Source: Chloroflexota bacterium
GTDB lineage: Bacteria > Chloroflexota > Chloroflexia > Chloroflexales > Herpetosiphonaceae
DNA: 64,000 bases
Direction of reading: 5' to 3'
Assembly: GCA_020161265.1 (NCBI GenBank)
Contig: JAIUOC010000003.1
Span: 107,024 to 171,023, forward strand
Shown here: positions 1 through 64,000 of the stretch, in pieces
Position numbering within the stretch: the stretch's first letter is position 1
How the letters are laid out: every line of letters starts with the position of its first letter
Position numbers and translations under genes: made by a program
The notes under the pieces: generated by a model
Told to the model about the DNA's origin: nothing
Databases searched by the model: none
Seen by the model: the letters and a program-made list of their open reading frames with translations, nothing else

Positions 1-1
1 C

Positions 2-787
<786 letters not shown>

Positions 788-856
788 ACTTCGGTTGCGA
801 TCCATTGCTCTCGCGGTAGTTCCCAATGACGTGAACTACCGCCTCTCTATCGCACG

Positions 857-1561
857 GTGCTAACCATGGCTCGACCTGCTGCTAGCAATCCTTTCTTTCG
901 CACATGGTCACCAACCATGGCCTATGTTCTAGGCTATTGGTGGGCTGATGGATATATGCGGATCAAATCAAACACTGGCGCTCATGAAATACAGATTGCC
1001 AGCAATGATCTTGATCATTTGCAACAACTAGCTGATTCAATCGGCACAAAATACTACTTGCGCAAAGTTCGCCAAGATGGACAAACCTTCACCGTCGAAT
1101 TTTGCAGCAAGGAAATGTATACCGATTTGTTAGCATTAGGCGGTACTCCGCGTAAATCACGCACGATCGGGATGCCTGATGTGCCAGATGAATATCTTCG
1201 TGATTTTGTTCGTGGAGTAATTGATGGTGATGGTACTGTTGGCTGGAATGGAGATCGGCCAATCGTGCATCTCTATTCGGGATCAACCTTGTTTTTAGGT
1301 GGATTTACCCAACGTATCGAATCATTGACTGGAATTCCAGCACCGAATTTAATTGCTAATCGCAATAATTATTACATCAAGTGGAGCACAATTCGTGCAA
1401 AGTGTTTAGCAATGTGGCTGTATCGTAACAATAATGGCCTGATGCTAGCACGTAAGGCTGCGATCGCGCAGCAATTTGAGCAATGGCAACCAAAGAAGTC
1501 GCCTGAGCGGGGAACAATTACCGAGAAGATGCGCTTGCATTTTGCAAACTATCTTCCTTAA
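857..1561 (+). CDS. Free-standing double-motif LAGLIDADG homing endonuclease (ATG at 866; GTG at 857 also possible)
   Basis: Two LAGLIDADG-type motifs ([10 protein letters not shown] and [11 protein letters not shown]); ORF fills the rpoB-rpoC spacer; not in frame with rpoB (stop at 787). Confidence 0.75.
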
Positions 1562-1578
1562 CCGAGGAGCGTTCAACC

Positions 1579-4500
1579 ATGCTCGAAATCAATGAATTCA
1601 ATGCAATTCGTATCAGTCTCGCTTCACCAGAAGATATCCTGAGCTGGTCGCACGGTGAAGTAACTAAACCCGAGACGATTAATTATAGAACTCTGCGTCC
1701 TGAACGAGATGGCTTGTTCTGTGAAAAAATCTTCGGACCTACGCGCGATTGGGAGTGCTATTGTGGCAAATACAAACGTGTGCGTTATAAAGGCATTGTG
1801 TGCGATAAATGTGGCGTAGAAGTCACCCGATCCAAAGTGCGACGTGATCGCATGGGTCATATCAAACTTGCCTCGCCTGTATCGCATATTTGGTTTGTTA
1901 AAGGCACACCATCGCGTTTGGGTTTACTTTTAGATATCTCACCACGTAATCTTGAGCGGGTGCTTTATTTTGCCTCGTATATTATCACCGATGTCGATGA
2001 TCTGGCATTGGGCAATGTACGTGAGCAAATGAAGACCGACTTTGGCGTGCGGCGCAAGGATCTCGAAGAAAAAATTATCGAACAACGTGGCGAAAAGGCA
2101 ACCCGTTTAAGCAAAGACCTTGCGGCGATGGATAATGCCATGGAAGGCACGTTGGAGCGAACGCATGAACAATTTGCCCGCCAACGCCAAGAAATCGAAG
2201 ATGAAGCCAATGCCTTGCGTGAACATCTCGAAGAACTGATCGGCATCGACGCACTAGCCGATGAAGATATTGTTTATCGTGGTACGGTGTTGCTCGAAGA
2301 AAACGAGCCAGTGCGTGAACGCACATTGGAACAACTCGAACAACTGATCGATCAAGAGCGCGAAAAGCTCGAACAACGCCGCGAATACGAGATTGAAAAC
2401 GTGCGTTTGTTGGCTGACGGCGAGCGTGATCAACGCCAATCGGTGGCCGATGCTGAGCAAGAACGGCTGACCACGGCCTTGATCAAACAGCTTGAAGATC
2501 TCAACAAAGAAGAAAAAGACAAGCTTGATCGCTTGGATGATATTCAGTTGCACCGGATTATTTCGGAAAACGAATATCGGATTCTGCGTGATCTAGCGCC
2601 CTACACCTTCAAGGCCGATATGGGTGCTGGCGCGGTGCGCGACATCGTATCGATGGTTGATCTCGACGAATTGTCGAATCAAATGCAAGCCGAAGTGCAA
2701 AGCTCATCGGGCCAACGCCGCAAAAAAGCCACCAAACGGCTGCGCGTGGTTGAAGCATTCCGCAAGAGCGGCAATCGTCCTGAATGGATGATTATGACCG
2801 TCTTGCCAGTGATTCCACCAGATTTGCGCCCGATGGTCCAGCTTGATGGCGGTCGGTTTGCGACCTCCGACTTGAACGACCTGTATCGACGGGTGATCAA
2901 TCGCAACAACCGGCTCAAGCGCTTGATGGAGTTGAACGCTCCTGAAATCATCGTGCGCAACGAAAAACGTATGTTGCAAGAAGCGGTTGATGCCTTGATC
3001 GACAACGGTCGCCGTGGCCGCCCAGTCAGTGGCAAGGGCAAGCATCGCCTTAAGAGCCTGAGCGATATGCTCAAAGGCAAGCAAGGCCGCTTCCGCCAAA
3101 ACCTCTTGGGTAAGCGGGTTGACTACTCAGGCCGTTCGGTGATTGTGGTCGGACCAACCCTGCAATTGCACCAATGTGGTTTGCCCAAGAAAATGGCCTT
3201 GGAATTGTTCAAGCCATTCGTCATGCGCCGCTTGGTCGATAAAGGCTTTGCCCACAACATCAAATCAGCCAAGCGCTTCGTTGAGCGGGTTCGCCCCGAA
3301 GTGTGGGATGTGCTCGAAGAAGTCATCAAAGACTACTTGGTATTGCTGAACCGTGCGCCTTCGCTGCACCGTTTGTCGATTCAAGCCTTTGAAGCCAAGC
3401 TGATCGAAGGCTCGGCGATTCAATTGCACCCCTTGGTGTGTGCCGCATTCAACGCCGACTTTGACGGCGACCAAATGGCTGTGCACGTACCATTGTCGCG
3501 CAAAGCCCAAGAAGAAGCTCGTCGCCGCATGATTTCAACCTACAACTTGTTGTCACCAGCCACTGGCGACCCAATTATTACGCCATCGCAAGACATCGTG
3601 TTGGGTTGTTTCTACCTGACCCAAGTTCGGCCTGGGGCTAAGGGTGGCGGCAAACGCTTTGGTTCAATCGACGAAGCCTTGTTGGCCTACACCAACGGCA
3701 TTGTGCATATTCAAGCACCTGTTTGGATTGTGATCGAAGATTACATTCTGCCCGGTAGCGATTTGCGCGATAAACCACTACCATCGTTGGATGGCGTTAC
3801 GCCACGGGTTTTGATTGAAACCAGCGTTGGGCGGATCATCTTCAACAATGCGTTGCGCTACCAAGGCGAGCCAAAAGCTGGTGAAAACGGCTATCGCTCA
3901 CCATTGCACTATCGCAACTTCTTGGTTGGTAAATCGGGCTTGAAAGCCTTGATCGCCGACTGCTATCGCTTCCACTCACAGCGCGAGAATATCATTGCTG
4001 AAGTGTATCAAGAATTAATTGAGCGCTTCGGCCCTGAGACCTCGGAAGAATCGCTGTTGCGTTTCTATGCCTCAGAACGGACGGCGCGTTTGGCCGACCG
4101 AATCAAGGCGTTGGGCTTCAAGCACGCCACCTTGGGCGGGATGACCTTCTCGGCTTCGGACGTAGAAGTGCCCGATACCAAAGATGCAATTGTGCAAGAA
4201 ACCTACAAGAAAGTGCAAGACATCGAAAAGATGCAACGCCGTGGTTTGATTACCGACGACGAGCGCTATCGTGAAGTGGTTACGGCCTGGCTTGATGCTA
4301 CCAACAAAATCAAAACCGAAGTCCAACGGACGTTGAATCCATTCGGGCCAGTCTCGATGATGTCAACCTCGGGTGCGCGTGGTAACGTCGAGCAAATTCG
4401 CCAGATGGCTGGGATGCGGGGTTTGACCACCGACCCAACTGGACGGATTATCGAATTGCCGATTACCGCCAACTTCCGCGAAGGCTTGAGCGTTATCGAA

Positions 4501-6210
4501 TACTTCATCTCGACCCACGGTGGTCGTAAAGGTTTGGCTGATACCGCCTTGCGGACAGCCGACGCTGGTTACTTGACCCGCCGTTTGGTGGACGTAGCCC
4601 AAGATGTGATCGTGACGATCGAAGATTGTGGCACAACCGAAGGCATGTGGATTCGCACCAGCCGCGATATTTTGGCCTCGGTCGAAGATCGGATCGTTGG
4701 CCGCGTGACGGTGGCTCCGGTCACTAATCCCGTGACTGGTGAAGTCATTTTCGATACCGATAGCGAAATCTTAGAAGACGATGGCAAGCACATTGCGAAT
4801 GTGCTGAAATCGTTGGACAAAGAGGCTCAAGCTGAATTTGGCATTTATGTCCGTTCGGTACTGACCTGTAACGCCGATTATGGCATTTGTCGCAAGTGCT
4901 ATGGCCGCAACCTTGCCACTGGCAAGATGGTCGAAATTGGCGAAGCTGTCGGGATTATCGCGGCGCAATCGATTGGTGAGCCAGGGACGCAGCTGACTCT
5001 GCGGACGTTCCACACTGGTGGTGTGGCAACTGATACCGACATCACCCAAGGTTTGCCACGGGTGCAAGAAATCTTCGAAGCACGGATTCCGAAAGGGAAA
5101 GCGGTGCTGGCCCAGATTGCTGGCCGTGTCCAGATTGTGCGCGAAGAAGAAGGCATTCGACGCTTGCGAATCGTCTCTGAGGAAGTTTATACCGACGAGC
5201 AAATGTTGCCCAAAGATTACCGTGTGGTGGTCAAAAATGGTGATGCAGTCGAAATTGGCAACCTCTTGGCCGAAAGCAATGTCGATGGCGATGGTCGTGC
5301 GCCATTGGTCGCAGGCCTAGCTGGCAACGTCTATGTTGACGATGATCGTTTGGTAATTCAAGCCAAAGATATCGAAGAACATGAAGAAGTGATTGCCCAC
5401 GCTGCTCGTTTGCGGGTCAAAGATGGCGATTTGGTGCAAGTGGGCCAACAAATGACCGAAGGCTCGTCTGACCCTCAAGAAATGCTGCAATTGCGTGGTC
5501 GCGAAGCAGTTCAAGAATACCTGACCAACGAAGCCCAAAAGGTCTATCGTTCGCAAGGTGTGGGGATCAACGATAAGCACATCGAAGTGATTGTGCGCCA
5601 AATGTTGCGGCGGGTACGCATCGAAGAGCCAGGCGATACTGAACTCTTGCCAGGCGAATTAGTCGAACTCAACGAACTCAATCGGATCAATGCTTCGATT
5701 GTGAGCCAAGGTGGTGACCCAGCGTTGGCAGTGCCAGTCTTGTTGGGGATTACCAAGGCCTCGTTGTCAACCGACTCGTTCTTGTCGGCGGCCTCGTTCC
5801 AAGAAACCACGCGCGTGTTGACCGAAGCTGCCGTCAATGGCAAGATCGACTACCTGCGTGGCTTGAAAGAAAATGTGGTTATCGGCAAGCTGATTCCAGC
5901 TGGTACGGGGATGGAGCAACGGCGCAAATTGGCTGAAGAAGCCGCCTTGCGGGTTGCCCAAATCACCAGCGCTCCAGTTGATCGCGAAACACCTGCGGCA
6001 ACACCAGCGCCAGCGGTGATGAGCGAACCCAAGCCCGCGCCACCACGCTCATTCGACGAAGCCTTGAATGCTGTCACCAACATCGACAGTGGTAATGGGC
6101 CAAAGGATGACTTGTTTGCTCAAGCTATGGCTCGCTTGCAAGCTGAAGAAGGTCGCAAACCTACCCTGAGCGAACTCTTAGGCACTGACGAAGACGAAGA
6201 AAACGTCTAA
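1579..6210 (+). CDS. rpoC: DNA-directed RNA polymerase beta-prime subunit (1543 aa) with a lineage-specific coiled-coil insertion
   Basis: Zn-finger CxxC..CxxC near N-terminus, NADFDGD catalytic motif, bridge-helix and trigger-loop regions; RBS GAGGAG upstream of the ATG. Confidence 0.97.
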
Positions 6211-6235
6211 GCAATAGCCCAAAAGTTCAATCAAC

Positions 6236-6271
6236 AAAACACCGTTGGAGTCATTCCAACGGTGTTTTTGT
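6236..6271 (+). terminator. Intrinsic terminator after rpoC
   Basis: 14-bp perfect stem AAAACACCGTTGGA / TCCAACGGTGTTTT followed by TTTTTG. Confidence 0.7.
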
Positions 6272-6366
6272 GCTATTCCCCCAACCAGCGATCGCCTAGT
6301 ACACTAAAACCCTTGCTAGCTAGCTGCGTACCTAGCGCACAGCAATGCAGCGAAAGGAGCCAGAGC

Positions 6367-7179
6367 ATGTTTGATTCATGGCGCAGTTTAGGCTTTCATC
6401 TAGCGGCAGGGTTCTACAATAGCGTTTTATGCGTGATTATCGGCGGAATTCTGGGGTTTCTTACGCCGCCGCCATGGTCATTTGCGCTGCTTGGCATTGC
6501 TTGGCTGGGCATTAGCGCTTATTGGGCTGGCTATGGCGATGGTCGTATTAGCAATGGTTTTGCAGGCATGATCATCATCTGGCATGTGGTTATTTTGATG
6601 TTTGCAGGTATGGGCTGGCGCTATATGCGCTACACTGCTGGCAAAGAAACTATCAACAACGTTACTGCTGCCGAAATTCCCTATTATCCAAATGCAGCAA
6701 TTTTTTACTTGAATGATGCTGTGGTACAAACCAACTATGCCACAGTCCACAAAGTTGCCAGCAAAGATCGCAAAAGCTCACGCATTACGTATAGCTACTA
6801 CAGCCTTGCGCCACTGACCAATAGCGATTGGCAATATGGTGATCCGGTGCCTGCTTGGGCCGCTTGCAATGCCGATTACAACATCGCTTGCTACGATTGG
6901 GATGAGCCGATTACCAATGGTGCGTTGCCCGAAGAACTGTACCTCGATAAATACACCGTTGCCAAACTTACCAATCTTGCCACATATGATTATGCAGAGC
7001 TAAACAATGCTCCAATGCTAGAAGTTGGCGCAGGCTCAAATAGCTTTAATACCGCTAAACGCTGGCAATGGCTGTTTGTATGGGTCATCATGGTTTTGGT
7101 CTGGGCCGTGCCAATTGTGCTGATCGGCTGTGTGCGGTTTACCTGGCGTTGGTTGCGCAATTCAATAAGGAGTCTTTGA
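6367..7179 (+). CDS. Hypothetical integral membrane protein (paralog A of a tandem pair)
   Basis: ORF with RBS AAAGGAG before ATG 6367; several TM helices; shares PLT(N/S)xDWQ...PVPAWAxC block with the next gene. Confidence 0.6.
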   Translation: MFDSWRSLGFHLAAGFYNSVLCVIIGGILGFLTPPPWSFALLGIAWLGISAYWAGYGDGRISNGFAGMIIIWHVVILMFAGMGWRYMRYTAGKETINNVTAAEIPYYPNAAIFYLNDAVVQTNYATVHKVASKDRKSSRITYSYYSLAPLTNSDWQYGDPVPAWAACNADYNIACYDWDEPITNGALPEELYLDKYTVAKLTNLATYDYAELNNAPMLEVGAGSNSFNTAKRWQWLFVWVIMVLVWAVPIVLIGCVRFTWRWLRNSIRSL

Positions 7180-7997
7180 TGATCAATCAATGGTTAAACT
7201 TTGGGCGCACGTTGATAGTAGGGATACTGTTTGGTTTGTGGTGTGCGGTTCTGGGTGGGGCAATTGGTTTTTGGCTGGGCGAGTCAGCGTCCTATCTACT
7301 CGGTGTTATTGCTGGAATCGCCAGTATTTTCCTGTTTGTTCGCCTCAGCCATCGCTGGATCAACCATGCGCTATTGGGCGTGATCTGTTTGTTGAATATT
7401 GGCACGCTGATTGGCACAGCGATTGGTACAAGTAGCGAACGCCTGTATTATGGTCAAGTTCAAATTGACAACATTCGGGCTGAGCAAATTAGCCAACATC
7501 CCGAAACCATGATCTTCACGTTGGAGCAAGCAGTTGTGCAACGTGAATATGGTGTAACCTTTGCTTACACTACCAGCGATGCTCGCCGCTCAAGCACAAC
7601 CTCACATGCGATTAGCGTTGCGCCGCTGACTAGCCCCGATTGGCAGCCCGACCAGCCAGTTCCAGCATGGGCCGTCTGTGGCGGCTATTTCGAATATGAA
7701 TGTGAAGAGTGGAAGCAACCAATCAAGGCAGCGCTGATCTCAAAACCAACCAATCAAAATCCACAACAAACCGCGATCAGCAAAAACCTTGATACCCATG
7801 GCTATAGCGCAATCGAAAATGCCCCGCGTCTGTACGTTGGCAGCAGCGTTGAGAGCTTGATGGCCGACCACCGCTTTATTTGGCGGTCTACATGGTTGTT
7901 CGTTAATGGGATATGGGCTGTGCCATTTTTCATCTTTGTGGGAGCCGAGCTGATTTGGAATACGCTTAAGCAAATGTTTACAAAAAAGCCAAGCTAG
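7179..7997 (+). CDS. Hypothetical integral membrane protein (paralog B of a tandem pair)
   Basis: RBS AAGGAG 7 nt before ATG 7179 (MINQWLNF...); TM-rich N-terminus; conserved block PLTSPDWQPDQPVPAWAVCGG shared with upstream gene. Confidence 0.6.
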   Translation: MINQWLNFGRTLIVGILFGLWCAVLGGAIGFWLGESASYLLGVIAGIASIFLFVRLSHRWINHALLGVICLLNIGTLIGTAIGTSSERLYYGQVQIDNIRAEQISQHPETMIFTLEQAVVQREYGVTFAYTTSDARRSSTTSHAISVAPLTSPDWQPDQPVPAWAVCGGYFEYECEEWKQPIKAALISKPTNQNPQQTAISKNLDTHGYSAIENAPRLYVGSSVESLMADHRFIWRSTWLFVNGIWAVPFFIFVGAELIWNTLKQMFTKKPS

Positions 7998-8025
7998 CAT
8001 TGGCAATAGCTTGGCTAATTTTGAA

Positions 8026-8406
8026 TTAACGAATTGGTTCAACGATTACGGCACTACCATAGGCCAGCACTTCAGTTACGCCAGTGCTAATTTCGGTGGC
8101 ATCGTAGCGCATCGCAATAATCGCGTTTGCGCCAATTTCGGCGGCATGCAACGACATAATTTCGAACGCTTCCATGCGAGCTTGCTCACACAGCTTCGAC
8201 CAAATGGTGATATTGCCGCCAACGAGGGTTTGAAATGATGCGCCAATTGTGCCAAAAACCGAGCGCGAACGTACCACAATGCCCCGTACAATCCCCCGAT
8301 TTTGCACAACTCGGAAGCCTGGCAAATCGAAGGTTGCTGAGATCATCCATGGTGGCACGATTTGAACTGGTGGTGGTTGAAGTGGTTGCGGTGCTTGGGG
8401 TTGCAT
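8026..8406 (-). CDS. YbjQ/UPF0145 (DUF74) family protein with Pro/Gln-rich N-terminal extension
   Basis: Core matches YbjQ-like fold (GIVRGIVVRSRS...GGNAIIAMRYD); AGGAG RBS before the ATG at 8406; 2-nt gap to gmhB stop. Confidence 0.7.
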   Translation of the reverse strand: MQPQAPQPLQPPPVQIVPPWMISATFDLPGFRVVQNRGIVRGIVVRSRSVFGTIGASFQTLVGGNITIWSKLCEQARMEAFEIMSLHAAEIGANAIIAMRYDATEISTGVTEVLAYGSAVIVEPIR

Positions 8407-8408
8407 AC

Positions 8409-8948
8409 TTACTCCTGCACAATCAAATCGACAGCAGCATTAAGATTTGCGACCAGCATAGCATGCTCAGGCAAATCGTGTTGATGCTGTGCGCCGTAGC
8501 CAGTAGCTACCATAATTGCGGGTACGCCCAAATTGATGCCTGCTTGCACATCGAGCAGCTTATCGCCAATCATCCACGAACGGCTGAGATCGATCGCGAA
8601 TTCGGCTTGGGCTTGCTCGAACATGGCCAAATTAGGCTTGCGACAAGCACAATCGCCAGTTACCTCAGGATGATGTGGGCAATAATACCAAGCATCAACA
8701 TGGGCATTAAAGGGCTGTAACAACTCGCTAATTCGCTGATGTACCAAATGCATATCATCAGCGCGATAATAACCCCGAGCAATTCCTGATTGATTCGTCA
8801 CGACCAACACCAAAAATCCAGCGTGATTCAAACGAGCGATTGCTTGACCGACAGTTTGCTCAAGCTGAACTAATTCGGGCTGATGCAGATAATTAACTTC
8901 AACATTGATCGTACCATCACGATCAATAAACACGGCTGGTTGGCTCAT
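8409..8948 (-). CDS. gmhB: D-glycero-D-manno-heptose 1,7-bisphosphate phosphatase (HAD-IIIA)
   Basis: FIDRDGTIN HAD motif I, VVTNQSG, MIGDK; GmhB-specific Zn site C-x-H-x(n)-C-x-C (YCPHHP...CACRKP). Confidence 0.85.
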   Translation of the reverse strand: MSQPAVFIDRDGTINVEVNYLHQPELVQLEQTVGQAIARLNHAGFLVLVVTNQSGIARGYYRADDMHLVHQRISELLQPFNAHVDAWYYCPHHPEVTGDCACRKPNLAMFEQAQAEFAIDLSRSWMIGDKLLDVQAGINLGVPAIMVATGYGAQHQHDLPEHAMLVANLNAAVDLIVQE

Positions 8949-8983
8949 TGTTCTATCTCAACTATAAAAATTTAATTAAAAAA

Positions 8984-9008
8984 CGCAGAGATCATCATAA
9001 TCTCTGCG
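8984..9008 (-). terminator. Hairpin with T-run on minus strand between gmhA and gmhB (terminator or attenuator)
   Basis: CGCAGAGAT...ATCTCTGCG stem; minus-strand sequence continues TTTTTTAATTAAATTTTT. Confidence 0.45.
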
Positions 9009-9029
9009 CCATTGCGTCGATCAAGCTCG

Positions 9030-9659
9030 TTATTTGGCAAACAAAGCTTGTTCAGTCAGGTCGCATAGCAAATGGCCGACGACCATCGAAATTTCTTGTA
9101 CCAAATAGGGCAACTTGAATGGCACAACCAGGGCATGATCGCATAACGGCAAAATCTTGCCACCATCGCCACCAAGCAAGGCCAGAACGGGGTTGCCCAA
9201 CTCTCGCGCAACTTCGGCAGCCTTGATCACATTGACCGAATTGCCGCTGGTGGTCAGACACACCAAGACATCGCCTGGGTTCATATGGGCTTTGACTTGG
9301 CGCGAAAACACCTGATCATAGCCATAATCGTTGCCCACAGCGGTTAAGGTTGAAGTATCGGTATGCAAGGCCAAGGCCGGAATTGGGCGGCGATCGATCA
9401 AATAGCGCCCGACAAATTCGGCGGCCAAGTGTTGAGCATCGGCGGCACTGCCACCATTGCCACAAAAAATAGCCTTGTGGCCCTGTTGATAACATTCGAT
9501 CAACACATTGGCCATGGTATTAATCGTTGCTGATTGTTCGGCCAAGACGCGCTCGGCCATCGCAATATGTTCACGAAAACTTTTTTCAATATAGGCGCTG
9601 TAATCAGCCACGGAAGCGACTCCTTTGATTTTAAAGCTCAAATACGCCAAGCATACCAC
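9030..9659 (-). CDS. gmhA: Phosphoheptose isomerase (SIS domain); exact start uncertain
   Basis: SIS-domain motifs CGNGGSAADAQHLAAE, GNDYGYDQVFSRQV, TTSGNS; ~190-aa core aligns with GmhA. Confidence 0.85.
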   Translation of the reverse strand: MVCLAYLSFKIKGVASVADYSAYIEKSFREHIAMAERVLAEQSATINTMANVLIECYQQGHKAIFCGNGGSAADAQHLAAEFVGRYLIDRRPIPALALHTDTSTLTAVGNDYGYDQVFSRQVKAHMNPGDVLVCLTTSGNSVNVIKAAEVARELGNPVLALLGGDGGKILPLCDHALVVPFKLPYLVQEISMVVGHLLCDLTEQALFAK

Positions 9660-9700
9660 AAAACCTTGCGTGGCGCAGATTAATCCAAATCAGCGATGGA

Positions 9701-10774
9701 TTAGAACGAACGGGCAATTAAACAAATCCCAACCAAAGCACAAATGAAAAAAATCATCGCGAACAGAAAGAAATATTCAACTGAGCTATCTAGTCCAGTT
9801 TTTTCTTGATAGGTGATCTGTTGGGGCGGCACTTGCGGTTGTAAGATTTGCTGGGCTGATAGTGCAGGCTTGGTCGCTGTCGGCAAGACAATTGTTGCAA
9901 CTGCTGGCCGTTGGACGATTGTTGGTTGGCCGGCGCTGCTCATCAGGCTTGGCTGATTGTAAAAACTTTGTTGCAATTGCTGGATACATTGATCGATACT
10001 GGCTGGCCGTTCATTCGCAGCCAAGGCCATTGCTTGGGCTAAAACTGCTGCCATTGCAGGCGAAACCGCTGGATTTAAATTAACTGGATTGACCAACGGA
10101 TCAGGCTGACCATTAATCAAACTGCTAGCGCGAGTAAGCGCATCGGCTGGCTCGCAATTGGTCAACAAATGATAGAGGGTTGCGGCAAAACTATAGATAT
10201 CGCTGCGCTGATTGACTGGGCTGGTGGCCTGAATTTGCTCTAAGGCAGCGTAAGCCAAGGTATAAGCCACGACACTCTGGTTTGAGGAAGCCCATTGTTT
10301 GGCCAAGCCAAAATCGACCAAGATCAATTGGCCTTCGGGGGTGCGAATAATATTTTGTGGCTTAATATCGCGATGAATGACAGGTGGCGTTTGATGATGC
10401 AAATAGCTGAGCGCTGGAGCCAGTGCCTTGGCCCACGCTAGCACCACATCTGGCTCAAAGGCAGCGCCACGTTGGGCTAGTAGCTGATCAAGATTCTCGC
10501 CCTCGATCAAATCCATGATCAAAAAGGCGGCATCGCCAACCCGCTGCAAATCGTAAACCCGTGGCAATGATGGATGGCGCAAACGAGCCAAAATTTGAGC
10601 TTCACGCTGCAAATTAGTTTGAAACGTGGCATCTTGACCACGAAAATACTTAATTGCGACCTGATGATTAAGCTGTTGATCGAAGGCGGCATAGACCGTG
10701 CCCATACCACCTTGACCAATCAAACGCAAAATTTGATAGCGCCCAAGTAAAACTGAACCAACCCCTAAACTCAT
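9701..10774 (-). CDS. Ser/Thr protein kinase, tail-anchored (C-terminal TM helix)
   Basis: GQGGMGTVY glycine loop, VAIK, HRDIKPQN catalytic loop, DFGLAK, APE-like; Pro/Gln-rich linker then C-terminal hydrophobic helix. Confidence 0.9.
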   Translation of the reverse strand: MSLGVGSVLLGRYQILRLIGQGGMGTVYAAFDQQLNHQVAIKYFRGQDATFQTNLQREAQILARLRHPSLPRVYDLQRVGDAAFLIMDLIEGENLDQLLAQRGAAFEPDVVLAWAKALAPALSYLHHQTPPVIHRDIKPQNIIRTPEGQLILVDFGLAKQWASSNQSVVAYTLAYAALEQIQATSPVNQRSDIYSFAATLYHLLTNCEPADALTRASSLINGQPDPLVNPVNLNPAVSPAMAAVLAQAMALAANERPASIDQCIQQLQQSFYNQPSLMSSAGQPTIVQRPAVATIVLPTATKPALSAQQILQPQVPPQQITYQEKTGLDSSVEYFFLFAMIFFICALVGICLIARSF

Positions 10775-10785
10775 ACGCTCTCCCT

Positions 10786-12030
10786 CTAGAGGATAAAATT
10801 AATTGTCCCTAATAAAATCAATACAATCAAGATAAACACAATATTCATCACTTGGGTGGGGTTCTCAAGCTCCTCGTCATCCAGCATTGCATTCATACGA
10901 CTATTGGCAGCTTGTTGGGTCGTCATCCATTGCGAATTATTGAGTGGGCTAAATGGCTTTGGCTCTTCGCGCTCTTGGTAGAGTTGCTCATAATTAGGCA
11001 TGCTCCATTGAGCGCGATGCATTTGGTCAGCCGCGCTCCAGCGCGAAATCGAGCGGCGTGGGCGCGGTGGAGCAGCTGGAGTTGAAGCTGGAGCCGGACG
11101 TGGCTCGAAGCGCCGTGGCGTAGCATAACTCACCCCATCAGGCAACTGTGAATCAACCCGAATTGTCGGCTGCCCAGCGCTGGTAGCCGCAACCAAGGGC
11201 ACGCTCACCGTTGCTGATTGCGCTGCTTGCAATAAACTGACGACCGCACGAATACTAGCTGGGCGGGCATCAGCCCGTAACGCCAAACTATCCATCAGCA
11301 CCCGATCAAGCGCTGGCGAAACCGCGTTATTCAGGCTGCTTGGCAAGGGCAATGGGTCGGGGTTCGCATAAATTTGCGCACTAGCACGGGTCAAGGCATC
11401 AACTGGCTCGCGATTGGTTAGCAAATGATAGAGCGTTGCGCCAAAGCCGTAGACATCGCTGCGTTGATCCAGTGTGTTTGTGCCCTGAATCTGCTCCAAC
11501 GAAGCATAGGGCAGGGTATAGGCAATCACGCTTTGCTGGCCGGTTGACCATTGTTTGGCTAAACCAAAATCGAGCAAAATCAATTTGCCAGCCGGTGTGC
11601 GCATCACATTATGCGGCTTGATATCGCGGTGAATCACGGGTGGCGTTTGTTGATGCAGGTAGCTCAATGGCTCAGCCAAGGTTGCTGCCCACGCCACCAC
11701 GGTTGCAGGCTCGAAGCCGCTGCCGCGTTGGGTTAGCAATGTGCCCAGGGTTTCACCCTCGATCAAATCCATGATCAAATAGGCATCATCGTTCTCGCGG
11801 CGAATATCATAGACGCGCGGCAAGGCGGGGTGTTGCAACCGCGCTAAAATTTGGGCTTCGCGGTCGAGGCTGGCATGCAAAGCAGGATCGTGATTGCGAA
11901 AGTGTTTAATCGCGACAGGCGTGTTCAATTGGCGATCAAACGCGGCATAGACTGCGCTCATACCGCCTTGGCCGATTGCCCGCACGATGTGATACCGCCC
12001 TAACAATTCGATTCCTGCTTGAAGCAACAT
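10786..12030 (-). CDS. Ser/Thr protein kinase, tail-anchored paralog
   Basis: GQGGMSAVY, VAIK, HRDIKPHN, DFGLAK; Pro-rich linker; C-terminal TM (IVFILIVLILLGTINFIL); about 60% identical to neighbour in the kinase domain. Confidence 0.9.
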   Translation of the reverse strand: MLLQAGIELLGRYHIVRAIGQGGMSAVYAAFDRQLNTPVAIKHFRNHDPALHASLDREAQILARLQHPALPRVYDIRRENDDAYLIMDLIEGETLGTLLTQRGSGFEPATVVAWAATLAEPLSYLHQQTPPVIHRDIKPHNVMRTPAGKLILLDFGLAKQWSTGQQSVIAYTLPYASLEQIQGTNTLDQRSDVYGFGATLYHLLTNREPVDALTRASAQIYANPDPLPLPSSLNNAVSPALDRVLMDSLALRADARPASIRAVVSLLQAAQSATVSVPLVAATSAGQPTIRVDSQLPDGVSYATPRRFEPRPAPASTPAAPPRPRRSISRWSAADQMHRAQWSMPNYEQLYQEREEPKPFSPLNNSQWMTTQQAANSRMNAMLDDEELENPTQVMNIVFILIVLILLGTINFIL

Positions 12031-12032
12031 AC

Positions 12033-13139
12033 CTAACTCACAATCTCACGATAAAGTTCTTCAATCTGATCGAGCATACGCTGCGGGCTGAATGTGCTAC
12101 TCGCGCGTTGACGACCGTTGGCCCCAAATTGCGCCCGCAAGCCTGGATTTTCCAATAGCACAGTGATTGCCCGCGCCAGCGCCGCCGGATCGGCTGGTGG
12201 CACAACAAAACCAGTTTGGCCGTGGGCGTTGACAAAACTTGTGCCAGTGCCCAACTCAGTGCTGACGATTGGAATTCCAGCGGCTAATGCTTCGAGTTGC
12301 ACAATGCCAAATGCTTCTGCTCGTAAATGGGATGGTAGCACAAATACATCGGCAGCGGCATAGTAATTTGGTAAGGCTTGATCCGGGACTTCGCCAGCCC
12401 ATACAATACGTTCGCCAACACCCAAGCGTTGCGCTAAATCGCGCAAACGAGCTTCCTCAGGGCCAATGCCGACCAATACCAATTTGGCATTGGGGATTTT
12501 TGGCAAGGCTTCGAGCAAAAAGTGGAGGCCTTTGTAATGGCGGAAACGCCCAACAAACAACAGTATGGGCGCTGCAACCTGCTCACGCAACGCCTGAATC
12601 GCCGCATGATCTAGTTGATTGAAGCGCTCTGTATCGACGCTCAACGGAATTACGCGACATTTGGCGGCATGGGGAGCCAACCATGGCGAAGTTTGAATAT
12701 ACTGCGGGCTGGCTGCGATAATGCGATCGGCTGCGTTCAGGGTGCGCGTGAGCAAGGGTCGATAGAGTTGCAACAAACGGCGTTGGCGCACAATATCGCT
12801 TTGATAGGTAATCACCAATTTAGCCTTGCCCCGTCGCAGCCAATATAGCAAATCGCCAGGCGGGAAGGGATGGTGCAAATGAATAATATCGGCGGGCACA
12901 CGCCAACTTAATGGCAAACTCATCGGGCTGATCGGAGTTGAGGCCTTGCGCAACCACTGCGCTGCTTTGATGATCGCCACACCATTGCGGCGCTCAATTT
13001 CGGTTTTGGGATAGGTATTGCTGACTGCCACCGTTACTTGATGACCGCGCTCGGCCAAGCCCTCGGCGACAACCCGAATATGATTTTCCATGCCACCAAG
13101 CACTGGAAAATAATCTTTATAGACATGAAGGATGTGCAT
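12033..13139 (-). CDS. GT4-family glycosyltransferase (alternative upstream start at 13190)
   Basis: N-terminal MHILHVYKDYFPVLGGMENH and C-terminal E-x7-E region (EAFGIVQLEALAAG) typical of GT4/GT-B. Confidence 0.85.
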   Translation of the reverse strand: MHILHVYKDYFPVLGGMENHIRVVAEGLAERGHQVTVAVSNTYPKTEIERRNGVAIIKAAQWLRKASTPISPMSLPLSWRVPADIIHLHHPFPPGDLLYWLRRGKAKLVITYQSDIVRQRRLLQLYRPLLTRTLNAADRIIAASPQYIQTSPWLAPHAAKCRVIPLSVDTERFNQLDHAAIQALREQVAAPILLFVGRFRHYKGLHFLLEALPKIPNAKLVLVGIGPEEARLRDLAQRLGVGERIVWAGEVPDQALPNYYAAADVFVLPSHLRAEAFGIVQLEALAAGIPIVSTELGTGTSFVNAHGQTGFVVPPADPAALARAITVLLENPGLRAQFGANGRQRASSTFSPQRMLDQIEELYREIVS

Positions 13140-13195
13140 TGCTCGTGTGATACTCGCGCTCAAAGAATTGCTGTGAGTATTATAGAACATTGTTG

Positions 13196-13438
13196 TTGGG
13201 GATTGGGGCTCGGTTGTTGGGGATCGGGAACGTTGTAGAGCAAAAAACAGAGGTTAGAGTTCAGGGGCTAGGGGGCCGCCCATATGCTACGAAACCTTCG
13301 TGCGCTTCGTGATCTTCGTGGATCAAGCTTTAACGCAGAGGCGCAGAGGATGAATGGCTATAGGCTGAGGGTTATTCGTTCTTGATATTCCAATCAATGT
13401 CCGATAGCCCATAGCCTATAGCCTGATTACCTTAGGTG
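13196..13438. repeat. Mosaic palindromic intergenic repeat element, copy A
   Basis: Contains GGGGATTGGGG, GGGGATCGGG, CAGGGGCTAGGGGG, CTTCGTGCGCTTCGTGATCTTCGTGGATC, TAACGCAGAGGCGCAGAGG, ATAGCCCATAGCCTATAGCC words shared with copies B-H. Confidence 0.85.
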
Positions 13439-14158
13439 CTATTCAGGGATGATAAATTCTTGGCCGACGTGAATTACATCGGGGTTGGGGATGCGGTCGC
13501 GATTGGCTTGATAAATTCGCTTCCACTGCATTTCATCGCCATAAAAGCGTTGGGCAATTGCTCGCATGGTGTCGCCAGATCGCACGGTGTAGGTTCGTTG
13601 GGCTGGCAATGGTGTGCTTGCATCGGGAATCACAAATTCTTGGCCAACGCTAATCACATCGGGGTTGTTGCCGATGATCGCCCGATTGGCTTCGTAAATT
13701 CGTCGCCATTGGGCAGCATCGCCATAGAAGCGGGCTGAAATTTTGCCCAAGGTATCGCCACCTTGAACCGTGTAGCGCTGTTCAGTAGCCTTGGCTTCTT
13801 CAGCTTTGGCAGCCTCGGCTTTAGCGGCTTCTTGGGCTTTGGCAGCTTCTTGCGCTTGACGCAGCGCATCAGCCACCGCATTGTTGGTTGCAGCAGACTG
13901 AGCTTCGGCCTTTTCACGAGCTTCTTTGGCTGCTTCTTGAGCATCTTTGATCACATTTACTGCATTGGAGACTGATGATGAGGCCGCTTCTTCCTGCTTC
14001 TCTTGAATATCGTGCAAGCGCTCCATCATTTGGCCAATCACGTTACCAGGGGCTGGACTAGTGGGCTTGGCTTCGGCACTTTCGCGGCTTTGCTCAATTG
14101 CATCCTTCATTTGATCAGCCAAATTACCAAACAAACCCTTCTTTTCCTTGTCGGCCAT
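13439..14158 (-). CDS. LysM-domain protein: Ala/Glu/Lys-rich coiled-coil N-region plus two C-terminal LysM domains; no signal peptide
   Basis: Two LysM repeats (YTVQGGDTLGKISARFYGD...; YTVRSGDTMRAIAQRFYGD...); N-terminus lacks a hydrophobic signal. Confidence 0.8.
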   Translation of the reverse strand: MADKEKKGLFGNLADQMKDAIEQSRESAEAKPTSPAPGNVIGQMMERLHDIQEKQEEAASSSVSNAVNVIKDAQEAAKEAREKAEAQSAATNNAVADALRQAQEAAKAQEAAKAEAAKAEEAKATEQRYTVQGGDTLGKISARFYGDAAQWRRIYEANRAIIGNNPDVISVGQEFVIPDASTPLPAQRTYTVRSGDTMRAIAQRFYGDEMQWKRIYQANRDRIPNPDVIHVGQEFIIPE

Positions 14159-14333
14159 GGTTCAACTCCTTTAGCAAGCGGTTGTCACGCAGGCATATAT
14201 AAGCATTATAGATGCCAACGGGCACAATGCAATGGTTGATCCTTGCGTTTGCTCTTGCAGATCAGGTATGCTTAAGCAACATTCCAAAGGCTGGCCCGTA
14301 CTACCCAACAGTAGTCAGTAGGAGCAAAACGCT

Positions 14334-14993
14334 ATGTGGAAACGAATCAAAGACCTTATCCGCGCTTGGTTGCACGCCTTGTTTGATCGCGCCGAAAACC
14401 CCGTAACCATGGCCGATGAGTATATTCGCCAGCTTGAAGCGCAATATGGCGAGGCCAAACGCGCAACGGCTATGGCCATGGGTCAGGCTACGCGCATGGA
14501 GCAAAAGCGCGACGAGAACCGTAAGCAAGCCGATGATTGGGAACGCAAAGCCGTTAATGCACTTGAACGTGGCGACGAAGAATTGGCTCGTTCAGCTTTG
14601 GAACGCAAGCGCCACTTCAGCGCTGCCGCCAGCGAATATGCGACCCAATCGGAAACGCAAAATGCCCAAGTTAAAGATTTCCGCAATTCGATCAGCCGTT
14701 TAGAACAGCAAATTAATGAAGCTCGCGCCAAACGCGATTTGATCAAAGCCAAAACTAGCCGTGCTGATTCCCAAGAAGCAGCCACTCGTGCGCTGCAAAA
14801 TATGCAAGGTAGTGGCGAATTGGGCGATCGCTTGGGGGCAATGGAAGAAAGAATCGACGATCGGTTGTACAAAGCTGAAGCCATGGCCAAATTAGAAGGC
14901 GATTCGTTGGAAAATAAATTCCGCAATTTGGAGCAAGAAACCTCGCTCGAATCGGAATTAGCAGCGCTCAAAGCCAAAGTCAATCAAAGCTAA
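14334..14993 (+). CDS. pspA: PspA/IM30 (phage-shock protein A / Vipp1) family protein
   Basis: N-terminal amphipathic MWKRIKDLIRAWLHALFDRAENP followed by a long coiled coil; 219 aa, typical of the family. Confidence 0.85.
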   Translation: MWKRIKDLIRAWLHALFDRAENPVTMADEYIRQLEAQYGEAKRATAMAMGQATRMEQKRDENRKQADDWERKAVNALERGDEELARSALERKRHFSAAASEYATQSETQNAQVKDFRNSISRLEQQINEARAKRDLIKAKTSRADSQEAATRALQNMQGSGELGDRLGAMEERIDDRLYKAEAMAKLEGDSLENKFRNLEQETSLESELAALKAKVNQS

Positions 14994-15015
14994 ATCCGCT
15001 AATCTTATTTGACAT

Positions 15016-15050
15016 AAAACCCTCTGTTTATTGATTGCAGAGGGTTTTTT
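15016..15050. terminator. Bidirectional intrinsic terminator between convergent pspA and the ABC ATPase gene
   Basis: AAAACCCTCTG...CAGAGGGTTTTTT: stem flanked by A-run and T-run. Confidence 0.7.
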
Positions 15051-15052
15051 AA

Positions 15053-16654
15053 TTATTGTGATGTGCCAGCCAGCACATCAGCCACGCTCAGCCAGCCAAA
15101 TTTGGGGAATAGCTTGCCAACTTGGGTTGAAAACAGCAGTGAATCGCCCAAAACTACTTGGGGCGTGCCTTCGACCACCACCTCGCCTTCGCCCAACAGT
15201 ACTACTCGTTGAGCGCACAACGCCACAAATTCCACATCGTGGGTTACCACGATGATGCCATGGTGCTCGCTGGCTAAGCTTTGTAGAAAATTGGCTAGTT
15301 GCTGTTTGGCAGCGTAATCCAAGCCACGGGTTGGTTCATCGAGCAAGAGAATTTGCGGGCGAGCCACCACAATCGCGGCGAAGGCAGCTCGTTGAGCCTC
15401 GCCACCCGAAAGATCACGCGGATGACGCTCACGCAGATGCAGCAAATTCAAGCGTTGCAAGGTCTGTTCAATCTGCACTGGATCAGCCGCTTGACCATGG
15501 TTGGTAAGCGTCCATGCTAATTCTTGCTCCAAACTGGGGTGAAACAGAATATCACTGGGGTTTTGCGGCACAAAGCCAATCTGCTGGGCCAATTGCTCAA
15601 CTGGGCGATTGGCGATCGGTTGTTGTTGTAGTAGCACTCGCCCACGAATTGGTTGTTGTAAGCCCACCAAATGGCGCAATAAGGTGGTTTTGCCGGAGCC
15701 GTTACGCCCCATAATTGCCACAATTTCGCCAGCATGCAAACGCACATTTACGCCTTGCAACGCTGGTTGATCGGCATAACTGGCATCTAACGCTTCGGAG
15801 CGCAAGAGTTCTGGGCCAACTGTGGCAACAGTCGTTGTTTGGGCTTGAGGCGTAATTGGCTGCTGACGGGCGGCAGCACGACCTTGTTTGATCGTCAGCG
15901 GCAAGGGTTGCCAATTGAAATGGCGGGCAACTTCGACCAATGGCGGGGCAAATGGCATCTGGGCCAAAACGACTTGTGGCGCATCGGCTAAGCCAATTTT
16001 GCCCGCATGCATCCAAACAATTCGATCGACATATTGCACCACGCGCTCTAAACGATGCTCCGAGAGCACAATCGTCAAGCCCAAATCGGCGTTGAGCTTT
16101 TGCAGGGCAGTCAGTACTTCTTCAGCGGTGTGGGGGTCGAGTTGCGAGGTTGGTTCATCGAGCACCAGAATTTGCGGCTGAACAGTTAATGCAGCGGCAA
16201 TCGCCACCCGCTGACGTTCGCCGCCAGAGAGGCTGGATAAGGAACGATGGCGTAAATGGGCAATCTCAAGCTGATCGAGCGCTTCTTCAATTCGGCGGCG
16301 CATAATCGCTTGCGGCAAACCAGCGTTTTCCATGGCAAAAGCTAGTTCATCCTCGACAATCTCGACCACAAACTGGGCATCGGGGTCTTGAAACACAAAA
16401 CCGACCAATTCAGCCAAGTCTCGCGGCGAGTTGCGGCGGGTATCACGGCCACAAACTTTTAATTGGCCTTGCCATGTGCCACCATGAAAATGCGGAATTA
16501 ACCCATTGATCGCGCGAAGCAGGCTTGATTTGCCGCTGCCTGAAGCGCCACAAACCAATACAAACTCGCCTTCGGCAATCTGCAAGGTACAGCGATCGAG
16601 TGCTGGCGCACTGGCTTGGGGATAGTAATAGCAAACCTGTTGAAAATCAATCAC
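15053..16654 (-). CDS. Fused tandem ABC ATPase (two nucleotide-binding domains), ECF/CbiO-type
   Basis: Two sets of Walker A (GASGSGKS; GRNGSGKT), ABC signatures (LSGGERQRV; LSGGEAQRA) and Walker B (ILVLDEP; ILLLDEP). Confidence 0.9.
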   Translation of the reverse strand: MIDFQQVCYYYPQASAPALDRCTLQIAEGEFVLVCGASGSGKSSLLRAINGLIPHFHGGTWQGQLKVCGRDTRRNSPRDLAELVGFVFQDPDAQFVVEIVEDELAFAMENAGLPQAIMRRRIEEALDQLEIAHLRHRSLSSLSGGERQRVAIAAALTVQPQILVLDEPTSQLDPHTAEEVLTALQKLNADLGLTIVLSEHRLERVVQYVDRIVWMHAGKIGLADAPQVVLAQMPFAPPLVEVARHFNWQPLPLTIKQGRAAARQQPITPQAQTTTVATVGPELLRSEALDASYADQPALQGVNVRLHAGEIVAIMGRNGSGKTTLLRHLVGLQQPIRGRVLLQQQPIANRPVEQLAQQIGFVPQNPSDILFHPSLEQELAWTLTNHGQAADPVQIEQTLQRLNLLHLRERHPRDLSGGEAQRAAFAAIVVARPQILLLDEPTRGLDYAAKQQLANFLQSLASEHHGIIVVTHDVEFVALCAQRVVLLGEGEVVVEGTPQVVLGDSLLFSTQVGKLFPKFGWLSVADVLAGTSQ

Positions 16655-16672
16655 GCCACGCTCAATTCAGGC

Positions 16673-16924
16673 TCAATCTTTATCACGATAGCGATCAACC
16701 ACGGTCGGCGTTTCGCGGCCACTCAGCACATTGACAATATCATAATCGCGCTGCCGGTTGGCGATATCATCGTTATAGCGCTTGACCTTACGATCAAATT
16801 CATCGTGCTCCCAATTGCGCTGGGTCTCGTTATCCCAACGGCGGCGCAAGTAGATTGGCCCAATTATCAAGACCAAGCCACCAACGATCATCGTTAGGGT
16901 CAAGCCAATCACAAAACCATTCAT
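16673..16924 (-). CDS. Small single-TM protein with highly charged C-terminal tail; probably co-transcribed with the ABC ATPase
   Basis: Strong RBS AGGAGG 7 nt before the ATG; one TM helix (VIGLTLTMIVGGLVLIIGPIYL); 19-nt gap to next gene. Confidence 0.6.
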   Translation of the reverse strand: MNGFVIGLTLTMIVGGLVLIIGPIYLRRRWDNETQRNWEHDEFDRKVKRYNDDIANRQRDYDIVNVLSGRETPTVVDRYRDKD

Positions 16925-16967
16925 GAGTACGACCTCCTAGTAATCATGAATTATACCATTTTGATCG

Positions 16968-17192
16968 AGGGGTCAGGGGCTAGGGGTCAGGGGCTAGGGA
17001 TCAGGGGTCAGGTTTTGATCCACGAAGGGCACGAAGAGCACAAAGGGCTGTTTTTAGCCACGGATTAACCCAGATTTTGGATGTTGATTATATTTTGTGT
17101 GCTTTGTTCTTCGATTTCCTTAATTCTTGGCCTCTTCGTGGACTCCTCAGTTTCAAACTGGCCCCTGAATCCTAGCCCCTGACCCCTCTATT
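16968..17192. repeat. Mosaic palindromic intergenic repeat element, copy B
   Basis: Outer arms GGGGTCAGGGGCTAGGGGTCAGGGGCTAGGG ... CCTAGCCCCTGACCCC; inner pair GATCCACGAAGGGCACGAAGAG ... CTCTTCGTGGA; includes TTTTTAGCCACGGATTAACC. Confidence 0.85.
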
Positions 17193-18287
17193 TTAAAAAA
17201 CCATGCCGCTTGGTCGTACTAAGCTGCGATCGATGCTGGCTAGATTGGGGCGGCCACATAGCGCCATCGAGCGTTGTAATTCGCGCTGCATGGTCGTTAG
17301 CACATCGGCAACCCCAGCACTACCCGCCACTGCCAAGCCCCATAAGACTGGTCGCCCAAGCATAATTGCCTGTGCTCCTAAAGCCAAGGCTTTAAGCGCA
17401 TCGCTGCCACGGCGAATCCCGCCATCGATATAAATTTCGCACGGGCTTTGCGCCAATGCCGCGACAACCTCGGGCAAGGCTTCAAGCGTGGTAACCGTAC
17501 CATCAATTTGGCGGCCACCATGATTTGACACCACGATCGCTGCCGCGCCTGCCTCAGCAGCCAACAGCGCATCCTCAGCGGTCAAAATACCCTTGACGAT
17601 GATGGGCAAGCTAGTCACCGAGCGCAACCAAGCGATCGATTCCCAAGTCAAGCCAGCATCAAACATATCGGCTTTGGGGTCGGGCAAGGCATTCGGGCCA
17701 GCACGGCGATAATTTTGGGCGGCAGGCACATCGCGAAAATTGGCCATACTCAGATGGGCGGGTACACCAAAACCACTGCGCAACTCACGTTCACGCCGCC
17801 CAAGCCACGGACGATCAATCGTTAACATCAAGGCTTGATAGCCAGCAACTTCGGCGCGAGCAATCAAACGCTCCGACACACTGCGATCACGATAGACATA
17901 CAATTGAAACCAGAGCGGGCATTCGGCGGCAGCCGCAACTTCTTCCAACGAGCGGGTGGCGAGGGTGCTTACGGTGAAAATTGAGCCAGCTTGAGCCACG
18001 CCTCGCGCAGTTTCACATTCGCCCTCAGCATGGGCCAAGCCATGGTAGGCCGATGGTGCAACCAAAATTGGCGAATTAAGCGGCTTGCCCAGCAAAGTTG
18101 TGGCGGTTGAGACTTCACGCACATCAACCAAAAATCGTGGTCGCAAACGTACCTGCTCAAATGAAAGCAGATTCGCCCGCAAAGTCACTTCATCCTCGCA
18201 GCCACCTGCATAATAATCGCAGGTTGGGCCATCCAACAGCGTCATTGCCTGTTGCTCATACTCGTGGAGATTAATCGGCTTGCTCAT
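17193..18287 (-). CDS. FMN-dependent alpha-hydroxy-acid dehydrogenase/oxidase (L-lactate dehydrogenase / glycolate oxidase family)
   Basis: TIM-barrel FMN motifs incl. SNHGGRQ(I)DG and GGIRRG; 364 aa. Confidence 0.85.
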   Translation of the reverse strand: MSKPINLHEYEQQAMTLLDGPTCDYYAGGCEDEVTLRANLLSFEQVRLRPRFLVDVREVSTATTLLGKPLNSPILVAPSAYHGLAHAEGECETARGVAQAGSIFTVSTLATRSLEEVAAAAECPLWFQLYVYRDRSVSERLIARAEVAGYQALMLTIDRPWLGRRERELRSGFGVPAHLSMANFRDVPAAQNYRRAGPNALPDPKADMFDAGLTWESIAWLRSVTSLPIIVKGILTAEDALLAAEAGAAAIVVSNHGGRQIDGTVTTLEALPEVVAALAQSPCEIYIDGGIRRGSDALKALALGAQAIMLGRPVLWGLAVAGSAGVADVLTTMQRELQRSMALCGRPNLASIDRSLVRPSGMVF

Positions 18288-18377
18288 TGCAGCGATCCTT
18301 TCGCAGCCTGAAATAATCCGGTGGCTCTAGTGTAGCAGATGCTCAAGCCAAATTCAGTAGTACAAATGAGCAAACGC

Positions 18378-19454
18378 TTAACGCTTGGATTGAATCACAA
18401 ATCCAATTGGAATTGAAAAGATGATTAAAACTAGCAGTGCAACGATAAAGTTCTCAAATCGAACAACCCCAATATCTTGATTAAGCGTTGGTTTACGGCT
18501 TGCGATAATTGAGATCGAATGATTTTCAATGTCATCACCGTGCTTAATCACATAATTATCAGTATAGGAAAATTGATAATCATCATCACAATCAGGGTAT
18601 CTAGGCATCGAATCGATGTGTGGTAGATGTTTGTGGTAATATTGATGAATCCCAGCTTCAAATGTATAACTATCTCTCTCACTATACATCGGATATAATG
18701 TATTATCGATATCTTGAGCGATGATTGAATTTGGTAGCATAATCGTGCCATTCATCATTGATTGTTGATTATTTCTTCCATTGAAAGAATAGCAATACAT
18801 TGGATTATTATTGAAGTATTTATAATAATTGGTATTAAAGATTACTGCTACCATAATAATATTTATAACTACAGCTATCTTCATCGCTCGATGTTGATAT
18901 AATTCTAGAGCAAAAAAACCAATATAAATCTTTTTGTACAGTATTAAAAGGGCGATTGTTGCTAATACAATCACTAGCGGGCCAAATTTAATATCGGTGC
19001 CTGCTCCGCTTGTATCGAGACTGTAATACCCAAATGCATTAATGTCTGCTTGATAAACTAATTCTAATGGCTGACTATCGGTTTGATCGCCTGAAACAAC
19101 CTCAAGGGTAAAGGTATAACGCAATGGCTCATCAGGCAGTTGACATTGAAGAGAATTCAGTAAGCGAATATTAAAAAAACTTTCTAGTTGATCCAAATGA
19201 AAATAATTATGTTGTTGGCTAAGATCAACGACAAATATCTTGGAAGGATCACTTGTTAAGATAAAACGTAATTGAACTGGTTGAATTGAGGCTGGTTCAA
19301 TCGCTAAAATCTGATCGATCATTACCAAGTGTTGGCCAGTAGTCAATTGGGTCGTTGGGGTACTTATAATTGGGAAAAAACATGGGATTGGCTCTGGTGC
19401 GTCGCAACCAACCAACAGCAGCAACATTCCAATCAATAATAAACGCCGTAGCAT
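18378..19454 (-). CDS. Hypothetical lipoprotein/membrane protein encoded by a strongly AT-rich gene (compositional outlier)
   Basis: Lipobox LLVGC at N-terminus; Asn/Tyr/Ile-rich; internal and C-terminal hydrophobic helices; local GC visibly far below neighbours. Confidence 0.6.
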   Translation of the reverse strand: MLRRLLLIGMLLLLVGCDAPEPIPCFFPIISTPTTQLTTGQHLVMIDQILAIEPASIQPVQLRFILTSDPSKIFVVDLSQQHNYFHLDQLESFFNIRLLNSLQCQLPDEPLRYTFTLEVVSGDQTDSQPLELVYQADINAFGYYSLDTSGAGTDIKFGPLVIVLATIALLILYKKIYIGFFALELYQHRAMKIAVVINIIMVAVIFNTNYYKYFNNNPMYCYSFNGRNNQQSMMNGTIMLPNSIIAQDIDNTLYPMYSERDSYTFEAGIHQYYHKHLPHIDSMPRYPDCDDDYQFSYTDNYVIKHGDDIENHSISIIASRKPTLNQDIGVVRFENFIVALLVLIIFSIPIGFVIQSKR

Positions 19455-19520
19455 AGCCTCGCTCCTTCTAAAATTGTCGTTAGAAGGAGCATAGCAAGCC
19501 TAAATGGATATTAAATGGCG

Positions 19521-20435
19521 TTAGTGGCTGATCCAACTGTGCAAAATCATGCCTAAAATAATCACGCCAAGGCCTGCCAAGGTCAATGCTGTTGGCGCAG
19601 GGCTATGCAAAATCACAATCTCGCCAACCAAGGCAAAGACGACTTCGCCTGCTTGGGTTGCCTCAACTGCCGCCAATTGGCCTTGATGGTGCTGAGCTAA
19701 ATCAGTAGCTTTGAAAAAGAGCACGGTGGCGATTACGCCTGCCAATAGTGCAACCAATAACGATTGGAAGATTTGGCTTGTGCTCGGCCAACCAACTGTG
19801 GTTGCCGCCACGCCCGCTAAAATCAGCCAAAACGGCAGGCTGGCAATTGTCATGCCTAGCACACGTTCAAAGGTTGCCAAGCGCTGCCCACATAGTTGCA
19901 TCATGGCGCGATTGCCCAACGGATAGGCAAACGCGGCGATTACAACTGGCACAAAGCCCAAAAGCACTTCGCGCCAGCCAATCGCCGCCGCATGTTGCAA
20001 TTGAATTACCGCCACACCCAATAAAATCAGGCCCGAAATCGCTAAACTGCGCCAATGCCAAGCAGGTTGGTTGGGTGCAGCTTTGGCTTGCAACAACGGC
20101 GCAACCAAGGCTCCAGCAATAATTGTGATCTGCCAAGTGCTGGCAACCAACCACGCTGGGGCATATTTGGCGGCAAAACAGAGCGGCGCGTAAAACAACC
20201 CAAAGCCAATCGTGCTCCACCACAGCCATTGCCAAGGCTGTTGCCGCAACTCTTGCAGCACCAAACCAAGCTTGCCGCGCCATGCCACAATCGCCACCAA
20301 CGGAACCAGCATAAACAAATAGCGTAGGCTGGCACTCCACAGCCAATGACCACCCGCCAACTCCATCAAACGATTGAGCACAAAGGTCGAAGCAAAAAAG
20401 AGCGAGGCCAACAAGCCTAACAACAGTGCACGCAT
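19521..20435 (-). CDS. DMT-superfamily (EamA-like) transporter
   Basis: About 10 predicted TM helices, two EamA-like halves, 304 aa. Confidence 0.75.
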   Translation of the reverse strand: MRALLLGLLASLFFASTFVLNRLMELAGGHWLWSASLRYLFMLVPLVAIVAWRGKLGLVLQELRQQPWQWLWWSTIGFGLFYAPLCFAAKYAPAWLVASTWQITIIAGALVAPLLQAKAAPNQPAWHWRSLAISGLILLGVAVIQLQHAAAIGWREVLLGFVPVVIAAFAYPLGNRAMMQLCGQRLATFERVLGMTIASLPFWLILAGVAATTVGWPSTSQIFQSLLVALLAGVIATVLFFKATDLAQHHQGQLAAVEATQAGEVVFALVGEIVILHSPAPTALTLAGLGVIILGMILHSWISH

Positions 20436-20522
20436 AACCTTGATCCTACATTAACTGTGTTGAGAATTGGCCAAGTATAGCATGCAGGGCCGAGGCCTCG
20501 CTCCGATTGATTGAAAAGCGAT

Positions 20523-23444
20523 TTAATCTAACACATGTTTTTGCAAGGCCTGAAGCTCACTCGACGGATCAAGGCCTTGCTCTTCGAGTAAAGCCTCACG
20601 ATAGCGATCATAAATTGCCAAGGCTTCGGTTCGGCGACCTTGATTAATTTCCAAGTTCATTGCCAAAACCACTGCCCGTTCATTCAAAACATCAAGTTTC
20701 ATCGCCTGCTCAAAGGCTTTTTGGGCTTGGTCGAAACGTTGTACGTCATACCATTGATTGCCAATTGAGATCCAAATTTCGGCTCCACGTCGCGCCAAAA
20801 CTTTGCGTTCATGCTCAATCCATGGGGCATTGCTGCCGACTAAAAATCCTTGGCTGGCATACTCAGCGGCAACTTGCAAGCGCTCCAAGGTCGCTTCAGA
20901 ACCAAGCAACGAGGTCTGTTTAATCACCACAATATCGGCATCGATCTCCGAGTGCGGGAAGCGCAAACGATACAGCGAACCATCATACACAACACAATCG
21001 GGCAATTCTTTGCGCGTCCGTTGCAGCATTTTGCGCCAACCATCATTGCTACTATCAAAGCCCCAAATTTTTTCGCGTAATTCATCGGCAGTCATGCCAG
21101 TTGGGTTCAACAACAACAACGCGATTAACAACATACCTTGGCGCGGAATGCGTACCTGTTTGCCATCCATTTCAAGCCGCATTTGGCCCATCAAACGCAC
21201 AATCAATTTTGGTGCTTGAGGCATTGGCGGCAGGTTATGGCGCAGCACCCGCGCCGCAAATGGCGAATTCCATTGGGTATAAGCTTGGTTGACCAATTCA
21301 GGTAAGTGCACGGTGAGCGCCGATAACAGCACTGGCAAGCCACTGCGGCCATCAACAATTAATTGATCAAGTGCCTGCCAAGCTTGCTGAGCCTCGCCAA
21401 CCTCATGGCGTTGCCAAAAAGCTTCGCTTAACAACAGATATAGCAAGCCTTTGGCTAATGATCCTTGGTTGTCCAACCCAGCCAATGCCCGTTGCAGCAG
21501 CGGAATCGTGCCATCAATTTTGAGCGTTAAGTTAGCAGCACTCCGCGCCACCGCTAACCAAGCCTGATCGAGTGGGTTTTGAGCGGTGGTGGTGTCGATT
21601 TCAATTAATAGGCGTTGCAGTTGCTCAAGTGAACTATGGCGGGTGGCCTGCGATTCCAAGGCCAAGGCATAGATAATAATGTGATAATCGACGACATTGC
21701 TGGCCCGTAACTGCTCACGCGCCAAGCGATAGCGCCCAATTGCACTCGTCCAATCGCGATCAGCCAAGGCCACATCACCAAGCGTCACCAAGGCACCATT
21801 CGCTGCCCGAATATCCGAAATTCTGGCGTTATCGTATGCTTGTTGGGCGTAGCGGGCGGCATCGCTCATTTGGCCTTGGTGCAGTGCCACCAGCGCCCGC
21901 AAATTCAAGGTTTGCGATAACCCCGATGGCGATGCCATTTCTTCCCAGAGCGAGGTTGCTTGGCGCAAAAGCCGATCAGCCAAGGAATAACGTCCGGCTC
22001 GCGCTGCCGCATTGGCATAATCGCCCAAAATCAGGCCAAGCAAGCGATTAACCCCTGAATGCTCCATATGTTTGTGGGCACGCTCAAAGTGGGCAATCGC
22101 TGCATCATCTTGACCCAAGGAAGCCAAATAAATCGCATGCGTCCGTAGAATTCGCGCTTGATCGGCTGGCGATAGATCAGGGTCGTTCAAGTAGGGCTGA
22201 ATCAAGCTATCAGCCTCGCCAATTGCCCCTTGTGCCCGCAGCAGATCAGCTTTAAGCAACAGAAACATTCGTTGTTGATCAGACTGTTGATGAATCCCTA
22301 GCAGTTGATTGACTAAAAGTAAAGCCTTTTCAGCGTTGCGCAAACCAAGGTGATAACTACGCACCAACAACCAGCCAACTTTGGGCGCAAGCTGCTGTAT
22401 CGGAACATCATTGAGGGCTTTGACCAGCTCACCAAAAAACCGCTCATTGTTAATTAAATCAAGCTGTTGAGTCAAACAATGATTGATCACATCCCAGCGT
22501 TGCAAGCGTTGCATCTTTTGCACAAATTGGAGCAGGCGTTGCTCAGTCAGATACCAATCGCCAGCTTGGGCAAAAAATTCGGTCAAATAGGCCGCCTGAG
22601 GATGCGAACGCTTGCGCAAACCAACTTCAGGCAAGCGTTGTAAGCGCAGGTTTGCTTCAACAATCAAGCCTGCATATTCCCAACTCATTAACAAACGATG
22701 CAAATCGTGCTTTGGCAAGAGTGTTTGGAGCAATTCAAGCGAATCAGGGGCGATCCATAGCCAAGCTTCCAAGCTATGCTGCAAAGGCTCAGGCAAACTT
22801 GTCATCACATCTTGCATGACCCATTCGAGCGCTGATTGATTGAGCACGCCCGATCGATTGAGCGCAAAAATACAGGGCGCGACCCAACCGTCAGTCAAAT
22901 CGATCAGCTGATCAGCTTGGGCTTGGCTGAGATTCAGTTGGCGTTGTTGAGCCAAGGCGATTAATTCAGCACTGTTGAAAGCTAGCTCCTGCATACCAAC
23001 CACTACCAAATGTCGTCGAATAATCCATTGTTGAATCATTGGCAGGTTGGGGATGTGTAGCGAGGTGGCAACGATATGCAGCGCTGGATTTTTTAATAAT
23101 TCTACGAGCCAAGCGTGCTCAGGCAAAAATGTGCCCCAAGCATCCAAAATCCGATCCAAATCGTCGATCAAAATCCAGGTTGGTTGGCGCAAACTCAAAA
23201 GCTGCTCGTGTGGATGTTCGTTGGCCAACCCAAGTTGTTGGCAAATTGCCTGGAGCAGCAACGATGGATCATTGGCTGGCTCAAGCCGAATTAAGGCAGA
23301 CGGGGCGTTGATGGAATGCTTAAGTGCCTCTAACACTGTGGATTTGCCGCTGCTCGGCAACCCAATGATTAAGACTACCCGTGGCTCATGTTGGGTCAAA
23401 GTGAGTAAACGTGGGCGTTCAACATAGGTCGGATAAAAACTCAT
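20523..23444 (-). CDS. Large signal-transducing regulator: N-terminal P-loop NTPase, TPR-like repeats, C-terminal SARP module (OmpR-type wHTH plus BTAD)
   Basis: Walker A GLPSSGKST and Walker B WILIDDLD; helical repeat region; C-terminus has trans_reg_C-like wHTH (ADELREKIWG...YRLR) followed by BTAD-like helical domain. Confidence 0.8.
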   Translation of the reverse strand: MSFYPTYVERPRLLTLTQHEPRVVLIIGLPSSGKSTVLEALKHSINAPSALIRLEPANDPSLLLQAICQQLGLANEHPHEQLLSLRQPTWILIDDLDRILDAWGTFLPEHAWLVELLKNPALHIVATSLHIPNLPMIQQWIIRRHLVVVGMQELAFNSAELIALAQQRQLNLSQAQADQLIDLTDGWVAPCIFALNRSGVLNQSALEWVMQDVMTSLPEPLQHSLEAWLWIAPDSLELLQTLLPKHDLHRLLMSWEYAGLIVEANLRLQRLPEVGLRKRSHPQAAYLTEFFAQAGDWYLTEQRLLQFVQKMQRLQRWDVINHCLTQQLDLINNERFFGELVKALNDVPIQQLAPKVGWLLVRSYHLGLRNAEKALLLVNQLLGIHQQSDQQRMFLLLKADLLRAQGAIGEADSLIQPYLNDPDLSPADQARILRTHAIYLASLGQDDAAIAHFERAHKHMEHSGVNRLLGLILGDYANAAARAGRYSLADRLLRQATSLWEEMASPSGLSQTLNLRALVALHQGQMSDAARYAQQAYDNARISDIRAANGALVTLGDVALADRDWTSAIGRYRLAREQLRASNVVDYHIIIYALALESQATRHSSLEQLQRLLIEIDTTTAQNPLDQAWLAVARSAANLTLKIDGTIPLLQRALAGLDNQGSLAKGLLYLLLSEAFWQRHEVGEAQQAWQALDQLIVDGRSGLPVLLSALTVHLPELVNQAYTQWNSPFAARVLRHNLPPMPQAPKLIVRLMGQMRLEMDGKQVRIPRQGMLLIALLLLNPTGMTADELREKIWGFDSSNDGWRKMLQRTRKELPDCVVYDGSLYRLRFPHSEIDADIVVIKQTSLLGSEATLERLQVAAEYASQGFLVGSNAPWIEHERKVLARRGAEIWISIGNQWYDVQRFDQAQKAFEQAMKLDVLNERAVVLAMNLEINQGRRTEALAIYDRYREALLEEQGLDPSSELQALQKHVLD

Positions 23445-23674
23445 AGCAGTTTCCTCAAGATGCTTGGTACGATGCTACCCCACCAACTATTAAGCAGTAC
23501 AGCGCAATCGTGCTCAACTGTTGAGAGGCTAGGTTGTTCCAATTCGTTACCTATGTTCAATAGGATATACCGAGCTATAGAGCACATCTATGCACGTCCT
23601 AGGCTATTTCTAGATCGATTTCTTGTATATCCACTGTATCATAGCAAAAGAATCATGAATGTAGTGGAGCTGTT

Positions 23675-24046
23675 ATGCAACTTGTCACACTCGACCACAT
23701 CCAATTGGCAATGCCCGCAGGCCAAGAGGCCCAAGCACGCTGGTTTTACAGCACGATTCTTGGCCTCGACGAAGTTGCCAAGCCTGTTCAATTGCAAGCT
23801 CGTGGCGGCTGTTGGTTTCGCAGCGCCACAATCGAACTCCACCTTGGGGTTGAGGCCGATTTTCGGCCTGCTCGCAAAGCGCATCCGGCCTTTCGCGTCG
23901 CCGATCTTGCACAAGCGCGAGCTGAATTAAGCAGTGCAGGCATTGCGATTGTTGAAGATGACAGCCTGCCCCATGTGCGCCGTTTTTACGCTGCCGATCC
24001 CTTTGGCAATCGGATTGAGTTTGTCCAAGTTGGCGATGTCTATTAA
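23675..24046 (+). CDS. VOC (glyoxalase / bleomycin-resistance / dioxygenase) family protein
   Basis: LDHIQLAMP...RFYAADPFGNRIEF pattern typical of VOC fold; 123 aa. Confidence 0.7.
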   Translation: MQLVTLDHIQLAMPAGQEAQARWFYSTILGLDEVAKPVQLQARGGCWFRSATIELHLGVEADFRPARKAHPAFRVADLAQARAELSSAGIAIVEDDSLPHVRRFYAADPFGNRIEFVQVGDVY

Positions 24047-24352
24047 ATTTCGTAGGCCAATCGCTGCAATACTTAATTAATACCGCCAATTGCTTAACTT
24101 AGATGCTAGGGATTCCTATTTATTTTGTATTTTGGGCGGCAACTACTGGCACAACTTATGCACACGAGGAGATCGCCGATCAAATTATGTTGATTGGCAA
24201 GCTACTACACCAAACATCCGCTCAACCATGCCCTGAAAGCACCCAAATAGGCCGGTATCTTCTGGTATACTGAACAACGGCGCGGCCCTCGAATGCCCGT
24301 GCTGGCCACCGCGCTGAGTGCTGCATTGTTGACACTGCGAGGGTTGCAGACC

Positions 24353-26860
24353 ATGAAAGCAGTTTTAATGGCTGGGGGTGAAGGCTCTCGGCTCCGACCA
24401 CTCACCATCAGTCGGCCCAAACCAATGGTTCCCTTGGTCGATCGACCAGTCATGGGCCATATTATTGAACTTCTGAAACGCCACGGCATCACCGATATTA
24501 TTATTACGGTGCAATATCTCGCCAATATTATTCAAGATTTTTATGGCGATGGCTCGGCGTTTGATGTCGATATTTCGTATTCGGTTGAAGAAGTGCCACT
24601 CGGCACCGCTGGCGCGGTTAAATATGCCTCACGCTTAATCGATGATGATACTGAACCCGTGATCGTAATTTCTGGCGATGCGCTGACCGATTTTGATTTA
24701 ACCGCCTTGATCGAAGCCCATAAACGCTCGAATGCCAAAGCCACAATTACCCTTACCCGCGTTCCCAACCCGCTTGAATATGGCGTGGTGATTACCGACG
24801 ATACGGGCCGAATTCGCCAGTTCCTCGAAAAACCCAGTTGGGGCGAGGTTTTTTCCGATACCGTCAATACTGGAATTTATGTGATCGATCCCTGTGTGCT
24901 TGATGATATTCCACTGGGCGAGCCGTTTGATTTCTCCAAAGATTTATTTCCAGCATTGTTGCGGCGCGGCGAACTGCTCCATGGCTATATTGCCGAGGGC
25001 TATTGGACAGATGTTGGCAACATCGAAGCCTATATGCGAGCCTGCTCGGATTATTTGATGGGTATGGTTAATTTGCCGCGCTTAGGCCATGATCGCGGCG
25101 ATAATGTTTGGATTGAAGGCGAGGTTGAAATTGCCCCCGATGCCCAAATTCATGGGCCAGTCTTTTTTGGTCATGGGGTCAAGATCAAAGGTGGGGCGAT
25201 GGTATTTGGCCCATCGGTCATCCGCGATTATACAATTATCGATTCGCGTGCCACCATCGATCGTTCAATTATGTGGCGCAACTCGTATGTTGGCGAACGT
25301 GCTGAATTACGTGGGGCGATTGTTTGCAAGCAGTGCAATATTAAAAGTCGCTCGTTGCTGTTCGAGGGCGTAGTGGTCGCCGATAGTACGATCATCAACG
25401 CTGGGGCGGTGATTCAGCCCAACGTTAAAATTTGGCCTTCGAAAGAAGTTGAAGAGGGTGCGACTGTTAGTGCCTCGATTATTTGGGGGGCGCAAGGGCG
25501 GCGGGTGCTGTTTGGGCGCTACGGCATTACAGGCTTGGTCAATATCGACCTTACGCCAGAATTTTGTGCCAAACTTGGGGCAGCCTATGGTGCGATTTTG
25601 CCTAAAAATACCACCGTTACCATGAATCGCGATGCCCACTACACCCCACGCATGCTCAAACGTGGCTTGATTGCGGGCATTCCATCGGCGGGGATTAATG
25701 TGTTGGATTTGCATTCAGTGCCAATTCCCACTGCCCGCTATTTGACCTATGCGCTGAATGCTGCTGGTGGCATGCATGTGCGGCTTTCGCCGTTCGATAA
25801 TCGGGTGGTGGATATTAAATTCTTCGATCATCGCGGGCTTGATCTAGGTAGCGACATGGAGCGCAAGATCGAGAATACCTACTTTCGCGAAGATTATCGC
25901 CGCGTCTATCTCGATGAAATTGGCCGAATCACTGAAAACAGCGATTACAATTCGGTCTATATCGATAAATTTATGGAATCGCTTGACCCCCATATTTTGC
26001 CCGAGCTAGAAGACCCTTGGAGCATCGTGATCGATTATGCGTCGTCGAATGCGGCGCAAATTTTGGGTATTTTGCTACGGCGCTTGAATGTTGATTTAGT
26101 TGAACTCAATGCCCAAATCGATGAAGATCGTTTGTTTCAAACTGCCGATCAATTTAATGCTGGTATGCAACGGCTCACAGCAATTGTACCCGTGATGAAT
26201 GCTGATATTGGGGTGCGGCTCGATTCGGGCGGCGAACGAATTTACGTTGTCGATGATACTGGCCATCGATTAACTGATATTGAATTATTGGCGGCGGTCA
26301 CTGCCTTGACCATGGAAGCCAACAAAGGTGGCACCGTGGCCGTGCCAGTCACTGCGCCGCGCTTGTTCGATAAATTGGCTGAGCGCTATGGCGGGCGCAT
26401 CCAGCGTACCAAAACCGCCTTGGGGGCACTGATGCAACAAGCCGCCAAATGCAACGATTTATGTGTCTTGGGCGATGGAGCTGGCAGCCTGATTTTTCCA
26501 TCGTTCTTTCCAGTTGCCGATGGCCTATTTGCAATTGTTAAATTGATGGAATTACTGGCCCGCGCCAAAATTCCCCTCTCGGAGATTCGGCGTTCATTGC
26601 CACGCTCAGCCATGGCTAACCACAAAGTGCCATGTCGCTGGGAATCCAAGGGCAAAGTTATGCGGATTCTCAATGAACAATATGCTGAACGTGCTCAAGA
26701 CAACATCGACGGGATCAAGATTGATCTTGGGCCAGAGTGGGTGCTGATTCTGCCCGACCCTGACGGCCCCTTCATCCATGTGATTGCCGAGGGAGTCAAT
26801 GACGATCAAGCCCGCGTGCTCACTGAAAAATATGCAGGTTTAGTGATGGGGTTGCAATAG
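24353..26860 (+). CDS. Fusion protein: sugar-1-phosphate nucleotidyltransferase, left-handed beta-helix, and phosphohexomutase-like domain with a degenerate catalytic loop
   Basis: N-terminal [13 protein letters not shown] (G-x-G-x-R pyrophosphorylase motif); hexapeptide repeats; C-terminal PGM/PMM-like fold in which the TASHNP loop reads RLSPFDN. Confidence 0.8.
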
Positions 26861-26943
26861 CGCTGAGCGGTGGGGTTTATGCAATAAGGCCAAGCTCCTG
26901 AGTTATTTGGTATCTGCTCGGCATCTGAACAATCAATCAGCAA

Positions 26944-26980
26944 AAGCAAACAGCCGCTCTATGAATGGAGCGGCTGTTCG
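26944..26980 (-). terminator. Hairpin terminator downstream of mscL (minus strand)
   Basis: ACAGCCGCTC ... GAGCGGCTGT stem; T-rich on minus strand. Confidence 0.5.
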
Positions 26981-27010
26981 TTAATTAATGGCTCTGAGTT
27001 GGGCTTGAAC

Positions 27011-27394
27011 TTACTTTTGCAAGCTATCGCGAATTTCGCGTAGCAACAACACTTCTTCGCTTGGTGGTGGGGCGGCTGGTGCTTCGACTTCTTGCTTGCG
27101 GCGGGTCGAGTTGATTCCTTTGACAAATAAGAAAAGCACAAACGCAATAATCAGGAACTCAATAATGGTTTTGATCAGCACCCCAATCATAATTGGTGTA
27201 GCCCCAATCGAAAATTGCCATGTTGCAATATTAACATCTTTGAGAATGAGGCTAAGGATGATGCTGATAATCGGCATAATCACAACATCAACCAAGGCTG
27301 TGACAATTTTGCCAAAGGCGGCCCCAATAATCACCCCAATTGCCAAATCGAGAACATTGCCTTTGAAGGCAAATTCCTTGAACTCCTTAAACAT
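27011..27394 (-). CDS. mscL: Large-conductance mechanosensitive channel
   Basis: MFKEFKEFAFKGNVLDLAIGVIIGAAFGKIV matches the MscL N-terminal signature; two TMs; 127 aa. Confidence 0.92.
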   Translation of the reverse strand: MFKEFKEFAFKGNVLDLAIGVIIGAAFGKIVTALVDVVIMPIISIILSLILKDVNIATWQFSIGATPIMIGVLIKTIIEFLIIAFVLFLFVKGINSTRRKQEVEAPAAPPPSEEVLLLREIRDSLQK

Positions 27395-27615
27395 CGCGTA
27401 TCCTCCGGTACTATGCCACTATAGGCCATCGAACAAACAAGCGTAGTCTAAAAGCTGCGCTTTACGGTGAAATTAACGATTATTTAAGCCAAATGCAGGT
27501 GGTTACGATGCGGCTTGCTGGGTGCAGAAGCCGAAGTGAGGTGCTGCCAACAGTGGTTTGGGCTTGGCCTATGGTAGCATGGGCACTAGCAAAAGACAAT
27601 TAGCCGAGGAATGCT

Positions 27616-27975
27616 ATGCAATCACCAATTTCGTTTACCCAATTAACCCTAGCTGCTACCAATATTGAGCAAATGGCAGCCTTTTATAATTCAGTGCTGT
27701 TTACTAATTTTCGCAAGATTAAGCATGGCGAGCACACGCTGTATGAAGGTTTTTTGGTCAATATACCCTTATTGCTCTGCCCGAATGCGATTGCTGGAGT
27801 CGTCGCTGAGCAAAGCCGCTTGCAATTCCATGTTTGTGTGCCCGATTTAGCGCGAGCGCTCGAAAAAGTGGTGCAGCATGGCGGTATGATCGTCACGCCA
27901 CCAAGCGCAGGCGGCATCAAAGCGGCAATCGTGGCCGATCCCGATGGCAATAGCCTTGAGTTAATTCAAGAATAA
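27616..27975 (+). CDS. VOC family protein (glyoxalase-like)
   Basis: VOC-fold C-terminal pattern ...ADPDGNSLELIQ; 119 aa. Confidence 0.65.
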   Translation: MQSPISFTQLTLAATNIEQMAAFYNSVLFTNFRKIKHGEHTLYEGFLVNIPLLLCPNAIAGVVAEQSRLQFHVCVPDLARALEKVVQHGGMIVTPPSAGGIKAAIVADPDGNSLELIQE

Positions 27976-29031
27976 TTAATCGTTGCTCAAAACTGCTGTC
28001 AATACCGCGATCGCTTGTAAATATTCGGCCAAGGACAAACGCTCTTGGGGCGTATGATCAAGTGCTGCATCGCCTGGGCCATAAGCGACGACTGGGCAAC
28101 CCCAGGCTGGCCCAACCACATTCATGTCGGCGGTGCCAGTTTTTTGAACATAGCGCGGTTGCTGTCCATTGGCGCGAAAAACTCGCCCAAAGCGCCGCGC
28201 AATGCTCGATGTCCGTTCGCTGCTAAAAGCGGGAGTTGCGCCGCTTACCTTTAAATGCGCATAGTTGGGCAGCAGTTGTTGCAGCATCGCGGTATAGGCC
28301 GCCGGATCAAGATCTAAAGGCAGACGGGCATTGACCAGTAATTCGCACCAATCGCGTAAGCCATCGCCGCCCGATTCAATGTTTACCAAGCTTGGCAACA
28401 GTTGATCGAAGGCGCGTTCGCGGCCTTGATTGATGGTATAGGCATGCTGGGCGATCGCTTGCCACAATTCACAGCCATGTTCGGCGGCGGTATGGCTGGC
28501 GTGGGCCGAATGCGCCGCATCTTGCTCGATGCGAATTTGTGCCCGTAAGTTGCCTTTATAGCCCAACGTTAGCCGATCAGCGCCGCTTGGCTCGCCCACG
28601 ATGCACCAAAGTGGCGCAGCCATGGTTTGGGCGATAAAATGCGCACCTTTGGATGAAGCAACTTCTTCTTCGACACAACCCACCACAATCACCCGATAGG
28701 CTAGGCGTTTTTCGGTATGAGCGCGGGCGGCGGCAGCGATAAACGTGGCTAACGAGCCTTTGGCATCGACAGCACCGCGCCCCCATAACTCACCATCACG
28801 CACTTCGACTGGAATATTGCCTGGCACGGTATCCATGTGGCCAAGCAACACGACGGTTTCAGCAGCAGCGCCAATCACGCCAACCGCATTGCCAACCGCA
28901 TCAATATGGGCATCGAAGCCAAATTGATTCATCTGCTCAACCAATAATTGGGCGATTGCGGCCTCATCGCCCGAAACACTGGGTGTTGCCACCATTGCCT
29001 CAATTAATTGTACGGCCTGTTGATCGTTCAT
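27976..29031 (-). CDS. lysK: [LysW]-lysine hydrolase / acetylornithine deacetylase family (M20 peptidase)
   Basis: M20 metal-binding motifs (LLGHMDTV; GRGAVDAKG; EEEVAS); sits in the LysW cluster. Confidence 0.85.
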
Positions 29032-30209
29032 GCGCTTGGCTCCTCGAAGATGCTGCGTAAGGTTGCCACTAAGCGTTCTAATTCAGCCCAATTAATCACT
29101 AACGGCGGGAGCAAGCGCAACACATTGCTGCCCGAATTGAGCGCAATAATCTGATGCTGGTTCATCAATTTTTGCAGATAGGGCGCAACTTTTTCCTTGA
29201 GTTCAATGCCCACCATCAAGCCTAACCCGCGCACTTCACGAATTTTGGGCGAGTTGATTGAACGCAATTGAGCGAGCAGCCAATCGCCTTTTTCGGCAGT
29301 TTGATCGACCAATTGTTCTTCACGAATCACTCGTAGCGAAGCCCGTGCCGCTGCGCAAGCCAAAGGGTTGCCGCCAAAGGTCGAGCCATGCGTGCCAGTT
29401 GCCAATGCTCCAACTCGCTGGTTGATCACCACTGCGCCCATTGGCATGCCGCCGCCCAAGGCCTTGGCCAAACAAACCAAATCTGGTTCTAAGCCATCGT
29501 GCTCAAAGGCAAACATGCGTCCCGTGCGGCCAAAGCCAGTTTGCACTTCATCAAGAATCAACAAGGCTCCGCGTTCGCGGCAAATTGTTTGGGCTGCCTG
29601 CAAAAATTCGGCGGTTGCTGGGCGAATGCCGCCCTCGCCTTGGATAATTTCAACAATCAACGCAGCAGTTTGCTCGTTGATCGCGCTTTGCAAACGCTCG
29701 ATATTATTGTAGGGAATATGGCTGAAATCGGGCACAAGCGGCATAAATGGCTCGCGGTAGTGGCTCTCCCAGGTGGCGCTCAAGGATCCAAAAGTGCGGC
29801 CATGAAAGCCACGCATGGTTGCCACGATCGCGGTACGGCCTGTAGCCATCCGCGCAAATTTCAAGGCGGCTTCAACCGCTTCCGTGCCACTGTTGCACAA
29901 AAAGACCCGTTGAAATTCAGCTGGAAATAATTGCACCAACTCGGCTTGCAATAAGGCCCGTTGATCATTATGAAAGGCTTCGGGGCAAACCGTCAGGGTT
30001 GCGGCCTGCTCAGTGATTGCCTGCACAACCGTTGGGTGACAATGGCCGATGTTTGCAACCCCAATGCCTGAACCACAATCAAGATAGGCTTGGCCTTGAT
30101 CGTCGTAGAGGGTTGCGCCACTGCCTCTCACCAAAGTAATCGGACGCTTGGCGTAGACTCCAGCGCTATGAGCAGCTTCTAAATCTGCAAATGCTTGTTG
30201 TTCAGTCAT
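29028..30209 (-). CDS. lysJ: [LysW]-aminoadipate-semialdehyde / acetylornithine aminotransferase (class III PLP aminotransferase)
   Basis: Class-III AT motifs incl. ILDEVQTGFGRTG and the PLP-lysine region; 4-nt overlap with lysK. Confidence 0.88.
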   Translation of the reverse strand: MTEQQAFADLEAAHSAGVYAKRPITLVRGSGATLYDDQGQAYLDCGSGIGVANIGHCHPTVVQAITEQAATLTVCPEAFHNDQRALLQAELVQLFPAEFQRVFLCNSGTEAVEAALKFARMATGRTAIVATMRGFHGRTFGSLSATWESHYREPFMPLVPDFSHIPYNNIERLQSAINEQTAALIVEIIQGEGGIRPATAEFLQAAQTICRERGALLILDEVQTGFGRTGRMFAFEHDGLEPDLVCLAKALGGGMPMGAVVINQRVGALATGTHGSTFGGNPLACAAARASLRVIREEQLVDQTAEKGDWLLAQLRSINSPKIREVRGLGLMVGIELKEKVAPYLQKLMNQHQIIALNSGSNVLRLLPPLVINWAELERLVATLRSIFEEPSA

Positions 30210-30235
30210 GGTTTGGTTCCTAGCAAATCAGCCGC

Positions 30236-31039
30236 TTATTCGATGATCGTTCCATGGCCCGCAAGGGCATCGCTAATTGGTTGGTCACGGCGGCCATCGC
30301 CAATGATGACGCGGCGCACACCACCTTCGAGCGCAGTTTGCGCCCCTAGCAATTTTTTCTTCATGCGGCCTTGCGCTAGTTTTTCGGTCGCTTGGGCTAA
30401 TTCGGTGCGTGGTAAGCGACCAATCAAACTGCTTTCGTCGGGAAAGTTGCGATACAAGCCGCTGACATTGGTCAATAGCAAGAGTGTTTCGGCTTCTAGA
30501 GCTACAGCTACACTGGCCGCACCGCGATCCCCATCAATATTTAATGGTTCGCCCACGTTGCTTACCGCCAATGGAGCAATGACTGGTAGATAGCCTGCGC
30601 TCAGCAAGGTTTGCAACAAACCCTGATTAACCTGATCGATGCTGCCAGTCCAATCATCGCGAATCACTCGCACCCGACCGTTTTCAACCGCCCGAACATT
30701 GGTTTTGCGCGTACCTTGCAATAAGCCGCCGTCGATGCCCGATAAGCCTAAGGCGTTGACTCCCAAACCGCGCAAACGCTCAACAAATTGGCGATTAAGC
30801 AAGGCTGTCGCCATCATAAAAATTTCGAGCGTGCGCCGATCGGTTTGGCGGCTGGTGTGGCCTGATGGCGAGGTAATGAAGCGCGGCGGATGTCCAAGTT
30901 GCTCGCCAAGCGTGTTCGCTCCATCCGAGCCACCATGAAACAGCACAATTGGTTGGCCTTGGGCGGCAAGTCGGGCAATATCAGCGCAGAGATTGCTATA
31001 ATCAATCCCCGCTGCCCCGCCAATTTTTATTACAAGCAT
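30236..31039 (-). CDS. lysZ: [LysW]-aminoadipate kinase / acetylglutamate kinase family (ORF track extends to 31123 into the repeat)
   Basis: MLVIKIGGAA amino-acid-kinase N-terminus; AAK fold; cluster context. Confidence 0.85.
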   Translation of the reverse strand: MLVIKIGGAAGIDYSNLCADIARLAAQGQPIVLFHGGSDGANTLGEQLGHPPRFITSPSGHTSRQTDRRTLEIFMMATALLNRQFVERLRGLGVNALGLSGIDGGLLQGTRKTNVRAVENGRVRVIRDDWTGSIDQVNQGLLQTLLSAGYLPVIAPLAVSNVGEPLNIDGDRGAASVAVALEAETLLLLTNVSGLYRNFPDESSLIGRLPRTELAQATEKLAQGRMKKKLLGAQTALEGGVRRVIIGDGRRDQPISDALAGHGTIIE

Positions 31040-31043
31040 GTGT

Positions 31044-31315
31044 ATGATCCTTATTTGATCCACGAAGCACACGAAGAATAGGAACCGCGAAGAATATGAA
31101 GAGCGCCAAGGCTGAAACCACAAAGAACGCGAAGGGCGCTAAGAACTTCAAGCTCAATGTGTATAGCATATCCTTTCATCCCTCATCATTCATATTTTTG
31201 AATCTCTGCGCCTCTGCGTTAAACAATTGATCCACAAAAAGCACAAAGGTTGTGTAGTTTGTGGCCTGACCCCCAACCCCTAGCCCCTGACCCCTATGCT
31301 CTATGTTCTATGTTC
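31044..31315. repeat. Mosaic palindromic intergenic repeat element, copy C (between lysZ and lysY)
   Basis: GATCCACGAAGCACACGAAG, CGCGAAG x3, CATCCCTCATCATTCAT, CTCTGCGCCTCTGCGTTAAA, CCTGACCCCCAACCCCTAGCCCCTGACCCC, CTATGCTCTATGTTCTATGTTCT abutting the lysY stop codon. Confidence 0.85.
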
Positions 31316-32350
31316 TTAAACTGGGTGCAAGCCTGTAAACTCCAGCCCCAAGCGTTCATCGAAGCCATACATCAAATTTAAGCATTGGATGGCGGCTCCG
31401 GCTGCGCCCTTCATCAAGTTATCGAGGGCACACAGCGCCACTACGCGGCCAGTCGCTTCATCGAGTGCCCAACCAATATCGGCGTAATTGCTGCCTGCCA
31501 AGATTTTTGGCTCTGGATGGCGGTGCAAGCCACTACGATCATGGACAATGCGCAGAAACGGTTGTTCAGCAGCGGCAGCGCGATAGGCTCGCCACAGATC
31601 ACGTTCGTTGACCGAGCCTTGAGTAAACACATGGCAGGTTGCCAAAGCGCCACGCACCATTTCCACCGATGTGATCGAAATATGCACATTTTCAAGGCCA
31701 TGGGCTTGCATAATTTCGGCGGTGTGGCGATGACCAACTGGGGCAAACGAGCGCACCACGCCTGAGCGTTCGGCATGATGGCTGCCATCGTTGGCAACCG
31801 CGCCCGCCTCAGACGAACCAACCTTGACTTCAGCCACTACCGGCTTGGTTTGATCGATCAAGCCTGCCTTGACCAACGGCAACAAGGCCAAGTTAATCGC
31901 TGTTGCATTGCAGCCTACGCCGCTAACATAGCGAGTTGAACGAATTTGCTCACGATACAATTCAGGTAAACCATAAACAAAACGCTCCAGCCATTGCGGG
32001 GCAGGGTGGGGTTCGCCATACCAACGGCTATAGGCTTCGGGGTCGCGCAAACGAAAATCAGCTGAACAATCGATTAATGCTTGACCAAGGCCAGCGTAAT
32101 GCTCGATCTTTTTGGCGGCTGAGCCATGCGGCAAGGCCAAAATCAACACATCACAAGGCTCCAACGTGCTTTGCGGGCTATACCGCAAATCGGTGCGACC
32201 ACGCAAATTGGGGTGGGTGCTGTAGACATATTGGCCTGCTAAGCGTTCGCTGGTGACCTGACGCACCTCGACGTGGGGATGCCCCAACAATAAACGCAGC
32301 AATTCACCACCGACATAGCCCGAGCCACCAACTATCGAAACTGAAAGCAT
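31316..32350 (-). CDS. lysY: [LysW]-aminoadipyl-phosphate reductase / N-acetyl-gamma-glutamyl-phosphate reductase family
   Basis: N-terminal Rossmann GGSGYVGGELLRLL and catalytic Cys region (SGVGCNATA); 344 aa. Confidence 0.88.
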   Translation of the reverse strand: MLSVSIVGGSGYVGGELLRLLLGHPHVEVRQVTSERLAGQYVYSTHPNLRGRTDLRYSPQSTLEPCDVLILALPHGSAAKKIEHYAGLGQALIDCSADFRLRDPEAYSRWYGEPHPAPQWLERFVYGLPELYREQIRSTRYVSGVGCNATAINLALLPLVKAGLIDQTKPVVAEVKVGSSEAGAVANDGSHHAERSGVVRSFAPVGHRHTAEIMQAHGLENVHISITSVEMVRGALATCHVFTQGSVNERDLWRAYRAAAAEQPFLRIVHDRSGLHRHPEPKILAGSNYADIGWALDEATGRVVALCALDNLMKGAAGAAIQCLNLMYGFDERLGLEFTGLHPV

Positions 32351-32379
32351 AACAACCTCAAATGGCTACAGCCCGCCGC

Positions 32380-33249
32380 CTATTGCGCTTGAGCTAGCAC
32401 ATAATCAACAATTCGTTCGGGAATATTCACGCCAGTTGTGCTGATGCTGTTGCGAAATTCCATGGTGTAATTGACTTCGTTGACCAAATAACGACCTTCG
32501 GCAGTTTCAAAGACATCGATTGCAACCACGCCGCCACCAACTGCATTGGCCGCGCCAATACAAATATCGGCTAAGGCTGGCGTGATTGGGCAGTTTGAGG
32601 CTTGGCCGCCGCGTGCAGTATTGGTGATCCAGTGGCCGCTGGTGCGATAAATCGCCGCAATACACTCATCGCCAACCACAAACGCCCGAATATCGCGACC
32701 ACCTGGCTTGTTGACATATTCTTGGATATAGAAAATGGCATGCTGATAATTGCCCAAGGTGTCGCGATGTTCAAGTACCGCCTCGGCAGCTTCGCGATCG
32801 TTGATCTTCGAGACCAAGCGCCCCCACGAGCCGATTACTGGCTTCAACACTACCGGATAGCCCAAACTTTCGATCGCTTCGAGCGCTGAATCTTGGGTAT
32901 AGGCCAGTAAACACCGTGGTGATGGCACGCCGTTGCGCAATAGGGCTTGGGTAGTCAAAAATTTATCGCCACAGGTTAATGCCACATCATAATTATTGAC
33001 CGTTGGAATGCCAGCATCGTTCAAGGTTTTGAGCGTGTACAACGCTCGGCCATGGTGCAACGAACGCTCAATAATTACATCAGGAAATTGTTCGCGTACT
33101 TGGCGATTGGCTTGCAACGCGTTCAAATCAAACCATGTCTGATCATCGTCGATTCGCTCAAATTGGACATTGCGCCGCTCAAACTCAGTGATCAGCAGCT
33201 TTTCTTCAACCCGAATTCGGGAACATAACATACCTACACGCATTGACAT
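32380..33249 (-). CDS. lysX: ATP-grasp alpha-aminoadipate--LysW ligase (RimK family)
   Basis: Strong similarity to Thermus LysX (CGDK...[16 protein letters not shown]...FYIQEYV...[12 protein letters not shown]...EVNHTMEF); ATP-grasp motifs. Confidence 0.9.
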
Positions 33250-33256
33250 AACTCCC

Positions 33257-33424
33257 TTACTCGCCCCAGTCTTCTTCGACTTCGGGTGCTAATTCCAACA
33301 CAACTGGGTTCAGGCTGACAACTTCGAGTTCTGCGCCGCAATCAGGGCATGGCACAATCTCGCCATCCAAAATATCGGCTGCCAACGCGATCGTTCCTTC
33401 ACATTCTGGGCATTGTGCGCTCAT
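33257..33424 (-). CDS. lysW: Amino-group carrier protein LysW (55 aa)
   Basis: [10 protein letters not shown]...[13 protein letters not shown]...EEDWGE: Zn-ribbon CxxC..CxxC and C-terminal EDWGE tail diagnostic of LysW; the longer 33257..33514 ORF runs into the repeat. Confidence 0.92.
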
Positions 33425-33427
33425 TGT

Positions 33428-33759
33428 TTGTAATCCTTTATTAGTTAGGGGTCGGGGGCTAGGGGCTGGGGATCGGTATCCCGTCCTGTGCCAACCACCT
33501 GTTGCCAAACCCACTAATTCTTAACAAACCTTACCTTCGTGATCTTCGCGTCCTTCGCGGTTTCAAGGGTAGGGGTCGGGGGCTAGGGGCTGGGGATCGG
33601 TATCCCGTGCAGTGCCACCTGCCTATGTTCAACCCGTTACATTCCGATAGCCAAAAGCCTTATAGCCTTACTCTCTGCGCCTCTGCGTTAAAACTTCCTG
33701 ACCCCTGATCTCTGACCCCTGAACCCTCGCCCCTTCGTGTCCTTCGTGCTCTTCGTGGA
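33428..33759. repeat. Mosaic palindromic intergenic repeat element, copy D, with internal ~45-bp direct duplication
   Basis: TAGGGGTCGGGGGCTAGGGGCTGGGGATCGGTATCCCGT present twice (about 33437-33485 and 33570-33615); also CTTCGTGATCTTCGCG, CCTTATAGCC, CTCTGCGCCTCTGCGTTAAA, CTGACCCCTGA, CTTCGTGCTCTTCGTGGATC. Confidence 0.85.
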
Positions 33760-34755
33760 TCAAAATTGGTCAATTACTGCTTGCACCACCTCAGCCGTTG
33801 TTGCCGTTCCACCAAGATCGGGCGTGTATGGCCCATTGGCTAATACCGCCTGAATTGCGGTTTGCAAGCGTTCGGCGTAGCTGTTCAAGCCCACAAATTC
33901 GAGCATCAACACGCTAGCGCTCAAGGTTGCCAACGGATTGGCGATGCCTTGGCCAGCAATGTCGGGAGCACTGCCATGCACAGGCTCGAATACCGCCGTG
34001 CGAGTGCCATAGTTGGCCGATGCTGCCAAACCAAGCCCGCCACCCCACACGCTGGCGACATCCGAGAGAATATCGCCAAACAAATTGGTGGTGACTAACA
34101 CTTCAAAACGTTCCGGAGCACGGGCCAATTGATAAGCAGCGTTATCGACCAACATTTCTTCAACCTGCAAATCAGGCGCGTCAGCTAGCACGCGCAGCGC
34201 GGTTTCGCGGAACAAACCACAAGTTTCGCGCAGCACATTGGCTTTGTGTACTACGGTGATTTTGCGGCGGCCAGTGCGTTGGGCATATTGCACCGCCCAT
34301 TGCACAATCCGCTCGCTGGCTTGGCGGGTGATAATTCGTTGCGCCGTGGCGCGTTCATCGCCCTCGCGGGTTTCTTGGCCGCTATACAAACCCTCGGTAT
34401 TTTCGCGCACCACTACCAAATTGACTCCAGCACGGGCATTCGCCAGTGGTGGCGTTTGAACTGGCCGCACACAGGCATACAAATCAAGGGCTTTGCGCAT
34501 GCCAACAATTGGGCTGCGATAGCCAGCGACCCGCTGTGATGGCGAGCTAACTGCACCAAACAAGGTGGCGTTGGCCGCTTGAACCGCTGCTAAAGTTTGT
34601 TCGGGCAAGGCGTTGCCAGTTTGTTGAAAGGTTTCCCAACCAGCTTCGGCTTCGACAAACTCGGCAGGAACCGCCAAGGCTTCGAGCACTTGCCGCGCTG
34701 CTTGCACGACTTCGCGGCCAATCCCATCGCCAGCAATCAAACACAACCTCGTCAT
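33760..34755 (-). CDS. Homoisocitrate / 3-isopropylmalate dehydrogenase family (beta-decarboxylating dehydrogenase)
   Basis: NLFGDILSD and metal/substrate motifs of the IDH/IPMDH family; 331 aa; AAA-cluster context favours homoisocitrate dehydrogenase. Confidence 0.88.
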   Translation of the reverse strand: MTRLCLIAGDGIGREVVQAARQVLEALAVPAEFVEAEAGWETFQQTGNALPEQTLAAVQAANATLFGAVSSPSQRVAGYRSPIVGMRKALDLYACVRPVQTPPLANARAGVNLVVVRENTEGLYSGQETREGDERATAQRIITRQASERIVQWAVQYAQRTGRRKITVVHKANVLRETCGLFRETALRVLADAPDLQVEEMLVDNAAYQLARAPERFEVLVTTNLFGDILSDVASVWGGGLGLAASANYGTRTAVFEPVHGSAPDIAGQGIANPLATLSASVLMLEFVGLNSYAERLQTAIQAVLANGPYTPDLGGTATTAEVVQAVIDQF

Positions 34756-34757
34756 GT

Positions 34758-35255
34758 TTAGGCTCCTGTCGCGGGGAAGCGACCATGGCGACGGTAAAAT
34801 GGCACGATTCCGCCTTCAGCCCAGACTTCGCGCATCCAGCCTTCGGGTGGTGGCAGTTGAATTTGGTTAGCATTGTTGGTGATCAGGCCAGCAGCCAAAT
34901 CAAATTCAACAACATCACCATCGGCAACTTGCTCACGAATGTCGGCGGTGAAACAGGGAATGCCCAAATTCAAGGCGTTGCGGAAGAAAATGCGGGCAAA
35001 TAGCGGAGCGATAATCGCGCCAACTCCGCAGCGCTTCAAGGCCAAGGGCGCATACTCGCGGCTTGAGCCACAGCCAAAGTTTGGCCCAGCAATAATTAAA
35101 TCGCCTGGCTGAACATTGGGAGCAAAATCAGGCCGCGCTTCGATAAAGGCATAGCGTCGCACATCATCATTTGCGCCGAGCATGTAGGGAGCATAACGGC
35201 CTGGAACCATCTGGTCGGTGTTGACATCATTTCCAAAAACCCAAATCCGTGGCAT
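34758..35255 (-). CDS. Homoaconitase / 3-isopropylmalate dehydratase small subunit (LeuD family)
   Basis: MPRIWVFGNDVNTDQMVPG LeuD-like N-terminus; ~165 aa. Confidence 0.85.
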   Translation of the reverse strand: MPRIWVFGNDVNTDQMVPGRYAPYMLGANDDVRRYAFIEARPDFAPNVQPGDLIIAGPNFGCGSSREYAPLALKRCGVGAIIAPLFARIFFRNALNLGIPCFTADIREQVADGDVVEFDLAAGLITNNANQIQLPPPEGWMREVWAEGGIVPFYRRHGRFPATGA

Positions 35256-35283
35256 AGTGCTGACTCCTGTGCAATTGCAAAAA

Positions 35284-36549
35284 TTAGGCGAAAACTGCTT
35301 GCTCAGTGCTGTCGAGCACATTGCGCGGGTGGGTGATGTAGCCAGTTATGGCGGTGGCGGCGGCAACTTCAGGCGAGGCCAAGTAGATATTGGCTCCTGG
35401 GCTGCCCATTCGTCCGCGGAAGTTGCGATTGCCAGTGAAAACGCAGACTTCATCGGGAGCCAACACGCCCATATGGCGACCAATGCATGCGCCACAGCCA
35501 GGCGTGCCGATGGTTGCCCCAGCAGCCAACAACGTCGCCAATGTGCCATCACTGGCGGCGCGATGTAAACTATCGCTCGAAGCAGGCACGACAATCATGC
35601 GCACATTGGGAGCCAAACGTCGCCCTTTGAGGATGCTAGCGGCAGCGGCCATATCTTCGTAGTGGCCGTTGGTGCAGGTGCCAAGATACACCACATCAAC
35701 CGCGACCCGTCCGACATCAGCCAAATCGACTACATTATCGACATAATGTGGCAGGCTAACCTGGGGTTCGAGCGTGCTCAAATCGCATTCGACAACGCGG
35801 CTGTAGCTGGCATCAGCCTCAACCCGCAACCATTCTGGCACGGGATGCTCAGCGCCCAAGCCAGTTGGGGCAACGATTCCGGCCTTGGCTCCAACTTCAA
35901 TCGATAAGGTTGCTAAGGTCATACGTTCGCGCCACGAAAGAAAATCAACCCCGTGCCACTCGACACTTTGGTAGGTTGCACCATCGGCGCGGAGCGTGCG
36001 AGCCGCCCATAAACCAAAATCCTTGACGCTCACGCCTGGTTGAAAATTGCCAACCGCATTGACCCGCACGGTCTCAGGCACGCGAAACCAAGTTTGGCCT
36101 GTCGCGAGGGCAAGGGCAATGTCGGTCGTGCCCATGCCTGAGCCAAAGGCTGCGGCTGCACCATAACCAGTGCTATGCGAATCGCTGCCCACCACCAACA
36201 TGCCAGGTTGCACCAGCCCTTCTTCAATCAAGACCGGGTGCGAGATGCCGCGACCAACATCAAACAAATGGCTGATGCCTTGTTGGGCGACCCAACGCCG
36301 CACTTGTTGTTGCTGTTCGGCTTGGCGCACGGTCGCGGCTGGGGCAACGTGGTCGATCACCACTGCAACTTTGTCGCGATCCCACACGCGTTCAGCGCCC
36401 AATTCGTTGTGCAAGGTTTCGATAATGCTGGGCGAGAGGCTATCGTGCATCATCACCAAATCGACGTTGACCACTACCATATCGCCTGCTTGCACGTCGC
36501 TGCGACCGGAAGCATGCCCCAAAATTTGCTCGGCAAATGTCTGACCCAT
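35284..36549 (-). CDS. Homoaconitase / 3-isopropylmalate dehydratase large subunit (aconitase family)
   Basis: Aconitase-family Fe-S ligands (GTCTNG; PGCGACIG); MGQTFAEQIL N-terminus. Confidence 0.88.
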   Translation of the reverse strand: MGQTFAEQILGHASGRSDVQAGDMVVVNVDLVMMHDSLSPSIIETLHNELGAERVWDRDKVAVVIDHVAPAATVRQAEQQQQVRRWVAQQGISHLFDVGRGISHPVLIEEGLVQPGMLVVGSDSHSTGYGAAAAFGSGMGTTDIALALATGQTWFRVPETVRVNAVGNFQPGVSVKDFGLWAARTLRADGATYQSVEWHGVDFLSWRERMTLATLSIEVGAKAGIVAPTGLGAEHPVPEWLRVEADASYSRVVECDLSTLEPQVSLPHYVDNVVDLADVGRVAVDVVYLGTCTNGHYEDMAAAASILKGRRLAPNVRMIVVPASSDSLHRAASDGTLATLLAAGATIGTPGCGACIGRHMGVLAPDEVCVFTGNRNFRGRMGSPGANIYLASPEVAAATAITGYITHPRNVLDSTEQAVFA

Positions 36550-36645
36550 TGCGGAAACTCCCAAAAATAGCTGAAAAATGGCACATCAAGGTATAGCAAG
36601 CTAGGGCATTGAAATAGCAATTTCAATTGCCAGCTTGAAAAATCG

Positions 36646-37779
36646 TTAGGCTGCTTGGAGGGTGCTTGAGCGCAGGAGCGCATCCACCTCGTCGAGCGTC
36701 AACGGCTGATCATCGGCAGCAGCTTTGAGTTGAGCTGCAATGGCGATAATCGTGGTGTCGCTCAGATCCAAACCTAGGGCGTTGGCGCGGCTTTGCAAGG
36801 CATGGCGACCAGTTAGGCGATGCCCAATCAGCACATTGCGTTCGCGCCCAAAAGCATTGGGATCGATCGCTTCGTAGGTGCTGGGATTGGCCAAAACAGC
36901 CTTGGTATGCAGGCCAGCCTTGTGAGCAAAGGCGGTTTCGCTGGTGATACAGGCATTGAACGGCACTTGAATGCCCAACATTGCCGCAACTGTGTGATCA
37001 AGTTGGGCCAACATTGGCAAGGCATAGCCTGCAACACTTTCAGGTTCGGAGAGGTAGAGGCGAGCAATTAAGCCGCTGAGCGCGGCGATGCCGTTGCGTT
37101 CGCCAATTCCAAGAATGGTTGTATCGATGTGGGTTGCGCCTGCTTCGAGCGCTGCATAGGCATTGGCAATTGCACAGCCGCCATCGTTGTGGCCATGAAA
37201 TTCAATGTCGCAGCGAACTGCATTGCGGACTGCACCAACCACACGTTCAACATCGCGTGGCGTGGCAATGCCCACGGTGTCGGCGATGCCAACCCGCTGC
37301 ACGCCAAGCAAATCGACAGCTTGGTAGACGCGCAACAAATCGGGCAGTGGGGTGCGGAATGAATCTTCGCAGGAGAACCGAACTTCGATCTGACGTTCTT
37401 GGAGGAAACGCACAACTGGGCCAACTTCTGCCAAAATCGCTTCAATTGAGCGACCATGGCTCCATTGGCGCAGATAGGGTGATGTGCCAAAGAGGATATT
37501 TACGCCAGCCACGCCACATTCAGCAGCGAGCCGCACGTCATCAAGGTTACAACGGGTGTGGGTCAGCAGCTTGGTGTTGCCGAGCGGCAAGGCTGCGATG
37601 CTGCGCAAATCTGCCGCACTTTGCGGCGAGGCGCAGGGAGAGGTCATTTCGATGTATTCAACGCCAAATTGAACTAGCAAATTGGCGATGGCGAGGCGAT
37701 CTTCACTGCTGAAATGAGCATTGGCCCATTGTTCGCCTTCGCGTAATGTCGTATCAACAATTGCAAAATGCCGTGTCAT
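36646..37779 (-). CDS. Homocitrate synthase / 2-isopropylmalate synthase family (DRE-TIM metallolyase); cluster context favours homocitrate synthase
   Basis: MTRHFAIVDTTLREGEQ and HxH metal motif (EFHGHND); first gene of the lysine cluster. Confidence 0.88.
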   Translation of the reverse strand: MTRHFAIVDTTLREGEQWANAHFSSEDRLAIANLLVQFGVEYIEMTSPCASPQSAADLRSIAALPLGNTKLLTHTRCNLDDVRLAAECGVAGVNILFGTSPYLRQWSHGRSIEAILAEVGPVVRFLQERQIEVRFSCEDSFRTPLPDLLRVYQAVDLLGVQRVGIADTVGIATPRDVERVVGAVRNAVRCDIEFHGHNDGGCAIANAYAALEAGATHIDTTILGIGERNGIAALSGLIARLYLSEPESVAGYALPMLAQLDHTVAAMLGIQVPFNACITSETAFAHKAGLHTKAVLANPSTYEAIDPNAFGRERNVLIGHRLTGRHALQSRANALGLDLSDTTIIAIAAQLKAAADDQPLTLDEVDALLRSSTLQAA

Positions 37780-37911
37780 GAAAGCACAATCCTTCCGCAA
37801 GAACATCCGGTGAACAATTCAGGGCGAACAGCCGCAGGGCGGTGGATATGGCTGATGCGTTTAAGTTGCTTGAGTATGGCCATGGAAAAATCCTTTCAAA
37901 CCGACGTTGGA

Positions 37912-37942
37912 TACAAAAAAACTCGCCGTTTGGTGCGGCGAG
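37912..37942 (-). terminator. Intrinsic terminator (putative attenuator) in the 5' leader of the homocitrate-synthase gene
   Basis: Minus strand: CTCGCCGCACCAAACGGCGAG followed by TTTTTTT; about 135 nt upstream of the start codon. Confidence 0.6.
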
Positions 37943-37974
37943 CCTTGGTGTTTATTGAGCGCGTGAAGTGTTGT

Positions 37975-38061
37975 TTAGACGCGACGCAATAACCCAGACT
38001 CGCTGCCTGGCTTCTTTGCGCTACGTTTTTTCGAGTTCAGGTACAATTGTTGACTGAACAT
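37975..38061 (-). CDS. Candidate leader peptide (28 aa, MFSQQLYLNSKKRSAKKPGSESGLLRRV) with two Lys-Lys pairs, preceding the attenuator
   Basis: Minus-strand ORF with GGAG about 10 nt upstream; AAA AAA and AAG AAG lysine codon pairs; stop ~33 nt before terminator hairpin. Confidence 0.35.
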   Translation of the reverse strand: MFSQQLYLNSKKRSAKKPGSESGLLRRV

Positions 38062-38100
38062 AGTAACAAACTCCACAAACCATCAAAAGTTCTGTCGCGA

Positions 38101-38129
38101 AGCATAGCAGGCAGGTTTGAGTTTGTCAA
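38101..38129 (-). promoter_or_regulatory. Sigma70-like promoter for the lysine-cluster leader
   Basis: Minus strand TTGACA - 17 nt - TATGCT. Confidence 0.5.
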
Positions 38130-38140
38130 GTGACGATTTT

Positions 38141-38345
38141 TGGGCATCGGGGATCGGTTGTTGGGGGTCGGGGGTCAGGGATTTTTAAACGCCAAGGACA
38201 TGAAGGAGAATAAGGCTATAGGCTTTTGGCTATCGGAAATTGGTTGAAATTATCAAAAGCCTATAGCCTATAGCCAAATCTTCCGATCCCCGCCCCCCAA
38301 CAACCGATCCCTAGCCCCCGACCCCTAGCCCCTTATGTTCTATGC
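38141..38345. repeat. Mosaic palindromic intergenic repeat element, copy E (near-perfect long inverted repeat)
   Basis: CATCGGGGATCGGTTGTTGGGGGTCGGGGGTCAGGG ... CCGATCCCCGCCCCCCAACAACCGATCCCTAGCCCCCGACCCC; inner GGCTATAGGCTTTTGGCTATCGG ... CCTATAGCCTATAGCC; terminal TTATGTTCTATGCTCTATGTTCT encodes the last codons and stop of the downstream GT gene. Confidence 0.9.
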
Positions 38346-39469
38346 TCTATGTTCTGGATAATTGCCTCGCGCATAGCCGAACCAACCGCTTCCCAGCGAT
38401 AACGTGCCGCAATTTCGACACTGCGTGCGCCAAAACGCCGACAGCGCTCAGGATCGCCGACCAATTTGATCAAGACGGTCGCCAGCTGATCAACCGTGCC
38501 TGGCTCAACCAAATAGCCATTGCGATCGTGCTCGATAAAATCGGGCATGGCTCCAAGGTTGGTTGAAACCACAGGCAGCCAATAATTCATGGCCTCAATC
38601 GTGACGATGCCAAATGGCTCAAGTTTGGTGGGCATACAAAAGACTGCGGCGCGTTGATAATACTGCGGCAATTGCTCAACCGGAATCCGCCCGATGACCT
38701 CAACTCCTGGCTGGTTGGTTTGTGGGTTTGCGCCGATGATCGTCAGGGTAGCGTTGGGATAAACCGCCCGTACTTGGGCGAAGGCTTGCAGCAATTCAGG
38801 GCCGCCTTTACGCTCCCAATCTATCCCAACATAGACAATATTTTGGCTGGCATAGCGGGCTGGATCAGGCGTTTCGCTGATGACCGGAGCATTGCTACCA
38901 GCGTAAACACAACGTACTTTGGCTGGGTCACAATGGTAATCTTCGACCAATGAACGTGAAACATGATTGGAACGTGTAAAGACTAAATTGGCATTTTGAT
39001 AAATAGTTGGCTCTAACTTCATCCATTCGGGGTGATAGAGCGAGGCCGGATTAAAGCCTGGATATTGACGATTTGCCAGCAAGGTATGGTCGGTATAGAC
39101 AAAATGGGGGATATTTGGCACGCTAGCATCAAATAATGATTGCATCTGAAAACTGAATAGATAGTCGTCATCGCGCAGTAAATCGGCAACTAAATGCTTG
39201 ACAGCACGAAAAATATAGCTGGTGATCAAAAAGGCATCTTTGGGGCCACGCCGCCGCATCGCCAAATCGCCAGCATATTGGCGTAATGTCCACCAGCCGT
39301 TTAATGCAACCAGTGCAGGCTTGCGCCGAATGATGGGAATTAAATCGATCTCACGGAGTTCATTTTCAGGGAATTGAGCACGCAGCGCTTCGGCGGTTCG
39401 CACATTCGCCAACGGCCAGCGCCCCTTACGAATAAAAGCAATTTTGGGAGCCACACGCACCTCCAGCAC
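38333..39469 (-). CDS. GT4-family glycosyltransferase
   Basis: GT-B C-terminal domain with E-x7-E (EPFGIVTIEAM); 378 aa. Confidence 0.8.
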   Translation of the reverse strand: MLEVRVAPKIAFIRKGRWPLANVRTAEALRAQFPENELREIDLIPIIRRKPALVALNGWWTLRQYAGDLAMRRRGPKDAFLITSYIFRAVKHLVADLLRDDDYLFSFQMQSLFDASVPNIPHFVYTDHTLLANRQYPGFNPASLYHPEWMKLEPTIYQNANLVFTRSNHVSRSLVEDYHCDPAKVRCVYAGSNAPVISETPDPARYASQNIVYVGIDWERKGGPELLQAFAQVRAVYPNATLTIIGANPQTNQPGVEVIGRIPVEQLPQYYQRAAVFCMPTKLEPFGIVTIEAMNYWLPVVSTNLGAMPDFIEHDRNGYLVEPGTVDQLATVLIKLVGDPERCRRFGARSVEIAARYRWEAVGSAMREAIIQNIEHRT

Positions 39470-39536
39470 AGATCACGACCGACAGTAACTCATGGCTACT
39501 GTCGGTCTGAATTGAGGATTTTATTGGAAAAAGCAG

Positions 39537-40565
39537 CTATTGATTTGGATTAATCACGGTTACATTATAGGTGAAGGAGCGGGTTTGCGAATTGACCACA
39601 ACATTGCTGATTGTGATGGTATAAGTTGTATCGGCGCTTGGCTGCGCCCAACTTGAGCTATGGTTGTAGCCTTGGGGAATCCAAACGATCGTATTTTCGC
39701 CCATATTAAAAGCAACTGTCTCTTTGGTAACCGGAATCGTGGTGTTGCCTTGGCGCATCGTAACAGTTGCATTCGTAAAGTTGCCATTATGCAACGAGAA
39801 TGACCAACGCCCAAAGACCACTTGGTAGGGTACGAAACCTTCGGGTGGCCATGGCACATATTCGGTGCGGGTGGCAGGTCTGGCCGTGCCAAAATCACTG
39901 GTGATCACGTAGAGTGCATTTGAGCCAGCATAGCCGCTACGGCTGGGTACATCGCCAGTCCCAATAGATTTATTTTGCGGGTATAGAATCCAGCGGCGGT
40001 GGCCAGCGGCACTATTGCCAGCCCCAGGATCAAGCATATAGCCCGTAATTGCACCTGGCCCAATTTGACCCAAATAGAGATTCGATTTGCCAGCGGCGGT
40101 TTTGCCAGCGGCGGTGTAGCACGCCCATGACGTTGGCGGGCTATGGCTCAGGCTATTGTTGCGGCTCATCATCAAGGCCGCTTGTTGGGCTTGGCTATTG
40201 TAGCTCTCGTTGAGGGTGACTGCGGCCATGCCCGCCATTTTACGAAAATAATTAACTCGCAACAGAATTGCATCGCGATAGGCTTGACTGGTTGTGCCAG
40301 CGTTACAACTGGCTTGGCTGCCAGTCCAGCCATCGGTCACGCCTTCGCTTGGCAAGTAGAAATTGGTATAGAAATTGACCACCGATTGGCGGTTATTGAT
40401 ATCAAGTTCAGGGTTCGACATCACAGCAGGCAGATAATTCATGCTGCCGCCAGCGATAGCTTGGGGTTCTTGGGCTGCAAGTGGGGCCACCAAGCCAAAT
40501 ACCAACAAACTTGTTACAACCAAACTGATCCAGCGGCTGCGCCGCCAAGGAGATGCCACCTGCAT
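39537..40565 (-). CDS. Secreted CAP/SCP/PR-1-like domain protein with C-terminal beta-rich domain (paralog 1)
   Basis: Signal peptide; CAP-like block (RVNYFRKMAGM...AQQAALMMSRNNSLSHSPP...GHRRWILYP). Confidence 0.7.
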   Translation of the reverse strand: MQVASPWRRSRWISLVVTSLLVFGLVAPLAAQEPQAIAGGSMNYLPAVMSNPELDINNRQSVVNFYTNFYLPSEGVTDGWTGSQASCNAGTTSQAYRDAILLRVNYFRKMAGMAAVTLNESYNSQAQQAALMMSRNNSLSHSPPTSWACYTAAGKTAAGKSNLYLGQIGPGAITGYMLDPGAGNSAAGHRRWILYPQNKSIGTGDVPSRSGYAGSNALYVITSDFGTARPATRTEYVPWPPEGFVPYQVVFGRWSFSLHNGNFTNATVTMRQGNTTIPVTKETVAFNMGENTIVWIPQGYNHSSSWAQPSADTTYTITISNVVVNSQTRSFTYNVTVINPNQ

Positions 40566-40640
40566 ACCATGCCTCCAGTGTAGTGAATTAATTAATGAAT
40601 TTTGACAAACATTTGGCAATTTGGCTATAGCCCATCCGCC

Positions 40641-41651
40641 CTAGCGACTTGGGTCAATCACGGTGACCTGATAGCTGAACGAACGAGTTTGGCCATTCTG
40701 CACCACATTACTCACATTCACAGTATAGGTGATATCGGTGGCAGGTGCTGGCCATGTAACGTAGCCTGTAACATCCCAAACAATTGTATTATCGCCGCTG
40801 CCACTGCTGCGCGAGACGATTGTCAGGGCTTGCGGTTGTCCACTCTTTTGCATCGTCACCACGGCATTGGCAAAATTGGCGTTGGGTAAGCTAAACGACC
40901 AACGTTTGTAGGCATTCATAAAAGGTACAAAGCCCGCTGGCGGCCAAGCAACATATTCGGTGCGGGTGGCAGGGCGTGGGCCAGTGTTGCCAACCACCCA
41001 CAAACTATTGGCATCGAGCGTGCCAGTTTGGGCTTTGACATCGCCTGTACCCATTTTGAGCGTCGGTGGATACAACAACCAACGTCGATGCCCAACGCTG
41101 GGCGTGTTGTCATCGGACATATATAAGCCAATCGCGCCAGTGCCATTGGCGGTTACCCCAGCCGCCAAATTCGATTTACCAGCGGCTTCTTTACCTTCAG
41201 CGGTATAGCAAAGCCAATTGCTGGGCGGATTATGATTGAGCGTGCGGTTGCGACTCATCATCAAGGCTGCTTGCTGAGCCTTCGCATTCAAAGCCGGATC
41301 AAACGTAACCGTGCCCATGCCAGCCATGCGCCGAAAATAGTTAATGCGGGCTAAAACTGTATCGCGGAAAGCTTGGGTGGTTGTGCCAGGCGTGCATGTG
41401 CTGGCATTGCCCGTCCAGCCAATATCGACTGCCATCGAGGTGAGATAATAATTTTGGTAAAAGTTCACCACCGATTGGCGATTGTGAATATCCAAATCGG
41501 CGTTAAACATAATGGCTGGTAGATAATTGGTGCTGCCGCCAGCCAAGGCCTGAGGTTCTTGGCCTGCTACTGAGCCAACCAAACAAAAAATCAGGGCGCT
41601 GACAATTAACCAGCGCCGTTTAGGCCGTAGCCAATACTGAATAACCTGCAT
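40641..41651 (-). CDS. Secreted CAP/SCP/PR-1-like domain protein (paralog 2)
   Basis: Signal peptide; RINYFRRMAGM...AQQAALMMSRNRTLNHNPP...GHRRWLLYP; colinear with upstream paralog. Confidence 0.7.
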   Translation of the reverse strand: MQVIQYWLRPKRRWLIVSALIFCLVGSVAGQEPQALAGGSTNYLPAIMFNADLDIHNRQSVVNFYQNYYLTSMAVDIGWTGNASTCTPGTTTQAFRDTVLARINYFRRMAGMGTVTFDPALNAKAQQAALMMSRNRTLNHNPPSNWLCYTAEGKEAAGKSNLAAGVTANGTGAIGLYMSDDNTPSVGHRRWLLYPPTLKMGTGDVKAQTGTLDANSLWVVGNTGPRPATRTEYVAWPPAGFVPFMNAYKRWSFSLPNANFANAVVTMQKSGQPQALTIVSRSSGSGDNTIVWDVTGYVTWPAPATDITYTVNVSNVVQNGQTRSFSYQVTVIDPSR

Positions 41652-41919
41652 ACACACTCCAAAAATACGCAACAATGATGCAGGGGTACTATCGCAGCCC
41701 TAGCCCAAATAGACCATAGCCCATTAGCCCTAATTTTTTACCTGTGATTAATGAAATCGAGCCATAAAAAATGCTTATACCAGTATGTCAGCCATATGTT
41801 GCCATTGCTGTTGGAATTAGTAATCGTAGATATAGTTGAACAAATGTTCTGATAATGCTATAGTAACGATCATTAATTCGAAGGTTAGTTCACATGAAAA
41901 GTATTGAGGAGCAGCAATT

Positions 41920-42480
41920 ATGGGAGCATCAGGCTGGACATATTTTGTCCCCTATCAAGCTGACTTACAAGCAGCCTTTGATCAATTACAAGCAGATGTA
42001 TTGGAGAGTGGCGATTTTAGTAAGGGCGGCGCATGGTGGGAAGGCTTGGCTCTAGAGGATTATCTTCCACCTGATCGGCTGAGTACTGACGATATTGAAA
42101 GCTATCGCCAAGAGCTTGAAGCTTTGCAAAGCCAAACGTATCCCACTACAATTGAGCAATGGTGCAAGTGGAATGAGCCTGATGGCACGCATTCGATCCT
42201 TGATATTGAGCGGGTTGTCATATCACCACCATGGACAAGTTACGAGGCCGATCCTGAGGCATGGCAGCAAGCCATGAGCGAACAGTTTGGGGTTGTTGTT
42301 CCAATGCCAGAAGCCCTACAAACCAAGATTTTTGGTACAACCCGACCGACCAAAGCCCAAATTATGGCGCAAGAGCATGCTGTTTCTAGTTACTGCGAGC
42401 GCTTTCAAGGCTTGATTATCACGGTTTATGAAAACGATTTGCCGTATGAATTGTATTTTATCGGCTTCTCTGGCGATTAG
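41920..42480 (+). CDS. Hypothetical protein (186 aa), no recognisable domain
   Basis: RBS GAGGAG 8 nt before the ATG; acidic Trp-rich sequence; AT-rich 5' region. Confidence 0.55.
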   Translation: MGASGWTYFVPYQADLQAAFDQLQADVLESGDFSKGGAWWEGLALEDYLPPDRLSTDDIESYRQELEALQSQTYPTTIEQWCKWNEPDGTHSILDIERVVISPPWTSYEADPEAWQQAMSEQFGVVVPMPEALQTKIFGTTRPTKAQIMAQEHAVSSYCERFQGLIITVYENDLPYELYFIGFSGD

Positions 42481-42542
42481 ATTTGGTTGGTAAACACAAA
42501 AGCTCTTGCCATATGCAAGAGCTTTCTCGGCTCAATAGTGAA

Positions 42543-43307
42543 TTAGGCTTGTAATAATTCAACCAGTTCAGCATGTACCGCGCCGTTGGTTGCCACCAAG
42601 CGATCAATCCATGGATTCCAGTCTGCGCCAGTCCAGGTGCTGAGTTTGCCCCCAGCTTCGGTCAAAATCACGGCGGCGGCGGCAGTATCCCAAGGCTTGA
42701 GGCCTAACTCCCAGTGGCCTTCGCTGCGCCCAGCTGCCACGTAACAAATATCCAAGGCGGCGGCTCCGCCACGGCGAATCGCTTGAGCTTTGAGCACGAT
42801 GCGGGTAAATTCGGCGATGTTGTTATCGGGATTGCTGCGGATTGTGTAGGGGAAGCCAGTGCTCAGCAAGGCGGCATCAACGGTATTTGTGCTAGTGACA
42901 TGCAATGGTTGATCGTTGAGCCAAGCGCCAACCCCACGCTCGCCGACAAAACATTCATCGCGCCATGGATCGTAGACCACGCCAATTGTTGGCTGGTTGT
43001 TGTGCAATAAGGCAATTGAAACCGCGAAGAATGGGAAGCCGTGGGCATAGTTGGTCGTGCCATCAAGCGGATCGATCACCCAACAATATTCGGCAGTCCG
43101 GCCATCGTCGCCCGATTCTTCGGCCACAATCCGATGATCAGGAAATTGTTCGCGCAGTTGGCTGACGATCAATTTTTCGCTAGCTAAATCGATATTGGTA
43201 ACCAGATCGATGGCGGCACTTTTATGTTGAATCTGACGCTCATTGCGTAATCCATCGCGCAGAATTTGGCCTGCGGCTTTGGCTATGGCAATCGCATGAC
43301 TTCGCAT
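42543..43307 (-). CDS. Inositol monophosphatase / SuhB family (ORF track extends to 43505)
   Basis: IMPase motifs: EES (AEESGDDG), WVIDPLDGT, and GG-x-AALD region. Confidence 0.85.
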   Translation of the reverse strand: MRSHAIAIAKAAGQILRDGLRNERQIQHKSAAIDLVTNIDLASEKLIVSQLREQFPDHRIVAEESGDDGRTAEYCWVIDPLDGTTNYAHGFPFFAVSIALLHNNQPTIGVVYDPWRDECFVGERGVGAWLNDQPLHVTSTNTVDAALLSTGFPYTIRSNPDNNIAEFTRIVLKAQAIRRGGAAALDICYVAAGRSEGHWELGLKPWDTAAAAVILTEAGGKLSTWTGADWNPWIDRLVATNGAVHAELVELLQA

Positions 43308-43326
43308 TTGTGGTATCCTTTGGGCT

Positions 43327-43746
43327 ATGAAAACTACGTGCTCTCGTCGTTGGCGACAGCGGCTCAATTGTACCATTGCTCTGCTTGTAAGCCCATGGCT
43401 GTTGATCGGCTGTGGCGCTGTTTCGCAACCGTTGCCAACCAGCAGTCCTGTTATCCCAACCCTGACGCAGGAGCCAACTATGACCAGCCAGCCAGTATCC
43501 GGCAATGCTCAAACCGTGATCAGTTTGCATCAAGCTCAATTTGCTACTCCAGCCGAGCAAATTAATGTGCTAATCGATGAAGCCCTAACGTGGCCCGCCA
43601 GTAATCTTGGTTGCGCCGATAATGGTGGCATCGGGCGGGCAGTGCTGACCCCAGGTTTCCGCGTGGTGCTTGAAGTTGCTGGCGTGCGCTATGCCTACCA
43701 TGCTGGACGTGATGCTCAATTCTTCTTGTGCAATACCCCTGAGTGA
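43327..43746 (+). CDS. Hypothetical lipoprotein (139 aa)
   Basis: Signal with lipobox LLIGCGA; 4-nt gap to following glycosyltransferase gene. Confidence 0.55.
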   Translation: MKTTCSRRWRQRLNCTIALLVSPWLLIGCGAVSQPLPTSSPVIPTLTQEPTMTSQPVSGNAQTVISLHQAQFATPAEQINVLIDEALTWPASNLGCADNGGIGRAVLTPGFRVVLEVAGVRYAYHAGRDAQFFLCNTPE

Positions 43747-43749
43747 TCG

Positions 43750-44958
43750 ATGCGAATTCTGTTTCTGACCCCATACCCAGCCTACCCAGCCAACAGCGGC
43801 GGTACGCAACGCATGTTTCAGTTGCTACGTGAGCTAAGCCGCCAGCATGAATTATGGTGCTTAAGCCTCTCGCCGAGCCACAGCGCTAGCGCCGCTGCTC
43901 AACCACTCAATCGCTATTGCCATTTAACGTTAATTCCTGCACCGCGCCGCAATTTAGCCCAACGCGCTTGGACGACCCTGACCTCGCCGCTGCCCGATAT
44001 GGCCTTGCGTGCGCCATCAGAAACATTTCGTTCGGCTTTGGCTAGTTTGCTCAACACCAATCGTTTTGATTTAGTGCAAGCTGAAAGTATCGAGATGGCG
44101 CAATATGCCTTGCAAGCGCAACGTTGGGGCATTCCAGCGACGCTTGATCAATGGAATGCTGAATATGTGTTGCAACAACGAGCCGCTCAAACCGATCGTC
44201 AACAGCCCAAGCGTTGGCATGCCGCGCTTTATTCGGCGATTCAATGGCGCAAATTGGCGCGCTACGAGCGCTTAGTTTGCAACCAGCTCGATCAAACCTA
44301 TGTGGTTTCGCCCGAAGATCGCACCATGTTGCAAAAAATTGGGGTCAAGAAAACGCTGCATGTCGTGCCGAATGGAGTTGATAGCCAACAATTCAGCCCA
44401 AGCATGCCGCGTGAGTACGATCCAAATACGCTGCTTTTTACTGGCAGCTTAGATTTTCGCCCGAATATCGATGCCCTGCGCTGGTTTATTCAGCAAGTGT
44501 TGCCTTTGATTCGGGCTGAATATCCTGCGGTCAAATTGATGATTGTGGGGCGTGCGCCAACTCCAGCAGTTCTGCAATTAGCCCAGCCTGGCGTGATCGA
44601 CATTATCCCAAATGTGCCGAGTGTGCAGCCCTATTTCAACCAAGCAGCAGTGTTCGTCTTGCCCATGCGCATGGGCGGCGGCGTGCGGCTCAAACTACTC
44701 GAAGCGTTAGCCACCGAAACTCCGCTGGTCTCAACCACGATGGGTGCTGATGGCGTAACAGGTTTAGTGCCCAACCAGCATTGTTTGCTGGCCGATACTC
44801 CTGCCGAATTTGCCCAAGCCACGCTCAAACTACTGCGCGAACGCCAATTTGCCCAAGGCTTGGCGATGGCCGCTCGCCGTTTCGTGGCCGCCAACTACGA
44901 TTGGCAGGCGATTACCGAGCGCTTGCAACAAGCGTGGGGCGAAATAAGTCATGGGTAA
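43750..44958 (+). CDS. GT4-family glycosyltransferase
   Basis: GT-B fold with C-terminal E-x7-E-like motif (RLKLLEALATETPLVST); 402 aa. Confidence 0.8.
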   Translation: MRILFLTPYPAYPANSGGTQRMFQLLRELSRQHELWCLSLSPSHSASAAAQPLNRYCHLTLIPAPRRNLAQRAWTTLTSPLPDMALRAPSETFRSALASLLNTNRFDLVQAESIEMAQYALQAQRWGIPATLDQWNAEYVLQQRAAQTDRQQPKRWHAALYSAIQWRKLARYERLVCNQLDQTYVVSPEDRTMLQKIGVKKTLHVVPNGVDSQQFSPSMPREYDPNTLLFTGSLDFRPNIDALRWFIQQVLPLIRAEYPAVKLMIVGRAPTPAVLQLAQPGVIDIIPNVPSVQPYFNQAAVFVLPMRMGGGVRLKLLEALATETPLVSTTMGADGVTGLVPNQHCLLADTPAEFAQATLKLLRERQFAQGLAMAARRFVAANYDWQAITERLQQAWGEISHG

Positions 44959-45041
44959 GACTCACTAAAAGAACTATAGACTGCTAGGAAACGAGCCACT
45001 ATACTCTGTCGTTGTGTCCCATCCTGATCTAGGGAGGACGT

Positions 45042-47120
45042 ATGGACCCACACCACGCCAGCGAACAGCCCACCGTTGCCCAGCATGCTAGCCTTGCTCG
45101 CCATGAATATGCCGCCGAAGCTGTTCAGCCCCAGTCTGATCGTGGTGGCTTGCTTGAACAGACGCAAACGATTCTGCGCCAAAACTTGCCCTTGGATATG
45201 CTGTATCGCCAAATTGTGACGGCGATTGCGCGTAGTTTTGCCAATAGCTTAATCAGCATTTACGCCGCCCACACCGATATTTTGCAACTGCAATGCCAAC
45301 ATGGTTTTGGACATAACCCTGAGCAACTGAGCTTTCAACAGGGCATTGTTGGGCGTTGCGCCCGCACCAAACAAGCTTATCTGATTGCCTATGTTGATCA
45401 AGACCCCGATTTTATTCGTAGCCATCCGCATATTCAATCGTCGATCTGTATTCCACTCTTGGCTGAGCAACAATTGCTCGGGGTATTGATGGTCGAAAGC
45501 ATTGTCGATACGCTGAATCAAGCTGATGCGGAAATTTTGGCAAAGGTTTGCCAGCAACTCAGTAATGCGATTGCTCAAGCAGCGCTTTGGCGGCCAAATA
45601 GCCTGATCGATCAACATTATCGGGCCATGCTCGATGCCATGCCTGATGGGATTGTGGTGCAACAGGCTGGCCGAATTGTCTATATTAATGCAATTGGGAT
45701 TGAATTGTTAGGCTTTGAGAATCGTCATCAACTGCTTGGGAGCGATCTCGCAGGCTTGCTCGAACAAACATCGAATACCATCCAAAAATTATTTGATCAA
45801 GCGATTACCACTAACCAAGCGCTGAGCCACGAACTGCAATATGATACAACCAAAACGCCAGAAATCCCCCTAAGGTTGACCATTATTCCCATAACTTTTG
45901 CTGGTAATACAGCGGTACAGATAGTAATTCGCGATCATACGGCCATCCAACAACGTGAAGCTGCCCAACAACTTGCCAACGAACGCGAAAAACGCAAAAG
46001 TCTTGGCCTGCTCGCCGGAGGCATCGCCCACGATTTCAACAATATTTTGATGGGCATTCGTGGCAATGTTAGCCTTGGTTTGCTCGATCTCATTCCGACC
46101 CACCCAATTTATCAGCAACTGCAAGAGATCGAAAAGCTCGCAATTCGAGCAACTGAGCTAACCCAGCAGATTGTCGCCTATACCGGAGGCAGCCTTTTTG
46201 TCAGTAGTACGGTCGATCTGAATGCGCAATTGCGTGAGCTAACCACGACGTTTAGTGAGCAGGCCCATCCAACGACCAGCATAACCTATGAGCTTGATGA
46301 CCAATTAGGGCTACTCAAAGGCGATGTCAATCAAATCCGCCAAATGATCTTGAGTATCTTCAAAAATAGTGTTGAAGCGATCGAGCATCGCTATGGAGCA
46401 ATTCAGATTACCAGCAAGCTCCAAACCTACACCCAAGCTCCACATACCGCTACTGGCTTACCCAAACTTGCGCCTGGCAGCTATCTCACCCTGAGTATTC
46501 GGGATAATGGTGTTGGCATGGATGCTCGCACCCAACGGCTGATGTTTGATCCCTATTTTAGTACCAAGTTTACTGGACGCGGCCTTGGTTTAGCCGCTGT
46601 TCTGGGTATGGTACGAGCGCATCATGGGTCAATTGCCGTGTGGAGCCAACCGCAAATGGGAACGGAGGTCACTGTGTTATTACCACCACATTCGATCTTA
46701 CAGCCAACCCCCGCAGCGCCGAACGAGGATGTTCATTCAGTTCATAATGTCGTGATGCTGATCGACGATGAACCAGCAGTTCGCACGGTTACTGAACGCA
46801 TGCTGCAACGTTTAGGCCTAACTGTTCAAGGATTTAGTGATGGTGAGAGTGCGATCAAGGTCTTTCGTGAGCATGCCCATGAATATCAATTGGTGCTGCT
46901 TGATTTGACCATGCCTCAATTTAATGGCATCGATACGGCCCATGGCTTGCGGGCCATTCGCGGCGATGTGCCAATTGTCTTGATGAGCGGCTATAGCGTT
47001 GATTCGATGCTCGACCCACTGTTGAATGATGGTTTGGCGGGTTTTTTGCAAAAACCCTTTACGCTCAGCGATTTGCAACGCACAGTCAATAGTGTTTCGG
47101 CCTTGAAAGCACGGAATTGA
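45042..47120 (+). CDS. Hybrid sensor histidine kinase (GAF, PAS, HisKA, HATPase_c, REC)
   Basis: H-box AGGIAHDFNN, N/G boxes (DNGVGMD; GRGLGLAAV), C-terminal receiver with DD..D and conserved K. Confidence 0.88.
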   Translation: MDPHHASEQPTVAQHASLARHEYAAEAVQPQSDRGGLLEQTQTILRQNLPLDMLYRQIVTAIARSFANSLISIYAAHTDILQLQCQHGFGHNPEQLSFQQGIVGRCARTKQAYLIAYVDQDPDFIRSHPHIQSSICIPLLAEQQLLGVLMVESIVDTLNQADAEILAKVCQQLSNAIAQAALWRPNSLIDQHYRAMLDAMPDGIVVQQAGRIVYINAIGIELLGFENRHQLLGSDLAGLLEQTSNTIQKLFDQAITTNQALSHELQYDTTKTPEIPLRLTIIPITFAGNTAVQIVIRDHTAIQQREAAQQLANEREKRKSLGLLAGGIAHDFNNILMGIRGNVSLGLLDLIPTHPIYQQLQEIEKLAIRATELTQQIVAYTGGSLFVSSTVDLNAQLRELTTTFSEQAHPTTSITYELDDQLGLLKGDVNQIRQMILSIFKNSVEAIEHRYGAIQITSKLQTYTQAPHTATGLPKLAPGSYLTLSIRDNGVGMDARTQRLMFDPYFSTKFTGRGLGLAAVLGMVRAHHGSIAVWSQPQMGTEVTVLLPPHSILQPTPAAPNEDVHSVHNVVMLIDDEPAVRTVTERMLQRLGLTVQGFSDGESAIKVFREHAHEYQLVLLDLTMPQFNGIDTAHGLRAIRGDVPIVLMSGYSVDSMLDPLLNDGLAGFLQKPFTLSDLQRTVNSVSALKARN

Positions 47121-47345
47121 GCTTGAGGATCGGGGATTGGGCAACTGATCCCCTTTTTAATCCACGAAGCGCACGAAGTTAAGTTTTTAGCCACGAATTG
47201 CACGAATTCCACCAATTATCCTCGCCAGACCCATGGCCCAATGCCAACGATTCAGCTCCGATCCCCAACCCCTATGTTCTTTGCTCTATGTTATATGTTC
47301 TCAACTTCATCCCTCATCCTTCATGTTAACCATCTCTTACACAAA
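47120..47345. repeat. Mosaic intergenic repeat element, copy F
   Basis: GATCGGGGATTGGG, CCACGAAGCGCACGAAG, TTTTTAGCCACGAATTGCACGAATTCC, CCGATCCCCAACCCCTATGTTCTTTGCTCTATGTTATATGTTCT, CATCCCTCATCCTTCAT. Confidence 0.85.
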
Positions 47346-47487
47346 ACTAACACTCCATCTATATTGTTCTAGTGGATGATCGGCTATACTCCATACACAG
47401 GTCGGGCAGTAAACGCCGCCTGTTCCAATAGCTCTGTAAACTCATTAGACATATCAATAAACACATTTTTTGGAGGATTAACCGCTA

Positions 47488-49367
47488 TGGCAAAGATTGT
47501 AGGGATCGACTTGGGGACAACCAACTCGGTAGTCGCTGTTATGGAAGGTGGCGATCCAGCGGTTATTGCAAACGTTGAAGGTGGTCGCACCACACCATCA
47601 GTTGTGGCCTTCTCGAAAAACGGCGAACGATTGGTTGGGCAAACTGCCAAGCGGCAAGCAACCGTCAACCCCGAAAATACTATTTTCTCAATCAAGCGCT
47701 TTATGGGCTTGGAGTTTGATAAAGCAAATCAAGAACGCAGCACCGTTCCATATGAAATTGTCAATGGCCCACGTGGCGATGCTCGGGTACGGGTTCCACG
47801 CACTGGCAAGGATTACACTCCCCAAGAAATTTCAGCTATGACCTTGCAAAAGCTCAAAAACGATGCTGAACAATATTTGGGCGAGCCAGTTCGCCAAGCG
47901 GTCATTACCGTGCCAGCTTATTTCAACGATGCTCAACGCCAAGCAACCAAAGATGCTGGCCAAATCGCTGGCTTGGAAGTATTGCGGATTATCAACGAGC
48001 CAACCGCTGCGGCTTTGGCCTATGGTCTCGATAAAAAGAACGACGAAACGATCTTGGTATTCGACCTTGGTGGTGGTACATTCGACGTTTCAGTGCTCGA
48101 AGTTGGCGATGGCGTGATTCAGGTTAAAGCAACCAATGGTGATACCCACCTTGGCGGCGATGACTACGACCATCGGATTGTTAAGTGGTTGATCGACGAG
48201 TATAAAAAAGATCAAGGCATTGACCTGACCAGCGACAAGCAAGCCTTACAACGCTTGAAAGAAGCTGCTGAAAAAGCCAAGATGGAACTCTCGACGACCA
48301 TGGAAACTGAAATCAACCTGCCCTTTATCACGGCAGATGCCAGCGGACCCAAGCACTTGGTCACCAACTTGACCCGCTCGAAGTTCGAGCAATTGACCGC
48401 TGATTTGACCGAACGGCTCAAAGGGCCATTCACTCAAGCGCTCAAAGATGCTGGCTTGAAGGCCACCCAAATTGATGAAGTGGTTTTGGTCGGTGGTTCA
48501 ACTCGGATGCCAGTGGTGCAAGAATTAGTACGCAAACTGACTGGCAAAGATCCGCATAAGGGTGTGAACCCTGATGAAGTTGTGGCAATCGGCGCAGCCA
48601 TCCAAGCTGGTGTGCTTGGCGGCGAAGTCAAAGATGTGCTTTTGCTCGACGTTACGCCATTGTCGTTGGGCGTTGAAACCCTTGGTGGGATCATGACCAA
48701 GTTGATTGATCGCAACACCACCATCCCCACCCGCAAATCCGAAGTATTTAGCACGGCGGCTGATGGCCAAACTGCGGTTGATATTCACGTTTTGCAGGGC
48801 GAGCGCGATATGGCTGGCGACAACATGACCTTGGCTCGTTTCCAATTGCAAGGGATTACGCCTGCGCCACGCGGTGTGCCACAAATCGAAGTGACCTTTG
48901 ATATCGATGCCAACGGCATTATCAACGTTTCGGCCAAAGATAAGGCTACCAACAAAGAGCAAAAGATCACGATTACCGCTAGCACCAACCTGAGCAAAGA
49001 CGATGTGCAAAAGATGGTGCGTGATGCTGAATCGAATGCTTCAGCCGACCAAGCTCGCCGTGCCAAGATTGAGCTGAAAAACCAAGCTGATAATATTGCT
49101 TATCAAGCTGAAAAAACGCTCAACGACCTAGGCGATAAGGTTGAGCCAAGCGTCAAGAGCCAAGCCGAAGCCCAAATTGCCGACTTGCGCTCGAAGATTG
49201 CCGAAGAAGATGATGCTGGGATTCAAGCTGCAATGGCTACCTTGCAACAAACCTTGATGAGCATTGGCGAAGCCCAGTACAGCGACCAAGCTGCTGCGGC
49301 TGGCGCACCTGCCAATGCCAAAGCCGCTGATGATGGTGTGGTCGATGGTGAATTCACCGTCGAGTAA
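47488..49367 (+). CDS. dnaK: Molecular chaperone DnaK (Hsp70)
   Basis: [17 protein letters not shown], and C-terminal substrate-binding domain; RBS GGAGG before ATG 47488. Confidence 0.97.
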
Positions 49368-49380
49368 ACCGCGCTTCGCT

Positions 49381-49418
49381 CAAACCACCTCTATGCTAGG
49401 TCATAGGGGTGGTTTTTT
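49381..49418 (+). terminator. Intrinsic terminator after dnaK
   Basis: AAACCACCTCTATG ... CATAGGGGTGGTTTTTT. Confidence 0.7.
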
Positions 49419-49466
49419 GGTTAATCAGGGTAGGCAAGTTAACACCTTTTGGGCTAAAATTCAGTC

Positions 49467-49495
49467 TTGCGATGGAGCCAAAAAATTGGTATGCT
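49467..49495 (+). promoter_or_regulatory. Sigma70-like promoter (TTGCGA-17-TATGCT) driving a structured leader plus a small charged-protein gene
   Basis: TTGCGA, 17-nt spacer, TATGCT. Confidence 0.45.
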
Positions 49496-49542
49496 ATTTA
49501 CACTATCGACCAGATGACATTTTGAAACCAAGGAGGGTGCAT

Positions 49543-49581
49543 ATGGCTGCTGTAATTGTGTTCTCAAACGGGGAGCTGTAA
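49543..49581 (+). CDS. Candidate 12-aa leader ORF (MAAVIVFSNGEL) with strong RBS
   Basis: AAGGAGGG 6 nt upstream of the ATG; stop codon lies inside the 5' arm of a stable hairpin (49571-49633). Confidence 0.3.
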   Translation: MAAVIVFSNGEL

Positions 49582-49683
49582 GTAGCTAGGGCACGATAGC
49601 CTAATTTAAATCGGCCCTGGGGCAGGCTCCCCGTAGCGCTCGTCGTTGCGGAATCAATTTCTATTGAGGAGTACGCTGTCGCC

Positions 49684-49875
49684 ATGAAAGGCCAAACACG
49701 CGATTATTTGAATGAAGAGTGGTTGGAAGACCAAGAAACTGAAGAAATAGCTGAGCGCCGCGAACGCAAAAATGATGATCGCCCACCGCCCAATCCGCGC
49801 CAACAAAAGGCTAAAGAATGGGGTCGGGCAATGGCGAAATATCATCGTCAGCGCAAAAAAGAAGGTCACCAATAA
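49684..49875 (+). CDS. Small highly charged protein (63 aa: acidic N-half, basic C-half)
   Basis: RBS GAGGAG before the ATG; followed by strong terminator; no recognisable family. Confidence 0.5.
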   Translation: MKGQTRDYLNEEWLEDQETEEIAERRERKNDDRPPPNPRQQKAKEWGRAMAKYHRQRKKEGHQ

Positions 49876-49881
49876 TGCCAA

Positions 49882-49915
49882 CAGCCCGCTGCAACTCGTG
49901 CAGCGGGCTTTGTTG
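49882..49915. terminator. Intrinsic terminator between convergent small-protein gene and the protease gene
   Basis: CAGCCCGCTGCA ... TGCAGCGGGCT then TTGTTG. Confidence 0.65.
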
Positions 49916-49935
49916 TGGATGCTTGCTTGGGTTTG

Positions 49936-51327
49936 TTAGTTGAAGATTTCACGTAAGGCGACGTAGTTGTCGATGACTGAAGGCGTTACGCGGCGCACCG
50001 TATTGACATATGAATTCAGGTTTGAACAGGTGAAACATTCTTCGGTGATAATCACTGCTGACACAACCGGAATATCTTTGCCGTGGTGGGCGCTGTATTC
50101 ATAATGATAAACTGGGCTACCACTATGACCAGCACTGGCATCACATTTCACATCGTAGCGCCGTGCCCAACCAGCACCATCCAAATTTTTGAACCAACGT
50201 GCACCACAATTGCCAGGATCACCATACATACGGGCTACTTGGCAGCCAGCTGGAGCATTGCCGCGATCAGCGCCAGTTCCGTTACAGTTGGGGTAACCAC
50301 GATTATAGCTGGTGGTGTTCTTCAAATAGGTTGCTGTGCGTGGAGCAACACCCATCCATGAAGTGGTATCACCCAAACGATCTGGCACAACGATCATCCC
50401 AATATCCCAGCGGGTGCGATTGCTTTGGTTTGGATCGCGCCATTCTTCAAAGGTCCAATACCATGATTCGACTGGTGGTTCTGGATCGAGCATAATCACA
50501 CTTGAGCTATAGGGTGCTGAGCCAGTGCCCGTGCCGTTCCGTCCAGGCGTGACTTTGATCGTAAACCAAACATTGGTTGCTTCACGATTAATACAATGGG
50601 CGGCGGTGATCAAGTGACGTGGCCCCACAAATGTCCCCGTACATCTCGAATCTTGGTTGCCGCTTACCCCTGAAAATTGGCTGATTGTGCGTAAGGGATA
50701 TTGGCTTGAATTGGTTTTTAATTCACGATTATCGTCGCCATTGCTCCAGCCAAACGGTGTGAATACTTCGGTTTGTTTGCTGCGTTGCGGCGGCGGCGGT
50801 GCATCAATATCGCCAGTGTAATCGGTGGGTATTTTGCCATTGAGCAAATCGTTGCGCTCATAGCAATCGCGAATTGCGCCGACTGTGCTGGCTTGCATCA
50901 CCACCCGAAATTCGTTCAAGGTTAAGGTGTTGAACACGCGGAAGGTGGCTGTTGAAGCAGGAACCGGATCCCGTTCGTATGGCTCATCGTCGCCAACTTC
51001 TGTTGGCAGCACTGGCAGCGTTGGCGCTTCATCAGTCAACACGCCAGTGGTGATAAATTCGACCGTCAACGTGCGATTGACTCGTTGAACCCCGCTGGGT
51101 GGATTGACCTGGCTAAGCTTGGTTTTGAGCGCGGCCAGTTGGAATGGATCGCCACTCAAACATGGTTGGGCACTGCCGCTCGTCTGGGCCGAAGTTGAAC
51201 TGGTGGTGATTGAAAAACTACTGGCGAGTAATCCGACCGTTCCTAACAGGCTCAGCGTCGAGCGCCAAAGTTGGCGAGTTTGTCGTTGCATTGCTACACT
51301 CCTTCTTGATTCCGATGGCTGTAGCAT
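49936..51327 (-). CDS. Secreted trypsin-like (S1 family) serine protease with long N-terminal pro-region
   Basis: Signal peptide; catalytic His motif ITAAHC and Ser motif AGHSGSPV in the C-terminal half. Confidence 0.8.
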   Translation of the reverse strand: MLQPSESRRSVAMQRQTRQLWRSTLSLLGTVGLLASSFSITTSSTSAQTSGSAQPCLSGDPFQLAALKTKLSQVNPPSGVQRVNRTLTVEFITTGVLTDEAPTLPVLPTEVGDDEPYERDPVPASTATFRVFNTLTLNEFRVVMQASTVGAIRDCYERNDLLNGKIPTDYTGDIDAPPPPQRSKQTEVFTPFGWSNGDDNRELKTNSSQYPLRTISQFSGVSGNQDSRCTGTFVGPRHLITAAHCINREATNVWFTIKVTPGRNGTGTGSAPYSSSVIMLDPEPPVESWYWTFEEWRDPNQSNRTRWDIGMIVVPDRLGDTTSWMGVAPRTATYLKNTTSYNRGYPNCNGTGADRGNAPAGCQVARMYGDPGNCGARWFKNLDGAGWARRYDVKCDASAGHSGSPVYHYEYSAHHGKDIPVVSAVIITEECFTCSNLNSYVNTVRRVTPSVIDNYVALREIFN

Positions 51328-51373
51328 AGCAGCCCGACGCTGAGCAAAAGTCTCATTTCGCGATCAAAAAGTC

Positions 51374-52141
51374 TCATTCTCCAATTGGCAACACCAAACC
51401 ATCGTAGGCAAGTTGTACATGCTCGGGCAAGTTGGCATGCTCAGTGTTGTAATCGAGGCTATGGCTCATATGCACAAAAAAGGCCTGTTCTGGCTGAATT
51501 CGGGCTACCGCAGCGAGTGCTTGCTCAACCGTAAAATGCAATGGATGCGGTTCATGGCGCAGCGCCCCGATAATTAAGCTCTTTACGCCATGCAATAGCG
51601 CAAATGTTGGCTCTGGAATATGGCTCACATCAGTCATGTAGGCCAAATCGCCAATTCGAAAGCCCAAAATCTGCCAATTACCATGATCAATTGGCAAGGG
51701 AATAATTGGCACATCACCAATCTGCAATGCTGAGCCATCGAGCAGATTCAAGCCCAAGCTAGGGCGAGTTGAGGCCGATTCGCCGCTAGCAAAGGCATAA
51801 TCATATTGGTAGCGAATGCGATCGAGGGTAAATTGATTGGCATACAGCGGCAGAATCCGTTGGGTATGCAAGGTAAATGGCCGCAAATCGTCGATGCCGC
51901 CAATATGGTCTTGATGCGGGTGGGTGACTAAAACTGCATCAAGCTGCCGTAAATTATGGCGCAAGCCTTGAAGCCGCAAATCTGGGCCAGGATCGATCAA
52001 AATGGTTGTGGTTGGGCTTTGAATCAAGGCAGCGGTGCGAGTGCGCTGGTTGCGTGGCTCAGTTGATGTACAGACGGCGCAATCGCAAGCCAACATTGGC
52101 ACACCCATCGATCCACCACATCCCAGAATTGTTAGTTGCAT
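51374..52141 (-). CDS. MBL-fold metallo-hydrolase
   Basis: HxHxDH motif (THPHQDHIGG); RBS AAGGAG 8 nt upstream of the ATG at 52141. Confidence 0.8.
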   Translation of the reverse strand: MQLTILGCGGSMGVPMLACDCAVCTSTEPRNQRTRTAALIQSPTTTILIDPGPDLRLQGLRHNLRQLDAVLVTHPHQDHIGGIDDLRPFTLHTQRILPLYANQFTLDRIRYQYDYAFASGESASTRPSLGLNLLDGSALQIGDVPIIPLPIDHGNWQILGFRIGDLAYMTDVSHIPEPTFALLHGVKSLIIGALRHEPHPLHFTVEQALAAVARIQPEQAFFVHMSHSLDYNTEHANLPEHVQLAYDGLVLPIGE

Positions 52142-52250
52142 CAAACCATCTCCTTGTGCTAGTTGGGTCACATGCTCAGCGCATTTTAGCATGGCCAGGC
52201 CCATTTTGCCGTTACAATGGAGTGAGCTTTGTTGATCTTTGGAGGTTGGT

Positions 52251-53015
52251 ATGAGCGCAGTAGTTGAGTTAAGCCGCGCCGAAATTGTGACAATTTGTGC
52301 TGTGGTTAGCGCAGCAAGTATTATGGGGGTTGCTCCGGCCCAAAATCCTGCTGAGCACGCTCAATTATTACAGCTTGGCGAAACCGCACTGCGCCAACGC
52401 CAGCTTGCTCAATCCGACCATGATGGGATGTTGATGATCGCCCGTGATCCGCTGGCGTTGGTCGCAACCTGTGCCTACCCCCAGCGCAGTTTGATCATCC
52501 ATCATGTGCAACATAATGGGTCGGTGCTGCAAGTATTTGGGCATAAACATGCCGATTCAGTGGTTTTCCACGAAGTGCTCAATCCTGATATGCAGCGCTT
52601 GCAGGCCGTTGGTTCGTTGGTGCAATTGGCAGAGCATAGCCTCGATTGGTGTGGCTATGCGGGAAATGCGGAGTTAAGTTTGCGCTGGCATATTCAAAGC
52701 ACGGTGTTGGCTGAAGCCCGCAGTTTGGTTGAACAAAGCGAGGAACAGGCGGCCCTGCAAGCCTTGGGCAATTCGGGCGTTTCCGCTGAAGCAGCCATCC
52801 GCTTGATCGAGTTGCTGAGCCAACCGCATACCACCACGATTTTCAATGCAGTGGTCTATCAAGGCCAGCAAGTGTTGAGCCGTGAATATAGTTTATTGCA
52901 AGCAGGCCAACACGCCTTGCTGATGACCCAAACCAACATTGAGCAAGATCTCTATCAACTTGAAACGACCAGTCGCGAACGCTTGGCCAATTTGTTGATT
53001 CAATCGTTAGCATAG
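52251..53015 (+). CDS. Hypothetical protein (254 aa)
   Basis: RBS GGAGG before the ATG; no recognisable motif. Confidence 0.5.
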   Translation: MSAVVELSRAEIVTICAVVSAASIMGVAPAQNPAEHAQLLQLGETALRQRQLAQSDHDGMLMIARDPLALVATCAYPQRSLIIHHVQHNGSVLQVFGHKHADSVVFHEVLNPDMQRLQAVGSLVQLAEHSLDWCGYAGNAELSLRWHIQSTVLAEARSLVEQSEEQAALQALGNSGVSAEAAIRLIELLSQPHTTTIFNAVVYQGQQVLSREYSLLQAGQHALLMTQTNIEQDLYQLETTSRERLANLLIQSLA

Positions 53016-53031
53016 TTTAGAAGGGCTCGGC

Positions 53032-53880
53032 GTGAATTCGCAGCAATCAAATCAGCTTATTCAAGGCGAAATGTTCGATGTTATCGGCTCAATCGCGCCC
53101 CAATCGATTGATCTGTTGTATCTTGACCCGCCGTTTGCTGCTGGTCGGGTGTTTGCCGATAGCGCTGGAGCTTTTGATGACCGCTGGCAAGGTGGCTTAA
53201 CCGAATATTTGGCTTGGCTAGAGCAACGGTTGGTAGCTGCTCGCCAAATTGTGGCTGAGCATGGCTCGTTGTTTTTGCACCTTGATCGGCGGGCGGTGCA
53301 TTATGCCAAAGTGCTGCTTGACCAAACTTGGGGCTTCGAATGTTTCCGCAACGAAATTATTTGGCATTACACTGGCGGCGGGCGGGCGCGGCGAAGTTTT
53401 TCGCATAAACACGATACGATTTTGTGGTATAGCAAGCATCCGCAGCACTGGACATTTAATCTCCAAGCAATGCGCCAACCCTATAAGGCCAGTAGTGGTT
53501 TTGCCAAGGCCGGCATCCGTTCGGCGGCTGGCAAGCGTTATTTGCCGCATCCCGATGGCACTCCCGTCGATGATGTTTGGGATATTCCGATGCTCAACCC
53601 CATGGCTGCCGAGCGTTTGGGCTACCCAACCCAAAAGCCCGAACGCTTGCTGGAGCGAATTATTCTCGCAGCAAGCAATTCGGGCGATCTGGTAGCCGAT
53701 CTTTGTTGTGGTTCAGGCACGACGGCGGCAGTAGCTCAACGCCTAGGGCGACGCTGGATTGTGGCCGATCAATCGGCTGATGCCTTGGCTTTGGTGCGAA
53801 GTCGCTTGCGCCAACAAGCCGCCGAGTGGCAAGAAGCAATCATCCAACCTCAGCCAATTTTGTTTGCTGCCAAGCACTAA
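53032..53880 (+). CDS. Beta-class (permuted) DNA N6-adenine or N4-cytosine methyltransferase, apparently orphan
   Basis: Motif IV DPPF (LLYLDPPFAAG) precedes motif I (ADLCCGSGTTAAVA), the order typical of beta-group amino-MTases. Confidence 0.85.
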   Translation: MNSQQSNQLIQGEMFDVIGSIAPQSIDLLYLDPPFAAGRVFADSAGAFDDRWQGGLTEYLAWLEQRLVAARQIVAEHGSLFLHLDRRAVHYAKVLLDQTWGFECFRNEIIWHYTGGGRARRSFSHKHDTILWYSKHPQHWTFNLQAMRQPYKASSGFAKAGIRSAAGKRYLPHPDGTPVDDVWDIPMLNPMAAERLGYPTQKPERLLERIILAASNSGDLVADLCCGSGTTAAVAQRLGRRWIVADQSADALALVRSRLRQQAAEWQEAIIQPQPILFAAKH

Positions 53881-54472
53881 GCGCCGTCGCAGCCACCGCT
53901 GAATCCCAATGTTGATCAATCGCTTGATCGATTAAGCCTTGTAGATTAGGGCTAAGGCTGTTTGGCTGGGTGCGCAAATGGTCGAGCGTATTGGCCAATG
54001 CCACAATTTGGGCGCTACGGGCAGGATATTTGCTGCCACGTGGAAAGCCTGTGCCGTCGATCCGTTCGTGATGCTCAGCCACTAAGGGAATGAGCAGATG
54101 CAGCGTGGGATAAGCGCGTAAGACCTCAATGCCTTCGTTGACATGCTGTTGATAGAGCGCAACTTCCCAAACTGGGCTGTTTGATGCTGGCCGAAACAAC
54201 AGACTGCGCGGCATGCGGGTTTTGCCACAATCGTGCAACAGGGCTGCCAACCAAATCTGCTGCCGTTCATAGGTTGGCAAGCCTAGGCTATGGCTCATAT
54301 GCCAAGCCATGTGGCCAACCCGCAGCGAATGTTGATAGAGTTCATGCGAATGGCGAGCGATCGAATTTAAGATCAAATGGGCATCATAGGGTAGTTCAGG
54401 CGAGTTTGGCATCAAGGCTGCAATGTCACGCGGGATGGAGTGCCAAAATTCAGGAAAGCTTGTTGTGTCCAT
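53840..54472 (-). CDS. Stand-alone HD-GYP domain protein (putative c-di-GMP phosphodiesterase)
   Basis: HD motif (LLHDCGK) and HHERIDGTGFPRG (GYP read as GFP); 3' end overlaps MTase gene by 41 nt. Confidence 0.8.
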   Translation of the reverse strand: MDTTSFPEFWHSIPRDIAALMPNSPELPYDAHLILNSIARHSHELYQHSLRVGHMAWHMSHSLGLPTYERQQIWLAALLHDCGKTRMPRSLLFRPASNSPVWEVALYQQHVNEGIEVLRAYPTLHLLIPLVAEHHERIDGTGFPRGSKYPARSAQIVALANTLDHLRTQPNSLSPNLQGLIDQAIDQHWDSAVAATALSAWQQTKLAEVG

Positions 54473-54491
54473 GCCGCGTTCTCCTCTTCAA

Positions 54492-54977
54492 CTAAAGCAT
54501 CCCTTTGCTTGATTCGATGTTGCCCCATTGCCAAGCGGTGTTGAGTGGCGCGGTTTGCAATTGCTGGGTGACGGTAATACCTTCGATGTCGCCCCATTGC
54601 CAAGCGGTGTTGAGTGGCGCGGTTTGTAGTTGCTGGGTGACGGTAATACCTTCGATGTCGCCCCATTGCCAGGCGGTGTTAAGCGGGGCGGTTTGCAGTT
54701 GCTGGGTGACGGTAATACCTTCGATGTCGCCCCATTGCCAAGCGGTGTTGGCGGCGGCTGGTGTACCAAATTGAGGTGTTTGGCTGCTTGTGAGGGCAGT
54801 GTAAACAAAACTGGCAAAAATCAGGCCGAAGGTGACGAAGGCGAGAGCGATGCGGCGGCTAATCGTTGATGAATTGTACACTGGGAGCCTCCTAAGCTGT
54901 ATCAATTTGGGTCTGGATACAGCTTCGCTTTCGCAGTGCGACAACTCTGTGAATGGCATGCGACAGGCATGCGACAA
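54492..54977 (-). CDS. Small signal-anchored protein with ~3.7 perfect 23-aa tandem repeats (LNTAWQWGDIEGITVTQQLQTAP); start uncertain
   Basis: N-terminal hydrophobic segment IALAFVTFGLIFASFVY; nucleotide-identical 69-bp repeats. Confidence 0.6.
   Translation of the reverse strand: MSHACRMPFTELSHCESEAVSRPKLIQLRRLPVYNSSTISRRIALAFVTFGLIFASFVYTALTSSQTPQFGTPAAANTAWQWGDIEGITVTQQLQTAPLNTAWQWGDIEGITVTQQLQTAPLNTAWQWGDIEGITVTQQLQTAPLNTAWQWGNIESSKGML
54500..54770. repeat. 69-bp tandem repeat, ~3.7 near-identical copies, inside the CDS above
   Basis: Unit CCCATTGCCAAGCGGTGTTGAGTGGCGCGGTTTGCAATTGCTGGGTGACGGTAATACCTTCGATGTCGC repeats with only 1-2 substitutions. Confidence 0.9.
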
Positions 54978-55093
54978 TTATTAAGTTGTTATTTAATTGT
55001 TAGGTTTTCACTGAACGCTAAAAATTAAAAAAATCAGCCATGGTGCAGCAAACTACACCCATGACTGATCGATTTAAGCCGAATAATTTTAAT

Positions 55094-56308
55094 TTATTGG
55101 CGGTTTAGTTGCCTCCGCCGTAATAACACCAGCATTGGCCATAAACAGCAACTTGCTGCCACAAACGCCGCTGGGAGGCCCATGCGACTAGCGATTAAGC
55201 CAATGATCGGGCCGCCCAGAATCTGACCAAAGGCATCAGCTTGGCTATTGATCGAAATAATTGTCGCACGGCTGCGACTTTCAATCAGCCGATTGAGCCA
55301 CGCACTATACAGCGGTTGAATGCTTTGACGTAGCATTCGAATGAGCATAATCCAAAATAATGCTACAGCAAATTGTTGGGTGAACGCTAAACCAAGCAAG
55401 CCTGCTGCCAACAAGCCATATTGCCAGCGTAACAGCCAAATACTACGCTCGGTGGTGTTGCTAGCTAAGCGTTTAATCACGCTAACTGCCACCAAACTAG
55501 CCAAGGTTCCCAGTGCGGCGATTGCCCCAAACCATGTAACTGGTTGGAGATCAAGCAATGTTGGTAGGCCAATATTGTTGAGCAAATGCGCTTCCCACAG
55601 CCGATCGTAGCCTTCAGAAGCGGCTCCGGCGATGGCACTCATCACCATGAGACTCAATAATACTGGGTGTCCTCGTACCGTTTGCCAACCATGGGCGAGG
55701 GTTGCGCCAAAGCGGCCCCAACTTTGGCGTTGAGCAGCTGGCGCAGGGCTAAACTGGGTTTCTGGCATAAACCAGCGGATGCTGATCGCTAAACCAACCA
55801 AGGCGAGGCCACCACCAACGATTGGCCAAACCAAGCCAATATTTGCCAACACCACCCCCAGCCCGATGCCAAGCAAGCTGGCGATGCTGTTGAGTTGGGC
55901 GGCCTTGAGAAACAACGCCTCAACTGCCTCAACCCCGAGTTCATCGGTGATCCAAGCTTCGGTTGCGCCGCTCATCAGGGTATAGCCCAAAGCCCAAACA
56001 ACTTGAGCCAACAAACTACCAACAAAACTGCTCAGCCAAACCTCGCTGAGCGCTCCCAAGCCCAAAAAGGCTACTCCCAACACGACCGACAAACGCCGAC
56101 TATAGACATCGGCAACTACGCCCGTGGGAATTTCCAAGGCAAAGGCAGCAGCCTCAAGCATTGTGCCAACTAACACCAATTGCAATGGATCAAGCTGGAG
56201 CACTTGAATCCGATAGAGCATTGAGGCAGTAAAAATACAACTTAAGAGTAGTCGAGTACCAAACGATAAAACCAAATAGCTAAAACGCGCTTGCGGTTGC
56301 ACAGGCAA
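55094..56308 (-). CDS. MFS transporter
   Basis: 12 predicted TM helices; MFS-like motif GVVADVYSRR after TM2. Confidence 0.8.
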   Translation of the reverse strand: MPVQPQARFSYLVLSFGTRLLLSCIFTASMLYRIQVLQLDPLQLVLVGTMLEAAAFALEIPTGVVADVYSRRLSVVLGVAFLGLGALSEVWLSSFVGSLLAQVVWALGYTLMSGATEAWITDELGVEAVEALFLKAAQLNSIASLLGIGLGVVLANIGLVWPIVGGGLALVGLAISIRWFMPETQFSPAPAAQRQSWGRFGATLAHGWQTVRGHPVLLSLMVMSAIAGAASEGYDRLWEAHLLNNIGLPTLLDLQPVTWFGAIAALGTLASLVAVSVIKRLASNTTERSIWLLRWQYGLLAAGLLGLAFTQQFAVALFWIMLIRMLRQSIQPLYSAWLNRLIESRSRATIISINSQADAFGQILGGPIIGLIASRMGLPAAFVAASCCLWPMLVLLRRRQLNRQ

Positions 56309-56626
56309 CTCCTGCTAGAAAAATTCAGCCCAGCTGGCTGAGCCGCAGCGCGATGATTCCCATTGACCATTGATTGACCTTTCGGGGCTATCGTTGCTGT
56401 TGCTCAACCCAAACAATGCCAGCAGTCGTTGATAGTGTTTGCATGAATTGCCTCCAAATCAAAACAATAGCTGGTTTATATCAAGTTTTGGCGGGCTTGC
56501 CCTCGGTCTTAGGGCGCATCTCCAACACAACGCTAACGTAGCAAGCTTCTCGTGGTAGGCTTGGCTATGCTACAATCGGCCTAGCGGTTTAAGCCCAATT
56601 AAGCGTTTTATAAGGAGTAGCGACCT

Positions 56627-58501
56627 ATGGCTGAGCAACACGATGTTGCCAACGAGCGCGAACAGTTTCAATTCCAAGCTGAAATCCAACAAGTTTTGCA
56701 TATTCTGATTCACTCGCTGTATACCCACCGCGAAATTTTTGTGCGCGAATTGATCTCGAATGCTTCCGATGCTTTGAATCGGGTGCAATTTGAGATGTTG
56801 ACCAACCAAGATGTGCGCGACCCCGAGCTTGAATTAGCGATCACGCTAGAAGCCGATAAAGATGCGCGGATCATTCGGATTAGCGATACTGGTATCGGCA
56901 TGACCCGCGATGATATGATCAAGAACTTGGGCACGGTGGCGCAATCTGGCGCGAAAGCCTTTTTGCAAAAGTTGGGCGAAGCCAACCCAACCAATAGCAG
57001 CGAAATTATTGGTCAATTTGGCGTAGGCTTCTACTCGGTGTTTATGGCTGCCGATGAAGTGCGGGTTACCTCGTTGTCGTATCAGCCCGATGCAACTGCT
57101 TGGCGCTGGACATCGCGCGGCGAAGCAACCTACACCTTGGAAGCAGCCGAACGCAGCGAACGCGGCACGACGATCGAAATTGTGCTCAAAGAAGATGCCG
57201 AAGAATACGCCGAACGCTGGAAACTTGACCAAATTGTGCGCCAACACTCCAATTTTGTGGCCTTCCCAATTTATTCGGCTGAGGGCGACGAAAAGAAGGT
57301 GCTCAACCAACGCACGGCACTTTGGCGCAAGCAACCACGCGAAGTCACCCAAGAAGAATATAACGATTTCTATCGCCAAACCACGATGGATTTCACCGAG
57401 CCATTGAGCACAATTCATATTAGTACCGATGCTCCGGTCGATTTGCACGCAATTTTGTTCTTGCCCGCCAAACGTGAGCAAGGTATGATGCGCCAAATTC
57501 CTGATCCAGGCTTGAAACTTTATTCGCGCAAGGTACTGATCCAAGAGCGCAACGAAGAATTATTGCCCAAACATCTGCGCTTTGTTCAAGGTGTGGTCGA
57601 TTCGGAAGATTTGCCGTTGAATGTCTCGCGTGAAACCGTGCAAAGCAGCGGCACATTACGCCAAATTGCCAAAATTATCACCAACAAAATTACTAAAGAA
57701 ATTGAAACTTTGGCCGAAAATGATACTGAGAAGTTTGCTGAATTCTGGCGCGAATTTGGGCCATATTTCAAAGAAGGCTTGGTTACCGATCCAGGTACGC
57801 GCAGCCAAATTGAGCCATTGTTGCGCTTCCACTCGACCAACGGCGAGGGCTTGACCAAGCTCAGCGAGTATGTTGAGCGCATGAAAGAAGGCCAAGAAGA
57901 TATTTATTATGTGATTGCCGACAATCTGGAAACTGCCCGCCGTTCGCCACACCTCGATTATTTCAACGAACGTGGCTACGAAGTGCTGTTGATGCATGAA
58001 ACGATCGACAGCTTTGTCATTTCCAGTTTGCGCGATTTCCAAGGCAAAAAATTGCGCTCAGTTGATGATGCCGATATTGCTGGTGACGATGTTGAGCTAG
58101 AAGGCTCGCTCTCAGCAGCCACCCTCGGCCAACTTGGCGACCGGATCAAAGAATTATTGGGCGAGCAAATCAGTGAAGTGCGTGGCTCGAAGTTGCTGCG
58201 CAGCAACCCTGTGCGTTTGGCCGCACCTAGCGATGATTTTGGTCGCGATATGGATCGCATTCGGCGCATGATGGGTCAAGAATATAGCGTGCCAAGCCGA
58301 ATTCTTGAACTCAACCCACGCCACGCGATTGTCCACAACTTGGCCGCCTTGCTCGACGAGCCAGATCAAGCCGAATTGTTCGAGGTTGCAGTGCAACAAT
58401 TGTATGGTACAGCCTTGTTAGGTGAAGGCTTACACCCCAACCCCAGCGAGTTGATCAGCGGCGTGCATGCCTTGATCGCTGCCGCCACCAAAAAGCAATA
58501 A
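56627..58501 (+). CDS. htpG: Molecular chaperone HtpG (Hsp90)
   Basis: N-terminal GHKL ATPase motifs (YTHREIFVRELISNASDA; GQFGVGFYS); 624 aa. Confidence 0.95.
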   Translation: MAEQHDVANEREQFQFQAEIQQVLHILIHSLYTHREIFVRELISNASDALNRVQFEMLTNQDVRDPELELAITLEADKDARIIRISDTGIGMTRDDMIKNLGTVAQSGAKAFLQKLGEANPTNSSEIIGQFGVGFYSVFMAADEVRVTSLSYQPDATAWRWTSRGEATYTLEAAERSERGTTIEIVLKEDAEEYAERWKLDQIVRQHSNFVAFPIYSAEGDEKKVLNQRTALWRKQPREVTQEEYNDFYRQTTMDFTEPLSTIHISTDAPVDLHAILFLPAKREQGMMRQIPDPGLKLYSRKVLIQERNEELLPKHLRFVQGVVDSEDLPLNVSRETVQSSGTLRQIAKIITNKITKEIETLAENDTEKFAEFWREFGPYFKEGLVTDPGTRSQIEPLLRFHSTNGEGLTKLSEYVERMKEGQEDIYYVIADNLETARRSPHLDYFNERGYEVLLMHETIDSFVISSLRDFQGKKLRSVDDADIAGDDVELEGSLSAATLGQLGDRIKELLGEQISEVRGSKLLRSNPVRLAAPSDDFGRDMDRIRRMMGQEYSVPSRILELNPRHAIVHNLAALLDEPDQAELFEVAVQQLYGTALLGEGLHPNPSELISGVHALIAAATKKQ

Positions 58502-58516
58502 GTCTGAGTTCGCTCA

Positions 58517-58555
58517 AGCCCCTCTCCTACACAATGCGGGAGAGGGGCTTTTTTA
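58517..58555 (+). terminator. Intrinsic terminator after htpG
   Basis: AGCCCCTCTCC ... GGGAGAGGGGCT then TTTTTT. Confidence 0.75.
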
Positions 58556-58659
58556 TTTAAGCTTTAAGCCTAGATGAATCCCCAACTTGCGACTGATTAC
58601 GCCCCAAATATTTGTAATATGCTGGCTATGATTAACCCTGATCGTAAACGAGGTGAACG

Positions 58660-59196
58660 ATGAGTGATGAGTTTGTGGCGTTTCCCAAAATTGCGCGGCT
58701 TTCGCGCCAAGTGATTGTGACCGAGAAAATTGATGGCACGAATGCCTGTATTGCAATCGATGAACAAGGCCAGATTCGGGCTGGCAGCCGTAGCCAATGG
58801 TTAACCGTGGAGAACGATAATTATGGCTTTGCGGCCTGGGTTGCGGTCAACCACAATGTTTTGCTTGAATTAGGCGTGGGCACGCACCATGGCGAGTGGT
58901 TTGGCCACCGAATTGGCAAGCGCCAATATGGCTTGAATGAACGGCGTTTTGCCTTGTTCAATACTTCGCGCTGGAATGCCGAGAATCGGCCTGCTTGCTG
59001 TGAGGTTGTGCCAGTGCTCTACGATGGCGTATTTGATACTGCCAAGATTGATGCATGCTTAGAAGATTTACGGCTCAATGGTAGCCGCATGGTTGCGGGA
59101 TTCATGCAGCCTGAGGGTGTGATTATCTATCATACTGCTGCTAATATTTTTTTCAAAAAGACCATGCCCAATGATGGAGCCAAGGGTAAAACCTAA
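58660..59196 (+). CDS. Minimal ATP-dependent RNA-ligase-like nucleotidyltransferase (178 aa)
   Basis: Covalent nucleotidyltransferase motif I EKIDGTN (K-x-D-G), motif III-like HGEWFG, motif IV-like PEGVIIYH, motif V-like FFKK. Confidence 0.6.
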   Translation: MSDEFVAFPKIARLSRQVIVTEKIDGTNACIAIDEQGQIRAGSRSQWLTVENDNYGFAAWVAVNHNVLLELGVGTHHGEWFGHRIGKRQYGLNERRFALFNTSRWNAENRPACCEVVPVLYDGVFDTAKIDACLEDLRLNGSRMVAGFMQPEGVIIYHTAANIFFKKTMPNDGAKGKT

Positions 59197-59338
59197 AATA
59201 CGCTAGTTTATCAGCTGGGCAAACGTTGCTGATCGAGCACACTAAACCCGTCATTAACCATTCTGGGCTAGGCTTTTGACTAGCGGCTTGAATGGTTGAT
59301 GACGGGTTTGGATGTTTAGTGCTGAATTAACCGTACAA

Positions 59339-59704
59339 CTAAGCTTCGTCGTGCGAAACCCACCATGCCAACCAAATGAGTAAGGGTTGAAACGGCAAAC
59401 GCAGCCATAACAGGAGTGGTCGTTGTTTGCCAAATAAGGCTGGGTTTTGCTTGAGCATTTGAATATTAGCCGGAAAAACCGCCAAATACAACGCCATCAA
59501 GCCTAAGCCAGCCTTACGGCGCACCCCTGGCAACAACAAGCCTAGCCCACCTAAAATCTCAAACAAACCGCTGAGATAAACTAGGCTGCGCGGGCGTGGC
59601 AACGAAGGTGGTACAATCTTGATGAAGGGCTTAGGATTGGTAAAGTGTAAAACGCCCACCAACACCATAAAACTCGCCAACAACCCACGAACCAAACGTT
59701 TCAT
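59339..59704 (-). CDS. DoxX-family membrane protein
   Basis: Four TM helices, 121 aa, DoxX-like pattern. Confidence 0.7.
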   Translation of the reverse strand: MKRLVRGLLASFMVLVGVLHFTNPKPFIKIVPPSLPRPRSLVYLSGLFEILGGLGLLLPGVRRKAGLGLMALYLAVFPANIQMLKQNPALFGKQRPLLLWLRLPFQPLLIWLAWWVSHDEA

Positions 59705-59708
59705 TGCA

Positions 59709-60695
59709 CTACCCCATTGGATGGCGAATCGCCGACGAATATTGGCCAGTTAAATAATGCTCTAATTGACGCTCAATATCGCCTAGCAATGCACTCGCAC
59801 CATAGCGAAACAAATGTGGATGCAGCCATTGATCGCCGAGTTCTTCCTTGATCAACGCCAGCCAATCCAACGATTGTTTAGCAGTTCGGATGCCACCAGC
59901 AGGCTTAAAGCCAACTTTATAGCCGGTTTGCTCATGGTAATCGCGAATCGCCCGAACCATGACCAACGAAACTGGCAAGGTGGCGTTGACTGGCTCTTTG
60001 CCAGTCGAAGTTTTAATAAAATCAGCGCCCGCCAACATACAAACCAGGCTGGCCTGCGCAATATTGCGCAAGGTTCCGAGCTCGCCTGTGGCCAAAATTG
60101 TTTTCATATGGGCTTCGCCGCATGCTTCACGAAAGGCTCGCACTTCATCATATAAGCCTTGCCAATCGCCGTTGAGCACAAGATGGCGTGAAATCACAAT
60201 ATCAATTTCACGAGCGCCAGCAGCAACCGAAGCCTCGATCTCACGCAAGCGTAACTCCATGGGGGATAACCCTGCGGGGAAGCCAGTTGATACTGCGGCA
60301 ACCGGAATGGCCGTACCTTGGAGTGATTGTACTGCCGTGGCAACAAAGGTATGGTAGACACAGACAGCGCCAACTGTCAAATTGAGGCCGCGAATGCCGA
60401 GCGCATCGACCAAATCGCCACGAATTGGTTGCCGAGCTTTTAAACATAAACGCTGGACAGTGCCAACCGTATCATCACCTGAAAGGGTGGTTAAGTCCAT
60501 ACAGCTAATCGCTTTTAACAGCCAAGCCGCCTGCCAATCCTTTTTAACTGTGCGTCGATTTGGCAAGCTACTCACGCGGCGCTCCACCGCTGAGCGATTG
60601 ACGCGAATACTATTGACCCAGCCAAGGTCGAGCGGGCTGATGGGGTTACGTTGTTCGTGCGTCATTGCCGTGACACGCTCCACTTCGGTTTGCAT
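59709..60695 (-). CDS. deoC: Deoxyribose-phosphate aldolase, long eukaryote-like form
   Basis: Near-colinear with human DERA (RRTVKKDWQAAWLLKAISCMDLTTLSGDDT; FIKTSTGKEPVNATL with Schiff-base Lys; KPAGGIR). Confidence 0.9.
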   Translation of the reverse strand: MQTEVERVTAMTHEQRNPISPLDLGWVNSIRVNRSAVERRVSSLPNRRTVKKDWQAAWLLKAISCMDLTTLSGDDTVGTVQRLCLKARQPIRGDLVDALGIRGLNLTVGAVCVYHTFVATAVQSLQGTAIPVAAVSTGFPAGLSPMELRLREIEASVAAGAREIDIVISRHLVLNGDWQGLYDEVRAFREACGEAHMKTILATGELGTLRNIAQASLVCMLAGADFIKTSTGKEPVNATLPVSLVMVRAIRDYHEQTGYKVGFKPAGGIRTAKQSLDWLALIKEELGDQWLHPHLFRYGASALLGDIERQLEHYLTGQYSSAIRHPMG

Positions 60696-60837
60696 AGTTC
60701 ATCCTTGGGGTCGAAATTGTACATCGACCCATACTGGTTGTTATCAAATCGTCATCCACAATGCGGATCATTTCGCTGATAATACCATAAGCTTTTGTGC
60801 TTAGTGTAATTGCGCAATTAAAAGGAGTTGATTGAGA

Positions 60838-61553
60838 TGACAACAATTCGCCATTCAGTTGAAGCCACGGTTAGTCGGATGGTGCTACGCACGCTGCGCG
60901 AACGCGCCCAGCTAGCGGGCTTACCTCAAGCCCGTAATGATGCCGCCCGCGCCTTGGCTGCCTTGCTTGATCAAACGATCACTGAACAGATAAGTTTAGA
61001 TCAGCTTCAACGCCAAGCTCAACAAGCGATCGAAGCAGGAATTGGCTGCTTGGTTGTGCCATTGGAGCAAGCTGAACTCTGGGTTGATGCGACTGCTGGC
61101 AGCGGGCTACGGATCGGTGTGGCGGCCCATACCCGCGAACAGGCTGAGCATGCACTACGGCTTGGGGTTACCGAAATTGAATTAATTGTGCCTCAACCGA
61201 TCATTGGAGATGCGGAGTATTTAGAAACATGGCTCAGCGAAATGTTGCCGCGTTCATATGATCCCAAGCCATTGCTTAAACTCAACTTAACTGCCTGCAA
61301 TCATCACCAAATCTTGCTCCGCGCCTGTGCTCAAGCAGCTACCCACGATTTGGATCTCGTGACCGTGCCAGCTGAACTTGTCGCCGATGTGCGCCGCACG
61401 ATCAATTCGGCCATGGGGATTAAAGTTGAGTTTGTGCATGATCTGGCTCAGGCACGCGCCTTATTGACTAATGGGTGTACCCGTTTGGGCACAACGGTTG
61501 CCAGCGAATTATTGCTCGCAGCCCACGTTAAACCAGATGTGCCGTCGTTGTGA
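60838..61553 (+). CDS. Hypothetical protein, possibly a TIM-barrel aldolase-like protein
   Basis: Alternating beta/alpha pattern; no catalytic motif recognised. Confidence 0.45.
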
Positions 61554-61559
61554 CGGCAC

Positions 61560-61870
61560 ATCCTAGCGTTAAGTTAATAACTTAATCCTGCCAAAGGGCC
61601 AAAACCGCGAAAGGCACGCAGTTATTTTTGCCACGAATTGCACGAATGACACGAATGATCATTATTTTAGCCACAGATTGACACAGATGTTGATGGTTGT
61701 GGTACTGTTCCCACCGTGCATCACTCCATTTCTGCTGCCCATACTGACCCCTGAATCCTAGCCCTGCTATTTTGCCTTTTGTCTTATGCATTTTGATATT
61801 CATCCTTCATCCTTCATCCTTCATCCTTTCAGATTATAATAGGCCTATCGTCCCGCACTTTGTTTTGGGA
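61560..61870. repeat. Mosaic intergenic repeat element, copy G
   Basis: AACCGCGAAAGGCACG, TTTTTGCCACGAATTGCACGAATGACACGAATGA, TTTTAGCCACAGATTGACACAGATG, CTGACCCCTGAATCCTAGCCC, CATCCTTCATCCTTCATCCTTCATCC. Confidence 0.8.
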
Positions 61871-61878
61871 GGCTTAAG

Positions 61879-62652
61879 ATGAATCAATTTGATGATGTAC
61901 GCGCCGTGTTATGCGATATGGATGGGGTTTTAGTTCACGGCGCACAAATTATCCCTGGCGCACCGGAGTTTTTGGGTCGGCTACGGGCTTCAGGCCGTAA
62001 ATTTTTAGTTTTGACCAATAATTCAATTTATACTCCCCGCGATTTACAGGCCCGTTTGGCTCGCATCGGCCTGCCGCTCGAAATTGAAGATATTTATACT
62101 TCAGCCCTTGCTACTGCCAAATTTCTTGATTCGCAACGCCCAAATGGCACGGCTTTTGTGATTGGCGAGGCAGGCCTGACCAATGCGCTCTACGATGTTG
62201 GCTACACCATGACTGAGCACGATCCCGATTATGTGGTGATTGGCGAAACCACCTCGTATAGTTTTGAGCGCATCACCCAAGCTGTGCGTTTTGTCGCCGC
62301 TGGCTCACGTTTGATTGGCACCAATCCTGATGTTTCGGGGCCATCGGAGCGCGGAATTTTGCCCGCATGTGGGGCAGTTGTGGCGTTAATTCGCGCTGCG
62401 ACCAACGCCGAAGCCTATTTTGTGGGCAAGCCCAACCCAGTAATGATGCGTACCGCTTTGCGCACCATCGACTCGCACGCTGCCGAAGCCATGATGATTG
62501 GCGACCGTATGGATACCGACATTATCGGCGGAACCGAGTCAGGCATGCGTACAGCCTTGGTGCTTTCGGGCATGATGACGCGTCTTGATGCCGAGCGCTA
62601 TCCTTATCGTCCAACCGCAATTATTGAATCAGTCGCTGAATTATTCAATTAA
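61879..62652 (+). CDS. HAD-IIA family hydrolase (NagD-like)
   Basis: DMDGVL motif I, LTNNS motif II, GDRMDTDI motif IV. Confidence 0.8.
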   Translation: MNQFDDVRAVLCDMDGVLVHGAQIIPGAPEFLGRLRASGRKFLVLTNNSIYTPRDLQARLARIGLPLEIEDIYTSALATAKFLDSQRPNGTAFVIGEAGLTNALYDVGYTMTEHDPDYVVIGETTSYSFERITQAVRFVAAGSRLIGTNPDVSGPSERGILPACGAVVALIRAATNAEAYFVGKPNPVMMRTALRTIDSHAAEAMMIGDRMDTDIIGGTESGMRTALVLSGMMTRLDAERYPYRPTAIIESVAELFN

Positions 62653-62703
62653 ACAACAAATGTCCGCTGGGATTAATCAGCGGACATTTGATTTAATGCT
62701 TAT

Positions 62704-63570
62704 TTAGACAGCGACTTTGGCGCTTGCCCCAACGCTGACCGTTTGTTCGCCCAATGCTTCGGCCAAAGTATTGGCATCGATCACGCTACTATTAGCGGCA
62801 GTTGGGAAACTGCGTTCGCGGACTTCATGGGCATATTGTTTCAGCGCTTGCTCAATTGTGCTGCCCAAATCGGCATAGCGCTTGGTGTGGCGCGGCAGAT
62901 GATCGCTATACAAGCCCAAAATATCGTGCCAAACTTGCACTTCGCCATCACAACCGACCCCCGCCCCAATTCCAATCGTCGGAATATGCAAGCGAGCAGT
63001 GATTGCTTTAGCCAAGGCTGCTGGAATTAACTCCAACACTATTGCGAAGGCTCCAGCCGCTTCAAGCGCCAAGGCATCGTCGAGCAACTGACGGGCATGG
63101 GCCACGGTTTTGCCCTGCACCCGCATGCCAATTTGATTGACTGATTGCGGGGTAAAACCCAAGTGACCCATCACCGGAATGCCCAAATCGACCAAGCGGC
63201 GCACGGTGGGAGCCATATTCACGCCACCTTCGAGCTTGACCGCGCCACAACCACCAATCTGCATCAATTTACCAGCATTTTGGATGGCCTGCTCAGGGCT
63301 GGTATAGCTCAAAAATGGTAAATCGCCAACAACCAGCGCTTTGCTACTGCCACGCATCACAGCTTTGGTGTGATAAACCATTTCATCGATGGTTACCGGC
63401 ACAGTTGAACTATTGCCTTGAATCACCATTCCCAGCGAATCGCCGACCAAAATCAAGGGAATATCGGTGCGATCGACCAGTTGGGCGCTGGTGTAATCGT
63501 AGGCCGTAACCATCACCAAGCGTTCGCCCCGATCTTTCATCCGTTGAATATCGCTCAATTGTGTACGCAT
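62704..63570 (-). CDS. panB: 3-methyl-2-oxobutanoate hydroxymethyltransferase (ketopantoate hydroxymethyltransferase)
   Basis: PanB motifs: [27 protein letters not shown]. Confidence 0.9.
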
Positions 63571-63589
63571 GGTAGCTCCTTTGCTTGGT

Positions 63590-63765
63590 TGATAATTTAA
63601 ATAGAGGGCTGAAACCGCGAAGAACGCGAAGAGCGCGAAGTTAAGTTTTTAGCCACAGCTTTGCTTGATTATGCTCTTATGCTTATTCCCTGATCCCTAG
63701 CCCCTGACCACTGACCCCTACTTCCTATGCTCTATGTTCTTTGCTCTATGTTCTCAATAACGGTT
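63590..63765. repeat. Mosaic intergenic repeat element, copy H
   Basis: AACCGCGAAGAACGCGAAGAGCGCGAAG, TTTTTAGCCACAGCTTTG, CCTGATCCCTAGCCCCTGACCACTGACCCC, CTATGCTCTATGTTCTTTGCTCTATGTTCT supplying the last codons and TAG stop of the upstream gene. Confidence 0.85.
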
Positions 63766-64000
63766 GAGTCGCCTCGATGCAGGCGCGATACAAACTGGCA
63801 ATATCCGGGGCATTGGCATCTAAGGCTTGGAGATGGCGCTCGACCGTGCCATAATCGCCACGAGCCAATGGGCCAGTTAATGCTTGGGGCAGGCCGACGC
63901 GAGCCAAATTTTCAACGTTATCGCGCAATAAAGGCACGAGTGCTTGTAATGCTTCTTGGCCTGACCAACCACAAAGTTGCAATAAATCGACTGCTCGGGC
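63746..64000 (-). CDS. C-terminal part of a Rossmann/DUF2520-like oxidoreductase (possible PanG-type ketopantoate reductase); 5' end beyond window
   Basis: C-terminal LTGPLARGD motif of DUF2520/ProC-like C-domain; adjacent to panB. Confidence 0.45.
   Translation of the reverse strand, partial: ARAVDLLQLCGWSGQEALQALVPLLRDNVENLARVGLPQALTGPLARGDYGTVERHLQALDANAPDIASLYRACIEATQPLLRT

Follow-up and report, generated by a model that had tools for sequence, protein, structure and literature searches.

A probable leader-peptide attenuator in front of the lysine biosynthesis cluster of Herpetosiphon

The lysine cluster of Thermus thermophilus, which follows the alpha-aminoadipate route, is reportedly controlled by a leader-peptide attenuator. 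To our knowledge Thermus is the only case in which leader-peptide attenuation of lysine synthesis has been shown experimentally. In proteobacteria lysine control is exerted by the L-box or by LysR-type regulators. A comparative study of Lys leaders was not found in a literature search. The features of the Thermus system were checked on the locus of a Thermus sp., whose homocitrate synthase (HCS) shares 94% identity with the PDB sequence from T. thermophilus. At this locus a 14-codon leader, MLAREKKLGRRGLG, and then a terminator are located in front of hcs. The stop codon follows directly after a Gly codon in Thermus as well as in most of the leaders that we tabulated.

The window (the whole 64-kb stretch of DNA analysed here) originates from Herpetosiphon and contains a leader element directly 5' of a complete alpha-aminoadipate/LysW lysine cluster (Table 1). 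As in Thermus, the element stands immediately before hcs in a LysW-type cluster and is composed of a TTGACA-type promoter, a short ORF (ORF1) with tandem Lys codons and an intrinsic terminator. The two systems also agree in that the 5' strand of the antiterminator lies within the 3' part of the ORF and in that a Gly codon is found 6-7 codons after a Lys pair. The likeness to Thermus had already been pointed out in a sequence-only reading of the window, and on the level of architecture, i.e. a leader ORF (14 codons in Thermus) plus terminator before hcs, this holds true. The attenuation mechanism itself is already known from Thermus, and the Herpetosiphon leader would be a further case of it.

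The leader of the window is nevertheless not of the Thermus type in the strict sense, which is a single short leader of about 14-15 codons with a Gly-stop end and a terminator abutting hcs. ORF1 comprises 28 codons instead of 14 and two Lys pairs instead of one. In the window the stop codon follows 11 codons after the second pair, and S-G is kept 6 codons after it; the Herpetosiphonaceae have lost the ancestral stop behind ...S-G and their ORF extends for 5 more codons, so that its stop lies in the antiterminator loop. The Shine-Dalgarno sequence (SD) of the Herpetosiphon ORF1 pairs with the segment after the stop codon, whereas in Thermus it is the last part of the ORF that pairs with the 5' UTR. 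The Thermus terminator is located about 14-25 nt before hcs and no ORF2 is present, in contrast to the spacer of 135 nt with a second small ORF (ORF2) in Herpetosiphon. The two organisms do not share a phylum, and with the covariance model of the Herpetosiphonaceae leader (R1) no similarity between their leaders is seen. At E<=1 model R1 had no match in Thermus, Oceanithermus and Deinococcus, which does not indicate a separate origin because the elements are very short and their G+C content is very different.

With the enterobacterial attenuators trpL, hisL, leuL, thrL, pheL and ilvL the leader shares the succession of anti-antiterminator (1:2), antiterminator (2:3) and terminator (3:4), and in both cases the regulatory codons lie within segment 1 or immediately precede it. 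The distance of about 95 nt between the regulatory codons and the U-tract is like that of trp. In trp, too, a segment further downstream has been described to sequester the SD of the leader. The Herpetosiphon leader differs from this group in its host phylum Chloroflexota, in the amino acid that is presumably sensed, lysine, and in an additional translated ORF that separates the terminator from the first gene; neither a sequence relationship nor an Rfam match connects them.

The lysine riboswitch (L-box, RF00168) occupies the same position 5' of homocitrate synthase in loci of Limnocylindria, Acidimicrobiia and Terriglobia (9 of the 20 loci scanned), and it has the presumed lysine-dependent premature termination in common with the leader. 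Free lysine is the signal of the riboswitch and is bound by a 180-nt aptamer; such an aptamer is missing here, and the leader would instead sense the charging of tRNA-Lys. No Rfam family, including L-box and T-box, matches the leader region (36500-39500) at E<=10, so that an identity as L-box or T-box was rejected; the sequence-only reading had likewise seen no recognisable L-box, in line with the lack of an RF00168 match at this threshold. Rfam holds no family for the Lys leader and none of its families matches in 20 related leader loci. The Lys leader therefore goes unannotated.

Table 1. Positions of the leader elements and of the lysine genes in the window.
Feature	Positions	Strand	Details
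Promoter	38101..38129	-	-35 TTGACA 38129-38124, 17-nt spacer, TATGCT 38106-38101
P0, 5' strand	38065..38076	-	GUGGAGUUUGUU; includes ORF1 SD; pairs with 37975-37963 (minimum-free-energy fold)
ORF1 SD GGAG	38071..38074	-	9 nt 5' of ATG
ORF1	37975..38061	-	ATG 38061, TAA 37977-37975; MFSQQLYLNSKKRSAKKPGSESGLLRRV; 28 codons + TAA
First Lys pair	38026..38031	-	codons 11-12, AAA AAA
Second Lys pair	38011..38016	-	codons 16-17, AAG AAG; proposed sensing site
Anti-antiterminator hairpin P1/P2	37979..38026	-	
P1	38026-38016 with 37989-37979		ACGU.GCGCAA pairs with UUGCGU.GCGU
P2	38010-38005 with 37999-37994		CCAGGC pairs with GUCUGG
Antiterminator, 5' strand	37979..38003	-	GCGAGUCU 38003-37996, GUU, AUUG, CGCGU 37983-37979
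Antiterminator, 3' strand	37938..37964	-	ACGCG 37964-37960, CAAU, AAC, AGGCUCGC 37945-37938
P0, 3' strand	37963..37975	-	AACAACACUUCAC; anti-SD-like; begins at last base of stop codon
Intrinsic terminator	37915..37946	-	AAGGCUCGCCG 37946-37936, loop CACCAAA, CGGCGAGUUUU 37928-37918; U7 37921-37915
ORF2 SD-like AAAGGA	37891..37896	-	7 nt 5' of ORF2 ATG
ORF2	37776..37883	-	35 aa, MAILKQLKRISHIHRPAAVRPELFTGCSCGRIVLS; between terminator and homocitrate synthase
Homocitrate synthase (hcs)	36646..37779	-	first gene of regulated cluster, ATG 37779
Rest of cluster	down to 29028		hacA, hacB, homoisocitrate dehydrogenase gene, lysW, lysX, lysY, lysZ, lysJ

The start of the 377-aa homocitrate synthase was confirmed by a 98%-identical homologue over its full coverage, and the U-tract of the terminator ends 135 nt before it. 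A scan of the 10.7-kb cluster revealed no second strong promoter or terminator besides those of the leader itself. The promoter, which has an extended -10 element (TGcTATGCT, 38109-38101) and ends 39 nt 5' of the ORF1 ATG, agrees with the consensus at 10 of 12 positions and ranks first among the promoter-like sites of the cluster; transcription presumably starts near 38094. The terminator stem of 11 pairs is the strongest terminator-like site of the cluster. Across both strands of the 64-kb window ORF1 is the sole short ORF (<=45 aa, ATG) whose double Lys cluster is followed by a T-run, and this leader is also the single match of its covariance model there. The sequence-only reading had placed on the minus strand a TTGACA-17-TATGCT promoter (38129-38101), a 28-codon ORF with two Lys-Lys pairs and a strong terminator with T-run, about 33 nt after the stop codon and 135 nt 5' of the homocitrate synthase start. 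All of these features are present at the positions it gave, with a distance of 28-32 nt computed from the ORF1 stop codon to the terminator stem.

These elements are retained in related genomes. The leader of the cultivated H. aurantiacus DSM 785 is nearly identical to that of the window. In 11 distinct Herpetosiphonaceae leaders ORF1 is kept at 26-29 codons together with promoter, SD and terminator, and all four Lys positions are invariant as amino acid while AAA and AAG interchange. Both the ORF and its four Lys codons persist in relatives with a homocitrate synthase identity as low as about 70%. A TTGACA-N17/18-TAnnnT promoter is found 23-39 nt 5' of ORF1 in 15 of 18 related loci, and the majority of the 18 leaders, including all from Herpetosiphonaceae, have GGAG, GGGAG or AGGAG at the corresponding position; L013/L014, L091, L011 and L006/L007 have no clear GGAG or a different purine-rich motif. 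The probability of at least four Lys in 27 codons is about 1e-3, because Lys makes up just 1.7% of the residues of nine neighbouring proteins whereas ORF1 has four in its 28 codons, and two KK pairs are observed where 0.007 are expected. The Lys codons of ORF1 are under selection. Besides Lys, some conservation of the peptide is seen for Q-L-N-S in front of the first Lys pair and for G-S-G behind the second one, and ORF1 does not match any protein family.

Related leaders with Lys pairs were also identified elsewhere in the Chloroflexota and among MAGs that are assigned to other phyla. Model R1 matched other Chloroflexota and MAGs labelled Fimbriimonadales and Blastocatellia with E values from 1e-5 to 0.02. 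The more distant leaders end with ...GUCUGG-UAG, and CCAGA(C) recurs in their terminators, which otherwise vary. Beyond this GUCUGG/CCAGA(C) core a mean of 4.0 complementary pairs is found within loci vs 2.57 between loci, and the within-locus value was reached in 0 of 5000 permutations. A loss of the attenuator in the loci L082-84 was considered and rejected; it is located 585 nt upstream, beyond a repeat insertion.

The leader RNA can form mutually exclusive structures. The core of the antiterminator is the pairing of GCGAGUCU with AGGCUCGC, to which upper stems are added, and AGGCUCGC overlaps the 5' arm of the terminator. In an alignment of relatives the antiterminator helix is 84.5% paired, in comparison to 30-43% for controls with slid partners, and the terminator is 94.8% paired, with one C-G pair covarying to U-A. 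A C to U change in column 123, which belongs to the 5' arm of the terminator, is accompanied by G to A changes both in column 62 of the antiterminator and in column 141 of the terminator 3' arm. Among the Herpetosiphonaceae the covariation goes back to few independent events, essentially one for this three-way column. Antiterminator and terminator are thus mutually exclusive and covarying, which answers a check that the sequence-only reading had proposed on alternative pairings; a second one, on the conservation of ORF1 and its Lys codons in related genomes, was equally positive. For the anti-antiterminator hairpin P1/P2 the MAFFT alignment of 10 relatives yields 74.6% pairing, a value that is an underestimate because this alignment (A3) misaligns P2 (CCAGGC vs CAGACC). 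The whole leader does not fold more stably than shuffled sequence (z = -0.36), a measure that is uninformative for a switch.

The pairing of SD and post-stop segment (P0) occurs, with differing sequences, in all nine of the Herpetosiphonaceae leaders tested. The stop codon of ORF1 is located inside the antiterminator loop (37978-37965) and not in the 5' strand. Both observations, as well as ORF2 in the 135-nt spacer, were missed in the sequence-only reading.

The influence of a ribosome on these structures was modelled by masked folding with four 3' edges of the footprint (A+9, A+11, A+13 and A+15). The predicted probability of the terminator is about 0.9-1.0 if no ribosome is present or if one has reached the stop codon. 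With all four footprint edges this value falls to about 0-0.5 only for an A site at codons 14-17. Some loss of the terminator is also predicted for an A site at codons 13-15 (Arg, Ser, Ala). A ribosome at the first Lys pair leaves the terminator of the window at 0.8-0.9, and according to the model a stall at this place would be counter-productive under severe starvation. The depth of the dip depends on the 5' end chosen for the window leader (0.38-0.45 vs about 0). Shuffled leaders reached the observed dip in 3 of 60 cases for the window and in 0 of 60 for H. aurantiacus. In transcripts cut before the 3' arm the occupancy of the terminator 5' arm is noisy because this arm pairs in nearly every state. 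Masked folding thus shows a predicted structural switch which is specific to ribosome position, by a protocol that gave no usable read-out with the Thermus and Oceanithermus leaders and is hence not validated on a proven case. In the folding of the Thermus leader the 5' UTR competes for region 2.

The leader exhibits what is characteristic of an attenuator. Near the presumed transcription start there is a short ORF preceded by a ribosome-binding site, and this ORF has a conserved enrichment of codons for the amino acid produced by the operon. An intrinsic terminator lies between leader ORF and first structural gene, and an exclusive antiterminator is combined with an anti-antiterminator that would be disrupted by a ribosome stalled at the Lys codons. 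We consider it likely that it is a ribosome-mediated (leader-peptide) transcription attenuator, which ties expression of the lysine cluster to the supply of charged tRNA-Lys. This reading had been put forward from the sequence before, and the exclusive antiterminator and the conserved ORF1 and Lys codons support it. ORF1 and the terminator most likely switch the lysine genes off when lysine is plentiful.

Transcription would start about 33 nt 5' of ORF1, and a ribosome would load at the ORF1 SD and trail the polymerase. With plentiful Lys-tRNA it would pass the Lys codons and reach the stop codon, P1/P2 and P0 would form behind or around it, and the terminator would fold, so that transcription would stop 135 nt short of homocitrate synthase. 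With scarce Lys-tRNA the ribosome would stall with its A site at codons 16-17 and cover the 5' arms of P1 and P2. This would free GCGAGUCU...UUGCGUCGCGU for pairing with ACGCG...AGGCUCGC, the latter being the 5' arm of the terminator, and with the terminator blocked the polymerase would continue into ORF2 and the nine lysine genes. Stalling and the lysine response in vivo are what we infer from the features of the leader.

The same terminator and antiterminator could also be operated by a different sensor, an RNA-binding ligand, a tRNA or a protein, with ORF1 being incidental or only assisting. The lysine riboswitch at exactly the same position in other lineages would agree with such a sensor, as would the conservation of the RNA, which is strong independently of the peptide (GUCUGG, GCAAAGAAGC). 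A sensor made of RNA only, however, needs no conserved SD, start codon or ORF length and no synonymously varying Lys codons, and it would have to be accommodated in a leader of just about 180 nt that is largely filled by an ORF. It is for a ribosome placed on the Lys codons that masked folding specifically predicts the switch, and neither here nor in the 20 related loci does Rfam yield a match; we regard this explanation as highly improbable. Hardly any more credit is due to a sensor of the general translation status, i.e. of ribosome slowing or uncoupling, for which the Lys codons would add little specificity. It would account for the predicted terminator loss at the Arg, Ser and Ala codons, and classical attenuators respond to translation inhibition in general. 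Yet the Lys pairs are the sole invariant residues common to distant members of the family, the element precedes lysine genes in every case examined, and in Thermus the Lys codons are reportedly required, which makes this possibility very unlikely.

ORF1 could also be an independent small-protein gene, equipped with promoter and terminator, without any attenuation, the cluster being transcribed, perhaps along with ORF2, from a separate, unrecognised promoter in the 135-nt spacer. Its strong terminator, the peptide conservation besides Lys (Q-L-N-S, G-S-G) and the SD of ORF2 would suit such a gene, but a conserved and covarying antiterminator would be purposeless in it. There is no promoter-like site between terminator and homocitrate synthase, and in Thermus a promoter would not fit into the short distance between the terminator and the hcs start. 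Chloroflexia-type loci moreover all keep the order ORF1, terminator, (ORF2), hcs, and the peptide belongs to no protein family, so we give this explanation scarcely any probability.

Besides the attenuator formed by ORF1 and the terminator, the spacer contains ORF2, which according to its sequence is a second translated small ORF. Its stop codon TGA overlaps the ATG of homocitrate synthase (ATGA), and in most of 18 loci (G)AAAGGA or AGGAG is found 5' of it, L013, L014 and L082 being weaker. The core P-A-A-V-R-P-E-L-F-T-G (37838-37806) is conserved and the ends are variable; the variation falls on third codon positions, with the amino acids retained. A profile search retrieved 6 unnamed proteins only. 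An RNA element in place of an ORF was rejected on account of this third-position variation and the lack of a consensus structure (-2.46 kcal/mol), and a conserved SD-sequestering RNA structure was not found at ORF2. A chance ORF was rejected as well: in a survey of 97 loci 22 had an SD-preceded uORF, 21 of which carry ORF2 (the uORF of L076 is unrelated to it), and all 21 also carry ORF1.

ORF2 can be compared with regulatory uORFs and arrest peptides (TnaC, SpeFL, the fungal arginine attenuator peptide) and with translational coupling through an overlap of stop and start codon. It is short, lies directly 5' of the gene under control, whose start it overlaps, and combines a short core of strong conservation inside the peptide with variable ends. 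It has no sequence similarity to any of these. This likeness is an analogy and is to be taken as a lead only. A two-stage device, in which the ORF1 attenuator would be followed by ORF2 as a regulatory uORF with a ribosome-acting nascent peptide (P-x-A-V-R-P-E-L-Y/F-x-G), is a tentative idea that we think rather unlikely to be correct. The peptide might cause a programmed pause or arrest, possibly depending on a metabolite, e.g. free lysine. The ribosome would then be stalled in ORF2 28-38 nt before the start codon of homocitrate synthase. ORF2 extends over the SD and ATG of this gene, and the stalled ribosome might occlude or couple initiation there. If true, ORF2 would represent a previously undescribed family of arrest or uORF peptides for the control of amino-acid biosynthesis in Chloroflexota; it is in any case a concrete target at which a new regulatory peptide could be sought at little cost.

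The collected leaders can serve directly as the seed alignment of an RNA family named 'Lys leader', and H. aurantiacus DSM 785 offers a clean, testable case in a cultivated organism. Lys leader and lysine riboswitch alternate across lineages in this place of the genome. If the leader works as proposed, the attenuation logic of Thermus is conserved in Chloroflexia.

The minus-strand TTGACA-17-TATGCT promoter, the 28-codon ORF with two Lys-Lys pairs (ORF1) and the strong intrinsic terminator, which the sequence-only reading had combined into a lysine-responsive attenuator, are all present in the window (see table). The promoter, which presumably sets the transcription start, and the terminator are the top-ranked sites of their kinds across the 10.7-kb cluster. 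From the U7 tract to the ATG of the homocitrate synthase gene (hcs) at 37779, a start set by a 98%-identical homologue of 377 aa, there are 135 nt. Lysine accounts for 1.7% of the residues in nine neighbouring proteins; given this, four Lys in 27 codons are expected with P ~1e-3, and two KK pairs were observed against 0.007 expected. A scan of both strands of the 64-kb window for short ORFs that combine a double Lys cluster with a T-run downstream gave ORF1 alone. The view that no L-box riboswitch is recognisable also holds, as no Rfam family matched 36500-39500 even at E<=10.

Features of the leader and spacer upstream of the homocitrate synthase gene (window positions)
Feature	Position	Strand	Sequence or description	Basis
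Promoter -35	38129-38124	minus	TTGACA	sequence
Promoter -10	38106-38101	minus	TATGCT, preceded by TG; 17-nt spacer from -35	sequence
ORF1 Shine-Dalgarno (SD)	38074-38071	minus	GGAG, 9 nt ahead of ATG	sequence
ORF1	ATG 38061, TAA 37977-37975	minus	MFSQQLYLNSKKRSAKKPGSESGLLRRV, 28 codons	
P0	38076-38065 with 37975-37963	minus	GUGGAGUUUGUU (ORF1 SD region) with AACAACACUUCAC	unconstrained fold
P1	38026-38016 with 37989-37979	minus		unconstrained fold
P2	38010-38005 with 37999-37994	minus	CCAGGC with GUCUGG	unconstrained fold
Antiterminator	38003-37996 with 37945-37938	minus	GCGAGUCU with AGGCUCGC (terminator 5' arm)	constrained fold
Terminator	37946-37918; U7 tract ends 37915	minus	AAGGCUCGCCG-CACCAAA-CGGCGAGUUUU	
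ORF2	37883-37776	minus	MAILKQLKRISHIHRPAAVRPELFTGCSCGRIVLS, 35 aa, SD-preceded, core AVRPELF	

The genes from 37779 down to 29028 encode homocitrate synthase, both homoaconitase subunits (large, then small), homoisocitrate dehydrogenase, LysW, LysX, LysY, LysZ and LysJ, a complete alpha-aminoadipate/LysW lysine cluster. Most exceed the curated NCBIfam cut-offs; homocitrate synthase, homoisocitrate dehydrogenase and lysJ fall just below. Because the homocitrate synthase (HCS) is 98% identical to its homologues in Herpetosiphon aurantiacus DSM 785 and H. llansteffanensis, the window is Herpetosiphon DNA. The listed lysW (33257-33514, minus) has 85 aa from a GTG, yet the LysW model match begins at residue 31; the true start is probably close to 33424, so that ~330 nt between the homoisocitrate dehydrogenase gene and lysW would go untranslated. 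Two Thermus metagenome contigs (L094/L095, 2334-2754) carry a HicA/HicB toxin-antitoxin pair between hcs and the homoaconitase gene.

Upstream regions of hcs were compared from 80 genomes and eight metagenomic relatives (L numbers denote hcs loci). Eleven distinct leaders of the Herpetosiphonaceae type, from loci whose HCS identity is as low as ~70%, have the full module of a TTGACA-N17/18-TAnnnT promoter, a GGAG-type SD, ORF1 and a terminator. In these, ORF1 has 26-29 codons and the consensus M-x5-Q-L-(N-S)-K-K-R-x-A-K-K-x3-G-S-G-x-L-R-x-x-stop. The leader ORF and its Lys codons are thus conserved, and the four Lys never vary while AAA and AAG interchange, a pattern typical of selection on the decoded codon. 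A covariance model seeded with ten of these leaders matches the window once (37916-38061, minus, E 1.6e-26), recovers L082 from outside the seed (E 1e-19) and reaches distant leaders of other Chloroflexota and of MAGs labelled Fimbriimonadales and Blastocatellia (E 1e-5 to 0.02).

An apparent absence of ORF1 in L082-L084 was rejected; it sits 585 nt upstream, beyond a repeat insertion. This insertion (-500 to -105 relative to hcs) comprises ~330 nt of heptamer repeats and a MITE-like element that also occurs farther upstream, and in this metagenomic relative it divides the attenuator terminator from the second small ORF (ORF2). Heptamer and 14-mer tandem repeats (TCGGGGG x4.9, AGCCTAT, CCGACCCCTAGCCC x2, TATGTTC x3) also lie at 38134-38355 in the window, between the glycosyltransferase gene (38333-39469, minus) and the lys promoter. 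They form nested inverted repeats, with 27-nt arms (93%) around a perfect palindrome of 16 nt, and heptamer arrays of a similar kind are found beside the leaders of relatives.

The unconstrained fold of the leader includes four elements, P0, P1, P2 and the terminator, and the 3' strand of P0 starts at the final base of the ORF1 stop codon. When a ribosome footprint occupies the second Lys pair, and the 3' arm of the terminator is withheld, an antiterminator exclusive of the terminator was found, in which the terminator 5' arm is captured; its helix is prolonged by GUU:AAC, AUUG:CAAU and CGCGU:ACGCG, with the ORF1 stop codon in the loop. Across ten aligned relatives, pairing reaches 94.8% for the terminator and 84.5% for the antiterminator, the latter falling to 30-43% with its partner slid by 1-3 columns. 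In three Herpetosiphon species column 123 (terminator 5' arm) changes from C to U, and columns 62 (antiterminator strand) and 141 (terminator 3' arm) both change from G to A. Three-way covariation of this kind would be predicted for a two-state switch, and it represents essentially one evolutionary event. Pairing of the SD with the region after the stop was present in 9/9 Herpetosiphonaceae leaders tested with differing sequences (e.g. GUGGAGU:ACUUCAC, GAGAGUUU:AAACUCUC, GGGAGUU:AACUCCC), the shuffle fractions per sequence being 0.007-0.14. In the window such SD:anti-SD pairing (P0) may restrict ORF1 to one translation round.

The leader was also folded with a 27-nt footprint forced unpaired codon by codon, which is equilibrium modelling at 37 C with a dip depth that varies with the assumed 5' end. 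The terminator probability in the window is ~0.9-1.0 without a ribosome, at codons 1-12 and again from codon 18 onwards as far as the stop, and drops to ~0-0.5 only for an A site at codons 14-17; with the ribosome stalled on the first Lys pair it stays at 0.8-0.9. The dip was obtained with each of four footprint 3' edges (A+9, A+11, A+13, A+15), and the tightest footprint places the minimum exactly at K16 and K17. A dip at the second Lys pair was likewise seen in H. llansteffanensis, H. aurantiacus, L003, L089, L081, L085, L088 and L090, and a broader one covering both Lys clusters in L091 and L005; unlike in the window, a first-pair stall does not leave the terminator at 0.8-0.9 in L005, L081 and L002. 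Relatives with very strong terminators showed no equilibrium dip. Among leaders with shuffled ORFs, 3/60 (window) and 0/60 (H. aurantiacus) matched the observed dip.

The conserved Lys codons, the exclusive covarying helices and the predicted switch at codons 14-17 support ribosome-mediated attenuation, and we regard its classical form, sensing tRNA-Lys charging, as the most likely mechanism with good confidence. A ribosome stalled at codons 16-17 would mask the 5' arms of P1 and P2, the anti-antiterminator hairpin, leaving 38003-37979 free to capture the terminator 5' arm; with the ribosome at the stop or departed, P0, P1 and P2 would form and then the terminator. Such stalling, kinetically coupled to transcription, would make the cluster respond to lysine in vivo. 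A sensor made of RNA only, an ORF1 that is an independent small gene with hcs having a separate promoter, and a leader that senses translation non-specifically each appear very improbable.

ORF2 occupies the spacer between the attenuator terminator and hcs, and its final ATGA overlaps the hcs start codon. It was found in 21/97 loci scanned, all 21 of which also have ORF1; the uORF seen at a further locus, L076, is unrelated. No such uORF occurs in the L-box loci, nor was ORF2 found in Thermus or in the Anaerolineae short-spacer leaders inspected. The core P-x-A-V-R-P-E-L-Y/F-x-G is constant with third codon positions free to vary (CCT/CCA/CCG/CCC, GTT/GTC, CGC/CGA/CGT, GAA/GAG, TTG/CTG/CTA/CTT), and the region has no conserved RNA structure (-2.46 kcal/mol). 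From these features we conclude that ORF2 is translated and that its peptide core is under codon-level purifying selection. The stop always lies -4 to +41 nt from the hcs start, after reading through the hcs SD. No Pfam or NCBIfam family matched, and similar database proteins number only six, all unnamed. Possible roles are translational coupling, an inhibitory upstream ORF or a regulatory arrest peptide.

Beyond the Herpetosiphonaceae, Lys-pair leaders precede hcs in many loci, e.g. ...QLNSKKSVSKKGRTIASG, ...SKQDKRVKKPAYRSG (Oscillochloris), ...KKSKKEKKPD... (Anaerolineae), ...ELKKSKKIQRTPHR (Thermanaerothrix) and ...FASKKSTSPPG (Deinococcus murrayi). They typically end in ...GUCUGG-UAG, and their terminators are otherwise unrelated yet contain CCAGA(C). 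Outside that core, contiguous complementarity averages 4.0 pairs within loci versus 2.57 between (0/5000 permutations). None of the 20 related leader-peptide loci scanned matched an Rfam family. L076 (141-420) and L063 have a tandem pair of Lys-pair leaders with terminators before one hcs, and in L054 (Pirellulaceae MAG) such a leader (MPQFNKSFSKKSKKRRGLPLA) with terminator lies at ~-460 relative to hcs, before a lysW located upstream of that gene. Nine of 20 other hcs loci scanned have a lysine riboswitch (RF00168) at the same place (L012, L017, L019, L022, L025, L027, L029, L030, L036), L012 together with group II intron domains. L008 (Chloroflexia MAG), without a Lys leader ORF, has a T-box-like GGGTGGTACCACG at ~-70 relative to hcs and no Rfam family at gathering score.

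The likeness to the Thermus lysine cluster holds in architecture for a Thermus locus found with a T. thermophilus HCS sequence rebuilt from a PDB match: TTGACA..., then MLAREKKLGRRGLG-stop (14 codons), then a terminator ending ~14-25 nt ahead of hcs. This agrees with the leader that Tsubouchi et al. (2005) are reported to have characterised. The Oceanithermus leader is MKYREAKKLYAGGAG-stop. Thermus, Oceanithermus, Deinococcus and nearer Chloroflexia-type relatives end their ORF with Gly-stop 6-7 codons past the last Lys pair, whereas the Herpetosiphonaceae retained S-G, lost the stop and have an ORF five codons longer. The covariance model matched none of the Deinococcota leaders, and a common origin is therefore no more than plausible.

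Attenuation by a lysine leader peptide has reportedly been demonstrated already in Thermus, from which the Herpetosiphon leader differs in phylum and in structure. What is added here is a wide, uncurated family of leaders, together with the conserved ORF2.

Follow-up and report, generated by a model that had tools for sequence, protein, structure and literature searches.

TAACTGA repeats, known from Beggiatoaceae, some cyanobacteria and Bacteroidetes, are intergenic tandem 7-mers with 2-6 copies per set (MacGregor 2015, PMC4679880). Stop codons occur in all three frames of the forward strand, 13 upstream genes have their own stop codon overlapped by a repeat set, the reverse strand can be translated, and the hosts include filamentous gliding bacteria; in BOGUAY, most sets are forward-oriented and precede a start codon by a few nt, which suggested a role in translational regulation, and it was argued that insertions survive at protein peripheries only (PMC4679880). 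G-rich heptamers, namely GGGAATC in Xanthomonas and GGGGA(C/T)T in Nostoc PCC 7120, form hundreds of intergenic arrays in which about 4 units are preferred (Rehm et al. 2015, PMC4692102). The G-rich runs are on the sense strand where an array overlaps a stop codon or comes within 50 bp of one, and on the antisense strand where it precedes an ORF; converging arrays often make up inverted repeats, and 83% of the positions are conserved between species, with varying lengths (PMC4692102).

The window analysed here is a stretch of 64,000 nt (G+C 50.9%) from a Chloroflexota bacterium of the Herpetosiphonaceae, in which an initial annotation had noticed one word, TATGTTCTATGCTCTATGTTCT, at or beside the stop codons of three genes. 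The word was real, but it had been placed about 10 nt off, at 38322-38345; its actual site is 38334-38355, where it constitutes a tandem period-7 array, (TATGYTC)n, reading (GARCATA)n on the complementary strand. TRF detected period-7 repeats of 3-4.6 copies at 38334-38355, 31294-31316 and 63725-63754, a further site of the (TATGYTC)n array was located at 47273-47300, and at up to 3 mismatches TATGTTCTATGCTCTATGTTCT had 5 matches in the window against 0 expected from shuffles. The GARCATA strand has stop codons at offsets 6 (frame 0), 13 (frame 1) and 20 (frame 2), and the TATGYTC strand is stop-free with one ATG per unit. Since the unit junction ATA/G creates a TAG and 7 equals 1 modulo 3, all three frames are shut within 21 nt, and therefore an ORF entering a GARCATA array gains no more than 6 residues. 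The tails allowed by frame are ...NIEHRT-stop, ...EHRT-stop and ...RT-stop, and the tails observed in the window and elsewhere match these three. It is because the array shuts every frame within 21 nt that stop codon and array coincide at gene ends.

As had been claimed, the 3′ end of the GT4 glycosyltransferase gene (38333-39469, minus strand; likely start GTG at 39454) is encoded by the (GARCATA)3 array at 38333-38355 (minus strand; sense strand AGAACATAGAGCATAGAACATAA), which codes for N-I-E-H-R-T and contains the TAA (38333-38335), so that the protein ends ...AIIQNIEHRT. In this protein the Glycos_transf_1 domain ends at residue 349 of 378; it is identical to NCBI MCA0351899.1 (a "Chloroflexi bacterium" MAG) and to an IMG protein, and 6 residues differ from the GT4 of H. 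aurantiacus DSM 785, from which the window is taken to belong to a Herpetosiphon genome near H. aurantiacus. The origin of the RT-TAG of the gene ending at 63746 from the same word family was likewise borne out, with the TAG (63746-63748) and the last two codons (R and T) of a protein ending ...QPLLRT lying within the GARCATA array at 63725-63754 (minus strand). This gene is a minus-strand ORF open at the window end, in which 9 residues separate the end of a DUF2520 Pfam domain from the stop; no homologue was retrieved with the 84-aa DUF2520 fragment, and the RT tail was judged only against the Pfam domain end. The abutment on the stop of lysY was also found, the TAA (31316-31318) of this lysY-type semialdehyde dehydrogenase gene, whose product has the C-terminus ...GLHPV, adjoining the (GARCATA)3 array at 31294-31316 (minus strand) with one base in common with the last unit; a GGGGNNN array follows. 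The array at 47273-47300 is in the TATGYTC orientation on the plus strand, is followed by (TTCATCC)n, and lies about 160-190 nt upstream of the start of dnaK, the stop-to-stop ORF of which contains an HSP70 domain from residue 42; this array is conserved in H. sp. NSE202. The neighbouring gene on its upstream side was noticed to differ between the window (47121-47372) and H. sp. NSE202 (locus L002), a synteny breakpoint being located at the array.

Other repeat modules were found at stop codons as well. The sense strand of a G-rich heptamer array (17155-17191, minus strand) begins about 1 nt past the stop (17193-17195) of an FMN-dependent dehydrogenase gene, and has an inverted partner at 16964-17014 in an intergenic region with a folding z of -7.3. 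A nonamer array, (CACGAAGNN)3, with a TGATC leader (33731-33757, minus strand) is located beside the stop of a gene of the isocitrate/isopropylmalate dehydrogenase family (Iso_dh), and the TGA at 33760-33762 is both part of the nonamer leader and the stop codon of this gene.

The comparison of the GT4 tail with orthologues, proposed as a check by the initial annotation, spoke for a repeat-derived end. Outside the genus, homologues were at most 68% identical, none of them carried NIEHRT, and their tails differed, with conservation stopping near ...MRExI and being followed by tails such as RAVLT-stop, EKVLMRAEKQA-stop and LQALDMPQD-stop. Because these orthologues do not share NIEHRT, the tail is attributed to the repeat; what it replaces or extends is only a non-conserved stretch of a few residues. 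Within the genus, the GT4 DNA of ten Herpetosiphon genomes was retrieved via the protein, independently of the array, and in 9 of the 10 the array was present at the end of the gene. GT4 ends in NIEHRT-stop in the window and in H. aurantiacus DSM 785, in NIKHRT-stop in Logan contig ERR3697025, in NIEHRA-stop in H. giganteus and H. sp. NSE202, in SIEQRA-stop in Logan contig ERR14008475 and in NREHRT-stop in H. geysericola; in two H. llansteffanensis strains it ends in NIE-TAA and NI-TAG-TAA, respectively, and then the array follows. Past the GT4 stop, 0, 1 or 2 GARCATA units remain, depending on the species. The exception was H. gulosus, in which GT4 ends in QSCI-stop and the downstream region consists of AT-rich sequence and a different neighbour gene; the breakpoint is inside the former array-coded tail (locus L122, 2300-2350).

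In a neighbour-joining tree of the GT4 protein core, both H. llansteffanensis and H. gulosus fall inside lineages with array-coded tails, which makes an array-coded tail most simply ancestral to the sampled genus. On this single-gene tree, the most simple course would be that the array-coded GT4 tail is ancestral and that the stop later slid among the units. A native tail ending in "QNI" with later read-in is disfavoured, since the early-stopping H. llansteffanensis strains nest within the NIEHRA lineages, although this also rests on the single-gene tree and is not decisive.

A degenerate-word scan with one genome per species yielded at least 120 matches and, among those listed, at least 69 Herpetosiphon/Chloroflexia loci, from H. 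aurantiacus DSM 785, H. sp. NSE202, H. llansteffanensis, H. giganteus, H. geysericola and a Chloroflexia MAG. These Herpetosiphon/Chloroflexia loci and the window amounted to 594 kb with 108 arrays of at least 3 units, nearly all of which are located between long ORFs, genes being taken in this census as long ORFs, not as curated annotation. The stop of an ORF of at least 150 codons was contained in 14 of the 108 arrays, and a further 19 begin 0-10 nt past such a stop, all of them in the GARCATA sense. Thus, arrays overlapping or within 10 nt of a long-ORF stop numbered 33 in the GARCATA sense and 0 in the opposite orientation in five species, the 33 including orthologous loci of five to six related genomes with an effective number nearer 20 gene families; the loci had been chosen because they contain the array, irrespective of its orientation or context. 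Among the 108 arrays in the 594 kb, no long ORF ended within 30 nt in the opposite orientation. Single 8-kb loci hold both orientations, each array against its own gene, and the orientation bias therefore tracks the gene and not the replication strand. The bias extends to other modules: GGATGAA, with one TGA per unit, was found within 10 nt of stops in 9 of 49 arrays in one orientation and 0 of 49 in the other, and the CACGAAGNN module within 50 nt of stops in 35 of 97 against 1 in the other orientation. That a short low-complexity word came to stand beside three stops by chance would agree with the involvement of only three gene ends within the window; it is ruled out by the shuffles (5 matches against 0), the asymmetry of 33 to 0 among the 108 arrays and the genus-wide position, and its probability is practically nil.

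GARCATA or GAGCATA at stops was also observed in unrelated phyla, including Saprospiraceae, Syntrophobacterales, Nitrospirae, alphaproteobacterial MAGs and others (loci L009, L019, L025, L047, L052, L056, L119 and others), where, among the matches listed, about 14 GARCATA arrays abut long-ORF stops in the sense and about 7 in the antisense orientation. Arrays lie at or beside the ends of many draft Herpetosiphon contigs (L017, 8-35; L043, 22-49; L086, 25-52; L011, 85-112; L018, 230-264; the end of L123), and the repeats appear to break short-read assemblies.

GARCATA is one of about six module families, the others being GGATGAA, GGGGNNN and GGCTATA 7-mers, CGCAGAGG 8-mers and CACGAAGNN 9-mers, of which the last carry a TTTTGATC leader. 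Module order varies between the intergenic regions of the window, and the modules fill many Herpetosiphon intergenic regions as a fast-changing mosaic, the outermost GARCATA array usually being flush with the upstream stop codon. At 5′ gene ends it is the pyrimidine strand that faces the start, with GARCATA arrays within 150 nt numbering 42 against 9. The polarity rule is thus that the purine-rich strand runs 5′ to 3′ away from either flanking gene, and since it leads away from both genes, an intergenic region reads purine (R) modules and then pyrimidine (Y) modules on both strands; examples in the window are 31037-31315 (lysY-lysZ), 16964-17191 and 33731-33762. The initial annotation had alternatively suggested that an element targets stop-proximal sequence; this is unsupported, and the same polarity at 5′ ends argues for a property of intergenic edges, not for recognition of stop codons. 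The 279-nt gap between lysY and an amino-acid-kinase (lysZ-like) gene at 31037-31315, presumably within one operon, is filled with modules in the order GARCATA, GGGGNNN, CGCAGAGG, GGATGAA and finally CTTCGYG nonamers, which come as close as about 22 nt to the ATG; no significant folding was found for this gap.

Compared with the TAACTGA repeats, the GARCATA arrays are alike in being intergenic 7-mers with a strong orientation bias, three-frame stops and stop-codon overlap, whereas the unit is another one, the stop-rich strand in Herpetosiphon points away from starts, the main link is with stops, and several families co-occur in mosaics. With the repeats of Xanthomonas and Nostoc the mosaics share the mirrored polarity, and the GGGGNNN modules are directly comparable; however, those repeats are without stop codons and one family is dominant per genome, whereas in Herpetosiphon a stop-rich GARCATA or GGATGAA array usually separates the G-rich module from the stop, with 8- and 9-mers also taking part. 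Mosaics are also formed by the REP units and BIMEs of enterobacteria, which are intergenic, commonly just 3′ of genes, and fold into hairpins affecting mRNA 3′ ends; in contrast to tandem 7-9-mers, REP units are imperfect palindromes of 20-40 nt that RAYT transposases mobilise, and they supply no stops. The Herpetosiphon repeats resemble REP/BIME in combining short motifs variably and in their capacity for hairpins, but unlike REP/REPIN their units are direct tandem repeats, and palindromy arises only from inverted arrays. To our knowledge, no relation to stop codons has been described for the STRR heptamers. These occur in heterocystous cyanobacteria, reportedly with the units CCCCAGT, TTGGTCA and CAACAGT in Calothrix PCC 7601 according to Mazel et al. 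in 1990. The likeness to STRR lies in dispersed tandem non-coding heptanucleotides, a filamentous host and several families per genome; units and phylum differ.

Tandem 7-mers, dispersed non-coding arrays, whole-unit length changes and strand bias, by which the heptamer-repeat class (LSSR/STRR-like) is recognized, were all found in Herpetosiphon, while the units (GARCATA, GGATGAA, GGGGYNN and GGCTATA) differ from those of STRR1-3, TAACTGA and GGGAATC and place the arrays outside these families proper. The GARCATA arrays therefore add a new example to a known class, the heptamer repeats of bacterial intergenic regions, and do not represent a new mobile element. In the literature on Herpetosiphon heptamer, intergenic or repetitive DNA, no description of these repeats was found, and a cyanobacterial termination preprint contained no mention of such repeats.

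Directly downstream of GT4 lies a structure, called Copy E, which had been described as a 200-bp inverted repeat with almost no imperfections. A hairpin is indeed present, but it is imperfect and comprises 176 nt (38142-38318), with arm segments that are 73-100% complementary; it is built of inverted heptamer arrays as a hairpin or cruciform with 62 bp and -93.2 kcal/mol as RNA. That it would fold very stably was upheld by prediction, the minus-strand RNA of 38130-38360 having an MFE of -98.9 kcal/mol (z = -6.6) and the DNA of 38141-38345 a value of -50.1 kcal/mol (z = -7.4), and none of the shuffles folded as well, either as RNA or as DNA. On the minus strand, the 5′ arm begins straight after the GT4 stop with a G-rich heptamer array (GGGGCTA/GGGGTCG/GGGATCG/GTTGTTG..., 38283-38332), and the inner 5′ arm is a (GGCTATA)n array (38254-38275) with 16 nt at 100% complementarity. 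Its inverted partner, ATAGCC..., forms the inner 3′ arm (38214-38235), and a C-rich array (CCCTGAC/CCCCGAC/CCCCAAC/AACCGAT..., 38142-38180; 27 nt, 93%) forms the 3′ arm, stopping shortly before the next promoter and its -35 box. Since the odd unit GGTTGTT is common to both, the arms are copies of each other.

The region past this hairpin has features of its own. Immediately downstream of Copy E there is a near-consensus minus-strand promoter (TTGACA-17-TATGCT, 38129-38101), after which come a 28-codon ORF, MFSQQLYLNSKKRSAKKPGSESGLLRRV (38061-37975, minus strand), with two KK pairs, and an intrinsic terminator at 37944-37915 (minus strand). This terminator, placed at 37946-37918 by the terminator scan, was the only terminator-like site near Copy E and is part of the downstream leader. 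All of these precede the gene for homocitrate synthase (37806-36646), which belongs to an alpha-aminoadipate lysine cluster. The leader (37915-38129) is near-invariant in four Herpetosiphon genomes and has no Rfam match; it looks like a lysine leader-peptide attenuator, of a kind that is present in Thermus thermophilus. No RNA families were found in 37700-38450 at E ≤ 1 besides chance miRNA-like matches, nor across the entire window at gathering thresholds. A separate dispersed palindromic family, CCCTCACCCC..CCCCTCTCCC...GGGAGAGGGG..GGGGTGAGGG, was noticed in H. aurantiacus DSM 785 (L124, about 2440-2560) and also in L127, L125, L045 and L105; it sits in the GT4-hcs intergenic region of DSM 785, NSE202 and H. 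llansteffanensis, not in that of the window. Elsewhere in the window, a 69-nt tandem repeat of 3.4 copies (54513-54750; 94% identical, period divisible by 3) lies in a minus-strand ORF (54492-54977) and presumably encodes a repeated protein segment. A 20-nt inverted repeat with a 26-nt spacer (59244-59309; 95% complementary), which is unrelated to the heptamer modules, is located in an intergenic region (59197-59338) that folds strongly (z about -6).

Comparison between relatives revealed how the mosaic changes. In a 98%-identical relative (locus L121), the Copy E hairpin was kept with one 7-nt GGCTATA unit missing, and several substitutions were found inside the arrays against 2-3 changes in about 330 nt of adjacent non-coding DNA. 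From the GT4 stop to the next promoter, module content and length are wholly different in DSM 785, H. giganteus and H. geysericola, and the Copy E hairpin is absent at the GT4 locus of H. aurantiacus DSM 785. Nevertheless, in the window, DSM 785, ERR14008475 and H. giganteus, that is, in all sequences reaching the promoter, R-modules come first and Y-modules last at the -35 box, and from the promoter onward (promoter, leader and terminator) the genomes are near-invariant. The presence of the mosaic and its polarity persist; its sequence does not.

The initial annotation had proposed that insertion of an element repeatedly replaced the native 3′ ends of genes. One part of this stood, in that the array repeatedly supplies terminal codons and stops, but no discrete inserting element was found. 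BLAST of 38131-38360 against 594 kb of Herpetosiphon DNA returned only 20-35-nt modules, plus one 73-nt match at 84%, and in these 594 kb there were no multiple near-full-length copies with the same termini, as a MITE would have; Copy E occurs once, only its short modules recur, and it was rejected as a MITE or repeated element. At 25 stop/array junctions no shared target-site duplication was observed, a weak test in that mosaic ends are undefinable. Insertion of a discrete element is therefore unsupported, Copy E being unique and the GT4 junction one old event. A small non-autonomous mobile element, MITE- or REP-like, that inserts at stops and truncates or replaces gene 3′ ends would fit the many different genes ending in or against the same word, the genome-wide dispersal of the modules and the synteny breaks at arrays (upstream of dnaK relative to NSE202, and in the GT4 tail of H. 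gulosus). Yet such an element would need a fixed unit, whereas the 20-35-nt modules occur in variable order, no terminal inverted repeats or target duplications were observed at the junctions, and the spacers of 0-7 nt are heterogeneous; the GT4 junction is ancestral and its position conserved across the genus, relatives differ by unit slippage and module replacement and not by clean insertions, and stop targeting leaves the polarity at 5′ ends unexplained. We therefore consider a mobile element unlikely.

The proximate explanation that we prefer for the stop/array overlaps, with a probability of roughly 0.75, is passive erosion or slippage at the edge of the array combined with tolerance. A native stop may be lost through a point mutation, a short deletion, slippage of units or conversion, after which closure by GARCATA would limit the extension to at most 6 codons, and the added codons would be tolerated where the C-terminal tail of the protein is unconstrained. 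Where two inverted halves of a mosaic are copies of each other, a long hairpin may result, as in Copy E. We infer that the overlaps arise passively, without any targeting of insertions; the C-termini encoded by the repeat are by-products that are tolerated. The stop content of the arrays accounts for the tolerance of overlaps in one orientation, but not for the near-exclusive orientation of arrays beside intact stops or their pile-up at 0-10 nt. As the arrays beside intact stops are in the same orientation at this distance, a further cause, functional or mechanistic, is needed.

A functional reading, which as an ultimate explanation would be compatible with edge erosion, is selection of the mosaic as a bidirectional transcription-unit insulator or 3′-UTR cassette. 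Stop-rich purine modules would free translating ribosomes right after the CDS, and C-rich, G-poor pyrimidine modules, a hairpin or a G-quadruplex would then end the transcript, or stabilise it, ahead of the next promoter, possibly through Rho loading on C-rich RNA or through 3′ protection like that by REP/BIME. This would be in line with an R-then-Y polarity that is the same from both flanking genes and preserved despite module turnover, with a mosaic that stops exactly at the -35 box of a highly conserved promoter, and with array positions conserved between species despite the bacterial deletion bias. The sense strand of GGGGNNN could form G-quadruplexes, for which there is biophysical evidence in analogous repeats (PMC4692102). 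Some intergenic regions fold very strongly, that of Copy E having z values of -6.7/-7.7 in a survey of eight array-bearing regions of the window, but only 3 of the 8 were significantly structured (z < -3.5) and the other 5 had z about 0. With 5 of 8 unstructured and DSM 785 lacking the hairpin at the GT4 locus, a hairpin was rejected as a general function of array-bearing regions. A terminator scan found no terminator-like site on the Copy E hairpin and no U-tract after it, and Copy E was accordingly rejected as an intrinsic (Rho-independent) terminator. Against an insulator also count the faster evolution of the mosaic than of the flanking non-coding DNA and the results of RNA-seq in Xanthomonas, which showed no clear termination role (PMC4692102). 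The insulator is thus a possibility that we regard as rather doubtful.

A mechanistic cause is also conceivable, in which the arrays would be written by an end-directed, repeat-adding repair and the mosaics would be scars of that pathway. Intergenic double-strand breaks would be resected to the limit set by selection (a stop codon on one side and a promoter on the other), and each 3′ end would be lengthened in 7-9-nt units, through iterative slippage or telomere-like synthesis, and then rejoined. A mirrored polarity that is independent of gene orientation and survives turnover is as expected of end-directed writing, and such a repair, if true, would account for the pile-up at 0-10 nt, the replaced tails, the hairpins made of inverted duplications and the location of synteny breakpoints at arrays; even so, we hold it to be very unlikely.

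The apparent replacement of gene ends by an element comes down to simple frame arithmetic on a known type of repeat. Repeat-encoded tails such as NIEHRT should not be taken by annotators or builders of protein families as conserved motifs. As for the mosaic itself, we infer that it is kept for a generic property, as a spacer or insulator, and not for its exact sequence. Among long simple repeats, heptamers are the ones most over-represented in bacterial genomes, and in more than 30 years, from STRR to the G-rich heptamers and TAACTGA, neither how they originate nor what they do has been explained. Herpetosiphon provides an unusually clear case of them, with co-occurring families, a near-absolute polarity rule, conserved positions combined with module turnover, and effects on the C-termini of proteins.
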